A stretch of DNA of 64,000 nt from Planctomycetota bacterium (GTDB taxonomy: Bacteria > Planctomycetota > UBA11346). A model generated the notes under the pieces. It was not told where the DNA came from and did no database searches. It was given only the letters and a program-made list of their open reading frames with translations. Below are positions 1-64,000 of this stretch, in pieces. The translations under genes and the position numbers were made by a program. The number at the start of each line of letters is the position of its first letter. The stretch's first letter is position 1. The stretch is taken from NCBI GenBank assembly GCA_038231435.1, contig JBBRLJ010000001.1, positions 287,314-351,313 on the forward strand, written 5' to 3'.

Positions 1-1
1 C

Positions 2-355
2 GCCAGCGACGCCTTCCACGCGGTCGGCTTCGCGGATCTGGTGTTCAAGCGCCTGAGAGACGGCGGCATCCTGGTCGCGCCGCTCGGTTGTCCGACCTTC
101 GATTCAGACCATTGCCGCGGCACCCTGCGCAAGCTCGGCGAAAAGTTCCCCAGCCCACGCGTCTACCTGATGACCATCCCGAGCTTTCCGGGCGGACAGT
201 GGGCGGTGGCGTGGTGCTCGATCGGCGCCAAGCCCGAGCTGGTGCCCGCGACCGCGGCAGTCAGCTCGGACCTGCGCTGCTGGCATCCCGGACTGCAGGC
301 CGGCATGTTCGCGCTGCCGCGCAATGTGCAGAGCCAGCTCGGGCTGTCGCGCTGA
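2..355 (+). CDS. speE: Spermidine synthase (polyamine aminopropyltransferase), 3' end; partial at window edge
   Basis: C-terminal motifs L..GGILV, IPSFPGGQW and H...AGMFALP match SpeE; frame is open from the window start. Confidence 0.8.
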   Translation, partial: ASDAFHAVGFADLVFKRLRDGGILVAPLGCPTFDSDHCRGTLRKLGEKFPSPRVYLMTIPSFPGGQWAVAWCSIGAKPELVPATAAVSSDLRCWHPGLQAGMFALPRNVQSQLGLSR

Positions 356-361
356 CTATCG

Positions 362-536
362 GTTGTGGGGCTACGGCCCTGCGCGCGATGGTTGCCCAAA
401 AAGGCATTCGAGAATCGCTACGCGATTCCACCCCAACATCTCGCTGCCTCTACCGACTGGGGCCTCATGCCGCCTCTGCCCCCTTGGAAGAATCGGTCAG
501 TGTGAGTTGGGAGCAGGCGCCGTTGGCGCTGCTCGA
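362..536 (-). repeat. Palindromic intergenic element family A, long form
   Basis: Reverse complement reads TCGAGCAGCGCCAACGGCGCCTGCTC...GATGTTGGGG.GAATCGCGTAGCGATTC...GGGCCGTAGCCCCACAAC and aligns with 11958-12105. Confidence 0.85.
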
Positions 537-584
537 CTGTCAGAGCCATGACTCCGTGGCCTGCAGGATGAACTCCCTATCGCC

Positions 585-1676
585 TCAGATCATCTCGAGT
601 CCATCACGATCCGGCAGCTTCGGAAACGGCGCCGCCGGCAGCGTCTGGTACCAGAACGCCACCGACGAGATGTCGTCCTGCAGCGGCAGGTAGCGGCCCT
701 CGCTGCGCCAGCCGAGCGCCTGGATGGTGACGCGCAGATCCTTCTCGAAGCGGATCGGATCGGGGATGTGCCAGCGATACAGGCCGAAGCGCTGCTGCGA
801 GCGGTACAGCCCATCGGGCCTGATCACCTGCGGCATGCCGACGTAGGGCGTGGCGAATTCCTGGTACTGGCGCTTGTCCTTCGGACCGGCCTCGAAGTTG
901 TATGAGCCGCAGAAATAATCCTCGGTGCCGGTGCCGCAGTTGGTGGGGAATTCGCCGTCGCCATCGATGTAGAACTTGATCTCGCCCTCTCCCCACCATC
1001 CGGTGTTGTTGACGCCCCACACCATGTATGTGCCCACGTACTGGCCGTGGCCCTTCACGCCGTCGACAATGGTGTAGACCTGCTTGTACGGCAGCGGATT
1101 GGCGCGGCGGAACTGGGCGTGGAAATACGCCGAATCGGCGGGCACCTCGGTGAGCGCGTAGTCGATCTGGAAGTAGACGTTCGACGGCGTGACGTTCAGG
1201 TTCTCGAGGGTGATCGTGCAGTGCTTCCTGAACGGCATCTCCCAGTAGCAGTTGAGCGCGCTGCCTGGATTGAAGCAGACCGCCTGCGAAGCGAAGTAGC
1301 CGCCATCAGGGCCCAGGGTGCATGCGAAGAAATCGCCGACCGGGCATTCGACCGATGGCTGCTCCTGGCCGTCCCAGTGGATGCGCAGGATGAGATGGCG
1401 CCAATTGCCGACCGGCGTCATCCAGATGTGCTGGATCGCGCCGGGACCGGCGATGTCGGCCAGGACGTGCCGCTCGCCCGGCTTAATGGTCACGAAGGGG
1501 TTGATCTTCCAGCCTCGGCCGAGGTCCCTGGCGCACGACGAGGCCACGCCCTCGCTGGCCATGCCGCCGGCGCCCTTGGCCCCGGTCGGGTTCTCGGCGC
1601 TGATCGAGCGCGACTTGGCGCGCGAGAGGCGCGCCAGATTACCGAGGTTGGTGCCCAAACCGTTGAAGTCAGCCAT
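585..1676 (-). CDS. DUF2961 / glycoside hydrolase family 172 protein
   Basis: SRSISAENPTG, GPGAIQHIWMT, WWGEGEIKFYIDGD, GTGTEDYF and YRWHIPDPIRF motifs; ATG at 1676 with GGAG upstream. Confidence 0.88.
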   Translation of the reverse strand: MADFNGLGTNLGNLARLSRAKSRSISAENPTGAKGAGGMASEGVASSCARDLGRGWKINPFVTIKPGERHVLADIAGPGAIQHIWMTPVGNWRHLILRIHWDGQEQPSVECPVGDFFACTLGPDGGYFASQAVCFNPGSALNCYWEMPFRKHCTITLENLNVTPSNVYFQIDYALTEVPADSAYFHAQFRRANPLPYKQVYTIVDGVKGHGQYVGTYMVWGVNNTGWWGEGEIKFYIDGDGEFPTNCGTGTEDYFCGSYNFEAGPKDKRQYQEFATPYVGMPQVIRPDGLYRSQQRFGLYRWHIPDPIRFEKDLRVTIQALGWRSEGRYLPLQDDISSVAFWYQTLPAAPFPKLPDRDGLEMI

Positions 1677-1816
1677 GGTCGCTCCGGAGTCGAGTGGGTG
1701 AGGAAGCACAGAGAGTGTGGTGGATGCTGATGACACTTGCAGACTACGCACGTATTACGGTGATTTAAATGGCATGGATTCGGAAATAGGGGTGGTATCT
1801 TATGCCCAGAGGCCCA

Positions 1817-2638
1817 ATGGAACCCCTGCGCATCTTCTATTCCGAGCCGCCGCTCGACAACGACGAGATCGCGCTGCACGCGCTCGGCATCCGCGAATGG
1901 ATGCCGGCACAGATGATCAACCGGCCCTCGGGAACCGGCGACTACCTGTTCATGCACTTCCACCAGGAGACGGTCATCGGCGTGCCGAGCGGAGCGCAGC
2001 CGTTTCCCGCGCACACCCTGATGGTGTGGGGTCCGTTGGACGGGCATCTCTACGGGCAGACGGCGGCCAAGTGGTGCCATTCGTGGATGCACGTCGAAGG
2101 TCGCGCGGTCGCGCGCGCGCTCGATGCCGCCGGTGTACCGCTCGCCACGCCGATCACCGGCGTCGACCCGCGCATACTCGAGGGCTGCGTGTCGCTGATC
2201 CACGGAGAGGTGCGACGCAACGCCCGCGCCGACGAGGTGATCGTCGCCAACCTGCTCGACATCCTCGCGCGGGAGATCGGGCGGGTGGCGAACGCTCGCG
2301 GCGCGCCGAGCGTGCCCTCGCGCTGGCTCGACCTGCGTCGCCATCTCGAGGAATGCTTTGCCGAGCCGATGCGCCTGAAGGATCTCGCCAAGCGCGCTGG
2401 CTGCTCGGTGCCCCACTTCTGCGCAGAGTTCAAGCGCCACTTCCGCTGCTCGGCGATCGAATTCGTCATCCGCCAGCGCATGCACCGTGCGCGCATGCTG
2501 CTGCGCAACCGCAACACCACCGTCACCGACGTGGCCGAAGCGGTGGGCTACGACGATATCCACCACTTCTCCAAGCTCTTCCGCAAGCACCACGGCATGC
2601 CGCCGAGCGAGATGCGCGAGATGCTGGTCGCCGGCTGA
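1817..2638 (+). CDS. AraC-family transcriptional regulator, divergent from the GH172 gene
   Basis: C-terminal double HTH (VAEAVGYDDIHHFSKLFRKHHGMPP); alternative start at 1802. Confidence 0.92.
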   Translation: MEPLRIFYSEPPLDNDEIALHALGIREWMPAQMINRPSGTGDYLFMHFHQETVIGVPSGAQPFPAHTLMVWGPLDGHLYGQTAAKWCHSWMHVEGRAVARALDAAGVPLATPITGVDPRILEGCVSLIHGEVRRNARADEVIVANLLDILAREIGRVANARGAPSVPSRWLDLRRHLEECFAEPMRLKDLAKRAGCSVPHFCAEFKRHFRCSAIEFVIRQRMHRARMLLRNRNTTVTDVAEAVGYDDIHHFSKLFRKHHGMPPSEMREMLVAG

Positions 2639-2646
2639 ACCGCGTC

Positions 2647-3531
2647 TCAGACCCGTGCCGGCTCAAATCCCCGCCAGACATGCCCCTGCATCATCCGCCA
2701 CAGCCTGCTCGCGTCGATCCAGCGCGACGGACCAGCGCTATCATCGCCGCGTGGCTCGGGCACGCCCGCGGCGCGCGCCAAGGACGCATAATACTCGCGC
2801 GCGGTGATGCGCAGCGGAGATGCCGCGTTGAGGATGCCGGTGCCGAGCCCGCCGCCGCCGACGGCACTGTCTCCGATGCCTGAATTGCCTCCCTGGCCGA
2901 CGAGCGCCTCGACGCACAGCTCGGCGCAATCCAGCTCGTGCAGGAAGCTGAAGGGCCTGGAGAGAACCCCGCGCACGCTGCCATCGCCCGAGCGCAGCCG
3001 CTCCAACGCGTGCTGCCGGGTCGGACCGATCAGCGCGGGCATGCGCAGGACCAGCGCTCCGCCATGCGCGAGCACCGCCGTCTCGATCGCGAGCAGCCCG
3101 GCGATCGCCGGATCGGCGGCATCGACCTGGCCGTCCTCATTCACATCCGCGCCGCCCGCGTCGGCGTACACCGCGGTGGTGCCGGTATAGACCAGGCGCG
3201 TGCCCGGCAGGAATCTGCCCACCAGGCGCGCCGCGCGCTCGAGGCCGTTGTCCCGGCCACGACGCAACCCGGGATTGGCCGCGAGCAGCACCGCATGGAA
3301 TGGCGGACCCGGTTCGACTCCGGATCCGACATGGTCCTCCCAGGATTCGCCCATCAGCATGGCGATCTCGCTCCACCAGCCGGGATCGGCGATGTCGCCA
3401 GGGACGATGCGGAAGCCGGCTTCCAGGGGCAGGGGCTGGCGGCGTACCCCGAGCACGTGGTGGCCATCGGCCACCAGCAAGCCGCCCACCAACGTGCCGA
3501 TGGTGCCGCAGCCGAGGATCAGGACATTCAT
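2647..3531 (-). CDS. NAD(P)-binding atypical SDR/epimerase-like protein (YeeZ-like)
   Basis: N-terminal Rossmann motif MNVLILGCGTIG; YTGTTAVY; LVLRMPALIGP. Confidence 0.8.
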   Translation of the reverse strand: MNVLILGCGTIGTLVGGLLVADGHHVLGVRRQPLPLEAGFRIVPGDIADPGWWSEIAMLMGESWEDHVGSGVEPGPPFHAVLLAANPGLRRGRDNGLERAARLVGRFLPGTRLVYTGTTAVYADAGGADVNEDGQVDAADPAIAGLLAIETAVLAHGGALVLRMPALIGPTRQHALERLRSGDGSVRGVLSRPFSFLHELDCAELCVEALVGQGGNSGIGDSAVGGGGLGTGILNAASPLRITAREYYASLARAAGVPEPRGDDSAGPSRWIDASRLWRMMQGHVWRGFEPARV

Positions 3532-3665
3532 GCGATACCCTGGAAATGCACCTGGGGCATCCTCGCTCCGCGCCGCCGGCGGCAAGCCATCGCGAGCCGA
3601 TTCCGGACGCCCATGGAACCATCCGCCGCTCCGGCCGTCCAACCGTCTCCATCCCAGGAAGCGCC

Positions 3666-5009
3666 ATGATCCCAGCTCGCCTCGCAATGGTCTCCCTCGC
3701 TCTCGGTTGTGTCCTCCCCGCCGCCAGCCCAGCCGCCGAGCACGCCCCCGACCTCGGGCCTCGCTGCGAACTGCCGATCACCTTGGCCGTGCCGCCTGGC
3801 AAGACCCGGGAGAAGCTCCCAGTCCTCACCATGTGTCGCCTCCCCGAGGGCTACCAGCGTCGGATCCAGCAGGTGCGCGGAGGCCGGATGGACAGCGAGC
3901 CCAAGTGGCTCGATCTGGTGCCCGAGCGTGCGCTCTACGAGCATCTGCTCGCGCGCGACGGTGATCCGGCCGCCGTGATGGTACCCGGCGACGACCGCAG
4001 CACGGTGGCGATGGTCACCATCCCCGCCGACGCCAGGCCGGTCGACCTGATACGCGACGGCTCGACATTCACCATCCGCTGCGATGCCCTGATGAAGCCG
4101 GTCGAGCACGACGCCGACGCCACGCCCATGCCGACGCGCCAGGTCTACGCAGTGGAACTGGGCCGCCTGCCCGCCGGAGCCTACCGCTGCGATCTGTCGA
4201 TCACCTGGAGGGAAGGCCAGGATGCCGGCTCCCCATTTTTCAAGGTCGCGCGCGTCGCGAGCGGATCGCTACCATTCAGCGTGCTGGACACGGCTGCGCC
4301 GGACGGTCCGTCACAGCCGCCGGCGATGCCCAGCCTGGATGACGGTGCGCTCGTCGGCGATGGCTCATCCGCCGCGAAGCCCGGCCAGCCGATGTGGCAG
4401 ATCCCACGCTGCGTGACACGTCCCCTGGCCGACTCCTTAGCCGACGAGGGCCTGATGGGCGTTGGCGGCGTCGATCTGACCACGCTGGGAGCCGATCCCA
4501 TCGACCTGCCGGTCCTCGTTCCCGTGGATGCCACCGGCGCCACCACCGGCACGCTCGTCGCCGAGATCGTCGGCCCCACGCTCGACAGCGGCCAATGGCT
4601 GCGCGTGCGTTCGGTCGAGATGGCGTTGGGCACCTGGACCGTGACCGTCGAGACCTGGCGCGACAACGCCGGCCGCGACAAGAACGTCCGTCATCGCGAG
4701 GTGCTGCTGATCCCGCTCGAACTCCCACATGGCGGCCTCGCCCAGGCGCCACGCGTCGAGCTGCGCTGGCGATCCCTGCTGTCCGACCAGCCAGGCGGCA
4801 GCTACCGCGAGATCCTCGTCCGCAACCACCCCGCCGTACCCCACGCCATCTCCGCCTCCCCGCCATCCGTCACCGCCGACGCGCACGGCCAACGCCAGCT
4901 CCCCCCGCTGAGCAACAACCCCGTCCCCTCGACCGCCCATCCCACCGACCACGCCCCCATCCGCGCGACCGCCCCCACAGAATCCAAGCCGCCGACCAAC
5001 GACTTCTAA
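3666..5009 (+). CDS. Secreted hypothetical protein with a Pro-rich tail
   Basis: Signal-peptide-like N-terminus (MIPARLAMVSLALGCVLPAASPA), beta-rich body, Pro/Thr-rich C-terminus ending NDF. Confidence 0.7.
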   Translation: MIPARLAMVSLALGCVLPAASPAAEHAPDLGPRCELPITLAVPPGKTREKLPVLTMCRLPEGYQRRIQQVRGGRMDSEPKWLDLVPERALYEHLLARDGDPAAVMVPGDDRSTVAMVTIPADARPVDLIRDGSTFTIRCDALMKPVEHDADATPMPTRQVYAVELGRLPAGAYRCDLSITWREGQDAGSPFFKVARVASGSLPFSVLDTAAPDGPSQPPAMPSLDDGALVGDGSSAAKPGQPMWQIPRCVTRPLADSLADEGLMGVGGVDLTTLGADPIDLPVLVPVDATGATTGTLVAEIVGPTLDSGQWLRVRSVEMALGTWTVTVETWRDNAGRDKNVRHREVLLIPLELPHGGLAQAPRVELRWRSLLSDQPGGSYREILVRNHPAVPHAISASPPSVTADAHGQRQLPPLSNNPVPSTAHPTDHAPIRATAPTESKPPTNDF

Positions 5010-5010
5010 T

Positions 5011-5133
5011 TCGAGCAGCACGCAGCGCCTTGCTCGTATAGCAGCGCGCAGCGCTCTGCTCCCATCCCGCCAAGCTCCCCGCCTCCTGGGGGGCAGCGCG
5101 ACGCGCGATGTTGGGGGGCCGTAGCCCCCCAAC
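5011..5133 (+). repeat. Palindromic element family A, short form with duplicated first hairpin
   Basis: AGCAGCGCGCAGCGCTCTGCTC...CCTGGGGGGCAGCGCG...GATGTTGGGGGGCCGTAGCCCCCCAAC between convergent genes. Confidence 0.88.
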
Positions 5134-6461
5134 TATAAGAGCTTGTCCATCACCACCCGCGCCCGATCCGCATCCGAGCGCAACACGTAGGTGTGGCGCA
5201 GGTCGATCGGGCGATTGAAGCTCGCGAGCAGTTCCGAATGCGCGGTGACGTTCTCGATGATCGGGCGGCCGAGCACGCGGCGCTCGCACAACAGCCGCGT
5301 GCCCGACTCCGCCGTGGCCGCGTCGGCGGCGGGCGTACCTGCGCCGGCGAGATTGGTGAAGTGCTGGCGCGAATGGCGCACGAACACGTGGCAGCCCGCC
5401 TGCTTCAGCGCGCCCACCAGCTCGAGCGCCAGGAAGTTCTCCTGCGCCTCGGCGCCCACGCGTTCTCGCAATACCAGTTTGGCCGGCTCGCGATCGAGGA
5501 TGCGGCGGCTCCAGGGTAGGCCGCGCGCGCGCGCCTCGTGCAGGCGCGTCAGCACGTTGTCGTCGCGCAGCTCGACCAGGTCCTCGACGCCGCGGCCGAG
5601 CGGGAACGCGATCTCGCCTTCGGCGATCGCGCGCTCGAGGTAGTACTCGAACGCCGGCGGCGTCTTGTGGAAATACACCTGCAGGAACATGTGGTACCGC
5701 GCGAGCAGCAGACCTTCGAGGGCGTGCACGCCGTGCGCGTCGAGGCCGAGCTCGGGGCCCTCGGGGCCGGCGAGCACGGTCTCGGTGGCGATCAGCCTCT
5801 GCAGATCGTAGATGCCGTAGGTGACGCCCGAGAAGTGGCTGTCGCGCAGCAGGTAGTCGCAGCGATCGGCGTCGAGCTCGCCACTGACCAGCGCGCGTAG
5901 GATGCCGACCAGGCTGCCCATGGCGATCAGGCGTGGACTGCGGCGGATGGTGCGAGACAGGACTGCCGCCACGTCGCGCGCCATGGGCTCATCGAGCACG
6001 CCGGCGGCCGCCAGACCGTGGATGAGCGCGAGCGAGCAATCCTCGTGGGTGGCTTGGCGGTCGGACGGCCTCAGGCCATCGCGGTACCAGTCGACGGGCA
6101 GCAGCACGTGCTCGACCATCGGCAGGTAGGCCTCGGCGGTATGGCTGAAGGGCGGATGACCGACGTCGTGGAGCAGGCCGGCGTAGCGCAGCACCTGGTA
6201 GGCGTATTCGAGATCGGCGGACGAGTAGCCATCGAAGCCCTTCGGCTTCGCGGCCATCAGGTGCCGGAAGCGCTCGCCCGCGAGGTGCATGACCCCGAGC
6301 GAATGCTGGAAGCGGTCGTGGACCGCGCCGGGGTAGACCATGCTCACGAAGCCAAGCTGCCGGATGTGGCGTAGGCGCTGGACCCAGGGATGGTCGACGA
6401 CCGGACGCTCGGCCTCGGTGATGATGATCGTCCGATGGATGGGATCGCGGATCTCGTACAT
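5133..6461 (-). CDS. HD-domain phosphohydrolase (dNTP triphosphohydrolase/SAMHD1-like family)
   Basis: RDPIH, QRLRHIRQLG, RFQHSLG, LLHDVGHPPFSH and DADRCDYLLRD motifs. Confidence 0.92.
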   Translation of the reverse strand: MYEIRDPIHRTIIITEAERPVVDHPWVQRLRHIRQLGFVSMVYPGAVHDRFQHSLGVMHLAGERFRHLMAAKPKGFDGYSSADLEYAYQVLRYAGLLHDVGHPPFSHTAEAYLPMVEHVLLPVDWYRDGLRPSDRQATHEDCSLALIHGLAAAGVLDEPMARDVAAVLSRTIRRSPRLIAMGSLVGILRALVSGELDADRCDYLLRDSHFSGVTYGIYDLQRLIATETVLAGPEGPELGLDAHGVHALEGLLLARYHMFLQVYFHKTPPAFEYYLERAIAEGEIAFPLGRGVEDLVELRDDNVLTRLHEARARGLPWSRRILDREPAKLVLRERVGAEAQENFLALELVGALKQAGCHVFVRHSRQHFTNLAGAGTPAADAATAESGTRLLCERRVLGRPIIENVTAHSELLASFNRPIDLRHTYVLRSDADRARVVMDKLL

Positions 6462-6627
6462 GGGTCAGTTACAACCTATGGGGGCGGACGTCGTGCGCCA
6501 GATGCGGGCCCCGCATTCTGCCCACGCATGCATTCTCGGCCATCGATGCGTTGAACCAGGGGCAAACCGGACTCCGCGTTTGACTTCCCCTGGTCGCGCC
6601 GGACACCGTGACCGGAGGGGCATCCGC

Positions 6628-8199
6628 ATGGCAAAGATCCTCGTTACCGACGGCATGGCCGTCGAAGGCCTCGACATCCTCAAGCACGGCGGCCACAGCG
6701 TCGACAACCGCAAGGTCGCCGGCGACGAGCTGCTGCGCATCATCAAGGAGTACGACGGCCTGGTGGTGCGCTCCGCGACCCAGGTGACCGAGAAGGTGAT
6801 CAAGGCTGGAGCCCCGACCCTGAAGGTGGTGGGTCGCGCGGGCGTGGGCGTAGACAACGTCGACCTCCCCTCGGCGACCGGCACCGGCGTGATCGTCATG
6901 AACGCTCCGCTCGGCAACATCGTCTCGGCCGCCGAGCACACCATCGGCATGATCTTCGCCGCCGCGCGCATGATCCCCCAGGCCTACGCCAAGCTCGCCA
7001 AGGGCGAGTGGGACAAGAAGAGCTTCACCGGCATCGAACTCGATGGCAAGACTCTCGGCATCGTCGGCCTGGGCAAGATCGGCAAGCACGTCGCCCAGGT
7101 CCTGCAGGCCGCGGGCATGAACGTGATCGCCTTCGATCCGTTCCTGAGCCCCGAGGTGGCCAAGGAGCTGCGCATCGAATCGGTGAGCCTCGAGCAGCTG
7201 CTGCCGCGCGCCGACATCATCACGCTCCATACGCCGTTGACCGAGCAGACCCGCAATCTGATCAACGCCGAGCGCCTGCGCTCGATGAAGAAGACCGCGC
7301 GCATCGTCAACGTCGCCCGCGGCGGCATCATCGACGAGAGCGCGCTCGCCGAGGCGCTCAGGGCGGGGGTCATCGCCGGCGCCGCCATCGACGTGTTCTC
7401 TGAGGAGCCGCTGCCGGCCTCGAGCCCGCTGCACGGCATCCCGACCTGCATCCTCACCCCGCACCTCGGCGCCAGCACCGAGGAGGCGCAGGTGAAGGTC
7501 TCGGTGGATATCGCCAACCAGTTCAACTCCTACTTCGCCAGCGGCAAGATCATCAACGCGGTGAACGTGCAGCTGCGCGTGGACCCGGCGATCGACGGCT
7601 ACCTGGCCGCCGCCGAGGCGCTCGGCGCCGCGGTGGTGCAGACCATCGACGAGCCTCTCAAAGGCCTCGAGATCGTCGCCCGTGGCGATCTGGCGCGCTA
7701 CGACACCAAGCCGCTGGCCACCGCCGCGCTCAAGGGCGCATTGGCCAAGATCAGCGACCAGGTGGTGAACTTCGTCACCGTCGCCCAGGTCGCCAAGGAG
7801 CGCGGCATCACCATCACCAGCTCGTCGAGCGAGCAGGCCGACGAGGACGCGGCCCAGCTCACGGTGAAGGCGATCACCGCCAACGGCGAGCACCTGATCG
7901 GCGGGGCGCTGGTGCACGGCCAGCTGCGCGTGCTGAACTACAACGAGTACCTGATCGACCTGCCGATGGGCGGACACCTGCTGGTGATGGAATACCCGGA
8001 TCGTCCGGGCATGGTCGGCAAGTACGGCTCGATCCTGGGCGCCAACAACATCAACATCGCGCGCATGGAAGTGTCGCGCATCGATGGCCGCGGAGATGCG
8101 CTGGTGATCCTGACCCTCGACGATCCGGTGCCCGCGCCGGTGTTCGAGGAGATCAAGAGCACGGTCAAGCCGAACCGCGCCTACAAGGTGTCGATCTAG
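6628..8199 (+). CDS. serA: D-3-phosphoglycerate dehydrogenase (with ASB and ACT domains)
   Basis: [28 protein letters not shown]-terminal DRPGMVG ACT domain; GGAGG upstream. Confidence 0.96.
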
Positions 8200-8201
8200 G
8201 A

Positions 8202-8240
8202 AACGTCCGTCGTCGCGTCGTCCGTCATCCGTCATCGACG
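8202..8240 (+). repeat. 24-bp motif AACGTCCGTCGTCGCGTCGTCCGT plus heptamer tail
   Basis: Same motif occurs at 57905 (+, one mismatch) and 58072-58095 (-). Confidence 0.8.
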
Positions 8241-8254
8241 AGCTGGGGAGGAAC

Positions 8255-8830
8255 GTGAACGCTGATGCCCAGGTCGCGAAGGCGCGGAAGAAGCTGGTGC
8301 GGTTGCTGCGGCTCGCGCACGCGGGCGAGCGCGCGGCGGCGTTCGCGTATCGCGGGCACGCGCGCTCGGTGCGCGACGCAGGCGAGCGCGCCGCGATCAC
8401 GCGCATCGAGGCCGAGGAATGGGAGCATCGCGCCTGCCTGGCGGGCATGCTCGCCGGGCTCGGCAGCGGTCCATCACCGCTGCGCGAGCCACTGATGGCG
8501 GCGATCGGCCGCGTCCTCGGCCTGGCCTGCCATGCCAGTGGCTGGTTCCTGCCCATGTACGGCGCCGGCTGGATCGAACGCCGCAACGTCCACGAGTACG
8601 TCGACGCCGCCGTCTTCGCGCGCGCCGCCGGCCTCGAGCACCTGGTGCGCCCCCTGATGGCCATGGCCGAGGTCGAATACGACCACGAACTGTACTTCCG
8701 TGGCCGTGTCGTCGGCCACCCCGGCCTATGCCTGCTCCCACTCTGGCACCAGCTGCCCACTCGCGCAGCGCTGTGGGCCGCCCTCGGCCCCCTCCTTGAG
8801 GAGGTCAATTCATTGGCCACCACCAGCTGA
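8255..8830 (+). CDS. Ferritin-like di-iron protein (COQ7/demethoxyubiquinone hydroxylase-like)
   Basis: HAGERAAAFAYRGH and two ExxH motifs (EEWEH, EYDH); GTG start with GGAGG upstream. Confidence 0.8.
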   Translation: MNADAQVAKARKKLVRLLRLAHAGERAAAFAYRGHARSVRDAGERAAITRIEAEEWEHRACLAGMLAGLGSGPSPLREPLMAAIGRVLGLACHASGWFLPMYGAGWIERRNVHEYVDAAVFARAAGLEHLVRPLMAMAEVEYDHELYFRGRVVGHPGLCLLPLWHQLPTRAALWAALGPLLEEVNSLATTS

Positions 8831-8860
8831 TCGAATCTTCCAGTCCCCGAGCGACACCAT

Positions 8861-9035
8861 CCCCCGGGGGCCCCATCGCCCCGCGATGGGGCGGGCGCCG
8901 AGGGGCGGTCGGCGGAAACAATGGGCGTAGCCCATCCGCCGACGATTTCGTAGCGAAGCGGAGAAATCGAGCTCCGACAAAGCCCGTGGGGTAGGCCCAT
9001 CGGGCCGTAGGGGCGAAGCCCCTGAACAAAAAGCA
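8861..9035 (+). repeat. Structured dispersed element family B, copy 1
   Basis: Collinear with 35517-35687 and with the reverse complement of 50870-51043; compensatory stem changes between copies. Confidence 0.88.
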
Positions 9036-9123
9036 CGCAGTGAGATCCACGGTTGTCGCCCACCTGCGCAGCCGAGCGTGGTCAGGGCCCCCATTCCAGG
9101 CACGATCCACGCTCCACACCGCC

Positions 9124-10350
9124 ATGACCATCCACCGCCAGTCGTTCGCAGTCACTTACGAGTTCGACGTGCACTTCACCCGCGACGCCTTCGCGGCGGA
9201 CAACGACTGCCTGGCCCAGGTCATGGCCCCGACCACCTCGGAGGCTCCATCCACGGTGGCCAAGCCGGCCAAGGCCGGCCGCCCGGCCCGGGCACTGGTC
9301 TACCTGGACGAGGGCGTGGTGAAGGCCCAGCCCGATCTGCCACGACGCGTGCATGCCTGGTTCGCCAATCACGAGGCGCAGGGCGTCCAGCTCGCGGCCG
9401 CGCCCGAGATCGTCGGCGGTGGCGAGGTCGCCAAGGGCGACATGGCGATCATCGACCGTGTCGGCCGCGCGGCCTTCGATCTCGGCATCTGCCGCCACTC
9501 GTACGTGGTCATCGTCGGCGGCGGCGCGGTACTCGATGCGGTCGGATGCGCCGCGTCGCTGGTGCACCGCGGGCTGCGCCAGATCCGCCTGCCCACCACC
9601 ACGCTCGGCCAGTGCGACGCCGGCCTGGGGGTCAAGAACGGCCTCAACCGCTTCGGCGCCAAGAATTTCTACGGCACCTTCACGCCGCCGCGCGCGATCA
9701 TCAACGACGCGCGTTTCCTCGAGCATCTCGACGCGCGCTCGTGGCGTGCCGGCATCAGCGAAGCGGTGAAGGTGGCGATCATCAAGGATCGCGCCTTCCT
9801 CGACGAGCTGGTCGCGACCGCCCCCCTGCTGGCCAAGCGCGACCTGCCGGCGATGGAGCGCGCGATCGCGCGCTGCGCGGCCCTGCACCTCGAGCACATC
9901 ACCGGCGCGGGCGATCCGTTCGAGCAGGGCAGTTCGCGGCCGCTCGACTTCGGCCACTGGTCGGCGCACCGCCTCGAGATCCTATCGAACCACCGACTGC
10001 TGCACGGCGAGGCCGTGGCCATCGGCGTCGCCATCGATCTGCTCTACGCGGTCGAGATCGGGCGGGTCGCGCGCGCGGACGTCGATCCCGTGCTGGGCTG
10101 CCTCGCCACCTGCGGTTTCCGCCTGTGGGACGAAGTGCTCGACCTCAAGGACGCCTCGGGCAAGCGCTCGGTGCTCGCCGGACTCGAGCAGTTCCGCGAG
10201 CATCTCGGCGGCGAGCTCACCCTGGCGATGCCGGACGGCCTCGGCCAGCGCCGCGACGTCAACGTCTTCGATCCCGCCTGCTTCGAGCGTGCGCTGCTGG
10301 CGCTGCGCCGCTGGCGCCCGCGCATCGCGGTGGAGAGCGCCCCGCGCTGA
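9124..10350 (+). CDS. eboD: 3-dehydroquinate synthase-like sugar-phosphate cyclase (EboD type)
   Basis: QSFAVTYEFDVHFT N-terminus, GGGAVLD, PTT, KNG.N, FEQGSSRPLDFGHWSAH, HGEAVAIG. Confidence 0.8.
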   Translation: MTIHRQSFAVTYEFDVHFTRDAFAADNDCLAQVMAPTTSEAPSTVAKPAKAGRPARALVYLDEGVVKAQPDLPRRVHAWFANHEAQGVQLAAAPEIVGGGEVAKGDMAIIDRVGRAAFDLGICRHSYVVIVGGGAVLDAVGCAASLVHRGLRQIRLPTTTLGQCDAGLGVKNGLNRFGAKNFYGTFTPPRAIINDARFLEHLDARSWRAGISEAVKVAIIKDRAFLDELVATAPLLAKRDLPAMERAIARCAALHLEHITGAGDPFEQGSSRPLDFGHWSAHRLEILSNHRLLHGEAVAIGVAIDLLYAVEIGRVARADVDPVLGCLATCGFRLWDEVLDLKDASGKRSVLAGLEQFREHLGGELTLAMPDGLGQRRDVNVFDPACFERALLALRRWRPRIAVESAPR

Positions 10351-10424
10351 TCCGACGTGACTCACCGCCGCCGGTCCCACGAATCGCTGGTTTTCCCGCG
10401 CCGTCCGCTGGCATCCTCCGCGCC

Positions 10425-11912
10425 ATGTGCACGCATCCACACTTCGCCACCGCCAGGGTCGCCGCCGCCATCGTGAGCGCGATCGCGCTGATGTTGCCGC
10501 TCGGCGCGGCCGTCGCCGCCGACTCGCTGTCCGATCGCGTCAACGCGCGCGCCCAGGCCTATGAACAGGGGCTGGTCAAACCCTTCGAGGCGGTGCTGCC
10601 GCAACTCGAGAAGTGGCTCGACCAGCAGCGCCAAGGGGCGCTCGGCGGCATGCGCGCGCTGATGGGCTCAGCCAAGGACAGCGACAAGCTGTTCGTCGCC
10701 TACCACGTGTTGCGCGTCGACCCGAAGGACCAGGCCGCGCGCGCGGCATTCGCCGAGGCCAAGGCCGAGGTGCCCTTCGACGACAAGGGGACCGAGACCG
10801 GCTCGTTCACGGTCGCGAAGGCGGTCGACCCGGATCTGGTCGAGCACGTCGCCGGGCTCGAATACCCGGCCTTCGAGATCGTGCGCGACATCGTGGCGGT
10901 GAAATCGCCGCTGGTCGCGTCGTACTGGGACGCCCAGGGGGAGGCGCTGAAGGCGCTGAAGACCGACATGCTGACGCTCAAGGACGAAGGCCAGCCAGAC
11001 CTGGTGTTCCAGCAGCTCGCCTACTACTACCCCGATGCCCGCGAAGTCGGCAAGTGGTACAAATCGAAGGCCAAGAGCGTGCCCCGGCAGCGCTGGTGGA
11101 TCGACCACGTCGACCAGTATCTGCTCGATCACGAGCTGGCCGGCCTCGACGGCCTGACGGTGAAACCAAAATCAGGCGCGCTACCGACGAAGGCCGCCAC
11201 TGGCGGCGGCAGCATCGTGGCGGCGGCGTCGTGGAGCTTCCCGACGGTGCGCAACTGCCGCTTCGAGACGGTGTTCTCGACCACCGGCCTGAACCTGCCC
11301 TCGTTCACCATCTCGGACGACGTGGGCGGCGGGGTCATGGTGATCGCCACCAGCAAGCAGGACGTCCAGGCGATGTCCCTGCCGCTGCACAAGGTGCTCG
11401 GGAAGGCCGCTCTCGCCGCCGATTTCACCGCCGCCTCGGTGCCGCTCGAGGTCGAAGTCCGCGACAAGCGCCTGATCATCTCAGTCGGCGGATTGCCCGC
11501 GATCGCCACCGACCTGCCGACCGGCTTCGCGTTCAGCAAGCTGTCGGTCGAGGGCCGCGGCATGCGCGCCCGCGCGCTGCGCGTGCGCTTCCTCGGTGCC
11601 GCCCGCGCGGACGCCGCTGCGGTTGCCGTGGCCAAGCCACCGGAATGGCCTGCCGAGCGCCGCAAGGAGCTCGAGAAGCCGGTGACGGTATCGTTCAACG
11701 ACACCGCGGTCGACGAAGCCATAACCCTGCTCAGCCGGCTCAGCGGCGTGAAGATCACCCTCGACGAATCAGGCGCCCTGCTCAAGGACCTGCCGGTGAC
11801 CCTCGTCGCCAAGGACATGAGCCTGGGCAGCACCCTGCAGTGCCTCGAACGCCAGAGCGACCTCCACGCCACGCCGACGGCGGACGGGATCGTCCTCTCC
11901 TGGAAGAAATAA
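10425..11912 (+). CDS. Secreted hypothetical protein with C-terminal STN/secretin-N0-like domain
   Basis: Signal peptide; C-terminal LEKPVTVSFNDTAVDEAITLLSRLSGVKITLD...PVTL...MSLGSTL pattern. Confidence 0.72.
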   Translation: MCTHPHFATARVAAAIVSAIALMLPLGAAVAADSLSDRVNARAQAYEQGLVKPFEAVLPQLEKWLDQQRQGALGGMRALMGSAKDSDKLFVAYHVLRVDPKDQAARAAFAEAKAEVPFDDKGTETGSFTVAKAVDPDLVEHVAGLEYPAFEIVRDIVAVKSPLVASYWDAQGEALKALKTDMLTLKDEGQPDLVFQQLAYYYPDAREVGKWYKSKAKSVPRQRWWIDHVDQYLLDHELAGLDGLTVKPKSGALPTKAATGGGSIVAAASWSFPTVRNCRFETVFSTTGLNLPSFTISDDVGGGVMVIATSKQDVQAMSLPLHKVLGKAALAADFTAASVPLEVEVRDKRLIISVGGLPAIATDLPTGFAFSKLSVEGRGMRARALRVRFLGAARADAAAVAVAKPPEWPAERRKELEKPVTVSFNDTAVDEAITLLSRLSGVKITLDESGALLKDLPVTLVAKDMSLGSTLQCLERQSDLHATPTADGIVLSWKK

Positions 11913-11957
11913 GGGGCAGCGACGCGAGCGTCCAAGACGCGTTGTATTGACAATATC

Positions 11958-12105
11958 TCGAGCAGCGCGCAGCGCCGTGCTCCAACCTCACCCTGCTCCA
12001 TGCCTCCTGGGGGCAGCGCAGAGCGCGATGTTGGGGGAGAATCGCGCAGCGATTCTTCGGATGCCCTTTGGGGCATCCGCCGCCCGGAGGGCGTAGCCCC
12101 CCAAC
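11958..12105 (+). repeat. Palindromic element family A, long form
   Basis: Family A core plus inserted hairpins GAATCGCGCAGCGATTC and GGATGCCCTTTGGGGCATCC. Confidence 0.88.
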
Positions 12106-12112
12106 TGAAAAT

Positions 12113-13306
12113 CTAACGGCGGAAGCGACGCCGACGCCTGACGCGCTTCTTCGGCATCAGCGGTACCGTCGAACGTGCCTTCGACATCGCCAGCTGGTCC
12201 ATGCGCGTGACCACTTCCTGGGCATTGGCGGGGCGCTTGTCAGGGCTCTTCTCGAGCAGCTTGACGATGATCTCGACCATCGGCGCGGTCAGCTTCGGCG
12301 CCAGCTTGCGCAGGTCCGGGATCGGCTCGTTGATGTGCGCGGCGACGATCTGCCGGCTGGTGCCGCTGAACACCGGCTCGCCGGTGGCGAGGTGCCAAGC
12401 GGAGGCACCGAGCGCGTAGAGATCGGCGCGCGCATCGATGGTGCCGCCCTTGGCCTGCTCGGGCGCGACGTAGTGCGGGCTGCCGAAGATGCGTTCCTGC
12501 CTGGCCTGGCCATCGGCGGCGATGGGCGTGGCGATGCCGAGGTCGGCGAGCTTGTAGACGCCTTCCTCGTTGATCAGGATGTTGTCCGGCTTGACGTCAC
12601 GGTGCACCAGGCGCTGGCTCTCGGCATAGGCCAGGGCCTTGGCAATGTCGCGCATGACCTTCAGCAGCTCGTTCTCGTCGTACGGGCCCTCGTCGCGCAG
12701 GATGTCGCCAGCGCTCTGGGCCATCAACTCCATGATCAGCAGGTACTGGTCATCAACCTGGCAGACGTCGTGGACCTGCACCAGATTCGGATGGTTGAGT
12801 CGGCCGGCGCGGCGCGCCTCGACCAGGAAGGCCTGCACGCGCTCGGGATCCTTGCGACAGTCCTCGGACAGCACCTTCACGGCGACAGCGCGGCCGAGCG
12901 CGATCTGCAGCCCGCGGTAGACGGTGCCGTAGTGGCCCTTGCCCACCGCCTCCTGGAGCTCGAAGCCACCGAGGCGGGTGCCCTCGAGCGGATCCGGGTC
13001 GCCCTCGACGACCTCCTCGAGGGTGAACTGGGTGGTGCCCAGGCGCAGGGTGTCCCCGGGCTTGAACACGCCCTTGGAGATGCGCTGGCCGTTGAGCCAG
13101 GTGCCGTTGCGGCTGGCCAGATCCTCGACGGCGAGGCCGCCCTCGATCAGCGAGAGCTTGCTGTGCGCGCGGCTGATCTGGGTGTCCGGGATGACGATCT
13201 GCGAGAATTCGGAGTCGCGCCCGATGACGCTCGGCATCTTGGTGTTGCCGAGGTCGACCTCCTTGGGCTGGCCGTCGATGGTGCGGATGATGAGCGTGAA
13301 GGTCAC
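12113..13306 (-). CDS. FHA-domain Ser/Thr protein kinase
   Basis: FHA motifs (IGR, SRAH, SRNGTWLNG) followed by kinase motifs (GKGHYG, VAVK, HRDVKPDN, DLG, APE); GTG start inferred. Confidence 0.92.
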   Translation of the reverse strand: MTFTLIIRTIDGQPKEVDLGNTKMPSVIGRDSEFSQIVIPDTQISRAHSKLSLIEGGLAVEDLASRNGTWLNGQRISKGVFKPGDTLRLGTTQFTLEEVVEGDPDPLEGTRLGGFELQEAVGKGHYGTVYRGLQIALGRAVAVKVLSEDCRKDPERVQAFLVEARRAGRLNHPNLVQVHDVCQVDDQYLLIMELMAQSAGDILRDEGPYDENELLKVMRDIAKALAYAESQRLVHRDVKPDNILINEEGVYKLADLGIATPIAADGQARQERIFGSPHYVAPEQAKGGTIDARADLYALGASAWHLATGEPVFSGTSRQIVAAHINEPIPDLRKLAPKLTAPMVEIIVKLLEKSPDKRPANAQEVVTRMDQLAMSKARSTVPLMPKKRVRRRRRFRR

Positions 13307-13473
13307 GGCAGGGTGGGACGAGGGTATGGGCGGCCACGGGGGCGACAATGGCTCAGACTCGGACTGGACAGTTCCTGTCCCCTCTCTACCTCGTGAGCCC
13401 TGGCCCCTCGGGCACAGTCCCTTTTTCCGGGCTTCCGGGCCCATACCCTCTGCGCCCTACCCGTGATTCTTGA

Positions 13474-16084
<2,611 letters not shown>

Positions 16085-16085
<1 letters not shown>

Positions 16086-16834
16086 TGATCGCGCGCGCGA
16101 TCGGCCATCCCGGAGCGGATCCCGTGCTGGATCGCGTGAGCCGCCGCTCAGCGGCCGCGTCGATCGTCATCCACGGAGCCTTGGCCCTGATCGCGCTCGC
16201 GCCCGGCATCACCGCGATCGTCCGTCACGATGCCGATCCGGAAACACCACCGCCGGTAGCGGCGCAGCCGCAGCGACTGGTGCTGGCGCCGGCCGCGGTG
16301 CCCCAGCCGCCACCCCTGCCGCCGCTCGCCGCGGCAGCACTGCCCGGCTTCACCGACACCGGCGCCGAGCCCTTCAAGGCCGAGGTGGCGGTGCCGCGCA
16401 ATACCGACCGTCCGGGCGTCGACCGCAGCCGCGGGGACGACGGCAGCACCAGCGCGCCGGTGAACCTGCCCAAGGCCGCGTCCGACCCGCTGACCCAGGC
16501 CGCGCGGCTCGACGGCAAGCGCTGGACCGAAAAGGAGCTCACCGGCGAGCAGAAGCGCGTCGCCGACGCCGCCAACCTGCTTGAGATCCTCATGCACGCC
16601 GAGTACCGCGCCGATTGGTACCGGTCGCGGACAGCGATCACCAAGCCGACGCTCTACCTGCGCGTGCAGGTGGATGCCCGCGGTCGCCTCGTCGCCGGAA
16701 CGCGTCTGACGTCCACAGGTTCCACAGCGCTCGACGAGTCCATCGATCGCTGGCTGCGCCAGGAGCAGGGACCGATAGGATTACCCAACATCGCCCCGGG
16801 GGTCATGCACGTGTTCCAGGTCTCGTTGTGGTGA
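16085..16834 (+). CDS. TonB/TolA-like protein (TM helix, Pro-rich linker, TonB-C-like domain)
   Basis: SIVIHG in the TM helix; RVQVDARGRL...STGSTALDESI resembles TonB-C. Confidence 0.65.
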
Positions 16835-17853
16835 CGATCCATGATGACGAGCGCTCGCCCCGATTCCTGAATTGGGTGGGGTGGTCATTCACGATCGGGC
16901 GTATCGGAGGCGTCTCTTTCCGCATCAGCTGGACACTTCTGGTGATGATGGTGTTCGGAGCGGTCGGCTTCGTGCGCTCCTCGATGCCGCAGTTCATACC
17001 GCTCGCGATAATAATCCCTTTCGCAGTGGTCTTCGCGCACGCCTGGGGGCAGGTCATCATGTCCCGGCTGGTCGGTGGCAATACCGAGCACAGCGTGTTG
17101 TGGGCCCTCGGTTCGCAGAGCTCCCTACGCATCCCCGTGCGGCCCGGCCCGCAATTCGCCACCGCGATGTCAGGCATCGTCGTCTGCCTGGTGATCTGGC
17201 TGGTCTGCGAACTGAGCGTACGCGCGCTGATCCCACACTGGCAGTGGACTCCCGAATACCTCAACGGCTCAGTCCGCGGAGGCATCCTCGGCTCCGCTGC
17301 CGGCTTCATCGGCGCCGCTCTGGGCTATATGGCTATGATGAGCTTCGGAGTGATGCTGTGGAATCTCATACCGAGCATGTTCTTCGATGGTGGACGGCTA
17401 TGGCGCGCTGCCTTGTGGCCGATGCTCGGCCTGCGGCGAGCAGTACGCGTGACCATCGCCGGAGGCTTCGTCTCGTCGGCCGGCATCATCGTGCTGGCCA
17501 TCATGGGCGTGGACATGCTCTTCCTGGTCTTCGGCCTGATGATGCTGTTCGCGACCATCTTCGAGCACCGCTCGGTGCAGGGCGGATATGATCCGGTGCT
17601 CGAGACCGAGCCGGGCTATGTCTCGTCACGTCCGTCGCGGCCATCCTGGTTCGGCCGCTGGCGCGAACGCCGGCGAGAGGCTCGCGAGCAGCGCATCGAG
17701 CAGGAAGAGGCGCGTGAGCAGGAGATCCTCGATCGCCTGCTGGTGAAGGTCTCCGAGCACGGCCTGCCCTCGCTCACCGCCCAGGAGCGCGACACCCTGC
17801 AGGCGATTTCGAAGAAGCAGAAACAGCGCGTGGAGAGCCTGGATCGGGCCTGA
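16831..17853 (+). CDS. M50 site-2-protease-like membrane protein, degenerate active site, C-terminal DUF6576-like helix
   Basis: IGRIGGVSFRISW, NLIP...DGGR, LDRLLVKVSEHGLPSLT.QE; the HExxH position reads HAWGQ; GTGA overlap. Confidence 0.8.
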   Translation: MTIHDDERSPRFLNWVGWSFTIGRIGGVSFRISWTLLVMMVFGAVGFVRSSMPQFIPLAIIIPFAVVFAHAWGQVIMSRLVGGNTEHSVLWALGSQSSLRIPVRPGPQFATAMSGIVVCLVIWLVCELSVRALIPHWQWTPEYLNGSVRGGILGSAAGFIGAALGYMAMMSFGVMLWNLIPSMFFDGGRLWRAALWPMLGLRRAVRVTIAGGFVSSAGIIVLAIMGVDMLFLVFGLMMLFATIFEHRSVQGGYDPVLETEPGYVSSRPSRPSWFGRWRERRREAREQRIEQEEAREQEILDRLLVKVSEHGLPSLTAQERDTLQAISKKQKQRVESLDRA

Positions 17854-18002
17854 GAACGTTCCTCGTCGCGGCCTCCAGCGTCGACGGCAGGACTATCATC
17901 ACCGTACTCGCCAGCCGCGCTCCGCGGTCGCCATGGCTGTTCAGCGGCGGACCGCACACCACGGACCGCTGGCCTCAACTGTCTTGCTTCTTTCCCCCGA
18001 TC

Positions 18003-19946
<1,944 letters not shown>

Positions 19947-20009
19947 GGAGTGTTTGATGGGTGGTTGGGAAGACACTCTCTTCCTCACTCCAAACACCAC
20001 GCACTCTCT

Positions 20010-20918
20010 TCACACCAGCATCGCGCCGATCATCACCGCGATCCACGAGGCCGCTGCGGCGAGCATCCACGGGTCGCGGGCCAGCAGCCGCTCCGGCTCC
20101 CCTCCCGCGCCGTCGGTGACCACCAGGCGCGTGTAGCGCCAGATGCCGAGGAACACCGGCAGCACCGACAGCATCAGCGCCGGGTGCGCCACCGCCGTGG
20201 GCGAGCGTGTGGCCGCGACCGCATAGCAGGCGATGGTGGCCGCGCCGACCGCGGTCAGCACCCGCCGCCAGCCCGGCGCGGCGTAGGCGCGCAGCACGAT
20301 GCGGTGGACCTTCGCGGTCTCGGTGAGCAGGCGCGCCTCGCTCAGGCGCTTGCCCAAGGCGAGCAGCAGCGCGAGGCAGCCGACCGACGACAGGAACAAC
20401 GGCGAGATCTCGGCGTCGATCGCCACCACGCCGGCGATGGCGCGCAGCACGAAGACGCCGGCAATCACCAGGATGTCCACGCCGACGGCATGCTTGAACG
20501 CCAGCGAATAGGCGAGCGTGATCACCAGGTAGGCCGCCAGCACCAGGCCCAGGCCGTGCGAGAGCCACGAGCCGCCCACCAACGCCACCGCTGCGAGTGC
20601 GAGTGCGACGCTGGCCGCCGCCGCGACGCCGATGCGGCCCGAGGCGATCGGCCTGAGGCGCTTGCGCGGATGCAGCCGGTCTCGCCGGGCATCGAGGCTG
20701 TCGTTGATGAGGTAGCCGGCCGACGCGGCGAGCTGGAACAGCGCCGCCGCCGCCAGCGCGAGGCCCACCTGCGCCGCATGCGCGAAGGCGCCGGTCGGCA
20801 GCAGGCCGACCAGCACCACCGCGCCCTTTGGCCAGTGGTGCAGGCGCAGCGCCGCCGCCCACGCGGAGACCGCGCCGCGCGAGGGCTCGATGGCGGCGAT
20901 GGCGCTGGATGCCGACAT
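20010..20918 (-). CDS. UbiA-family prenyltransferase, decaprenyl-phosphate phosphoribosyltransferase-like
   Basis: LRLHHWPK, YLINDSLDARRDRLHPRKRLRPIASG, AYSLAFK, GKRLSE; multiple TM helices. Confidence 0.85.
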   Translation of the reverse strand: MSASSAIAAIEPSRGAVSAWAAALRLHHWPKGAVVLVGLLPTGAFAHAAQVGLALAAAALFQLAASAGYLINDSLDARRDRLHPRKRLRPIASGRIGVAAAASVALALAAVALVGGSWLSHGLGLVLAAYLVITLAYSLAFKHAVGVDILVIAGVFVLRAIAGVVAIDAEISPLFLSSVGCLALLLALGKRLSEARLLTETAKVHRIVLRAYAAPGWRRVLTAVGAATIACYAVAATRSPTAVAHPALMLSVLPVFLGIWRYTRLVVTDGAGGEPERLLARDPWMLAAAASWIAVMIGAMLV

Positions 20919-20931
20919 CACGGCATGGTGG

Positions 20932-21022
20932 GTGGAGAGCGGGGAGCGGAAAGCGGAAAGCAGAGAAGAAAGAAGAAAGAAGAGGGAAGAGGGAAGAGGG
21001 AAGAGGGAAGACCAAAGGAAGA
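20932..21022. repeat. Purine-rich heptamer tandem array (13 units)
   Basis: GTGGAGA GCGGGGA GCGGAAA x2 GCAGAGA AGAAAGA x2 AGAGGGA x4 AGACCAA AGGAAGA. Confidence 0.9.
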
Positions 21023-21113
21023 AGGTACCCGCTTCCGCTACTCTCTTCCATCTTTCCCTCCTCCGCGTCGTCGTCCGGCTTGCCCCCGCCAGACGGCCTC
21101 CACGATCACGTCC

Positions 21114-22244
21114 ATGCCCGTCCCACCGCTCGTCGACGCGCTGGTGGTCGGAGCGGGCTTCGCGGGCGCGGTAATGGCCGAGCGGCTGGCCTCCGCCGGG
21201 CGCACGGTGCTGGTCATCGACCGGCGGGAGCACATCGGCGGCAACGCCTTCGATGAGCGTGACGCGCACGGGCTGACCGTGCACCGCTATGGTCCTCACA
21301 TCTTCCACACCAATGCACCCGAGATCGTCGCGTACCTGTCGCGTTTCACCGCCTGGCGTCCATATGAGCACCGCGTCCGCGCCGAGCACCGTGGCATGCT
21401 GTTCCCGATCCCGGTGAATCTCGAGACGCTCGAACGCTTCTTCGGACTGACGCTCGACGCCGCCTCGGGCGCGCAGCTGCTTGCGCGCCTGCGCGTTCCA
21501 ACCAGAACGCCGAGCGACGGAAAGCCCCGCACCAGCCGCGACGTGGTGCTCGAGGCCATCGGGCCCGAGCTCTACGAGGCGTTCTTCCGCGGCTACACCC
21601 GCAAGCAGTGGGGCCGCGATCCCGACCAGCTCGACGCCCAGGTCACCGCGCGCATCCCGGTGCGCACCGATCGCGACGACCGCTATTTCACCGATCGCCA
21701 TCAAGCCATGCCGGCCGAGGGCTACGCCGCCATGTTCCGCCGGGTGCTCGACCATCCGCGCATCCGCGTCGAGACCGCGACCGCGTACGATCCGCACCGC
21801 CATCGCGCGATGGCGCGGCACCTGGTATGGTCGGGGCCGATCGATGAATTCTATGGCCACCGCTTCGGAAGGCTGCCCTACCGTTCGCTGCGCTTCGAGC
21901 ACAGTCACATCGGTGGCACCGAGCGCTTCCAGCCGATCGGCACGGTCAATCATCCCGATGAGGCGGTGCCGTTCACCCGCGTCACCGAATTCAAGCACCT
22001 CACTGGCGAAACCGCGGCCGGCACCTCGATCGTGCGCGAATTCCCCCTCTCTGAGGGCGATCCCTACTACCCGATCCCGGCGCCAGACACGCGCGAGCTC
22101 TACCTGCGCTACCAGGCGCTCGCCGACGCCGAAACCGACACCACCTTCGTCGGCCGGCTCGCGCAGTACCGCTACTTCAACATGGACCAGGTGGTGGCTG
22201 CCGCGCTCACGCGCGCCGGACAACTGGTGGGCGCCGACGCATGA
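21114..22244 (+). CDS. glf: UDP-galactopyranose mutase
   Basis: GAGFAG, HIGGN, YGPHIFHTN, YTRKQWG, DDRYF, PYYP, GRLAQYRYFNMDQ. Confidence 0.96.
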   Translation: MPVPPLVDALVVGAGFAGAVMAERLASAGRTVLVIDRREHIGGNAFDERDAHGLTVHRYGPHIFHTNAPEIVAYLSRFTAWRPYEHRVRAEHRGMLFPIPVNLETLERFFGLTLDAASGAQLLARLRVPTRTPSDGKPRTSRDVVLEAIGPELYEAFFRGYTRKQWGRDPDQLDAQVTARIPVRTDRDDRYFTDRHQAMPAEGYAAMFRRVLDHPRIRVETATAYDPHRHRAMARHLVWSGPIDEFYGHRFGRLPYRSLRFEHSHIGGTERFQPIGTVNHPDEAVPFTRVTEFKHLTGETAAGTSIVREFPLSEGDPYYPIPAPDTRELYLRYQALADAETDTTFVGRLAQYRYFNMDQVVAAALTRAGQLVGADA

Positions 22245-23218
22245 CCTCGGCCACTCCACGCAACCAGTCACAAGAGAGTCCACAGGACCATCCACGAGCG
22301 GATGAACGCGTCATCGCCGTGGTCGTCACCCATGACCGCCGTGAGCTGCTGGCGCGCTGCCTGCGCGCGATCGCGCGCCAGACCACCCGTCCGCACCTGG
22401 TGCTGGTGATCGACAACGCCTCGACGGACGGCACCGCGGCATGGCTGGCCGAGGCCGCCGCGGGCGATCGCCGGCTGCGCCCGCTCCACTCGCGGCTGAA
22501 CGCGGGTGGCGCCGGCGGTTTCCACCTGGGCATGCGCGCCGCCCTGGCCCTTGGCGCCGCCTGGTTGTGGCTGATGGACGACGATGGCCAGCCACTGCCG
22601 GAGACTCTGGCCCTGCAGCTGGCGCATGCCCGACGCGACCACCTGGACATGTGCGGTCCGCTGGTGCTCGATGAACTCGATCCGACGCGGCTCGCCTTCG
22701 CGCTGAGGAAGCGCTGGACCATCGAGGGCGTGGCGCCACTCGAGCGCGGCGGACTGGTGTGGGGCGAGACCGCGCCGTTCAACGGCACGCTGCTCAGGCG
22801 ATCACTGGTCGAGCGCATCGGCACCGTCGAGCCACGCTTCTTCCTGTGGGGCGACGAAGTCGACTACCAGCTGCGTGCACTGCGCGCCGGCGCGCGCGTG
22901 GCGACAGTGGTGCCGGCGCGCTTCCTGCATCCGCGCCGCGACCGCGACCGTCAGCCGATCCTGGGCGGGAGACTCGGTGAGATCGCCACCCGCCCGCCCG
23001 CGCTCGCGCCGCGCTACTGGCGCAATCTCGGCGTGCTCGACCGCGCGCACCGCTGGGCGCGTTCGCCGGCGAAGACCTGGCTGCAGCACGCGGCCTGGCT
23101 GCTGGCGCGGCGGCGCCCGGCGTGGAGCGAGTGGTGGCGTTTCACCCGTGCGTACCGGGCCGGAGCGCGCTGCGGCTGGCCGCGTCCTGGCCCCGTGGCC
23201 CAGCGCGCTACGCTCTGA
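22241..23218 (+). CDS. GT2 glycosyltransferase, galactofuranosyltransferase GlfT1-like
   Basis: AVVVTHDR, DNASTDGT, NAGGAGGF, WLWLMDDD, FLWGDEVDY; coupled to glf. Confidence 0.85.
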   Translation: MTSATPRNQSQESPQDHPRADERVIAVVVTHDRRELLARCLRAIARQTTRPHLVLVIDNASTDGTAAWLAEAAAGDRRLRPLHSRLNAGGAGGFHLGMRAALALGAAWLWLMDDDGQPLPETLALQLAHARRDHLDMCGPLVLDELDPTRLAFALRKRWTIEGVAPLERGGLVWGETAPFNGTLLRRSLVERIGTVEPRFFLWGDEVDYQLRALRAGARVATVVPARFLHPRRDRDRQPILGGRLGEIATRPPALAPRYWRNLGVLDRAHRWARSPAKTWLQHAAWLLARRRPAWSEWWRFTRAYRAGARCGWPRPGPVAQRATL

Positions 23219-23220
23219 CC

Positions 23221-24525
23221 GTGGCGCGCATCCTCTCGGTCACCGCCTGCTGGCTCCCGGAGCGCATCGACGGCACCATCGTCACCATCGGCCAGCTCGC
23301 GCGGCGCTGGCAGGGGCGCGGCCACGCGGCGCCGGTCTTCTGCCGCCGCCTGGGCTCGTCCGCGCCCATGCCGGTGATCGACGCAGCGCGGCCCACGATC
23401 GTTCGCGAGTCGCTCGCCGGGGTCAGCGTCATCCGCGCCGAAGTACCGTTGCAGCGGCGCTTCGGCGGCGGTCTCGACCATCCGGATGTCGTGAGCCTCT
23501 TCGAACAGGCGATGGACGAGGAGCGACCGGACCTCGTCCACTTCCATCACCTCGAGAACCTGTCCTCGCTGCTGCCCGGACGGGTGGCGGCGCGTGGCTT
23601 GCCGAGCGTGATCACCCTGCACGACTTCCACCTGGTCTGCCCGACCGTGCAGCTGATCGGCAACCATGGCCGTCTGTGCCCGGGTCCGGACGGCGGTCGC
23701 CGCTGCGCCAGCTGCTGGCCAGCGTCAGCGCGCGCGGTGCGCGCGCCAGGAAGTCTGCGCGGGCGGCTGCGCCGGCTCGCCGATGTCGCGCTGCGTAGCA
23801 ACCGGGCAGCCTTCGTCGCCCGCCATGGCGCCGCCGCGGCGACGCTGCGTGGCGGATCGACCCTGGTATCGCCCACGCGATTCGTCGCCGAGACCGTCAC
23901 GCGCATCGCCGAGCTGCCGGCATCAGCCATCGAGGTGATCGGCAACGGCGCCGACGAACGCGCCTCGCCGCGTCCCTGCGCCGCGGGCACGGCGCCGGTG
24001 GTCGGCTTCATGGGTCATCTGCAGCGAGCCAAGGGTCCGCACCTGCTCGCTGCGGCGCTGGCCGGGATCGCTGATCTGCCCTGGAGCCTGCGCGTGCATG
24101 GCGATGGCCCACCAACCTATCGCGACGAGCTGGCGCGCCTGCTGCCCGCCGGCCGGACGACCTGGTCGGGCGCGTATGCGCCCGGAGAAGCCGAGGATCT
24201 GCTCGCGGGCATCGACGTGCTGGTGGTGCCGAGCACCTGGCCCGAGACGTTCTCGCTGGTCACCGCGCAGGCGCTCGCCGCCGGCGTGCCCTGCGTGGTC
24301 GCCGGCTGGGGCGGCCCCGCCGAACTGGTGCGCGATGGCGTCGATGGGCTGCACGTCAAGCCGGGCGACGCAGACGATCTGCGCGAGACCCTGCGCCGCC
24401 TCCTCGGCCAGCCGCGCGCGATTCTCGACCTCGCAGCCGGCGCCGCGGCGCGCCCGCGCCGCACCTGGGACGTGGTCGCTGACGATTATGCGCGGCTGTT
24501 CGCGCGGCTCGGGGTGGCGCTCTAG
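23221..24525 (+). CDS. GT4 glycosyltransferase
   Basis: PDLVHFHH, TLHDFHLVCP, KGPH, PSTWPETFSLV. Confidence 0.88.
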   Translation: MARILSVTACWLPERIDGTIVTIGQLARRWQGRGHAAPVFCRRLGSSAPMPVIDAARPTIVRESLAGVSVIRAEVPLQRRFGGGLDHPDVVSLFEQAMDEERPDLVHFHHLENLSSLLPGRVAARGLPSVITLHDFHLVCPTVQLIGNHGRLCPGPDGGRRCASCWPASARAVRAPGSLRGRLRRLADVALRSNRAAFVARHGAAAATLRGGSTLVSPTRFVAETVTRIAELPASAIEVIGNGADERASPRPCAAGTAPVVGFMGHLQRAKGPHLLAAALAGIADLPWSLRVHGDGPPTYRDELARLLPAGRTTWSGAYAPGEAEDLLAGIDVLVVPSTWPETFSLVTAQALAAGVPCVVAGWGGPAELVRDGVDGLHVKPGDADDLRETLRRLLGQPRAILDLAAGAAARPRRTWDVVADDYARLFARLGVAL

Positions 24526-25553
24526 CCGCTCCCCCGATCAAGGCGCCTGAGCGCGCGCGTGGCGCGGCTGAGCGCGGCGAAACCGCTCCACGCGTTCATC
24601 GCCTTGATGCGGGCGGTACCGTAGAACGGCGCCAGCGCGGCGGTGTAGAGGACCTGTAGCGGCCGCAGCATCCTAGCGAATAGCGGCTCATCCGCGTGGA
24701 TGATGATCCAGTCGAGAGGCCAGCGCAGGAGCAGGTACCACAGCACCAGGGGTATAGGCTCACGGGCGTAGCGCACCTGCTGTTGGACGAGTTCGCGGAT
24801 GATCGCCGTCCCTCCCCGGCTGGTCTTGTTGGTGCCGCTCGTGTACGCGATGCTGAGGACGTCATCGACGCATCGCCACCGCGCACCAGCCTCGCGCAAT
24901 CGGTTCCACAGTTCAGAATCCATCGAATAGTGGAAACGCTCGCGCAACAGCCGATCCACCCGCATAGCCGGTCGGCGGAAGAAGCAGCTGGACTGGGGCA
25001 CCGGATTGAGGTGCGGCATCAGCGCCAGTGTTTCCGCGCTGGCACCGACGATGCTCTCGTCGGCCGATCCCACATCGCGGCGGACGCAGCGTCCGACCAC
25101 CACGTCGACATCGGCTTCAGTGAAGCATGCGCCAACGCGGTCCAGGGCACCGGGAGCGAGGACGTCGTCGCAACACAGCCAGCCGAACACCATCCCGGTC
25201 GCGCGCGCGAAGCCCTGGTTCAGCGCGTGGGATTGGCCGCGATCGGAACGGGAGGACCAGAAATCGATCCATGGAGCGTAGGTGCGCAGCACCTCGACGG
25301 TGCGATCGGTGCTGCCGCCATCGATCACCAGCAATTGGAGATCGGCGTATCCCTGCAGGATGATCGAGCGCAGGCAACGCTCGATGTCCTCGCCCTGGTT
25401 GAACGACGGCACCACCAGCGTGATGCGCGGCAGGCGCTGGTGGTTGGAGGCGCGGGGTCGATCGGCTTCGGTCGCGGCTGGCGTCCATGGCCATCCGCTG
25501 CCGCCTGGCGGTCTTGGCAGCTCCGACACGGTGGGTTTCCGGGATCCTCTCAT
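24522..25553 (-). CDS. GT2 glycosyltransferase
   Basis: PSFNQG, IDGGSTD, DRGQSHALNQG, WLCCDD; ATGA coupling with the upstream gene. Confidence 0.9.
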   Translation of the reverse strand: MRGSRKPTVSELPRPPGGSGWPWTPAATEADRPRASNHQRLPRITLVVPSFNQGEDIERCLRSIILQGYADLQLLVIDGGSTDRTVEVLRTYAPWIDFWSSRSDRGQSHALNQGFARATGMVFGWLCCDDVLAPGALDRVGACFTEADVDVVVGRCVRRDVGSADESIVGASAETLALMPHLNPVPQSSCFFRRPAMRVDRLLRERFHYSMDSELWNRLREAGARWRCVDDVLSIAYTSGTNKTSRGGTAIIRELVQQQVRYAREPIPLVLWYLLLRWPLDWIIIHADEPLFARMLRPLQVLYTAALAPFYGTARIKAMNAWSGFAALSRATRALRRLDRGSG

Positions 25554-26896
25554 GCGCGCCCGCTGAGCGCATCGGCGTACCAATCGATGTAGCTGCCGAC
25601 CATGCGCTCGAGATCGTGCTCCGCCCGGTGGGCCACGGCCGCGGCGGCCATCCCAGATAGGCGCTCTGGAGCGTGCAGCAGGGCGAGCACGGCTTCCGCC
25701 AGCGACTTGGGATCGCGCGGTGGCACCAGCATCCCGGTCACGCCATCACGGATCTGTTCGGGGATCCCGCCTACGGCGGTGCCGACCACCGGTGTGCCAC
25801 AGGCCAAGGCTTCGATCACGGTCGTCGGATAGGTATCCGCCAGGGCGGCGTGGACGTAGAGGTCCGCGGCGCGGTAGTACGCGGCGACGATGCGGCGATC
25901 GTGCTGATAGGGAACGAACAGGATGCCCGCCGGGTCTTCGCCGTGCGTGGCCGCGTCTGCTGTCGAGGACGTGCCCTCGCCCAGTCCGACAAGTAGCGGA
26001 GCCTGGCGCGGATCCGAAACCATCATCGTCAGCGCCGCGCGCAACGTGGCGAAATCCTTGAACTGGTTGGCGCGGATGCCATTCGCCACGAAGAGGATGA
26101 TTTGGCGATCCAGCGGCAGACCCAATTCTCGTCGCGCGGAGTTGCGATCGCCATGGGCGAAGATCGCCAGATCGACGCCATTAGGGATCACCCGCGCCTC
26201 CACCATGGATTCGGCCAGCAGCGATGACCGCGCCATGTCCATGAGCCAGCGCGACGGCGCGGCGATGCGCAGGCGGCAGCGCGCGAGGATGTCGCGCTTG
26301 CGCTTCCAGTTGGCGGCGGTCGCATCGCGGCGGACGGCAGGGTACGTCGACAAGTATGGGCAGCTGCCGCAGCCGCTCGCCCAGCGCTGGCAATCGAAGG
26401 CGTACGCGCAGTGGCCCGACAACAGCCAACTGTCGTGGAGTGTGAGGAACGTCGGCACGCTGGCGCTCAACGTGGGCAATGCGCGCAGGTCGAAATAACC
26501 GCCATGGAGATTGTGGCAATGCAGGATCCGCGGCCGCCACGGCGGCAACGACAGGATATCGGCGGAGCGTGGCGACGAACGGAATTCCTCATGGCCCCGG
26601 AAAGCGTCCCAGCCGCGCAGCGGATGCGCGAGCGCGCGTAGGCCTGAACCCAGCGCGCGGCCAAGCGCGCCCAGGCCTTCGATCGCCGTTCTCGGCTGGA
26701 GCATCCTGGGTTTGGCTCCTGGGATCGCCGACACGAACGGGTCGTTCCCGGTCCTGGTACCGACTGCGGTCCAGCAGGCATGGCCCCGGTCGCGCAATGA
26801 ACCGGCCAAGTCGGAGGCGATGCGCTCGGCCCCGCCGGCGCTGTCCCGGGCGCTGACCTGGAGCACGCGTAATGGTGCCGTGAGCGCGTCAGGCAT
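25550..26896 (-). CDS. GT4 glycosyltransferase (WcaC-like)
   Basis: GGAERIA, HNLHGGYF, TLHDSW..GHC, EALACGTPVV. Confidence 0.9.
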   Translation of the reverse strand: MPDALTAPLRVLQVSARDSAGGAERIASDLAGSLRDRGHACWTAVGTRTGNDPFVSAIPGAKPRMLQPRTAIEGLGALGRALGSGLRALAHPLRGWDAFRGHEEFRSSPRSADILSLPPWRPRILHCHNLHGGYFDLRALPTLSASVPTFLTLHDSWLLSGHCAYAFDCQRWASGCGSCPYLSTYPAVRRDATAANWKRKRDILARCRLRIAAPSRWLMDMARSSLLAESMVEARVIPNGVDLAIFAHGDRNSARRELGLPLDRQIILFVANGIRANQFKDFATLRAALTMMVSDPRQAPLLVGLGEGTSSTADAATHGEDPAGILFVPYQHDRRIVAAYYRAADLYVHAALADTYPTTVIEALACGTPVVGTAVGGIPEQIRDGVTGMLVPPRDPKSLAEAVLALLHAPERLSGMAAAAVAHRAEHDLERMVGSYIDWYADALSGRA

Positions 26897-27707
26897 CGCG
26901 GCCAGCCACGTCGAAGGGTCCCGGTGCCGGCGGCGATGAAGCCGGCGACGTGCCCGAGCTGGCGAGGACCGTGTAGGCGTCGTAGGTGAATTCGTCTGCG
27001 TACCTGCGACCTTTCCTCAAACGGACCAGATGTTTCCTCAGCATGTCCCAACGCAGACGCGTCTCGCTGAACACGTTCCGCCGAACCTGGTGGTTCTGGT
27101 ACGCATCGTAGCGGCGCAGCTCGAGGTCGAGATCGCTGTGGCGATCGGCGACGATGGCGAAACCCTCTGACTTCAGCAGGAAGCGCAGGGTCGAGGGCGT
27201 GAACACGTTGATGTGCCCGTAGGATAGGTAGTGCTCGGCCTGCGTGTCCACTCCGATGCAGTAATCGCAGGGAACCTCGATGACCTGCTGCTTCGAGATG
27301 CGCCTGATCTCGCGCAGGGCGGGGCGCACATGTTCGACGTGCTCGAGCACGTGAGACAGCACGCAGAGGTCGAAGTGCCCATCGGCGAATGACGTGCGAT
27401 AGCCGTCGAAGAGCTCGACCGACGCGAGGCCCGGGATGCGCCACTTGCGGATCGCGTCGACGCCGCTCGGCGATACCTCGAGCGCATGCAGTTCGGAGCC
27501 GATGCCGGCCTCGGCGAGACGCTGGAGGATGCTGCCTTCCCCTGCCCCCCATTCGAGGATCCGCGCGAAGGAGCGGCCGCCACAGAGCGCGAGGATGTTG
27601 CGCGTCTTGCCCGTCGCTCCCAGTTCACGCCAGGGTGTCAGGCCGTCGTGGTACCAGTCATCATAGGCGCGCGACAGGGACGCGTCGATCGACAAGGGTG
27701 TCTTCAT
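26889..27707 (-). CDS. Class I SAM-dependent methyltransferase
   Basis: ILEWGAGEG, FDLCVLSHVLEHV. Confidence 0.88.
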   Translation of the reverse strand: MKTPLSIDASLSRAYDDWYHDGLTPWRELGATGKTRNILALCGGRSFARILEWGAGEGSILQRLAEAGIGSELHALEVSPSGVDAIRKWRIPGLASVELFDGYRTSFADGHFDLCVLSHVLEHVEHVRPALREIRRISKQQVIEVPCDYCIGVDTQAEHYLSYGHINVFTPSTLRFLLKSEGFAIVADRHSDLDLELRRYDAYQNHQVRRNVFSETRLRWDMLRKHLVRLRKGRRYADEFTYDAYTVLASSGTSPASSPPAPGPFDVAGRDA

Positions 27708-28777
27708 CGCGTCAAGCCGATCCGCTGGCACAAGGCCGAGCCGACACGGCCCGCTTTTCCACAAGCGCGGCGCCAGAATCGATCGAGCGGCTCCGCGATC
27801 CTCATCGCGCTCTTGCCGAGGCGATACCATGGCGAATCGAGCAGGCGCCGGATGTCGTCAAGGGGACGCACCTCGATACGCATCGCGCCTGAGGCGACGT
27901 CCGCCATGAGGGCACGCGCCTGCGGCGGATGCTCCCCGGTGAAGCGTTCGAGCCAGCCGGGGAATTCATACACATTGTGCAGGCGGAACGGCCGCGCGAG
28001 GCGCAGGTATTCCTCTTCCGCCCAGCGCAACGCGCCCTCGCGATCGGCCCAGGAAGCCTTGCTGTAGTACTCGCACTTCTCCATCACCTGCTTGGGGAAG
28101 ACCAGGGAATAGTGGTAGAGGAATATCCCCTCGCGAGCGAGCTCGCGGTCCGACAGCCAGCCGCGCCGGCGCAGGTCGATGCCGGAGCCGTCGACGACCG
28201 TGGGCGGGCGATGAGCCGCATAGCGGTAGCCAGGCTGCCAGCGGAACACGCGGTGGAAGGTGTTGCCGCCACGCATGAGGTACCAGCCGTCGACGTACTG
28301 TTCGAACCCGCCCCAGAACTGGATCTGATGGAGCGAGGCCGCCTGCAGCTCGGGGCGCGCGGCGAACAGCTCGAGGATCCGCGCCATGTCGCGCGGGTGG
28401 TAGAATTCGTCGATATCGATCTGCCAAAGGATATCCCCGGTGCAGCGCTCCGCGTACGCCTGGGACATCTCGTCCTTCTCGAGCCAGAAGCCATCCTTGG
28501 TGACGATCTGTATCTTGCCTTGGGGATCCTCGTCGCGAGCGAAGGCGCGCAGGATCTCCAGGGTGCCGTCTCGCGAGTGCCCGTCGGCGGTGGCGATGCC
28601 CGCGGCCGCCGAGCACGCGCCTTCGACGACGATGATCTGATGGGCGAAAGGATACAGCGCGCGCAAGCAATAGCGGGTGAACGGCTCGCCATCGAGGACT
28701 ATGAGGCCGAACGTCACCCGCAATGGCGTGCGTGGCGCTTCACCGGCCAGCGGCGGCGAAGGGAACGGCTCAGCCAT
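27704..28777 (-). CDS. GT2-like glycosyltransferase
   Basis: IIVVEG, SRDGT, WQIDIDEFY (DxD motif). Confidence 0.8.
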   Translation of the reverse strand: MAEPFPSPPLAGEAPRTPLRVTFGLIVLDGEPFTRYCLRALYPFAHQIIVVEGACSAAAGIATADGHSRDGTLEILRAFARDEDPQGKIQIVTKDGFWLEKDEMSQAYAERCTGDILWQIDIDEFYHPRDMARILELFAARPELQAASLHQIQFWGGFEQYVDGWYLMRGGNTFHRVFRWQPGYRYAAHRPPTVVDGSGIDLRRRGWLSDRELAREGIFLYHYSLVFPKQVMEKCEYYSKASWADREGALRWAEEEYLRLARPFRLHNVYEFPGWLERFTGEHPPQARALMADVASGAMRIEVRPLDDIRRLLDSPWYRLGKSAMRIAEPLDRFWRRACGKAGRVGSALCQRIGLTR

Positions 28778-29489
28778 GGGCGCCTCCCGCCGGAGCCTGC
28801 CGCGCGGCGATCCAGGCCGGCTCGGCATAGAAGCACGACTTGAAGGTCTTGGCGAAGAGCACGTAGCCCAGGCTCGCGAGGTGGGAGCTGATCTGGTTTT
28901 CCGATACCATGGCGATGCTCGCGAGCGCGCATTCGGCGATCACGATGCGCGGCCGGAAGCGTGCCCAATCGTTCGAGCGCAGCACGTCGAGGTCGCGCCC
29001 CTCGGCGTCGACGCTCAGGAAGTCTATGGTCGCACCGGCGGGCAGATGGCGATCCAGCAAAACGGACAATGGCTGCTGCGGCACGACCACCGAGCTGGTT
29101 ATGTGGTAGCGGTGGTTTTCCTGGCCCTTCGCCACCCGTTCGTCGAAGGTGTTGAGCGCCGGTTCGTTGAACAGGAAGAACCTGCACTCGCCGGCGTGCT
29201 CGGCGACGCCGCATTCGATGTTCACGTCGCGTGGTCTTGACTTCGAGAATGCGGCCATGCTGCCAGGGGTGGCATCGATGTTGATGCCGCGCCAACCACG
29301 CTGGTAGAAGAGCCAGGTGTTGGAGAACCGGTGGGGATGATGGGCACCGACATCCACATAGAATCCGCTTTGCTGTTCGCCGAAGATGCGGCCCAGCACG
29401 AGGTCCTCCCCCTCCTGCGCGTACGAAGGCGTGCTGAATCGCGCGGTGCGCCTGCGCTTCAGGAAGGCCCTGATATTGGGGATGCGCAT
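28770..29489 (-). CDS. FkbM-family methyltransferase
   Basis: YAQEGED, FYVDVGAHHP, GWRGINID, IDFLSVDAEG; AGGAGG RBS. Confidence 0.92.
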   Translation of the reverse strand: MRIPNIRAFLKRRRTARFSTPSYAQEGEDLVLGRIFGEQQSGFYVDVGAHHPHRFSNTWLFYQRGWRGINIDATPGSMAAFSKSRPRDVNIECGVAEHAGECRFFLFNEPALNTFDERVAKGQENHRYHITSSVVVPQQPLSVLLDRHLPAGATIDFLSVDAEGRDLDVLRSNDWARFRPRIVIAECALASIAMVSENQISSHLASLGYVLFAKTFKSCFYAEPAWIAARQAPAGGAHG

Positions 29490-29652
29490 CACCATCCTCC
29501 TTCGCGGTTGCGTGAGCCATCGTACATGGAGGAGAGACGAGGACGGATGGAGGATGCTCGCTCGTCGGCCTCCGCCCGCTCCATGCGCATCGTCTCGTGC
29601 AAGGCCAGCCCACGGCCGAGCAGCAGGATGTCGCGGGCCGCCGACGACACCT

Positions 29653-31419
29653 TCATGCGGGCTCCGTCTCGCTAGGCGTTGCTGGGGCGTGGGCATCCGG
29701 CTGCACACGGTTCAGCCCCGCGAGATCGATGACCTCGTCCACGCGGGCGCGGATCCAGGGGTCATGGGTGACGAAGATGACGATCCTGTTGTGATATGAC
29801 CCGAGGATGCGCTCGACGAGCGCATCGCGGGTCTCGCGGTCGAGGGAGGCGGTGGCCTCGTCCAGGATCAGGACATCCGCTTCGCGCACCAGCGCCCTGG
29901 CGATGCCGATGCGTTGGCGCTGCCCGCCGGAGAGGTTGGCTCCCTGGTAATTGAGGCGGGTGTCGTAGCCCGCGGGAAGCGCGGCGATGAACGGAGCGAT
30001 GCACGCCGCCTCGGCGGCGGCGCGCACGCGAGCGTCCGTGGTGGTGGCGCCGAAGGAGATGTTGGTCATCACCGTATCGTTGAAGATGGTCGTCTGCTGC
30101 CCGAGCAGGACCACGCGCTCGCGCAGCGAGCGCAGGCTCACGCGCTCGATCGGCATGCCATTGATCGAAATCGATCCAGCGTCCACGCGGCGCAGACCCA
30201 GGAGGAGATCCAACAGGGTCGATTTTCCGCATCCGGAAGGCCCGACGATGGCGTACGACCGGCCGGCGCGCAACGCGATGCTCACGCCATCCAGGACCGG
30301 TGCCCTTCCAGGGTACGAGAACCCCACGCCGGTGAGTGCGATCTCCGTGACTGGACGCCCGAGGACGGTGCTTCCGTCCCAGCCCCCAGCAGGCTCGTCG
30401 AGCAGCCCGGTCATGTCCCGTCCGGCCTTGGCATCGGCGACGATCCGCAGCGACACGTTCAGACATTGGCCGATGACCGGGAAGAAGCGCAGCAGCAGGA
30501 ACAGGAGCGTCGCGGCGAAGGCCAGATCAACAGAGCCGTCGGCCGGAGCCCAGATCAGCATCACCACGGCGAACAGCGCCAACAGGCATGCCGCCGGGGC
30601 GGAGCGGGCCATGGTGTTGATGGCATCGATCGTGAACAGCACGCGTGTGTAGCTGTGAATGGCGGCTCGATGTGCGAGACTCACGTAGTGCTCACCGGAA
30701 AATGCGCGCACCGAGCGCACTCCATTCAGGGAATCCAGCAGAATCGATCCCGCTTCGCCCTGCAACTCGGTACGTCGCGCACCGAGCCGATCGGTGGCGC
30801 GAAACGCTCGCAGCAGGATCAGCAGCGACAGGCAGAGCAGGCACGACACCATCAGGCAGGCGGCTGGGGAATACCAAGCAATGGCGAGGAAGTACACGCC
30901 GGCGAGCGCCGCGGCCGACAGCCACTGGCCGAGGTTCTCAACCACCGATCCGGCCCGAGCCGATTCATCGCCGGTCAAGGTGATATAGTAACCGATGCTC
31001 TTGTCTTCGATCTCCTTGAGGCTGAAATCGCGGATGATGCGATCGAATGCGATCGCCGACAGCTGGGTCTGCACGCATTTCCCGATATGGTTGGAAAGCA
31101 TGTGGCTGCCTAGTTGCGTGATCAGCCGGGCCAACAGCACCAGAGCGAAGAGCACCAGCAGGTTTTTCATGTCCGGCCGAATCCCGATCGCGAGCAGCAC
31201 GGTCGGCAGACGGTCTCCGGCAGGGATCTTCTGCCCGGATACAATCAGGGATGCGTAATAGACTGATCCCATCGCCACCAGCTCGGCGACCAGCGACATC
31301 GCCACGATGATCGAGCCGGCGTACATCAGCGGATTGCGCGCGAAGGCGAAACGCAGCAGCCTCAGCAGGTAGTGCGCGCTCCTGGCGGTGGCGCTCGCCG
31401 GATGGGTCGGCTCGGTCAT
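29653..31419 (-). CDS. ABC transporter, fused permease-ATPase (glycan flippase-like)
   Basis: TM domain plus GPSGCGKST, LSGGQRQR, ILDEAT; located within the glycan cluster. Confidence 0.9.
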   Translation of the reverse strand: MTEPTHPASATARSAHYLLRLLRFAFARNPLMYAGSIIVAMSLVAELVAMGSVYYASLIVSGQKIPAGDRLPTVLLAIGIRPDMKNLLVLFALVLLARLITQLGSHMLSNHIGKCVQTQLSAIAFDRIIRDFSLKEIEDKSIGYYITLTGDESARAGSVVENLGQWLSAAALAGVYFLAIAWYSPAACLMVSCLLCLSLLILLRAFRATDRLGARRTELQGEAGSILLDSLNGVRSVRAFSGEHYVSLAHRAAIHSYTRVLFTIDAINTMARSAPAACLLALFAVVMLIWAPADGSVDLAFAATLLFLLLRFFPVIGQCLNVSLRIVADAKAGRDMTGLLDEPAGGWDGSTVLGRPVTEIALTGVGFSYPGRAPVLDGVSIALRAGRSYAIVGPSGCGKSTLLDLLLGLRRVDAGSISINGMPIERVSLRSLRERVVLLGQQTTIFNDTVMTNISFGATTTDARVRAAAEAACIAPFIAALPAGYDTRLNYQGANLSGGQRQRIGIARALVREADVLILDEATASLDRETRDALVERILGSYHNRIVIFVTHDPWIRARVDEVIDLAGLNRVQPDAHAPATPSETEPA

Positions 31420-31420
31420 G

Positions 31421-33184
31421 CTACGTCCGTTCCATGGCCGCGGTCGGGTCGGCAAAGGCGGCGAGCTTGTGCAGCAGGGGGCCATCGGTTCCGCCCACGG
31501 ACAAGGCTGAGACCAGGCGCGCGGCCTCCGATCTCAGCCCGGCAGTCTCCTCGGCCAGGTCCAAGCCACGGTCGGCCGCTTCGGCGGCATCCTTGCCATC
31601 GCGACCCGCAACGATGATCGCAGCGATGCGCTCGGCTTCGCGGAGGTGGCGAGGGCGCAGCCACGCATCGATCACCTGACCAGGAGCATCCATCCATGGG
31701 CGCATGGCCTTCTCGACGGCGCGAAGTAGCGGAGGCCGGGGGCGATCGCGATCGGGGATCGCTTCGGCGATCGAAAACAGGCCGCCCCCATGTTCGAGCG
31801 CGAACCAGCGATAGGCAGCCCGCATGCGCTCCTCGCTCCATCCCTGGTCGAGCGCTTCATCGATGTGCGCGAGGTACGCCTCGATGCCACCGCCGCAGAG
31901 ATTGAGGTCGGCGGGATAGTACAGCAACCCCGCCGAGTAGGACACGACCGGCAGACCGAGCAGGGCCATCTCGACGCCGGCGCTCGACCAGGCGTTGAGG
32001 AACACGTCGGCATGCTTCGCCAGGTCGTACAGGGAGACGCCATCCGACGGCCAGTTGACGTGGCAGTTGTCCGGCAGATCGCTCAGCGCGGCGTGGAGCT
32101 GGCGGGCGTGCTCGGAATGCACAGGGTCCCGCCGGTTCGGCAGCTCTCGGGGGTGGACGCGGATGATCAGCGCGAGATCGCGGCGCGTCGCGACGAGGGC
32201 GACCAATGCCCGCACCCACTCCAATTGGGTTGGGAAGAGCGGGTCCGCGGGCTGATCGATGGCCCCGATGACCTCGGCGGCGAAGCGCTCGTCATAGCTG
32301 CTCATCGTGGCCACCAGCAGGCGTTGGCCAGGCGCGACGCTGAAGCGGGAGCGGACGTCGGCATCCCCTCCCGCCATCGGTGTAGAATACACGAAGACGC
32401 TGCTGCCCTGGAACAACCTGAGGAGATGGTCGGTGACGCGCGACAGAGAGAGTGCGGAGCATGGCCAGTCGCGGACCTCGGGCCAGAGCTTCGAGATGTT
32501 GCGCGCCGAGTACGCGCTGGTCATGCCCTTGGTCAGCATCAGCGTCTGCAGACGGTTGGAGAGGTTGCCGCCGGCATGGATCGTGTAGTAGGCGATCCCG
32601 CGCAGCTGGGCGTAGCGGCAGCAGACGTGGTTCACGCCGTAGAGGGAATTGTAGCACAGCACGCGGTCGAATTGCGCGTCCGCGAAAACACGGCGGCACG
32701 CGAACAGCACGCTGAGCGCATTGCGGATGTAGATCAGGCAGCGTGGCCATTCCTCGTCGGTGAAGTCGCAGCTGGTCTTCTTCGCGTGCAGGAGCGGCTC
32801 GTACAGGGCGAGCCGCGCGACCTCGATGCCGTCGACCACCAGCTCCAGCGGCCGCGAGCGCTCGACCGTCGCCATCAACGCCGCGATGTCGCGGTCGTCG
32901 GCGGGCGTGAGGCGCTCGTCGATGTCGAACCCGTCGAAACCGAAACGATGGCGGATCAGCCGCTTTGCCGAGACGCAGGCTCGGCAGACCTCGGCCTTGT
33001 CGGCCGCGCTCGCTGCTGGCGAGATACCGCGCGCGCTCATCGCCGTGCAGTGGGCAGACAACCGGGTCCCGCAGGTGACATAGGTGATCTCGTGTCCTGA
33101 ACGCTGTAGGGCCTCGGCGACCAGCGCCTCGGGAAACGAGTGCGCCCAGACAGCGGCATGAGGGGCGAAGACCAGGATCCTCAT
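31421..33184 (-). CDS. Capsule polysaccharide biosynthesis/modification protein (Capsule_synth-like)
   Basis: IIRVHPRE HP motif, WSSAGVEMALLGLPVV; cluster context. Confidence 0.65.
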   Translation of the reverse strand: MRILVFAPHAAVWAHSFPEALVAEALQRSGHEITYVTCGTRLSAHCTAMSARGISPAASAADKAEVCRACVSAKRLIRHRFGFDGFDIDERLTPADDRDIAALMATVERSRPLELVVDGIEVARLALYEPLLHAKKTSCDFTDEEWPRCLIYIRNALSVLFACRRVFADAQFDRVLCYNSLYGVNHVCCRYAQLRGIAYYTIHAGGNLSNRLQTLMLTKGMTSAYSARNISKLWPEVRDWPCSALSLSRVTDHLLRLFQGSSVFVYSTPMAGGDADVRSRFSVAPGQRLLVATMSSYDERFAAEVIGAIDQPADPLFPTQLEWVRALVALVATRRDLALIIRVHPRELPNRRDPVHSEHARQLHAALSDLPDNCHVNWPSDGVSLYDLAKHADVFLNAWSSAGVEMALLGLPVVSYSAGLLYYPADLNLCGGGIEAYLAHIDEALDQGWSEERMRAAYRWFALEHGGGLFSIAEAIPDRDRPRPPLLRAVEKAMRPWMDAPGQVIDAWLRPRHLREAERIAAIIVAGRDGKDAAEAADRGLDLAEETAGLRSEAARLVSALSVGGTDGPLLHKLAAFADPTAAMERT

Positions 33185-33798
33185 GCCGATTCCGGCCGAG
33201 CAGGCTTGACGGACGCGGCTTCCGCCGGAACGGACATCAGCGACGCCACGACGTACTTCTTCTCGAGATTACGCACGATCGCCCGCTCGGCGGGGATGAT
33301 CTGCAGGACTCCTTCGCAGCCCGCGGCGGCGAGATCGGCGATGGCGATGCGCGGTGTCTCGAGTGCCGCGGCTTCCTCGACCGTCGCGTCGATGACGCCG
33401 ATCAGCCGTTGTCCGTTCTCTCGCAGAGACAGCGCGGCGATCTCGGCCAGCGGGCCACCGCCGAGAAAGGCCACCCGGGCCACTCCCGAACGCGCCATCG
33501 AATGGAGCGCGTTCGAGGCGTTGCGATGCGCCTCGCGGTAGAGCCGGTAATTGCTGGTGACGAACTCGAGCACCAGCCGGCTCTTTTCGGTCATGCCTTT
33601 CGGCGTGAGCCAGTAGCGCATGCGCTTGGCTGGCGCGGTGGTGAGCTTGATCCATCCCTTAGCGGCGAGGAGCTTCAGATAGCGGTTCACCAGGCCCTGG
33701 GCCATGTCCAGCCGCAGGAAGATGTCGCGTTGCGAAAGTCCCCGCTCCTCGGACAGGAGCTGGGCGATCTGCAGCAGCTTCTGGTCAGGTGCTTTCAT
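33181..33798 (-). CDS. EPS-associated MarR-like winged-helix regulator with C-terminal Rossmann-like domain
   Basis: SQRD..LDMAQGLVNRYLK, YWLTPKGMTEKSRL. Confidence 0.85.
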   Translation of the reverse strand: MKAPDQKLLQIAQLLSEERGLSQRDIFLRLDMAQGLVNRYLKLLAAKGWIKLTTAPAKRMRYWLTPKGMTEKSRLVLEFVTSNYRLYREAHRNASNALHSMARSGVARVAFLGGGPLAEIAALSLRENGQRLIGVIDATVEEAAALETPRIAIADLAAAGCEGVLQIIPAERAIVRNLEKKYVVASLMSVPAEAASVKPARPESA

Positions 33799-33831
33799 GG
33801 GTTTTCACCGGGGACACCGTACGTTAGCGAT

Positions 33832-33872
33832 GTTCACCCAGTGAACGTTAGTCCGCCCGACGCCAGGTTCAA
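33832..33872 (-). promoter_or_regulatory. Putative sigma70 promoter (TTGAAC-16-TAACGT) overlapped by the palindrome GTTCAC-CCA-GTGAAC
   Basis: Inverted repeat at 33832-33846, directly upstream of the MarR gene. Confidence 0.6.
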
Positions 33873-34003
33873 GCCGGGCCTGGGGCGCCGGCTTGTGGCA
33901 GGTTCCTCGGTAGTACGCTCGATCCATGCGACCCGAGGTACGTCCCTGGCCAGCCCGCGGAAACGCGCCGAAGCGTTCCGGAACCCGGTTCTGCTGAGCG
34001 CGC

Positions 34004-34819
34004 GTGCCCGCGATCGCCTTCCTCATCCCGAGCAAGAACCGCCACGAGAGCCTGGCCAGGACGCTCCGTCTGGTCGCTCGCTGCGTCGGGCCAGGCGACG
34101 AGATCCTGGTGTGCGACCAGTCGCCGACCCCGTTCCCAGCCCACGGATGCGCCGATGGACGCGCGCGCGTCCTGCACCGGCCGGATCTGTCCGGTCTGCC
34201 CGCCGCGCGCAACGCGCTGCTGGCAGCGGCCTCGGCGGACATTGCCTGCTTCCTCGACGACGACACCGATCTCGCCGCTGATTTCGCCGCGCGCCTGCGC
34301 GGTCTCGCGGTGGCCGAACCCGAGGTCTGCGGCTGGGGGCCGGTGGTCGAATGCCGGAGCCGCGATGTCCGCCGCCTGCATCGGCTCGCTCATCTCGGGG
34401 TATTCCATGATCCGCGACGGTTGCTGGCCAGACGCCGCGACCAGGACACCAGCGCATTGTACGGATGCTGCTTCGCCGTCCGGCGCGCCGAGGCGGCTCG
34501 CGTCAGATTCGATGCGCGCCGGCCCGGCTACGCGCTCGGCGAGGATCTGGATTTCTTCCTGCGCCTGCGCCGTCCGCTGCGCTTCACGCGCGCGCTGCGC
34601 GCGATTCATCGCAAGGATGGCGGGGATCGCGCGGATCCGGACGCGCGCGGCGTCGCCAAGGCACGCTTCCTGATCTGGCTGGCGCGTCGTCATGGTGGCC
34701 GGAATCCACTCACCCTGGCGCATCTGCTGCTCGCGCTGGCGGTGGCGGCGAGCCAGCGCGGCGACGAGCCGGGCTCGGCTCGCGGCGTTCTCCGCGGCGT
34801 CGCCGCGTGGCTGGGATGA
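34004..34819 (+). CDS. GT2 glycosyltransferase
   Basis: IPSKNR, ARN, FLDDD, GEDLDF. Confidence 0.85.
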   Translation: MPAIAFLIPSKNRHESLARTLRLVARCVGPGDEILVCDQSPTPFPAHGCADGRARVLHRPDLSGLPAARNALLAAASADIACFLDDDTDLAADFAARLRGLAVAEPEVCGWGPVVECRSRDVRRLHRLAHLGVFHDPRRLLARRRDQDTSALYGCCFAVRRAEAARVRFDARRPGYALGEDLDFFLRLRRPLRFTRALRAIHRKDGGDRADPDARGVAKARFLIWLARRHGGRNPLTLAHLLLALAVAASQRGDEPGSARGVLRGVAAWLG

Positions 34820-34853
34820 CGGCCCCCCGATTCCACGATCGGCCGCGCGCCAG

Positions 34854-35414
34854 TCACTCCACTGGATGGCTTTTCTCGCGGATCGCGGCGAATAGCTTAG
34901 CGAGCTTCGCCGCGAGTTCGCGGTCATCGAGCAGCACCGAGAGCTCGCGGTTGTGACCGAGCGCCGCGGCCGTCCAGTTGGTGGAGCCGATGACGCACCA
35001 ACGACCGTCCACCACCAGCGCCTTGTCGTGGGTGGTGCGATCGTCCTCGTCCCACCTGACGTCGATGCCCTTGCTCGCGAGGTACGCGGCGGCGTTGGCG
35101 CTCGGCCGCTCGACGCCTTCCTCGGGGGTGCCTGCGTCGACCACCAAGCTCACCGCCACGCCAGCCTGGTGACGGGCCACCAGGCGGTCGAGCAGCACCC
35201 GCACCGGATGGGTTGGCCGGGCATCCACGGGCAGGTTCACCTGGTACATGACGACGTCGATCGACGTCTGGGCAGCGTCGATGAGCGCCGACACCCGTGG
35301 CCCATACGCCTTGTCGGTGAGCAACTGCGGTCCCGCTACCCCCTCCTCGGCCACTGCCGATCGGAATCCCAGAGTCGCCAGGACCAGCGCCAACACGATT
35401 GATCGGATGCTCAT
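34854..35414 (-). CDS. Secreted phospholipase D-like protein (single HKD, Nuc-like)
   Basis: HDKALVVD...GSTNWT...NRE; signal peptide. Confidence 0.88.
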   Translation of the reverse strand: MSIRSIVLALVLATLGFRSAVAEEGVAGPQLLTDKAYGPRVSALIDAAQTSIDVVMYQVNLPVDARPTHPVRVLLDRLVARHQAGVAVSLVVDAGTPEEGVERPSANAAAYLASKGIDVRWDEDDRTTHDKALVVDGRWCVIGSTNWTAAALGHNRELSVLLDDRELAAKLAKLFAAIREKSHPVE

Positions 35415-35516
35415 GCTCAGAGCTTGCCGACACCACCCGGCCGGCAATGCGCCTCCCAAGGCCTCCATACCACCGAGCATCAACAAGATCAGCTGAGCCG
35501 CACCCCCAACGCCCTA

Positions 35517-35687
35517 CCCAGGGGCCCCATCTCCCGCCAAGGGGCGGGCGACCGAGTGGCTGGGCAGAATAATGGGCGTAGCCCATCCGCCCACGGTTTC
35601 CGAGGCCCAGCCGAGGAAACCGAGCACGACCAAGCCCGTGGGGTAGTCCCGCAGGGACGTAGGGGCATAGCCCCTGACTTAAAAGCA
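35517..35687 (+). repeat. Structured dispersed element family B, copy 2
   Basis: Collinear with 8861-9035. Confidence 0.88.
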
Positions 35688-35742
35688 TGCCCTAAATCCT
35701 TTGAGCGTAATTGGCTGAGCCCGTCCTCAAGCGAAAACCGGC

Positions 35743-35771
35743 TTGAAAAGGACGGTTTCGACTCCTATGCT
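35743..35771 (+). promoter_or_regulatory. Putative sigma70 promoter TTGAAA-17-TATGCT for the pgi-like operon
   Basis: Near-consensus hexamers with a 17-nt spacer, ~135 nt upstream of the ATG. Confidence 0.55.
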
Positions 35772-35906
35772 CGCAGCCCACCAATTATCACCGGTGCGCA
35801 CGGCCGCCTCGATGGACCGGTAGACGACGTTCGATGAGGTCCGGCTCGACCTCCTGCTCGCTCGCTCTGCTGACAAGTCACGGCCCCGCGAGCACTTGGA
35901 GCGCGC

Positions 35907-37301
35907 ATGAGCCTCAATCTCGACTTCACCAACTGCCTCGCCGAAGCGATCGGCGCGACGCACGGCTTGACCAAGTCCGAAGTCGACACCCTGGTGGCCA
36001 AGTTCCCCAAGCATCACGAGAACATCGAGGAGCTGCGCACCAACGGCGAGAGCGCCTTCTTCGATCTCCCCTACCAGAACACCGCCGAGCTCAAGGCGCT
36101 GGTGAAGAAGCACCAGGGCATGTGGGACAACCTGGTGATCATCGGCACCGGCGGCAGCCTGATCGCCGCCAAGAGCCTGTTCACGGCCCTGGGCCATGGC
36201 GAGTTCAACCAGCAGGAGGCCAAGGAGCGCAAGGGCGCCCCGAAGGTGTTCTTCCTGGCGAATCCAGATCCGAAGGGCCTGAGCGATCTGTTCGAGATCG
36301 TGGACATCAAGAAGACCCTCTTCCAGGTGATCAGCAAGTCGGGCACCACGGTCGAGACCCTGGCGATCTTCATGTGGCTGCAGGAGGTCCTCAAGAAAAA
36401 GTGCGGCAAGGGCGCGCTCACCGCCCAGGTGGTGATCACCACCGATCGCGAGAAGAGCTCGCTCGCCGAGATCGCCAAGCAGGAGAAGATCGAGACGCTC
36501 AACATCCCCGGCAATCTCGGTGGGCGTTTCGGCGTGCTCGGCAACGCCGGTCTGTTCCTCGCCGGCATGTGCGGATTCAACGTGGACGCCTTGCTCAAGG
36601 GCGGCGCCGACATGGACAAGCGCTGCCGCCACGGCGACCCGCACAAGAATCCGGCCTACATGCACTCGCTGGTGCACTACCTGCTGACGCGCAAGCGCCG
36701 CAAGACCATCCACGTGATGTTCAGCTTCAACAACCGCCTCTATGGCGTCGCCGAATGGTACTCGCACCTGTGCGCGGTCTCGCTCGGCAAGATGCTCAAC
36801 CGCAAGGGCAAGGCCGTGCACGTCGGCCCGTCGCCAGCGGCGGCGCTCGGCACCTTCGACCAGCACGGCCAGCAGCAGCTCTATGCCGAGGGCCCGTTCG
36901 ACAAGGTGGTCACCTTCCTGACCGTCAAGGATCACGGCCCCAAGATCGCCACCCCGGCCGCGTATCCGAAGATCGAAACCGCAGCGTACCTCAATGGTGC
37001 CGATTTCGCCACCATCCTCGATCACGGCTATCTCGGCGCCGAGCAGCACATCACCGCCAGCGGTCGCCCGAACATGGCGATCCACCTCGACACCGTCGAC
37101 GAGGCGCACGTGGGCGGCCTCTACTACATGCTCGAGCTCTCGACCACCATGAGCGCCGAGCTGTACGGCATCGACCCGTTCGACCAGCCAGGCGTCGAGC
37201 ACGGCAAGCAGGCGACGTTCGCCCAGTTCGGACGCGCCGGCTTCGAGGATCTCGCGAAGAAGCTCAAGGACTACCGCACCAAACCGCGCAGGACCTGCTA
37301 A
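35907..37301 (+). CDS. pgi: Glucose-6-phosphate isomerase homologue; catalytic Glu apparently substituted
   Basis: GTGGS, SKSGTTVET, GGRF, DQH, DPFDQPGVEHGK present; the QL.AESLGK motif reads HLCAVSLGK. Confidence 0.85.
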   Translation: MSLNLDFTNCLAEAIGATHGLTKSEVDTLVAKFPKHHENIEELRTNGESAFFDLPYQNTAELKALVKKHQGMWDNLVIIGTGGSLIAAKSLFTALGHGEFNQQEAKERKGAPKVFFLANPDPKGLSDLFEIVDIKKTLFQVISKSGTTVETLAIFMWLQEVLKKKCGKGALTAQVVITTDREKSSLAEIAKQEKIETLNIPGNLGGRFGVLGNAGLFLAGMCGFNVDALLKGGADMDKRCRHGDPHKNPAYMHSLVHYLLTRKRRKTIHVMFSFNNRLYGVAEWYSHLCAVSLGKMLNRKGKAVHVGPSPAAALGTFDQHGQQQLYAEGPFDKVVTFLTVKDHGPKIATPAAYPKIETAAYLNGADFATILDHGYLGAEQHITASGRPNMAIHLDTVDEAHVGGLYYMLELSTTMSAELYGIDPFDQPGVEHGKQATFAQFGRAGFEDLAKKLKDYRTKPRRTC

Positions 37302-37325
37302 CCCGGGACCTGTCAGGAGTACACC

Positions 37326-38501
37326 GTGTTCAACGCCCTCCAGGGGTTCTTGTCAGACCACCGCGGCCTGCTCGTCCTCGCGACGATCATCGCGTGGATG
37401 TGGTTCGTATGGGCGCTGAAGAAGCACCTGACGCCTCCGGCCACGGCCATCGCCGGTCCGGGCCAGGCACGCATGCCGACGCGCGGGCAGCTCGGGGCAA
37501 ACCGCAAGCCGGGCGACATCGTGCCCCAGCAGCGCACCTCCACCGGCGGCCTGGCACCGGCCATCGAGGCCGGCATGGCCGAGCACCACGTGCGCAGTGC
37601 GGCGGCCACCGCCAAGCTGCTGGTGCCCCCGACCGAGCCGAAAGCCAAACCGACCGAATCGCTCAAGTCCATCAAGACCCCCCCTCCGCCGACCCCCGAT
37701 CAGCTGAAATCCGCGGGCCGCGAACTCCCTGGCGCCCGTCCGACCAGCACCAGCGGCGATCGCACCGTGACCGAGGCCGACGCCATGGAGGGGCTGTTCT
37801 CCGGCCTCAAGGGCAAGCGCGAAGCCTCAGAGGCCGCTCCTGACGCTGATGAACGCAGCGGCGATACCGATACCCTCGACCCCAAGGCGCTGCGCCCGGG
37901 CACCAGCGTGATCAAGCGGGTGAACCGGCTCGAGGAGATCGGCTTCCACCACCAGATCCCGAGCGACAAGCTGCCCGCCCAGTCTCCGCCCGCCCCCGGT
38001 ACGACCTTCACTCCGTCCACGCCGTCACCCTCGATCGATCCACCGAAGCCTCGCACCCAATCAGCCGAACTCGACGACATCCTCAAGCGCATCGACAAGG
38101 TGCTCGCCGACAGCCCGACCACCAAGCCCTCCGAGCGCCTGGCCGCCAAGCCCGCCGAGCCCCAGCCGCCAGCGAAGTCCGAATCCTCGGCCAAGCTCGA
38201 CCCGAGCGACGTGCTCAAGCGCATCGACCAGGCGCTGGCCGAGAGCCAGGGCAGCAACGCCGCTGAAGTGACGATGATGGATCCCGACTGGGCCGACGAA
38301 GCCCAACGCGCCGCCACCGCCGACGTCCCCGCCAAGCCGGTGGCCGGTCCAGCGACAACGCCCGCCGCCGCCAAGCCCGCCGACCCGGCGAAACCCGCCG
38401 CCCCGAAGATCCCCGACTGGGCCCGCTCCGACATCCAGGACGAAGACCTGGACAAGAAGGACGACAGCGACGGCAAGGGCGGCCAGCAAAAATTGTTTTA
38501 A
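37326..38501 (+). CDS. Membrane-anchored Pro/Ala/Lys-rich, largely disordered hypothetical protein
   Basis: N-terminal TM helix; repeated D[IV]LKRID..LA helix; AGGAG RBS before the GTG start. Confidence 0.8.
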   Translation: MFNALQGFLSDHRGLLVLATIIAWMWFVWALKKHLTPPATAIAGPGQARMPTRGQLGANRKPGDIVPQQRTSTGGLAPAIEAGMAEHHVRSAAATAKLLVPPTEPKAKPTESLKSIKTPPPPTPDQLKSAGRELPGARPTSTSGDRTVTEADAMEGLFSGLKGKREASEAAPDADERSGDTDTLDPKALRPGTSVIKRVNRLEEIGFHHQIPSDKLPAQSPPAPGTTFTPSTPSPSIDPPKPRTQSAELDDILKRIDKVLADSPTTKPSERLAAKPAEPQPPAKSESSAKLDPSDVLKRIDQALAESQGSNAAEVTMMDPDWADEAQRAATADVPAKPVAGPATTPAAAKPADPAKPAAPKIPDWARSDIQDEDLDKKDDSDGKGGQQKLF

Positions 38502-38502
38502 C

Positions 38503-38598
38503 ATGGGGGGCTACGGCCCCCCAGGAACGCGCTCCGCGCTGCCCCCCAGGAAGAAACGGGCAGTGAGGGCTGGGAGCATGGCGCTTCGCGCTGCTCTC
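38503..38598 (-). repeat. Palindromic element family A, short form
   Basis: Reverse complement reads GAGCAGCGCGAAGCGCCATGCTC...CCTGGGGGGCAGCGCGGAGCGCG...GGGGGGCCGTAGCCCCCC. Confidence 0.85.
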
Positions 38599-38641
38599 AT
38601 GCGAACGATCAGTCTCAAGTAATCACGTCCTCGCCATGACG

Positions 38642-38740
38642 TCGCGCAGCGCCAACGGCGCCCTGCTCCAAGCCCTCCCTGCTCCCTGGCTCCTGGGGGG
38701 CAGCGCGGAGCGCGATGTTGGGGGGCCGTAGTCCCCCAAC
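38642..38740 (+). repeat. Palindromic element family A, short form; inverted partner of 38503-38598
   Basis: GCAGCGCCAACGGCGCCCTGCTC...CCTGGGGGGCAGCGCGGAGCGCGATGTTGGGGGGCCGTAGTCCCCCAAC. Confidence 0.88.
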
Positions 38741-38753
38741 AAAAAGCCCCCCA

Positions 38754-40127
38754 TCAAAAAGAGAGGCCGTAGGCGACGTTCACGGCGAACTGGTCCTTCG
38801 ACCAGCCGAAGTCGCAGCGGAACAGCGCCGTGCGCTCGAGAGTGGCGCGCAGGCCGATGCCGTAGCTGTGGTGGGCGCGGGCGTCGGCCAGGCCCGGAAC
38901 GTCGGGGGCGACGGTGCCGATGTCGTAGAAGGGCGCGAGACCAAGGCGTTCGACGCGGATCGAGTCGGTGATCGAGAAGCCACGTGGGATCACCCAGAAG
39001 CGGTACTCCGCGCTGGCGTGCCAGGCGGCGCGGTCGGTGAAGCGGTCGGCGAGGTAGCCGCGCAACGTGTACGGACCGCCGAGGCTGGGCAGCGCGAAGA
39101 ACGGCACGTCGCCCATCGTCCACTGCAGGAATCCGCCTACCGCGATGACATCGGTGGGCGGATTCTCCTCGTCGGGTGTGCCGCCGGAGTGGAACAGGCC
39201 CGGCACCGGGATCACCAACGACGTGCGCCATTCTCCCACCGCTCCCGCGCGGTGGTTGTCCTGCAGCGGCGCGACCTGCATGGTGACGCCGGTCGCCCAA
39301 CCGCGGTAGGCATTGTGCTGACTGTCGCGCGTGTCGTAGCGCAGGCCCACCGTGGCCCATAGACTGTCGTTACCGTCCGCCGCCGAGATGACGCCGGGAT
39401 ACACCGTTTGCGCGTTCGGCCGGTTCGGCACGCGCCCGGCGGCAAGGTTGTGATGCTGCCCGAGCAGGCCGAGGGTGAGCACGGTGTCGTCGCCGGGCTT
39501 CGGCAGCGACGCCTGGTACAGAGCCTCTGCGTAGGCAGACTCGTCGGTGTAGCTGGTCTCGTCGGACTTGCGGCTGTCGGGGCCGAATCCGAAGAAGCGC
39601 CGGGTGAGGGTGCGATTGTAGCCCACCACGCCACGCAGCCAGGTGCGCTCCTCCTCGATCACCCCGCCGGTCGGCAATTCGCGGTGCGCGAGCCAGCGCT
39701 GCCAGACGAGCGAGTACTGTTCCTGACCGAGCGTGCTGTGAGCCGCGAACAGACCGAGGAACTCTCGCCTGCGCCGCTCGCGGAAGTCGATGTCGGTGAG
39801 CGACAGACCGCCGCCTGCGCCGACCGCCTCCTCGTAATAGACGATCGGCGAGGCGAACGAGGTGACCATGAATCGCTGCAGCACATTGCCGGGCTTGATC
39901 CGCCCCTCGGGTATGTAGCGCCAGCGTTCGGGTTCGTTCACATCGTCGGGCAGCTTCGCCTTCGGGATCAGGCCGTTGCGCTCCATGCCCTGGAAGGGAT
40001 TGAACGCCGGCGGCTGGGCCGCGGCCTGTTGCGGAGCGCCGCCCTCGATCTGGCCCGATGGGGTGGCCGCGTCCGCGCCGATGGCGCAGCCCGCTGCGGC
40101 GGTCAGGAGCGATACGCGAACAATCAT
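38754..40127 (-). CDS. Omp85/BamA-TamA family beta-barrel protein, no obvious POTRA domain
   Basis: Signal peptide, YDTRD, LGGPYTLRGY..DRF, C-terminal YGLSF beta-signal. Confidence 0.85.
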   Translation of the reverse strand: MIVRVSLLTAAAGCAIGADAATPSGQIEGGAPQQAAAQPPAFNPFQGMERNGLIPKAKLPDDVNEPERWRYIPEGRIKPGNVLQRFMVTSFASPIVYYEEAVGAGGGLSLTDIDFRERRRREFLGLFAAHSTLGQEQYSLVWQRWLAHRELPTGGVIEEERTWLRGVVGYNRTLTRRFFGFGPDSRKSDETSYTDESAYAEALYQASLPKPGDDTVLTLGLLGQHHNLAAGRVPNRPNAQTVYPGVISAADGNDSLWATVGLRYDTRDSQHNAYRGWATGVTMQVAPLQDNHRAGAVGEWRTSLVIPVPGLFHSGGTPDEENPPTDVIAVGGFLQWTMGDVPFFALPSLGGPYTLRGYLADRFTDRAAWHASAEYRFWVIPRGFSITDSIRVERLGLAPFYDIGTVAPDVPGLADARAHHSYGIGLRATLERTALFRCDFGWSKDQFAVNVAYGLSF

Positions 40128-40173
40128 TAACGATTGTTTACTAATAAGCCGGGCCTGCGCAAGCGCGCACGCC

Positions 40174-40980
40174 TCAGCGTTGCTTGGACGGCTTGCGCGG
40201 CTTCTCAGCGGAAGGGCGGGCGTAGTACGATGTCCCCTCGTCCTCGTCGTCCTTCACCACCGGGTAGGCCGGACCGACGTAGAGATCCTCCTCGCCGCTG
40301 CCCGTCTGGGCGGGAAGCAGGGCGCTGTCCAGCAGCGGATCGCGATAGCTGGTGTCGGTCTCGCTGTCGCGCTTCTCGAGCGCGGCGGATCCTGGTTCTT
40401 TGCTGGTCTTCGACGCGCTCGCGGAAGCGCCCGAGGCAGGTACGGCGGCGGTGAACGAATCCGGCCTGCGCATGGTCAGTCGGTGGACGCTCAAGTTCAC
40501 CTGCACCGCGGTCTGCTCGGGCATGAGCTCGGCGAAGCGGCGGCGCAGCAGGCGCTGGCAGAAGCGGTTGCGGTCGGTGACGTTGGGCACCTCCCACAGC
40601 GTCATCACCGCTTCGATCACCACCGCGCGCTTCACGCGATCCTCGAACACGCGCACGTGCGCCTTCTTGACCTCCGGCTCGCCCTCGATCGCGCGCGTCA
40701 ACGCCTCTTCGACCGCGATCAGGCTCACAGAAATGCGGCCATTCTCGGTCTGATAGCTGATCTCACGTGCCCTGCGCATGACCTGCGCCCAGCGCAGCAG
40801 GATGGCCAGCGGGCTGAGCAGCAGGGTCACGGCGAGCCCGGACGCGACCAGGCGGCCGCTCTCGGTCTTGAGGTAGTCCGACATCACGTCGATCAGCGAC
40901 GGCCAAAAATTGTTGGCCACCAGGAGACCGCCGACCGCCATGGCGGCGACGTACATGAACATGCGCAGAGCAGCCCGCAT
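40174..40980 (-). CDS. AmaP/Asp23-like membrane protein
   Basis: Two TM helices followed by TENGRISVSLIAVEE..RA..EVKKAHVRV, resembling the Asp23-type fold. Confidence 0.6.
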   Translation of the reverse strand: MRAALRMFMYVAAMAVGGLLVANNFWPSLIDVMSDYLKTESGRLVASGLAVTLLLSPLAILLRWAQVMRRAREISYQTENGRISVSLIAVEEALTRAIEGEPEVKKAHVRVFEDRVKRAVVIEAVMTLWEVPNVTDRNRFCQRLLRRRFAELMPEQTAVQVNLSVHRLTMRRPDSFTAAVPASGASASASKTSKEPGSAALEKRDSETDTSYRDPLLDSALLPAQTGSGEEDLYVGPAYPVVKDDEDEGTSYYARPSAEKPRKPSKQR

Positions 40981-41108
40981 GCACGCAGTCTAGCACCGGA
41001 TCGACGGCAGTTCCAGTCCACCGCCTCCGAGCGGTGGGGCGCGAGGCCCCGCGGGTCCGACGTGAAAAGGTGGGCAGCAGTGCTTGCACGGGTGTGGTCG
41101 GATCCAGC

Positions 41109-42326
41109 ATGGCGGCCATGCCCTCGAGCGGTCCAGACCAGCGCTACCAGGCCCGCGGCGTGTCCGCGGCCAAGGCCGACGTCCACGCGGCGATCGCCGG
41201 CCAAGACCAGGGGCTGTATCCAGGGGCGTTCTGCAAGATCGTCCCGGACGACCTCTCCGGTGACCCGGCGCACTGCCTGGTGGTGCACGCCGACGGCGCC
41301 GGCACCAAATCGAGCCTCGGCTATCTCGCCTGGATGGAGGGCCTCGGCGACCAGGTCTGGGCGGGCATCGCCCAGGATAGCCTGGTCATGAACCTCGACG
41401 ACTGCGGCTGCGTGGGCGCGCTCGGGCCGTACCTGGTGTCGAACACCATCGGTCGCAACGCCAAGCGCATCCCCGGCGCGGTCATCGCCGGCATCGTCGC
41501 CGGCTACCAACGCGTCTGCGACCTGCTCTCTCAGCACGGTATCGCCTGCCGCATGACCGGCGGCGAGACCGCCGACGTCGGCGACCTGGTGCGCACGGTG
41601 ATCGTCGACAGCACGGTGGTCACGCGGCTCGCGCGCGCGCGCGTGGTGGATTGCACGCGCATGGCGCCGGGCGACGCGATCGTCGGCTTCAGCTCGACCG
41701 GCCAGGCGGCGTGGGAGGATCGCCCCAACTCGGGCATCGGCTCCAACGGCTTGACCAGCGCGCGGCACGAGCTGCTCGGCGCGGGTTACCGCGCGCGCTA
41801 TCCCGAGACCTATGCGCCCGAGATCGCCAGCGAGCTGGTGTATTGTGGCGCGCACTCGCTGCACGATCCGCTGCCCGACGGCGCTGGGGAATCGGTCGGC
41901 GCCGCGCTGCTGTCGCCGACGCGCACCTATCTGCCACTGGTGAAGCGGCTGATCGAGGCGGTACCGCTCGCTGATCTGCACGGGCTGATCCACTGCTCCG
42001 GCGGCGGCCAGGCCAAGATCGTCAAGTTCGGCGCGCGCGGCGCCGCCTCGGGCAACCGCTACGTGAAGGACGCGCTCTTCCCAGTGCCGCCATTGTTCGC
42101 GGCCATCAAGCGGCAGACCGGCCTGGGCTGGCACGAGATGCACACCGTCTACAACATGGGGCACCGACTCGAGGCGATCGTGCCACCCAGCCGTGTCGAG
42201 GCTTGCCTGTCCGCGGCGCGCGCCTGCGCGATCGACGCGCGCATCGTCGGCCATGTCGAGGATCGCGGCCAGCCCGGCAACGAGGTCGTGGTGCGCACCG
42301 CCCACGGCGAGTTCCGCTACACCTGA
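41109..42326 (+). CDS. purM: Phosphoribosylformylglycinamidine cyclo-ligase (AIR synthase)
   Basis: RGVSAAKADVH, HADGAGTKS, GGETADVGD, SNGLTSARH, HCSGGGQ, NMGHR. Confidence 0.9.
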   Translation: MAAMPSSGPDQRYQARGVSAAKADVHAAIAGQDQGLYPGAFCKIVPDDLSGDPAHCLVVHADGAGTKSSLGYLAWMEGLGDQVWAGIAQDSLVMNLDDCGCVGALGPYLVSNTIGRNAKRIPGAVIAGIVAGYQRVCDLLSQHGIACRMTGGETADVGDLVRTVIVDSTVVTRLARARVVDCTRMAPGDAIVGFSSTGQAAWEDRPNSGIGSNGLTSARHELLGAGYRARYPETYAPEIASELVYCGAHSLHDPLPDGAGESVGAALLSPTRTYLPLVKRLIEAVPLADLHGLIHCSGGGQAKIVKFGARGAASGNRYVKDALFPVPPLFAAIKRQTGLGWHEMHTVYNMGHRLEAIVPPSRVEACLSAARACAIDARIVGHVEDRGQPGNEVVVRTAHGEFRYT

Positions 42327-42336
42327 TGCATACCTG

Positions 42337-43701
42337 ATGCCGCGCCCGGTCGTCGTCCTGTGCTGTGTCGGCCTGACTCCGGCGCATCTCGGCGCAGATA
42401 CGCCCAACCTGTCGGCGCTCGCCGAATCCGGGTTCTCTGCCCCCCTCGCCGGCGTCGTGCCCGCGGTGACCACCAGCGCGCAGACCACGATGCTCACCGG
42501 CAAGCTGCCCAGCACGCACGGCATCGTCGCCAACGGCTGGTACTTTCGCGAACTCGGCGAGGTCTGGTTGTGGCGGCAGAGCGAACAGCTGGTTCAGGCG
42601 CCTCTCGTCTGGGACACCGTGCGCGCCGCCCGGCCAGGGCTGAAAGTGCTGAAGCATTTCTGGTGGTACGCGATGAACACCACCGCCACCGCCACCGTGA
42701 CGCCACGTCCGGCCTACCACCAGGACGGCGCCAAGTCGCCGGACTTCTACGCCGCCCCCGGGGGCCTGAAGGACCACCTGCTGCGCGCGCATGGCGAATT
42801 CCCGCTGTTCTCGTTCTGGGGCCCGAAGACCTCGATCAGCGCCACGCGCTGGATCGCCGAGAGCTTCCGCACCGCCTACGACCACGTCGAGCCGGACCTG
42901 TCCCTGGTCTACCTGCCGCACTTGGACTACGACCTGCAGCGCTTCGGCCCGGCAGGGCCGCACCTGGCGGCGAACCTCAAGGCCCTCGACACCGAGGCCG
43001 GCAAGGTCATCGCCCACGCGCGCGCCAAGGGCGCGCAGCTGCTGGTGGTCAGCGAGTACGGCATCGAGCGCGCCGAGCGTGCGGTGTTCATCAACCGCGC
43101 GTTGCGCGAGGCCAAGCTGCTCGCGGTCACGCGCAACGCCACCGGCGAGCTGCTCGACCCCGGCACCAGCCGTGCGTTCGCGGTCTGCGACCACCAGCTC
43201 GCGCACATCTACTGCCGCGACGCCACCGCCGCCGCCGAGGCCCAGGCGGTGATCGCCAAGCTCGACGGCATCGAGCGCGTGTACGCCGGAGCCGAGCGCG
43301 CGCCGATCGGCCTCGAGCACGCGCGCTCGGGCGAGCTGGTCGCCCTGGCCGCGCCCGGCGCGTGGTTCGCGCACGACTACTGGCTCGACCCCGCCGCCGC
43401 GCCTGACTTCGCGCGCTGCGTCGAGATCCACAAGAAGCCCGGCTACGATCCCCGCGAACTGATCTTCGATACCCACGGCGGCAAGCTGCGCGCGGCGAAG
43501 GCCTTGCTGCGCAAGAAGCTCGGCCTGCGCTACGTGATGAACGCCATCACCCAAGATGCCTCGCTGGTCAAGGGCACCCACGGCCGCCCCGCCAGCAGCC
43601 CCGAGCACGGCCCGCTCATCATCGGATCGGAGAAGTCGTGGCAGTGCGCGGCGTTCTCGATGCTCGACATCGCGCCGTTGATCGCTCGCGCGCTCACCTG
43701 A
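42337..43701 (+). CDS. eboF: Alkaline phosphatase-superfamily nucleotide pyrophosphatase (EboF type)
   Basis: VGLTP, PAVT..AQ, HGIVANGWYFR, YLPHLDY.LQRFGP, SEYG, HKKPGYDP.EL, VKGTHG. Confidence 0.8.
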   Translation: MPRPVVVLCCVGLTPAHLGADTPNLSALAESGFSAPLAGVVPAVTTSAQTTMLTGKLPSTHGIVANGWYFRELGEVWLWRQSEQLVQAPLVWDTVRAARPGLKVLKHFWWYAMNTTATATVTPRPAYHQDGAKSPDFYAAPGGLKDHLLRAHGEFPLFSFWGPKTSISATRWIAESFRTAYDHVEPDLSLVYLPHLDYDLQRFGPAGPHLAANLKALDTEAGKVIAHARAKGAQLLVVSEYGIERAERAVFINRALREAKLLAVTRNATGELLDPGTSRAFAVCDHQLAHIYCRDATAAAEAQAVIAKLDGIERVYAGAERAPIGLEHARSGELVALAAPGAWFAHDYWLDPAAAPDFARCVEIHKKPGYDPRELIFDTHGGKLRAAKALLRKKLGLRYVMNAITQDASLVKGTHGRPASSPEHGPLIIGSEKSWQCAAFSMLDIAPLIARALT

Positions 43702-43708
43702 CCAATGT

Positions 43709-43929
43709 CAGGCCATCGCGACGCGAAGCATCGATAGCAGCGAAGCTGCGCAGCGGCGAAGCCGCCGATGGCTGCGTGCTCGCGATGGGGGTGTCGGGGG
43801 CAGAGCCCCTGACGCGGGGGCGGCCGGGGGTCGCGACCCCCGGATTTCAACGCGAGCGAAGCGAGCAGGCCATCGCGACGCGAAGCGTCGATAGCAGCGA
43901 AGCTGCGCAGCGGCGAAGCCGCCGATGGC
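43709..43929. repeat. Two 64-bp direct repeats (43709-43772, 43866-43929) around a palindromic spacer (family C)
   Basis: Units differ at one base; each folds into an outer stem with three GAA-triloop hairpins. Confidence 0.92.
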
Positions 43930-43942
43930 CGTCAGAAGCAAG

Positions 43943-44986
43943 TCAACCGCGGGCGTTCGCCGTGAGCTTGCCCACCATCGCAACCTCGGCGCATTGGACG
44001 GCGTTCAGCGCCGCGCCCTTGAGCAGCTGGTCGCCCACCACCCAGATGTCGATGGTGTTGTCCTGGCTCTGGTCCTTGCGGATGCGGCCCACGTAGACGT
44101 CGTCCTTGCCGGCGACGTCGGTGGGCATCGGCCAGCGGTTCTTGGCGCGATCCTCGAGCACGGTGACGCCGGGCGCCTTGCGCAGGATCTCATAGGCGCG
44201 CTCGACGGACATCGGCGCCGAAAACTCGACATTCAGGGCCTCGGCGTGGGTGCGCAGCACCGGCACGCGCACGCAGGTGCCGGTGATGCGGATGGTCTGG
44301 TCGCCGAGGATCTTGCGCGACTCCTTGAGCAGCTTGATCTCCTCTTCGCAATAGCCGTTGTCGGTCATCGGCGAGTTGTGCGGGAAGAGGTTGAAGGCGT
44401 ACGGGTGCGGCAGCACGCTGTGGGTGAACGGCTTGCCCTCGAGGTACGCCTGCGTCCCCTGCTTGAGCTCCTCCATCGCCGCATGCCCGGCTCCGGACGC
44501 AGCCTGGTAGGTGGCGGCGACCAGGCGCTTGATCGGCACCGCGCGATGCAGCGGCGCGAGCGCCATCAGCGCGATGATGGTGGTGCAGTTCGGATTCGCG
44601 ATGACGCCCTTGCCGCCGTTCCTCTGCAGCGCCTTCTGCGCCTCCTGCGGGTTGATCTCGGGCACCACCAGCGGCACGCCATCCTCCATGCGGAAGGCCG
44701 AGCTGTTGTCGACCATCAGGCAGCCGGCCTTGACGCACGCCTCGCGGTACTGGCGCGACACCGAGGCGCCGGCGCTGAACAGCGCGAGATCGCAGCCCGT
44801 GAAGCTGTCGCCGTTCAGCTCGGTGACGGTGATGTCCTTGCCCTTGAAAGCGAGCTTGGTGCCGGCGCTGCGCTTGGATGCCAGCAGCACCAGCTTGTCG
44901 ATCGGGAACCTGCGGTTCTCGAGCACCTTCATGAACTCGACGCCGACCGCACCCGTGGCGCCGACGATGGCTACGGTGAAACCCAT
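43943..44986 (-). CDS. asd: Aspartate-semialdehyde dehydrogenase
   Basis: GATGAVG, DNSSAFRM, ANPNCTT, QAASGAG, CVRVPV..H, KGAALN. Confidence 0.97.
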   Translation of the reverse strand: MGFTVAIVGATGAVGVEFMKVLENRRFPIDKLVLLASKRSAGTKLAFKGKDITVTELNGDSFTGCDLALFSAGASVSRQYREACVKAGCLMVDNSSAFRMEDGVPLVVPEINPQEAQKALQRNGGKGVIANPNCTTIIALMALAPLHRAVPIKRLVAATYQAASGAGHAAMEELKQGTQAYLEGKPFTHSVLPHPYAFNLFPHNSPMTDNGYCEEEIKLLKESRKILGDQTIRITGTCVRVPVLRTHAEALNVEFSAPMSVERAYEILRKAPGVTVLEDRAKNRWPMPTDVAGKDDVYVGRIRKDQSQDNTIDIWVVGDQLLKGAALNAVQCAEVAMVGKLTANARG

Positions 44987-45086
44987 GAAACCCCTCGTTT
45001 CCCGCGGGAAAAGCTGCCGCTGGGAAGGGCGCCATAGTGGTGCCCATCGCCGCCAGGCAAGGGGCGGCAGTCCCTTCGGACCGTGC

Positions 45087-46994
45087 TCAGGGCGCTGCGT
45101 CGCGAGGAAAGAAGCCCTCGATCATGCCCAGGTTGTGGCCGCAGAGGCCGGAACCCATCCACAGGCCGAGCGACAGGAACGCCAGGGCCAGCAGCAGCCG
45201 GCTGACCCCGACCGACTCGACGCGGGTGTCGCTCGCGGAACGGATCAGACCGAGCAAGTAGATCGCGATCACCAGCCCACAGGCCGACCACGCGGCGAGC
45301 GTCGTCGAGCGGCCGATGATGCCCCAACCCCACGAGGCGTCGCAGATGGCGAGGAACTTGAAGGCCGCCGCGATCTCCACCAGGCCGCCAACCACCTTGA
45401 ACTCGTTCATCCACGCGCCGGCGCGCGGGATGCGCGTGAGCAGGGTCGGGCTCATGGCGAGGATGAAGAACGGGATGGCGATCGTCCCGCCGTACACCGC
45501 CATGCCCTCGACGGCGCGCGTCCAGGTGCCGCTCGCCACGGCTTCGGCCAACACCGAGCCAGCGAAGGGCGCGGTGCAGCTGAACGCGGTCACGGCGAAG
45601 GTCATGCCCATGACCAGCGCGCCGAGATAACCCGAGCGCCCGCCGCCGAGCTTCGACTCCAGGCCGAAGGGCAGGCGCAGCAGGAAGGCCCCGAGCAGGC
45701 TCAGCCCGAGCACGATGAACAGCAACGCGATCACCAGGTTGGTGATCGGATGGCCCGCGACGCTGACCAGCGACGACTGGAAGATGCCGGTGATGAGCAC
45801 GCCGAGTCCGACGAAGCAGGCGACGATGCCCGAGGCGTAGAACGCCGCGAGCGGCAGCACGCTCTTCCCGCCGGCCGCCTGCTTGGCGAAGAAGTTGATG
45901 GTGAAGGGGATCATCGGATAGGTGCACGGCATCAGCAGCGTGATCAGGCCGCCGAACATCGCGAGCAGCCAGAAGCGGCTGCCCGAGCCCGTGCCCTCGT
46001 CGGCTCCCTGGCCGCCCGCGAGAAAAGCGAGGAAGCGGGACATCGTCGCCCGGTCGCGCGTATCGTCGAAGAACTCGCTCCAGCGCGTCTCGGTGCCGTC
46101 GGGGGCGATGCGCACATAGAGCGGACGGTTCTGGGTGCGGAATCGCGCCTGCTGCCAGTCGGCGAGCTGCTGGTGCGGTGGATCGGTGTCGATCTCGATC
46201 GGCACGCCGGTGTTCCACGCCTTGATCACCGCGGCATCGCGCAGGATGGATTTGGCCATCACCTGGCAGTTGTTGCACGACGGGCCGGTGAAATCGAGGA
46301 ATGCCGCCACCCCGGCGGTCTTGGCCTCGGCCATCGCCGCCTCGGCATCCGCCACGGTGTGGGGATGGCGCCAGCGGATGCCGCTCGTCGCATCGGCATT
46401 CTGCCGCGACAGTTCCTCGCGGATGACGGCGCGCAGCGCCTCGATGTCCACCGCTGCTGCCGGAGCGATCGTCGGGACAGCCGTGATCGGACCTCCCTTC
46501 ACGCTCGGGAGCTGGATGGTGACCGCCTGCTTGATCACCGGATTGCGGCAGGCCTGGTCGCACGCCATGTAGCTCACCAGCACCGTCGCCTCGACCGCCG
46601 CACCGTCGGCCGTGCCGGGCAGGGTGATCGGGAGACGCACGGTGACGGGCCCTTCGGGATAGACGCTCAGATCGTCGACGACGTGGGGCTTCTGATCGGC
46701 CGTCAACGCTCCCGCGGCGACCAGCGCGCCACCCTGCTTGGGTTCTAGCCTGGTGGGGACTCCGAGTTCGCCTTTCAGGTCGACCGAATACAGGTGCAGC
46801 GTGGGCAGGGTTGGCGTGAACACGCCGATCAGCGTGGCCGAACTGCCCGCGCCGCGCTCGAGCGAGATCTCGACCGAGACGAAGTTCTTGGTCAGGGTCG
46901 CGAGGTGCTCGGCTCCGAGCGAGCGGCCCGACAAGCACGCCAGGAAGCTCGCCCACACGAGGAGCAGGATCACGCAGCGGACGGCACGGATCAT
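45087..46994 (-). CDS. dsbD: DsbD-like thiol:disulfide interchange protein with order N-domain, thioredoxin, TM
   Basis: N-domain ACDQAC, central DFTGPSCNNC, C-terminal TM domain with MPCTYPMIP and FSCTAP. Confidence 0.85.
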   Translation of the reverse strand: MIRAVRCVILLLVWASFLACLSGRSLGAEHLATLTKNFVSVEISLERGAGSSATLIGVFTPTLPTLHLYSVDLKGELGVPTRLEPKQGGALVAAGALTADQKPHVVDDLSVYPEGPVTVRLPITLPGTADGAAVEATVLVSYMACDQACRNPVIKQAVTIQLPSVKGGPITAVPTIAPAAAVDIEALRAVIREELSRQNADATSGIRWRHPHTVADAEAAMAEAKTAGVAAFLDFTGPSCNNCQVMAKSILRDAAVIKAWNTGVPIEIDTDPPHQQLADWQQARFRTQNRPLYVRIAPDGTETRWSEFFDDTRDRATMSRFLAFLAGGQGADEGTGSGSRFWLLAMFGGLITLLMPCTYPMIPFTINFFAKQAAGGKSVLPLAAFYASGIVACFVGLGVLITGIFQSSLVSVAGHPITNLVIALLFIVLGLSLLGAFLLRLPFGLESKLGGGRSGYLGALVMGMTFAVTAFSCTAPFAGSVLAEAVASGTWTRAVEGMAVYGGTIAIPFFILAMSPTLLTRIPRAGAWMNEFKVVGGLVEIAAAFKFLAICDASWGWGIIGRSTTLAAWSACGLVIAIYLLGLIRSASDTRVESVGVSRLLLALAFLSLGLWMGSGLCGHNLGMIEGFFPRDAAP

Positions 46995-47123
46995 TCCCAC
47001 CTCGCACCCCATCCTTCACCCCCTGCTACGATCACAAGACGCGAGCGGATGGGACTATTCCCAGGCATCTCCGGTTGCCGGCGACGGCACGGCATCTAGC
47101 ATGCGCCTCCCCTCGGAAACGAC

Positions 47124-48914
<1,791 letters not shown>

Positions 48915-48935
48915 CCGCACTCGCTCCGCGCCGCC

Positions 48936-49259
48936 CTATGGCGCGGAGCTCAGGTACACGAAGGCGATGGCGCAGCCAGCCGCCCACGCGACCGCGCCCC
49001 ACAACCCGTTCGCGAGTCGCGTGCTCCAGTGCGTCCCGCGTGCAGCGAGCACCGCGATCGGAATGCACGTCACCGAGCTTGCGCAGTAGGCGATCCAACC
49101 GAGTCCACGCAGAACCATAGCGCCCTGATCAGGAGCGCCGGTGAACGTCTGCCCGGAATGTCGGATGATGATGGCCGATGCCGCCAGCGATGCGGCCAAT
49201 GGAGCAGAGCCGATGAGCACCGGGATCCGGGGACAGGGACGGGCTTCGGGTGTCTCCAT
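48936..49259 (-). CDS. Small hypothetical membrane protein
   Basis: Three hydrophobic segments; fills the gap between aspS and the activator gene. Confidence 0.5.
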   Translation of the reverse strand: METPEARPCPRIPVLIGSAPLAASLAASAIIIRHSGQTFTGAPDQGAMVLRGLGWIAYCASSVTCIPIAVLAARGTHWSTRLANGLWGAVAWAAGCAIAFVYLSSAP

Positions 49260-49372
49260 GGTTATTTTATCTTCACTCGTTAACTTAAGCAATCTCCACA
49301 GACCTGACATTGCCCTCTGGTCCTGAGCGCCCATTTCTTTACCATCGGTGCCCGATAATTGCCCAGGCGCTC

Positions 49373-50869
49373 ATGTCCAACCCGATTCTTGACCTCCTGG
49401 ATGCCGCCACCGAAGCGCGCGTCGCGAATCCCCAGCTGCGACCCTCGGTCTTGGCGGCCCTACGGCTGGCCAACGGCAGCGGTCTGCTCAGGGCCGGCCG
49501 CCTCGTGACCCTGCGCCACGACGGCGACGTCCGTGAGATCATCGCCCACGGGGAGCCATCCCAGAACGAGGATGCCGACCGCGCCCTGGTCGTGCAGGCG
49601 CGCGACGGCAAGGAACCCGTCACCTCGGGCGAGGTGAACGCCTATCCGCTGGGAAAAGCCAAGCGCGTCCACGGCGTGCTGCTGCTCGAGGCTGCCGGCC
49701 CGGACGTCGGGCACCTGCTGTCGGACCTGTTCCTGCAGTGGTGCGCGATGGCCGAGTACGTGCACATCGAGAAAGCCGAGCTCATCGACGAGAACTTCCA
49801 ACTGCGCGAGGAGATCAAGACCCAGTTCTCGGAGCGCAACATCATCGCCGTCTCAGGCAGCTTCCGCCGCGTGGTCGAGAACGCTCGCCGCGTCGCTGCG
49901 TCGAGCGCCACCGCGCTCATCCACGGCGAGACCGGCACCGGCAAGGAGCTGATCGCGCGCCTGATCCATGACCATTCCCCGCGCGCCAACGGACCCTTCA
50001 TCCCGGTGAACTGCGGCGCGCTCTCAGAGAGCCTGCTCGAGTCCGAGCTCTTCGGACACGTCAAGGGCGCCTTCACCGGCGCGGTGGCCGACCGCAAGGG
50101 CCGCTTCGAGGCTGCCAACGGTGGCACCATCTTCCTCGACGAGATCGGCGAGGTCAGCCAGGCGATGCAAGTGCGACTGCTGCGCGTGCTGCAGGAGATG
50201 GAGATCGAGCGCGTCGGCGACAATCGCACGCGCAAGCTCGACGTACGCGTGGTCGCGGCGACCAATCGCGTGCTCGAGGACGAGGTGCGCAAGGGCACCT
50301 TCCGCGCGGACCTGTATTACCGCCTGAACGTGGTCTACCTGCATATCCCGCCGCTGCGCAGCCGCGTCGAGGACATCCCGCACCTGGTCGAGCACTTCCT
50401 CGGTGCATACTGCCAGCGCAACATCAAGTTCATCGAATCGATCTCGCGCGACGCCATCGAGATCATGTGCCGCTATCCCTGGCCCGGCAACGTGCGCGAG
50501 CTCGAGAATTGCATCGAGAAGATGGTGGTGATGGCGCCTGGCAAGGAGCTGACCACCGATCTGCTGCCGATCACGGTGATGGCCTTCGACCCGCACCAGG
50601 AGGGCGACAAAGCCCAGGGACTGGCCAGCTTCGAGGCGCGTCTGAAGAGCTTCATGCAGGCCGAGACTCACACTTGCCTCGAGCGCGGCTCCAACGACCT
50701 CTACGACACCGTGCGCGACAAGTGGGAGCGTTACCTGTTCGAGGCCGTGCTCAACGCCTGCAACAACAACAAGTCGAAGGCGGCATCGCTGCTCGGCATC
50801 ACGCGCAATACCCTGTCCACCCGGCTCAAGGAGCTGTGCGACGTGAAGCGCGAATGGACTGTTGACTAA
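49373..50869 (+). CDS. Sigma54-dependent Fis-family enhancer-binding protein
   Basis: [41 protein letters not shown]-terminal HTH. Confidence 0.95.
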
Positions 50870-51043
50870 GCGGGGGCTGAGCCCCCCGCACCCCACACGA
50901 CCTTTGTCGGCCTTCGATTTCGCCCTACGGGCGAAATCGTTTGCGTGGGGTCTTCGCCCATTTTCCACGCAAACCAGGCCTCGGCGGTCACTCGCGGCTG
51001 TCGCCGCTCGGGTTTTGACGGGGCTCTGCCCCGAACCCCGGGG
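50870..51043 (-). repeat. Structured dispersed element family B, diverged copy 3
   Basis: Reverse complement CCGAG GCCT..AATGGGCGAAG..CGATTTCG..CGAAATCG A AGGC CGACAAAG..GTGGGGT matches the core of copy 1. Confidence 0.78.
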
Positions 51044-51058
51044 ATTCGAAAAAAACGG

Positions 51059-51835
51059 CTATTTTGTGAGTGGGGCGGCGGTGAGCATCTCGGACAGCAG
51101 TGGCTCCATCTGCGTGGCCCATATCTCGTAGCCGGCGGGGCCGGGGTGCAGGAAATCGGGCATGATCGCCGCGTCGATGGTGCCGTCGGCGGCGCAGAAG
51201 GCGGGGCCGATGTCGAGGAAACGGACGCGCGCGCCATCGTCGAGCGTGGCGATGCGGCGATTGACCTCGAGGACGCGCTCGCGCTGCGGATCGGTCGCGG
51301 ACTTGCCGCGCGGGAACACGCCCAGGAGCAGCAGCCGGCTCATCGGCAGGCGCTCGCCGATGACCTTGGCCGCCTGGCCGATGCCGGCTGCGACGCGTTC
51401 CGGAGTCGCGGCGGGATCGGCGAGGTTGTTGGTGCCGATCATCAGCACCACCAGGCGTGGCGTCAGTCCGGCGACCTCGCCTCCAGCGGTGATGCGCCAC
51501 AGCAGGTGCTGAATGCCGTCGCCGCCGATGGCGAACTCCGCCGCATGCCTGGGGGCGTACAGGCGCTCCCAGGTCGCGCGGCCGGCTCCATCGTGATCGG
51601 TCGCCGGGTCCGCCAGCATCAGGCGGCAATCCCAGCCCTGGGTGATCGAGTCGCCGAGGAAGAGCAGGTCCACACCGCCCTTGGCGGTTCGCGCCAGCAG
51701 GTCGCCGTGGCGTTGCACCCACCAGGCATCGGACTTGGGTTGAGGCTGGTAGGGCTCCGCTACCGGCGCCTGGTCGGCTGCGGCGGCGCACGCAGACAAC
51801 GACACCACCAGCAGGACGGCGGCGAACGTCCTCAT
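51059..51835 (-). CDS. Secreted GDSL/SGNH hydrolase (PAF-acetylhydrolase-like)
   Basis: GDSIT, IGGD, GTNN, DFLHP; signal peptide. Confidence 0.92.
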   Translation of the reverse strand: MRTFAAVLLVVSLSACAAAADQAPVAEPYQPQPKSDAWWVQRHGDLLARTAKGGVDLLFLGDSITQGWDCRLMLADPATDHDGAGRATWERLYAPRHAAEFAIGGDGIQHLLWRITAGGEVAGLTPRLVVLMIGTNNLADPAATPERVAAGIGQAAKVIGERLPMSRLLLLGVFPRGKSATDPQRERVLEVNRRIATLDDGARVRFLDIGPAFCAADGTIDAAIMPDFLHPGPAGYEIWATQMEPLLSEMLTAAPLTK

Positions 51836-52629
51836 GCGTGCGGGGTCAGGCCCAGATCGGCCTCGACGAGCTTGAAGCGGTCGCGCAGCCGGGACACGTC
51901 CTCATAGTTGCCGAGCACGTCCTGCGGATGGTGCGCGTCGCTGTTGAGCACCACGCGCACCCCGTGTTCCGCCGCGACCTCCCAGAAGGGGGCCCACGGG
52001 TACGGCGGGCGCTTCCCGTCGGACCCCTCCACCAGGCCTTTGCGGAATCCGAGACCGTTGATCTCGAGGGGCACGTTGAGCGCGGCGGCCGAGGCGCAGA
52101 TGTCGTGGGCGCACTTGCCGATGTCGACGGTCCACGATTCGTTGCAGCAGCCGAACAGGTCGGGGTGGGCGATGAAGGCGAACAGGCCCGATTCCATGGT
52201 GCGGATGCAGGTGGCGGCGTAGGCGGCGAGCGCCTGGGGCGTCGTGGTATGGTCGAAGCTGCCGACCCATTCACCAGCCGACAGCTCGGTGAGGTGACAC
52301 GCACCGATCAGGTAATCGTAACCGCGCCGGCCGAGCAGCTCGTCCTCGTAGAAGGCTCGCAGCTCAGGCAGCCACTCGCACTCCATGCCCAGCAGCACGG
52401 TCAGCGCCGGCTGCTCGAGCGCGGCCTGGCGAACCGCCTGTTCGTAGTCCTCGAGTTCGGTGAAGCGCATCCGCCAGTCCTGCCACCGGCCATCGGGCAT
52501 GGGCGTGTGGTCGGAGAAGCCGAGCACCTTGCAGCCGCCGGCGGCCGCGATCCTCGCGTATTCCGGCGCGTCGCCGGTGGCGTGGCCGCAGCGGTAGGTG
52601 TGCGTGTGGTAGTTCGCGGTGAAGCCCAT
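51832..52629 (-). CDS. PHP-domain histidinol-phosphatase (HisJ family)
   Basis: NYHTHT, SDH, AHPD, NSDAH. Confidence 0.88.
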   Translation of the reverse strand: MGFTANYHTHTYRCGHATGDAPEYARIAAAGGCKVLGFSDHTPMPDGRWQDWRMRFTELEDYEQAVRQAALEQPALTVLLGMECEWLPELRAFYEDELLGRRGYDYLIGACHLTELSAGEWVGSFDHTTTPQALAAYAATCIRTMESGLFAFIAHPDLFGCCNESWTVDIGKCAHDICASAAALNVPLEINGLGFRKGLVEGSDGKRPPYPWAPFWEVAAEHGVRVVLNSDAHHPQDVLGNYEDVSRLRDRFKLVEADLGLTPHA

Positions 52630-52804
52630 CGTCCTGGAAGGATACCACGGATCCTGGCGGTTAAACCAGGCGATCGACCCGCCAACCGGCAACGCGCACC
52701 GCTCCCGCAACGGTTCAACTGACGCGCCCGCCGCAGCCTATTGACCACCACTCCGACAGGCCCACGGTGCTGGACGTTCCCGACAGCGGCACCCCGGAGG
52801 CGAG

Positions 52805-54643
52805 ATGGCGAAGCAGAAGGTCGAGTATTCCGAGGCAGCGATCAAGACGCTCGACGCACTCAGCCACATCCGCCTGCGCACCGGCATGTATATCGGCCGC
52901 CTCGGCGACGGCTCCAATCCGGCGGATGGCATCTACGTGCTCATGAAGGAGGTCGTCGACAACTCGGTCGATGAGTTCATCATGGGCGAGGGCAAGAAGG
53001 TCGAGATCAAGCGCGACGATGTGACCGTCTCGATCAGGGACTTCGGCCGCGGCATCCCGCTCGGCAAGGTCATCGAATGCGTCAGCCAGATCAACACCGG
53101 CGGCAAGTACAACGACGACGTTTTCCAGTTCTCGGTCGGCCTGAACGGCGTCGGAACCAAGGCGGTCAATGCCCTGTCGAGCCGCTTCGAGGTCATCAGC
53201 TTCCGCGAAGGTCAGTTCAAGCGTGGCTTGTTCGAGCGCGGCAAGCTCAAGGCCGAGGAAGCGGGCAAGGCCAAGGACGAGCCGAACGGCACCTACGTCG
53301 AATTCACGCCCGACCCCGAGATCTTCAAGACCTACCAGTGGAAGGACGAGTTCATCGCCAAGCGGCTGCAGTACTACTGCTACCTCAACAGCGGCCTGAC
53401 CATCGTCTACAACGGGCAGAGCTTCGTCTCGCGCAATGGTCTCGGCGATCTGCTCGCGACCGAGATCGGCGAGGAGCCGACGCACTACGACGTCTTCCAC
53501 GAGAAATCTGACACCAAGCTCGAGTTCGCCTTCACCCACACCAATACCTACGGGGAGACCTACTTCAGCTTCGTCAACGGCCAGTACACCAACGACGGCG
53601 GCACCCATCAGGCCGCCTTCCGCGAGGGCCTGCTCAAGGGCGTGAACGAGTTCGCCGGCAAGAACTACTCCGGCGAGGACGTGCGCGAGGGCCTGATCGG
53701 CGCCATCGCGATCAAGGTCCAGGACCCGATGTTCGAGAGCCAGACCAAGAACAAGCTCGGCTCGGACGTGCGTGGCTGGATCGTCCCGGCGGTGAAGGAG
53801 GCGGTCGAGCGCTGGCTGCACACCAATCCCAAGGTGGCCGAGAAACTGCTCGACAAGATCAAGACCAACGAGCGGATCCGCACCGAGCTCGCGAAGATCA
53901 AGAAGGAGGCGCGCGAGCGTGCCCGTTCGGTCGCGCTGCGCATCCCCAAGCTGCGTGACTGCAAGGTGCACTTCTGCGACGGCGAGACCTCCAACAAGAA
54001 GGAAGACGCGCGGCGCGAGGAAACCAGCCTGTTCATCACCGAAGGCGATTCCGCGGGCGGCTCGCTGATCCAGAGCCGCGACGTCGAGACCCAGGCGATC
54101 TTCACCATCAAGGGCAAGCCCCTGAACTGCTACGGCCTGGGCAAAGAGACCGTCTACAAGAACGAGGAGCTCTACAACATCATGTCCGCCCTCGGCATCG
54201 AGAACGGGCTAGAGGGCCTGCGCTACAACAAGGTGATCATCGCCACCGACGCCGACGTCGACGGCATGCACATCCGCAACCTGCTCCTCACGTACTTCCT
54301 GCGCTTCTTCGAGGAACTGGTCACGCGTGGGCACGTGTACATCTTCGAGACTCCCCTGTTCCGCGTGCGCAACAAGCAGGTGACGACGTACTGCTACAGC
54401 GAGACCGAGCGCGACGCCGCGATGAAGGAGATCGCGAAGCCCGAGGTCACGCGCTTCAAGGGCCTCGGCGAGATCAGCCCCAAGGAGTTCGGCCAATTCA
54501 TCCAGGGCAATGACATCCGCCTCAATCAGGTGTCCATCGAGAGCCTCAGCGAGGTGAAGAAGGCCTTGGAATTCTACATGGGCAAGAACACCCCCGAGCG
54601 GAAGAGCTTCATCATCCAGAACCTCATCTACGAGACGAACTGA
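52805..54643 (+). CDS. parE: DNA topoisomerase IV subunit B
   Basis: HIRLRTGMYIG, EVVDNSVDE, TEGDSAGG, DADVDG, RFKGLGE; short form. Confidence 0.9.
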   Translation: MAKQKVEYSEAAIKTLDALSHIRLRTGMYIGRLGDGSNPADGIYVLMKEVVDNSVDEFIMGEGKKVEIKRDDVTVSIRDFGRGIPLGKVIECVSQINTGGKYNDDVFQFSVGLNGVGTKAVNALSSRFEVISFREGQFKRGLFERGKLKAEEAGKAKDEPNGTYVEFTPDPEIFKTYQWKDEFIAKRLQYYCYLNSGLTIVYNGQSFVSRNGLGDLLATEIGEEPTHYDVFHEKSDTKLEFAFTHTNTYGETYFSFVNGQYTNDGGTHQAAFREGLLKGVNEFAGKNYSGEDVREGLIGAIAIKVQDPMFESQTKNKLGSDVRGWIVPAVKEAVERWLHTNPKVAEKLLDKIKTNERIRTELAKIKKEARERARSVALRIPKLRDCKVHFCDGETSNKKEDARREETSLFITEGDSAGGSLIQSRDVETQAIFTIKGKPLNCYGLGKETVYKNEELYNIMSALGIENGLEGLRYNKVIIATDADVDGMHIRNLLLTYFLRFFEELVTRGHVYIFETPLFRVRNKQVTTYCYSETERDAAMKEIAKPEVTRFKGLGEISPKEFGQFIQGNDIRLNQVSIESLSEVKKALEFYMGKNTPERKSFIIQNLIYETN

Positions 54644-54710
54644 GCGTGGACGAGATTCGCACGAATCCGCTTCCGCGCTTACAGGTACCTATGGACATTC
54701 GGAGCTCGCG

Positions 54711-56642
54711 ATGACCTTCCTCGAGCCGCTGATGCGGCAGAACTTCCTCGAGTACGCTTCCTATGTTGTTGTGGATCGGGCGATACCGGAGGTGCGCGAC
54801 GGGTGCAAGCCGGTGCAGAGGCGCATCCTGCACACGCTGTGGAACATGGACGACGGCAAGTTCATGAAGGTCGCTAACGTCATCGGCGAATGCATGAAGC
54901 TGCACCCGCATGGCGACGCGTCGATCGGCGACGCGCTGGTGGTGCTGGCCAACAAGGGCACCCTGCCGGGCAACGACGCGCTCAGCTACTTCATCGAGCG
55001 CCAAGGGAATTTCGGCAACATCCTCACTGGCGATGGCGCTGCTGCCGCCCGGTACATCGAATGCCGGCTCACGCAGATGGCGAAGGACACCCTCTTCAAC
55101 CCGGCGCTGACGAAGTTCGTACCGAGCTACGACGGACGCAAGGAGGAGCCCGAGTCCCTGCCCGCGAAGCTGCCGGTGATCCTCATGCTCGGCACTGAAG
55201 GCATCGCCGTCGGCATGGCCACCACCATCCTGCCGCACAACCTCGGCGAGCTCCTCGCCGCCCAGATCAAGATCCTCAAGGACGAGCGCTTCAAGATCCT
55301 GCCCGACTTCCCCCAGGGCGGCATCATGGACGCGTCGGAATACGCCGACGGCAATGGGCGCATCAAGCTGCGCGCCAAGATCGAGCAGGATGGCGACAAG
55401 AAGATCGTCATCCGTGAAATCCCCTTCACCACCACCACTGAATCGGTGATGGCCTCGATCGAGGCGGCCGTAGAGAAGGGCAAGGTCAAGATCAGCGAGA
55501 TCAACGACCGCACCGGCGCCGAGGTCGAGATCGAGCTGCACCTGTCGCGCGGCATCTACGCCGCCGAGGTCATCCCGCAGCTCTACGCCTACACCGAATG
55601 CGAGGTCGCGGTCAACTCCAACATCGTGGTCATCCGCGACAAGAAGCCTGCCGAGCTCACGGTCAGCGAGATCCTCAAGTTCCTCACCCAGCAGCTGACC
55701 GAGCAGATCAAGGCCGAGCTCGAGCACGAGCTCAAGGGCCTGATCGACAAGCAGCACTACCTGACCCTCGACCAGATCTTCATCGAGAACCGCGTCTACA
55801 AGCGCATCGAGAACGCCACCACCGAGGAAGCGGTGAAGAAGGCCGTCTACACCGGCATGGCCCCCTTCAAGGACCAGTTCATCCGCGACATGAACGACGA
55901 CGATGTCGCGCGCCTGCTCGAGATCAGGATCAAGCGCATCTCGCAGTTCGACATCGACAAGAACCGCAAGGACATCGACGACATCGTCAAAGCGATCAAG
56001 CAGGTGCGCGCCAAGCTCAAGGACCTGATCGGCACTACCATCACCTGGCTGCACGGGGTTCTGGACAAGTACGGCAAATCCTGGCCCCGGCGCACCAAGG
56101 TGCGCGCGATGGAAGACATCGACAAGAAGGCGGTGGCCAACGCCAACATCCGCCTCGGCTACGACTCCTCGACCGGCTTCTTCGGGAGTTCCGTGCGCGG
56201 TGGCGATCGCGAGCTCAAGGTGAGCGAGTACGACAAGATCCTGATCATCACCGACGACGGCATGTACAAGATCATCGCGCCGCCCGACAAGACGGTGATC
56301 GAGGGCAAGATCCGCCATCTCGACGTCTTCGACCCCGAAAAGGGCTTCAGCTTCACCATGGTCTACCGCGACAAGGAGAAGATCCCCTGGGCGAAGATCA
56401 CCACGATCCAGAGCTTCATCAAGGATCGCGAATACGAGCTGATCAAGGACCGCGCTGGCAAGATCATGTACTTCTCGACCGACAAGGGCGGCGTCGCCAC
56501 CTGCGAGTACCTGCCCGCCAAGGGCCAGCGCATCCACGAGTCGGTGACCGACCTCTCGACGGTGGAGCCTTGCGGCGTGAACGCCCGCGGCTCGCGCATC
56601 GGCGACAAGCCCACGACCAAGGTAGTGGTGAAGCGAGGCTGA
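54711..56642 (+). CDS. parC: DNA topoisomerase IV subunit A
   Basis: DGCKPVQRRIL, HPHGD, AAARYIE (catalytic Tyr); short C-terminal domain. Confidence 0.9.
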   Translation: MTFLEPLMRQNFLEYASYVVVDRAIPEVRDGCKPVQRRILHTLWNMDDGKFMKVANVIGECMKLHPHGDASIGDALVVLANKGTLPGNDALSYFIERQGNFGNILTGDGAAAARYIECRLTQMAKDTLFNPALTKFVPSYDGRKEEPESLPAKLPVILMLGTEGIAVGMATTILPHNLGELLAAQIKILKDERFKILPDFPQGGIMDASEYADGNGRIKLRAKIEQDGDKKIVIREIPFTTTTESVMASIEAAVEKGKVKISEINDRTGAEVEIELHLSRGIYAAEVIPQLYAYTECEVAVNSNIVVIRDKKPAELTVSEILKFLTQQLTEQIKAELEHELKGLIDKQHYLTLDQIFIENRVYKRIENATTEEAVKKAVYTGMAPFKDQFIRDMNDDDVARLLEIRIKRISQFDIDKNRKDIDDIVKAIKQVRAKLKDLIGTTITWLHGVLDKYGKSWPRRTKVRAMEDIDKKAVANANIRLGYDSSTGFFGSSVRGGDRELKVSEYDKILIITDDGMYKIIAPPDKTVIEGKIRHLDVFDPEKGFSFTMVYRDKEKIPWAKITTIQSFIKDREYELIKDRAGKIMYFSTDKGGVATCEYLPAKGQRIHESVTDLSTVEPCGVNARGSRIGDKPTTKVVVKRG

Positions 56643-56652
56643 TCAGCGGACC

Positions 56653-57534
56653 TCAACCGTGTTCGTATCCGGTCCACTCCATCGGCACCACCCGCCCGCG
56701 CGAATCCTCCATGAACACCCCGGGCTCCTCGAGGAGCCAACCCACGCGCGCCAGCGGCCGCGGGAACGGCCAGGCGAGTTGCAGATTGGGCCAGTGCTCG
56801 GCCGCGATCGCCGCCAGCAGCTCGAAATCCTCGCCATCGCAGCACGCCGCGCGCGCGCCGTCGGACATCTGAGGCACGTCCGGATGCACCGGCACGTCGC
56901 CCGGCAGCAGCAGGCATCCGCCGCCGCTCGCGGCCGCCAGCTTGGGCGCATCGGTCGCGAGCCCATCGCTGAGATCCATCATGGCGTGCACGTAGGGCTG
57001 GTCCGCGAGCCACTGGCCTTCGGCGAAACGAGGCTCGGGACGCAGGTGGCGCCCGCTCGCGAGGCTCCCGCCGAGCGGCCCCGTGACCACCAGCAGGTCG
57101 CCCGGCTTGCCGCCGGAACGGGTGACGAAGCGGCCGCTGGCACGCTCGCCCCACACCGTCACCGACACCACCAGCAGATCGGAGCCGGTGGTGTCTCCGC
57201 CCAGGAGCGGACAGCCGTGTCGCTCGAGCTCGGTGATCGCGCCGGTCATCAGCGCCGAGGCGTCCCAACGCGCCGGGCATGACAAGGCGACGGCGGCGCC
57301 CATCGGACGCGCGCCCATCGCCGCGAGGTCGGACAGCGCCGCGGCCGCGGCCTTGCGCCCCACCAAGGCGGGAGCGTCCTGGGCTCGGAAATGGCGGTTC
57401 TCGACGATGGTGTCGACGCTCAGGCAGGTCGGTCCGCCAGGGGTCCAGACGCAGCAATCGTCGCCGATGCCGAGCACGCCCGGCGGATCGGCCACGCGCT
57501 CGCGCACCATGCGGATGAGATCATGCTCCTTCAT
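56653..57534 (-). CDS. thiL: Thiamine-monophosphate kinase
   Basis: GIGDDC, LSDLAAMGA.P, GGDT, MDLSDGL, GEDFELL. Confidence 0.94.
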   Translation of the reverse strand: MKEHDLIRMVRERVADPPGVLGIGDDCCVWTPGGPTCLSVDTIVENRHFRAQDAPALVGRKAAAAALSDLAAMGARPMGAAVALSCPARWDASALMTGAITELERHGCPLLGGDTTGSDLLVVSVTVWGERASGRFVTRSGGKPGDLLVVTGPLGGSLASGRHLRPEPRFAEGQWLADQPYVHAMMDLSDGLATDAPKLAAASGGGCLLLPGDVPVHPDVPQMSDGARAACCDGEDFELLAAIAAEHWPNLQLAWPFPRPLARVGWLLEEPGVFMEDSRGRVVPMEWTGYEHG

Positions 57535-57583
57535 GCGCGGCTTCCAGGCGGCGCGAGGCGCTGCGACTCTCGCCGCCTGGACC

Positions 57584-57856
57584 TCAGGTCGGGACCTTCG
57601 CCGGCGACGCGGTCTGCGAGGCCTCCGCGCGCGGGTCGAGCGACGCGCGCTGGGGCGGCAGTTCAGGCCCACGGATCTCGCGCTTGCGCGCGTTGATGGC
57701 GTCATGGATGTCGGCGATGCGCCGTTCGAGCTCGGCCACGCGCTGCGGATTCGACGGATACACCGGGTGGTGGAGCTCGTTGAGCGCCCACATCTGCGAA
57801 CGCAGATCCTCTTGCAGGGACTCGAGGCGGGAATCGTAGTCAGGAGGCGTGGTCAT
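57584..57856 (-). CDS. Small helical/coiled-coil hypothetical protein
   Basis: Two amphipathic helices; same strand as map and thiL. Confidence 0.6.
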   Translation of the reverse strand: MTTPPDYDSRLESLQEDLRSQMWALNELHHPVYPSNPQRVAELERRIADIHDAINARKREIRGPELPPQRASLDPRAEASQTASPAKVPT

Positions 57857-57904
57857 CAGCGTAGCTTCGATGGAGCCGGTGGGGGTCAAGGAGCGTCCGG
57901 GGGG

Positions 57905-58095
57905 AACGTCCGTGGTCGCGTCGTCCGTCGTCGATAGTCGGAATAGAGGAAAACACCGGCGTTGCCGTCTCTCCTTCCCGACGGCGGGCGATCGGAACGC
58001 CCGTCATGCGTCATCGACTGCCCGCAACATGCGGCAACCACGATCGTAGAGCTGTCCCCGGCTGTCCGACCACGGACGACGCGACGACGGACGTT
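57905..58095. repeat. MITE-like unit with 29-bp imperfect terminal inverted repeats
   Basis: 57905-57933 matches the reverse complement of 58067-58095 at 27 of 29 positions. Confidence 0.75.
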
Positions 58096-58098
58096 ACC

Positions 58099-59106
58099 TC
58101 AGTGCGCGAACGGCTGCGCCATGCCCGCGGGCAGCGTCAGGATCTCGACGCCCGCATCCGTGACGACGATGGTGTGCTCGAACTGTGCGCTGCGTTGGTG
58201 GTCGGCGGTGACGGCGGTCCAGTTGTCGTCCCAGGTGACGTGCTTCCACGTGCCCTGGTTGATCATCGGCTCGATGGTGAAGGTCATGCCAGGGCGCAGC
58301 TCGGTGCGCGCACCCGGATCGAAGTAGTGCGGCACCTGCGGATCCATGTGGAACTGCTCGCCGATGCCATGGCCCACGAACGCCTTCACCACGCTGTAAC
58401 CGTTGCGCTCGGCATGTTCCTGGATGGCTTTGCCGATGTCCCTGATCAGCGCGCCGGGGCGCACCACGCCGATGCCGCGCATCATGCACTCGTAAGTGGT
58501 CGCCACGAGCTTCTTCGAGGCCTCGTCCACCTCCCCGACCATCACCGTCTCGGACAGGTCGCCATGCATGCCGTCGATGAAGATGGTGACGTCGAGATTG
58601 ACGATGTCGCCATCCTCGAGCTTGCGCAGGTCGGGGATGCCGTGGCAGATGACCTCGTTCACCGAGGTGCACAGCGATTTCGGGTAGCCGTGGTAGTTCA
58701 GCGTGCTGGGATAGCCACCGAGATCGATGTACGCCTGATGCGTCACCGCGTCGATCTCATCGGTGGTGATTCCCGGCCGCACCGCGAGCTTGGCCTTTTC
58801 GAGTGCATGGCGGGCGGCCTTGCAGGCGAAGCGCAGGCGCTCGATCTGCTCGGGCGTCTTGATCAGGTCGCGGGCGCGCGGAGCCAGCGGCCGCCCGCTG
58901 AGCGCATAGTCGGGCCTGGGGATGTGTTCCGGCACCGTGCGCATCGGCGTCACCGTGTGCGGACGCACCGGCCTGAAACCGGGCTTGGGCGGCTCGACCT
59001 GATCGGCGCCCTGGAGCAGCCGCAAGAGGTCGCGCGCCTGGTGGCAGCGCTTGTACTTCTTGCCGCTGCCGCACCAGCATTCCTCGTTGGGGCCGAGCTT
59101 CGCCAT
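58099..59106 (-). CDS. map: Type I methionine aminopeptidase with N-terminal SEC-C zinc motif
   Basis: CWCGSGKKYKRCH, CTSVNEVICHGIP, GHGIG, IEPMIN, SAQFEHT. Confidence 0.96.
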   Translation of the reverse strand: MAKLGPNEECWCGSGKKYKRCHQARDLLRLLQGADQVEPPKPGFRPVRPHTVTPMRTVPEHIPRPDYALSGRPLAPRARDLIKTPEQIERLRFACKAARHALEKAKLAVRPGITTDEIDAVTHQAYIDLGGYPSTLNYHGYPKSLCTSVNEVICHGIPDLRKLEDGDIVNLDVTIFIDGMHGDLSETVMVGEVDEASKKLVATTYECMMRGIGVVRPGALIRDIGKAIQEHAERNGYSVVKAFVGHGIGEQFHMDPQVPHYFDPGARTELRPGMTFTIEPMINQGTWKHVTWDDNWTAVTADHQRSAQFEHTIVVTDAGVEILTLPAGMAQPFAH

Positions 59107-59325
59107 GGGGTGCGGCACGATATGGCGGCGGGACGGGACGGGAAGCGCGCAGGGAGAGTGGAAAATCGAAGAAGACGGAAGCCCGAAGTGGATGGATGGA
59201 AACCGTGGGCGACGTGCCAGTCTTCCCTCTTCCGTCTTCCATCTTCCACGCCTCGAGCTCGGGCCCCCTCCAGCCACGGGGTGATTGGTGTTTGAGGTCC
59301 CGCCGGGCTGCGCGACAACTCCACC

Positions 59326-59703
59326 ATGCGCACCACGGTCAATACCAGCGACGCTCCTGCTGCCATCGGCCCTTACAGCCAGGCCGTGCGCCATGGTGGG
59401 CTGCTGTGGTGCTCCGGCCAGCTGGGCCTGAACCCCAGCAAGGGCACCCTGGTCGCCGACACCACCAAGGAACAGGCTGAACAGGCGCTGAGGAATCTGG
59501 ACGCCATCTGCCGCGAGGCCGGCACCAGCCTCTCGAAGGCGCTACGCCTCACCATCTACCTCATCGACCTGTCCGAGTTCCAGACCGTGAACGCCGTCTA
59601 CGAGACTTTCTTCGAATCGCCATTCCCCGCTCGAGCCACGGTCCAGGTCTCCGCCCTCCCCCGGGGAGGCCGTGTCGAGATCGACGCGGTCGTGGCATTA
59701 TGA
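59326..59703 (+). CDS. ridA: RidA/YjgF-family reactive intermediate deaminase
   Basis: AIGPYSQAV, SGQ, PARATVQV..LP..VEID. Confidence 0.92.
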   Translation: MRTTVNTSDAPAAIGPYSQAVRHGGLLWCSGQLGLNPSKGTLVADTTKEQAEQALRNLDAICREAGTSLSKALRLTIYLIDLSEFQTVNAVYETFFESPFPARATVQVSALPRGGRVEIDAVVAL

Positions 59704-59728
59704 GGGAAGCAGGCAGGCCGGGCCGTTG

Positions 59729-61348
59729 ATGGCCTCGCAAGCGCCCGCGCCAGACCTTGGACGAGGCGGTGGCATCGGCCGCATGCTGCGCGGGTTGGTG
59801 GGAAGCCAAGCCTGCGTGATCGCGGCCGTCTACGCTCTAGCCCACGGCCTGATGCTCGTCGACGACGGTCTGTTCTGGGACGACTGGTGCATCATCGGGG
59901 TCGACCGCCACCAGCTCGGCGAACACCTGCGGCAGATGGGCGTTCCGCTGTTGAGCGAACTGCATCTGGCGATGACCGCGCTCCCCTGCACCGCGACGGC
60001 ATACCGGTTGGCGGCATTCGCCAGCTATCTGGTGGCAGCGCTCGCGCTCCTGGGGGTGCTTCGCACCATCCCCTCGATCGACGCGCGCACGCGTCTGGGG
60101 ATCTGCCTAGTGTTCGCGGTGCTACCGGTGAACGCCGCGCGTGAATCGGCTTGCTGTCTGCACTATGCGGTCTGCTATGCGCTGTGGTTCATCGGCGCCT
60201 GGCTCTTGGCGCGCAGTCTCGCCGGATCCCCTCGCTGGATGCGCGTGCTCTGCTGGGCATGCCTCGTCCTGTCGTGGTCCACCACTTCGCTGCTCGCCTT
60301 CCAGCCGCTGCTCCTGTTGTACGCGTGGCTGGCCCGACGCGCTCGCGATCCGTTGCGCCCGAGCCTCGTCCAGTCGGCGCAGATGAACCTCGACCTCATA
60401 CTCCTGCCCGTGGCCTACCTGGCCGTCCGTGCGATCTGCTTCCAGCCGTTCGGGGAGTTTTCCGGCTACAACCGCATCACCGTCCATGGCCTGACCGACC
60501 CGACGGTGCTCTCGGTGTTCCTCGATGCGATCACCTGCGACGGAGATTTCCTGGTGCGGCGCGTCGCCTGCGTCTGCGCTCTGGCGGTCGGACTGGTGGC
60601 GCTCGCCGCGCTCGCACGCCGGCGTCCGCTAACTCGGCCGTCGTCGTGGCGCTGCGATCTCACCTGGTGCGGCCTCGGCGCACTGGCTCTGCTCCTGGCC
60701 ATCTACCCCTACACGGTGGTGGGGAAGCCCCCTGGCCCCAGCGACTGGCACTCGCGATTCCAGCTGCTCTACCCGCTGGGGATCGCCTTCATGATCTGCC
60801 TGTCCCTCAAGCTGATCCTCGATGCCGCCCGAGCACCCGACGCGTGGCGCGTCTGGATGCATGCGATAGTGCTCACCCCCATGCTGGCGTTCTGTGTCGC
60901 CGACCACCTCGCCTTCCAACGCGATTGGCATAAGCAGCTAGCGATCGTCTCGTGCTTCGCGCGTAGCGAGGCGATGCGCGAACACACGACCTTCCAGTTC
61001 TCGGATCAGGCCAACGCCTTCAACGCCAATTGGCGCGAATACCGTTTCTACGAATACACAGGCATGATGAAGCGGGCGTTCGGGGACCAGAGCAGGTACG
61101 GCGATGCCGGTGGCACGCAAGAGGATCACCTGTCGCAGTTCACCTATCCGTCGGTCTTCAGCATCGCGGACTACCGCCCAGGCGCGATCGATTGCCAAGT
61201 GGCGATCCTGCCGGTCGGTAGTGTCCCTCCGTTGACGCGGACGCTGGCGATGGCGTGGTGGAAACTGGTCGATTCCGGTCGCTTCGCGCGCGAGGTAGAC
61301 GGCATGATTATGCTGACGTGCAAGCCCGTCAGGCCTGCGTCACCCTGA
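59729..61348 (+). CDS. Polytopic GT-C-like membrane protein (GtrII-like)
   Basis: FWDDW acidic motif after the first TM helix, many TM helices, soluble C-terminal domain; start uncertain. Confidence 0.6.
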   Translation: MASQAPAPDLGRGGGIGRMLRGLVGSQACVIAAVYALAHGLMLVDDGLFWDDWCIIGVDRHQLGEHLRQMGVPLLSELHLAMTALPCTATAYRLAAFASYLVAALALLGVLRTIPSIDARTRLGICLVFAVLPVNAARESACCLHYAVCYALWFIGAWLLARSLAGSPRWMRVLCWACLVLSWSTTSLLAFQPLLLLYAWLARRARDPLRPSLVQSAQMNLDLILLPVAYLAVRAICFQPFGEFSGYNRITVHGLTDPTVLSVFLDAITCDGDFLVRRVACVCALAVGLVALAALARRRPLTRPSSWRCDLTWCGLGALALLLAIYPYTVVGKPPGPSDWHSRFQLLYPLGIAFMICLSLKLILDAARAPDAWRVWMHAIVLTPMLAFCVADHLAFQRDWHKQLAIVSCFARSEAMREHTTFQFSDQANAFNANWREYRFYEYTGMMKRAFGDQSRYGDAGGTQEDHLSQFTYPSVFSIADYRPGAIDCQVAILPVGSVPPLTRTLAMAWWKLVDSGRFAREVDGMIMLTCKPVRPASP

Positions 61349-61360
61349 CACCAGCCTGGC

Positions 61361-61594
61361 TCAGTGGGCGGGCTGCGCGGCGAGGTTCGCCAGCACCGCG
61401 AACACCGCGCCGAGGGCGAACACCGCGATCATCCCGCGCAGCAGCAGGGCGCCGAAGAACGGGATATCCTCGGACTTCATGCGTCCCGAGCGCACGCGCA
61501 TCCGGTAGAAGACGAGCTGAACGCCGCCGAGCAGCGCGCCGAGACATGGCACCGCCAGGAAGCATACGACCGTGGCGATGATGACTTTCAGCAT
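61361..61594 (-). CDS. Small two-TM hypothetical protein
   Basis: Two hydrophobic helices; directly downstream of carB. Confidence 0.6.
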   Translation of the reverse strand: MLKVIIATVVCFLAVPCLGALLGGVQLVFYRMRVRSGRMKSEDIPFFGALLLRGMIAVFALGAVFAVLANLAAQPAH

Positions 61595-61620
61595 GCTGGA
61601 GTGCGCGGTTCGCGGAATGC

Positions 61621-64000
<2,380 letters not shown>

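Follow-up and report, generated by a model that had tools for sequence, protein, structure and literature searches.

The window, the whole 64,000-nucleotide stretch of planctomycete DNA that was analyzed, carries a gene for a protein with the fold of phosphoglucose isomerase (PGI), preceded by a conserved promoter element and followed by a second gene, F1, on the same strand. We call the first product pseudo-PGI, after the reading of it that we favor. The main features of the locus are as follows.

35694..35771, plus strand: conserved upstream element, from orthologue leaders and pattern scans
35704-35709, minus strand: AGCGTA, its TA at a fixed distance, from conservation
35725-35731, plus strand: CCTCAAG box, followed after 11-12 bp by CTTGAAA
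35743-35748, plus strand: TTGAAA of the -35-like CTTGAAA, sigma-70-like site
35766-35771, plus strand: TATGCT, -10-like, sigma-70-like site
35898-35901, plus strand: GGAG, ribosome-binding site of pseudo-PGI, from sequence
35907..37301, plus strand: putative PGI-fold pseudoenzyme of the short (Thermotoga/Bacillus) type, from sequence and fold comparison
37326..38501, plus strand: F1, 391 aa, beginning 24 bp after the pseudo-PGI stop, from the open reading frame and its conservation
38484-38498, plus strand: QQKLF at the C terminus of F1, resembling a beta-clamp-binding motif

The pseudo-PGI frame translates into 464 aa with no internal stop and has a GC content of 0.60/0.39/0.92 by codon position, in agreement with a first-pass annotation of this DNA that had described a full-length frame with strong third-position GC bias. 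An overlapping 669-aa frame (35834-37843), for which Pfam gave no match, and the antisense frames were rejected as shadow ORFs; the codon bias fits the PGI frame. PF00342 is the only Pfam match in the protein, covering residues 74-435 at 99.4 bits against a cut-off of 22, and the same search detected no helix-turn-helix domain. Pseudo-PGI aligns end to end with the Thermotoga PGI 2q8n (E 4e-72), and its predicted model (pLDDT 93.6, built from 113 aligned sequences) superposes on that structure with Z 51.1, an rmsd of 1.8 over 446 aligned residues, 36% identity and TM 0.89. The small SIS domain, the large domain, the hook and the C-terminal arm are all present in the model, so that the PGI fold spans residues 1-464. 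The NCBIfam equivalog cut-offs were missed (PRK03868, 259 versus 487; PRK14097, 254 versus 443), a result of little weight because intact Planctomycetota PGIs were not scored, and the score for the bifunctional PGI/PMI family TIGR02128 was 27 bits against a cut-off of 213.9. The ESM Atlas returned only ordinary PGI clusters, and a plasmid collection held no match at 1e-100.

Departures from PGI are concentrated in the features of the sugar-phosphate pocket, listed here with their state among the near-full-length orthologues described below.

36144..36158, plus strand: GTGGS, canonically GIGGS, from the motif; Ser84 missing in 40/114 orthologues
36333..36359, plus strand: phosphate loop SKSGTTVET, complete in this protein; in the clade it drifts, with Thr/Ser148, Gly146 and Glu150 kept
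36765..36779, plus strand: His287 (Gln in PGI) and Val291 (catalytic Glu in PGI), from alignment to 2q8n and clade counts
36864..36866, plus strand: His320, the ring-opening His, present here; missing in 30/114 orthologues by at least 5 changes

The segment EWYSHLCAVSLGK of pseudo-PGI aligns against WYRQLWAESLGK of 2q8n, which puts Val291 (GTC, 36777-36779) where PGI has its catalytic Glu and His287 (CAC, 36765-36767) where it has a conserved Gln, four residues before the Glu. According to one report (PMC9436075), the equivalent residues in wheat cytosolic PGI are Gln356 and Glu360, Glu357 is the base catalyst and His388 opens the ring in mouse PGI, and mutants of the Glu are seriously impaired in activity. 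The same source has the catalytic Glu and Gln also holding sugar hydroxyls, the phosphate held by four Ser/Thr side chains and backbone amides, and the Lys of the phosphate loop contacting phosphate through its backbone. The first-pass annotation had recognized both substitutions and the role of the Glu as general base, along with GGRFG, an intact phosphate loop, the Arg, the His of DQH and the C-terminal Lys; GGRFG, SKSGTTVET, DQH and Lys434 are indeed present. Two further changes in pocket motifs were not on its list, GIGGS to GTGGS and DQHS to DQHG. All eight other pocket side chains (Ser84, Ser143, Ser145, Thr148, Arg207, His320, Gln427 and Lys434) are kept in this protein. Set against what an active EC 5.3.1.9 enzyme has, pseudo-PGI thus lacks the Glu (Val291) and the Gln (His287) and retains His320, Lys434 and Arg207. 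A substitute acidic base was sought and rejected: at the sequence level, no newly conserved Asp or Glu lies on the 276-293 helix.

The loss is a fixed property of a large group of proteins. A homologue search gave 2383 matches among 8000 scored candidates, and the best 120 all belonged to one group (47-100% identity, most near 464 aa). Together with two proteins from a profile search these form the clade of 122 members, picked by similarity and not by residue 291, and the 154 nearest PGIs (146 profile matches and 8 genome loci) were taken as the outgroup. Position 291 is Val in 121 clade members, Ala in one and Glu in 0 of 122, against Glu in 153/154 outgroup PGIs; position 287 is His in 120/122 and Gln in the other 2/122. 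The earlier proposal that the protein does not isomerize by the normal mechanism is strengthened by these counts, and normal isomerization now appears very unlikely.

Among the 41 genomic loci that cover the site (of 43), Val291 is encoded by GTC in 27, GTG in 11, GTT in 2 and GTA in 1. The gene is present in 45/48 genomes of the class, which consists of a single family, including 7/7 of those at least 90% complete, and no class match contains a stop. Of 10 pairs compared, 8 gave dN/dS values of 0.03-0.19; a distant pair gave 0.37, and for the last the ratio was undefined. Because the Glu is absent in 122/122, all four Val codons are in use and dN/dS is low, the substitution is not a lesion. 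A sequencing error, a recent lesion or a decaying pseudogene, which would also have to account for the same change in orthologues 47-88% identical and for a conserved promoter, can practically be dismissed, and the earlier claim that the protein is maintained holds.

Records with titles place the clade within the phylum: 41/43 bear Planctomycetota-lineage names (including six anammox-lineage labels, taken as given) and 2/43 read only "bacterium." In a sample of 301 phylum genomes, class members scored at least 740 bits and the next best 463. Short-type PGIs were found in 124/283 non-class genomes of that sample (E 1e-60), and the best 13 of those 124 all keep Gln and Glu. The nearest sequence relatives of the clade are intact short-type PGIs, many from other Planctomycetota, and two quick trees grouped the pseudo-PGIs together as a single clade (SH-aLRT 100), with short branches inside it and a stem of 0.82-0.94 changes per site leading to it. 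Degenerate active sites also occur in three unrelated short-type PGIs, P0219 (no Glu), P0250 (no His or Lys) and P0170 (no Gln or Lys), possibly as independent losses.

A second, canonical pgi is present in the same genome. It is of the long type, lies on contig C23 (G000:C23, L001:1354-3042) and has all motifs intact. Long-type PGIs occur in 47/48 class genomes, with intact motifs in 30/30 loci inspected, and glycolysis is covered by this enzyme. The short and long types are about 23% identical, which argues against a recent duplication. Because intact short types are widespread in the phylum, we infer that the short type was the older resident and that the long type replaced it. Among the matches listed, relatives of the long-type PGI included Isosphaeraceae/Tautonia PGIs (about 70%) and a plant PGI (61%).

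Constraint on pseudo-PGI has moved, and the segments to which it has moved are these.

35919..36020, plus strand: residues 5-38, strand and helices at the N terminus that belong to the newly invariant surface, from rates
36657..36713, plus strand: residues 251-269, YMHSLxHYLLTRKRRKTxH, core of the invariant basic patch, from conservation and rates
36792..36830, plus strand: residues 296-308, MLNRKGKAVHVGP, invariant basic hairpin, from conservation and rates
37137..37178, plus strand: residues 411-424, LSTxMSAELYGIDP, invariant helix end that covaries with 251-269 and 296-308, from conservation, rates and covariation
37296..37298, plus strand: C-terminal Cys464, kept in 117/119, from conservation

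Changes at each site were counted on trees for the clade (114 proteins) and the outgroup (142 proteins) and divided by the mean of the respective group. The phosphate site changes at 0.96 in the clade versus 0.13 in the outgroup, GIGG at 0.82 versus 0.05 and the DQHS loop at 0.57 versus 0.03, while six sugar-side positions change at 0.19 of the clade mean. The patch segments, defined from the same alignment as the rate comparison, behave in the opposite way: residues 5-38 at 0.32 in the clade versus 1.32 in the outgroup, 251-269 at 0.14 versus 1.21, 296-308 at 0.08 versus 1.11 and 411-423 at 0.21 versus 0.95. HYLLTRKRRKT, KAVHVGP and SAELY are nearly or fully invariant in the clade, there is no Lys/Arg exchange in TRKRRK among 120 sequences, the median net charge is +5 against -6 in the outgroup, and at 30/63 newly fixed positions the outgroup has mostly polar residues. 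Selection is now, to judge from these rates, mainly on a new outer surface.

The named motifs of this surface are HYLLTRKRRKT, NRKGKAVH and MSAELY together with the N-terminal helices, and by the published layout of the short Bdellovibrio PGI (PMC8354745) the segments fall in the large domain. In outgroup covariation (154 sequences), 7/60 top pairs join different patch segments where 1.8 are expected (binomial p 0.002, from a shallow alignment and with segments chosen afterwards); these are 261-420, 37-251, 253-412, 299-418, 251-415, 266-331 and 9-389, and the analysis also recovers expected strand neighbors. The simplest reading is that the invariant segments join into a single basic patch, partly exposed and set apart from the old active site. 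Pseudo-PGI also has unusually many invariant His residues (19, 36, 37, 242, 253, 257, 269 and 305), and with the terminal Cys464 a metal site is possible.

The eight other pocket side chains are all kept in 43/114 near-full-length orthologues versus 132/143 outgroup PGIs, and at least six of them in 109/114. Losses among the 114 affect Ser84 in 40, His320 in 30, Lys434 in 5 and Arg207 in 2, each by more than one change, and Ser84, Ser143 and Ser145 have each changed at least 8 times in the clade. Across the clade, retention stands at 119/121 for Arg207, 115/120 for Lys434, 117/118 for Thr/Ser148, 114/118 for Glu150 and 90/121 for the ring-opening His; the phosphate-loop Lys has become Arg in 77/118, and His287, Val291 and Gly321 (117/121) are new and fixed. 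Five members are down to 2-5 of the 8 side chains and yet agree with the patch at 45-47 of its 47 positions; in P0092, six of the eight are gone and the patch matches at 47/47. Arg207 and Lys434 are both missing in P0116 and P0120. Residual binding of an anion by the pocket is possible, because 109/114 orthologues keep at least six side chains, this protein keeps all eight and the sugar-side positions are slow.

The upstream element bears out the earlier remark that the gene has a good candidate promoter. TTGAAA-17-TATGCT at 35743-35771 was found once where 0.2 were expected in shuffles, and a sigma-70-like site occurs in 21/40 orthologue leaders versus 0/41 coding controls. Most relatives have a third CTTG box 11 bp beyond CTTGAAA, which is degenerate in this genome. 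The minus-strand TA suggests a back-to-back promoter; the element has back-to-back TTGA boxes, and the minus-strand TA and GGxTTT persist even where the upstream gene is codirectional. The larger pattern, CAAG-N11/12-CTTGAAA-N2-CRCTTG, which was built from these loci, matches once in 29/48 genomes and 0 times when reversed. Of these matches 27/29 lie 65-757 bp upstream of the pseudo-PGI gene on the same contig, one precedes the gene start at a contig end, and the remaining one, in a genome with no detected pseudo-PGI, looks like chance. The best-scoring site in this genome is the one upstream of pseudo-PGI, and one site per genome would fit a dedicated or self-made regulator.

Other roles for the element were considered and rejected. 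A replication origin is not indicated, since the GC skew does not switch at the site and the scanned stretch contains no DnaA boxes; a multigene regulon is not, with one strong site in this genome, no enrichment of the palindrome spacing and, in five relatives, 1-3 matches each to the right half of the element versus 0-2 in the reversed control. A LexA box is not indicated either, no such element being seen by eye upstream of the genome's lexA, and a search for known RNAs gave nothing at gathering level near the gene.

F1 combines an N-terminal hydrophobic helix, a Pro-rich low-complexity body, short conserved motifs and a Q..LF tail. Neither Pfam nor NCBIfam matched it, and the ESM Atlas returned nothing reliable. 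It was found in 45/48 class genomes, and a short 69-aa probe gave no match in 143 non-class genomes. Of the 43 genomes showing both genes, 29 have it at most 1.5 kb downstream of pseudo-PGI on the same strand; among the other 14, some loci end at a contig edge and others truly separate the two. F1 is predicted to be a membrane-anchored, disordered protein; it appears specific to the class, of which it is a core gene in its own right.

The Q..LF tail is present in 28/32 complete F1 frames with a recognized core motif and reads QLDLF in L068 and L070; the beta-clamp consensus is given as QL(S/D)LF in PMC9690074. Binding to the clamp is a reasonable reading of the tail. Of the 4051 ORFs called in this genome, 5 end in such a tail where 1.9 are expected: F1, RuvB, an SRAP protein, an RNase_H_2 protein and one 639-aa ORF. 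RuvB (G000:C24:963, minus strand; L143:67-1356) ends in QQKLF, as F1 does, and the tails of the SRAP protein (L142), the RNase_H_2 protein (L141) and the 639-aa ORF (L144), which has no Pfam match, are similar. A predicted complex of the pseudo-PGI dimer with residues 196-265 of F1 only, its other motifs being left out, scored 0.01, a value that counts neither for nor against binding.

We consider it probable, with real room for doubt, that the protein is a pseudoenzyme derived from short-type PGI that no longer isomerizes and acts through its new basic outer surface. In this model the long-type PGI would have carried glycolysis in the class ancestor; the changes Glu to Val and Gln to His would then have removed the catalytic base of the short-type copy, constraint on its sugar-phosphate pocket would have relaxed, and the outer face of its large domain would have acquired a fixed basic patch. 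A PGI-like dimer, expected from the family, would present two symmetric copies of the patch to one specific acidic or polyanionic partner. The fold, the residue loss, the retention of the gene, its redundancy with an intact PGI and the shift of constraint are direct observations; the dimer, the inactivity, the contiguity and exposure of the patch and the order of events are inferred. Counting against this reading, Arg207, Lys434, Thr/Ser148 and Glu150 are mostly kept, and His287 and Val291 are themselves fixed. The partner may well be a protein, for example a replication factor or F1, the membrane-anchored protein with the clamp motif encoded alongside; it could plausibly be a nucleic acid, including the single-copy promoter element of the operon itself, which the two basic patches of the dimer might read; a lipid, polyphosphate or self-assembly seems rather unlikely.

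The first-pass annotation had proposed that the protein probably still binds glucose 6-phosphate or fructose 6-phosphate and is a regulator or an enzyme with altered chemistry. Its binding residues are intact here, but only 43/114 orthologues keep all eight and the phosphate site drifts at the clade average, which weakens the claim of binding. A sugar-phosphate sensor of the GKRP kind, in which the old pocket would bind one of these sugars or another ligand without turnover and its occupancy would control binding by the patch, draws on that retention and on GKRP itself as a structural relative (PDB 3w0l; Z 16.6, rmsd 6.0, 356 aligned, 11% identity); the loop Lys reaches phosphate through its backbone in the source cited above, so its exchange for Arg need not matter. 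Repeated changes at Ser84, Ser143 and Ser145, repeated loss of the ring-opening His, the five members with at most five pocket residues and a near-perfect patch, and the loss of a Glu and a Gln that in PGI also hold sugar hydroxyls (again by that source) leave this a minority possibility, weaker than first proposed. It overlaps with the pseudoenzyme reading, since ligand binding could persist in a lineage in which the essential work falls to the patch.

Distinctly unlikely, in our judgment, is an enzyme of altered chemistry, in which His287, one turn before the old Glu, would act as a new acid/base with Arg207 and Lys434 on another, perhaps open-chain, substrate that needs no ring-opening His. 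The fixation of His287, Val291 and Gly321, the general retention of Arg207 and Lys434, and glycosyltransferase or glycogen phosphorylase genes upstream at some loci are in its favor; adaptation to a new substrate would be expected to hold the remaining pocket constant, but drift is seen at positions 81, 84, 143-145, 206, 209 and 318-320, P0116 and P0120 lack both basic residues, the 276-293 helix has gained no conserved acidic residue and the upstream neighbors vary between genera. That pseudo-PGI is a slow but ordinary isomerase with a substitute base is very improbable: a fully kept fold, a PF00342 score above cut-off and several public records that call orthologues glucose-6-phosphate isomerase are set against a base absent in 122/122, a ring-opening His absent in 30/114 and an intact PGI in 47/48 genomes.

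Phosphoglucose isomerase is a textbook enzyme for which many second jobs have been reported. Pseudo-PGI shares the whole fold, length and domain order of short-type PGIs (PF00342; Thermotoga maritima TM1385, PDB 2q8n; PRK03868, PRK14097) and differs from them in the replaced Glu and Gln, the relaxed pocket, the new invariant basic surface and the separate intact PGI alongside. GKRP is a double-SIS noncatalytic regulator, eukaryotic and with a tight sugar-phosphate site, whereas the phosphate site of the pseudo-PGI clade drifts. The RpiR-family regulators (MurR, NanR, RccR and HexR), which match at Z 8-10 through their SIS domains, reuse a noncatalytic SIS domain in regulation with a separate helix-turn-helix domain, of which none was detected here. 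Moonlighting PGIs such as autocrine motility factor and a Lactobacillus adhesin use their surfaces in noncatalytic binding, and Azotobacter PGI assembles into a decamer (PMC8354745; bioRxiv 2025.02.04.636493); these are described as enzymes with a second role, whereas in pseudo-PGI the enzyme role is apparently lost and the second role fixed class-wide.

DiaA of Escherichia coli and HobA of Helicobacter pylori are described (PMC4697000) as GmhA-derived SIS folds with the catalytic Glu replaced that bind DnaA. Like pseudo-PGI they are sugar-isomerase folds from an enzyme whose catalytic Glu has been replaced, and HobA appeared in the fold search (Z 9.0, 157 residues aligned); they are single-SIS tetramers (a domain of about 190 aa) from another enzyme family, whereas pseudo-PGI is a full 464-aa PGI. 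By analogy, pseudo-PGI is most like DiaA/HobA or the GKRP/RpiR sensors and a member of none of these groups. There are hints of a DiaA/HobA-like role in chromosome biology, because the gene usually precedes the clamp-motif membrane protein F1 behind a conserved single-copy promoter element. It is conceivable, though we think it unlikely, that pseudo-PGI and F1 work together as a module peculiar to the class, tethering the chromosome or the replication machinery to the membrane or setting when it acts. A sugar isomerase would then have been recruited for chromosome control independently a second time, DiaA/HobA being the first case, and in a planctomycete lineage whose one searched genome gave no FtsZ match; the link to F1, if true, would bear on the coordination of the planctomycete chromosome and cell cycle.

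Among the papers listed in searches of an open full-text library, which is short of most subscription journals, none deals with a PGI lineage that is catalytically dead. The gene studied here, near-universal in its bacterial class, displays the whole pattern of redundancy, base loss, pocket decay and a frozen new surface, probably as an old metabolic enzyme reused as a binding protein. The frozen residues can be named and mutated, which opens a defined route to studying the cells of an uncultured planctomycete class, and the annotation of the many orthologues labeled glucose-6-phosphate isomerase is corrected.

The upstream neighbors of pseudo-PGI differ by genus. Here, a PLDc_2 (phospholipase D-like) gene at 34854-35486 (minus strand) is divergent from pseudo-PGI, and it occupies the same place in 5 to 7 scanned loci. 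The glycosyltransferases, methyltransferases, ABC exporter and MarR-like regulator encoded at 24522-34819 probably form a cluster for surface polysaccharide synthesis. Elsewhere in this genome, which is 88% complete, there are two DnaA-family genes (G000:C63:16814-17287 and G000:C13:93495-93962; L116, L117) and no match to the FtsZ family. In some genera (L062, L064, L066 and L071) a small membrane protein gene lies between the promoter element and pseudo-PGI, and three of these four loci have a methyltransferase gene after pseudo-PGI. At 40174-40980 (minus strand), next to purM, is a gene for a membrane protein with a weak AmaP-like NCBIfam match (36 bits against a cut-off of 55), the cytoplasmic domain of which is nearly invariant in 8 loci.
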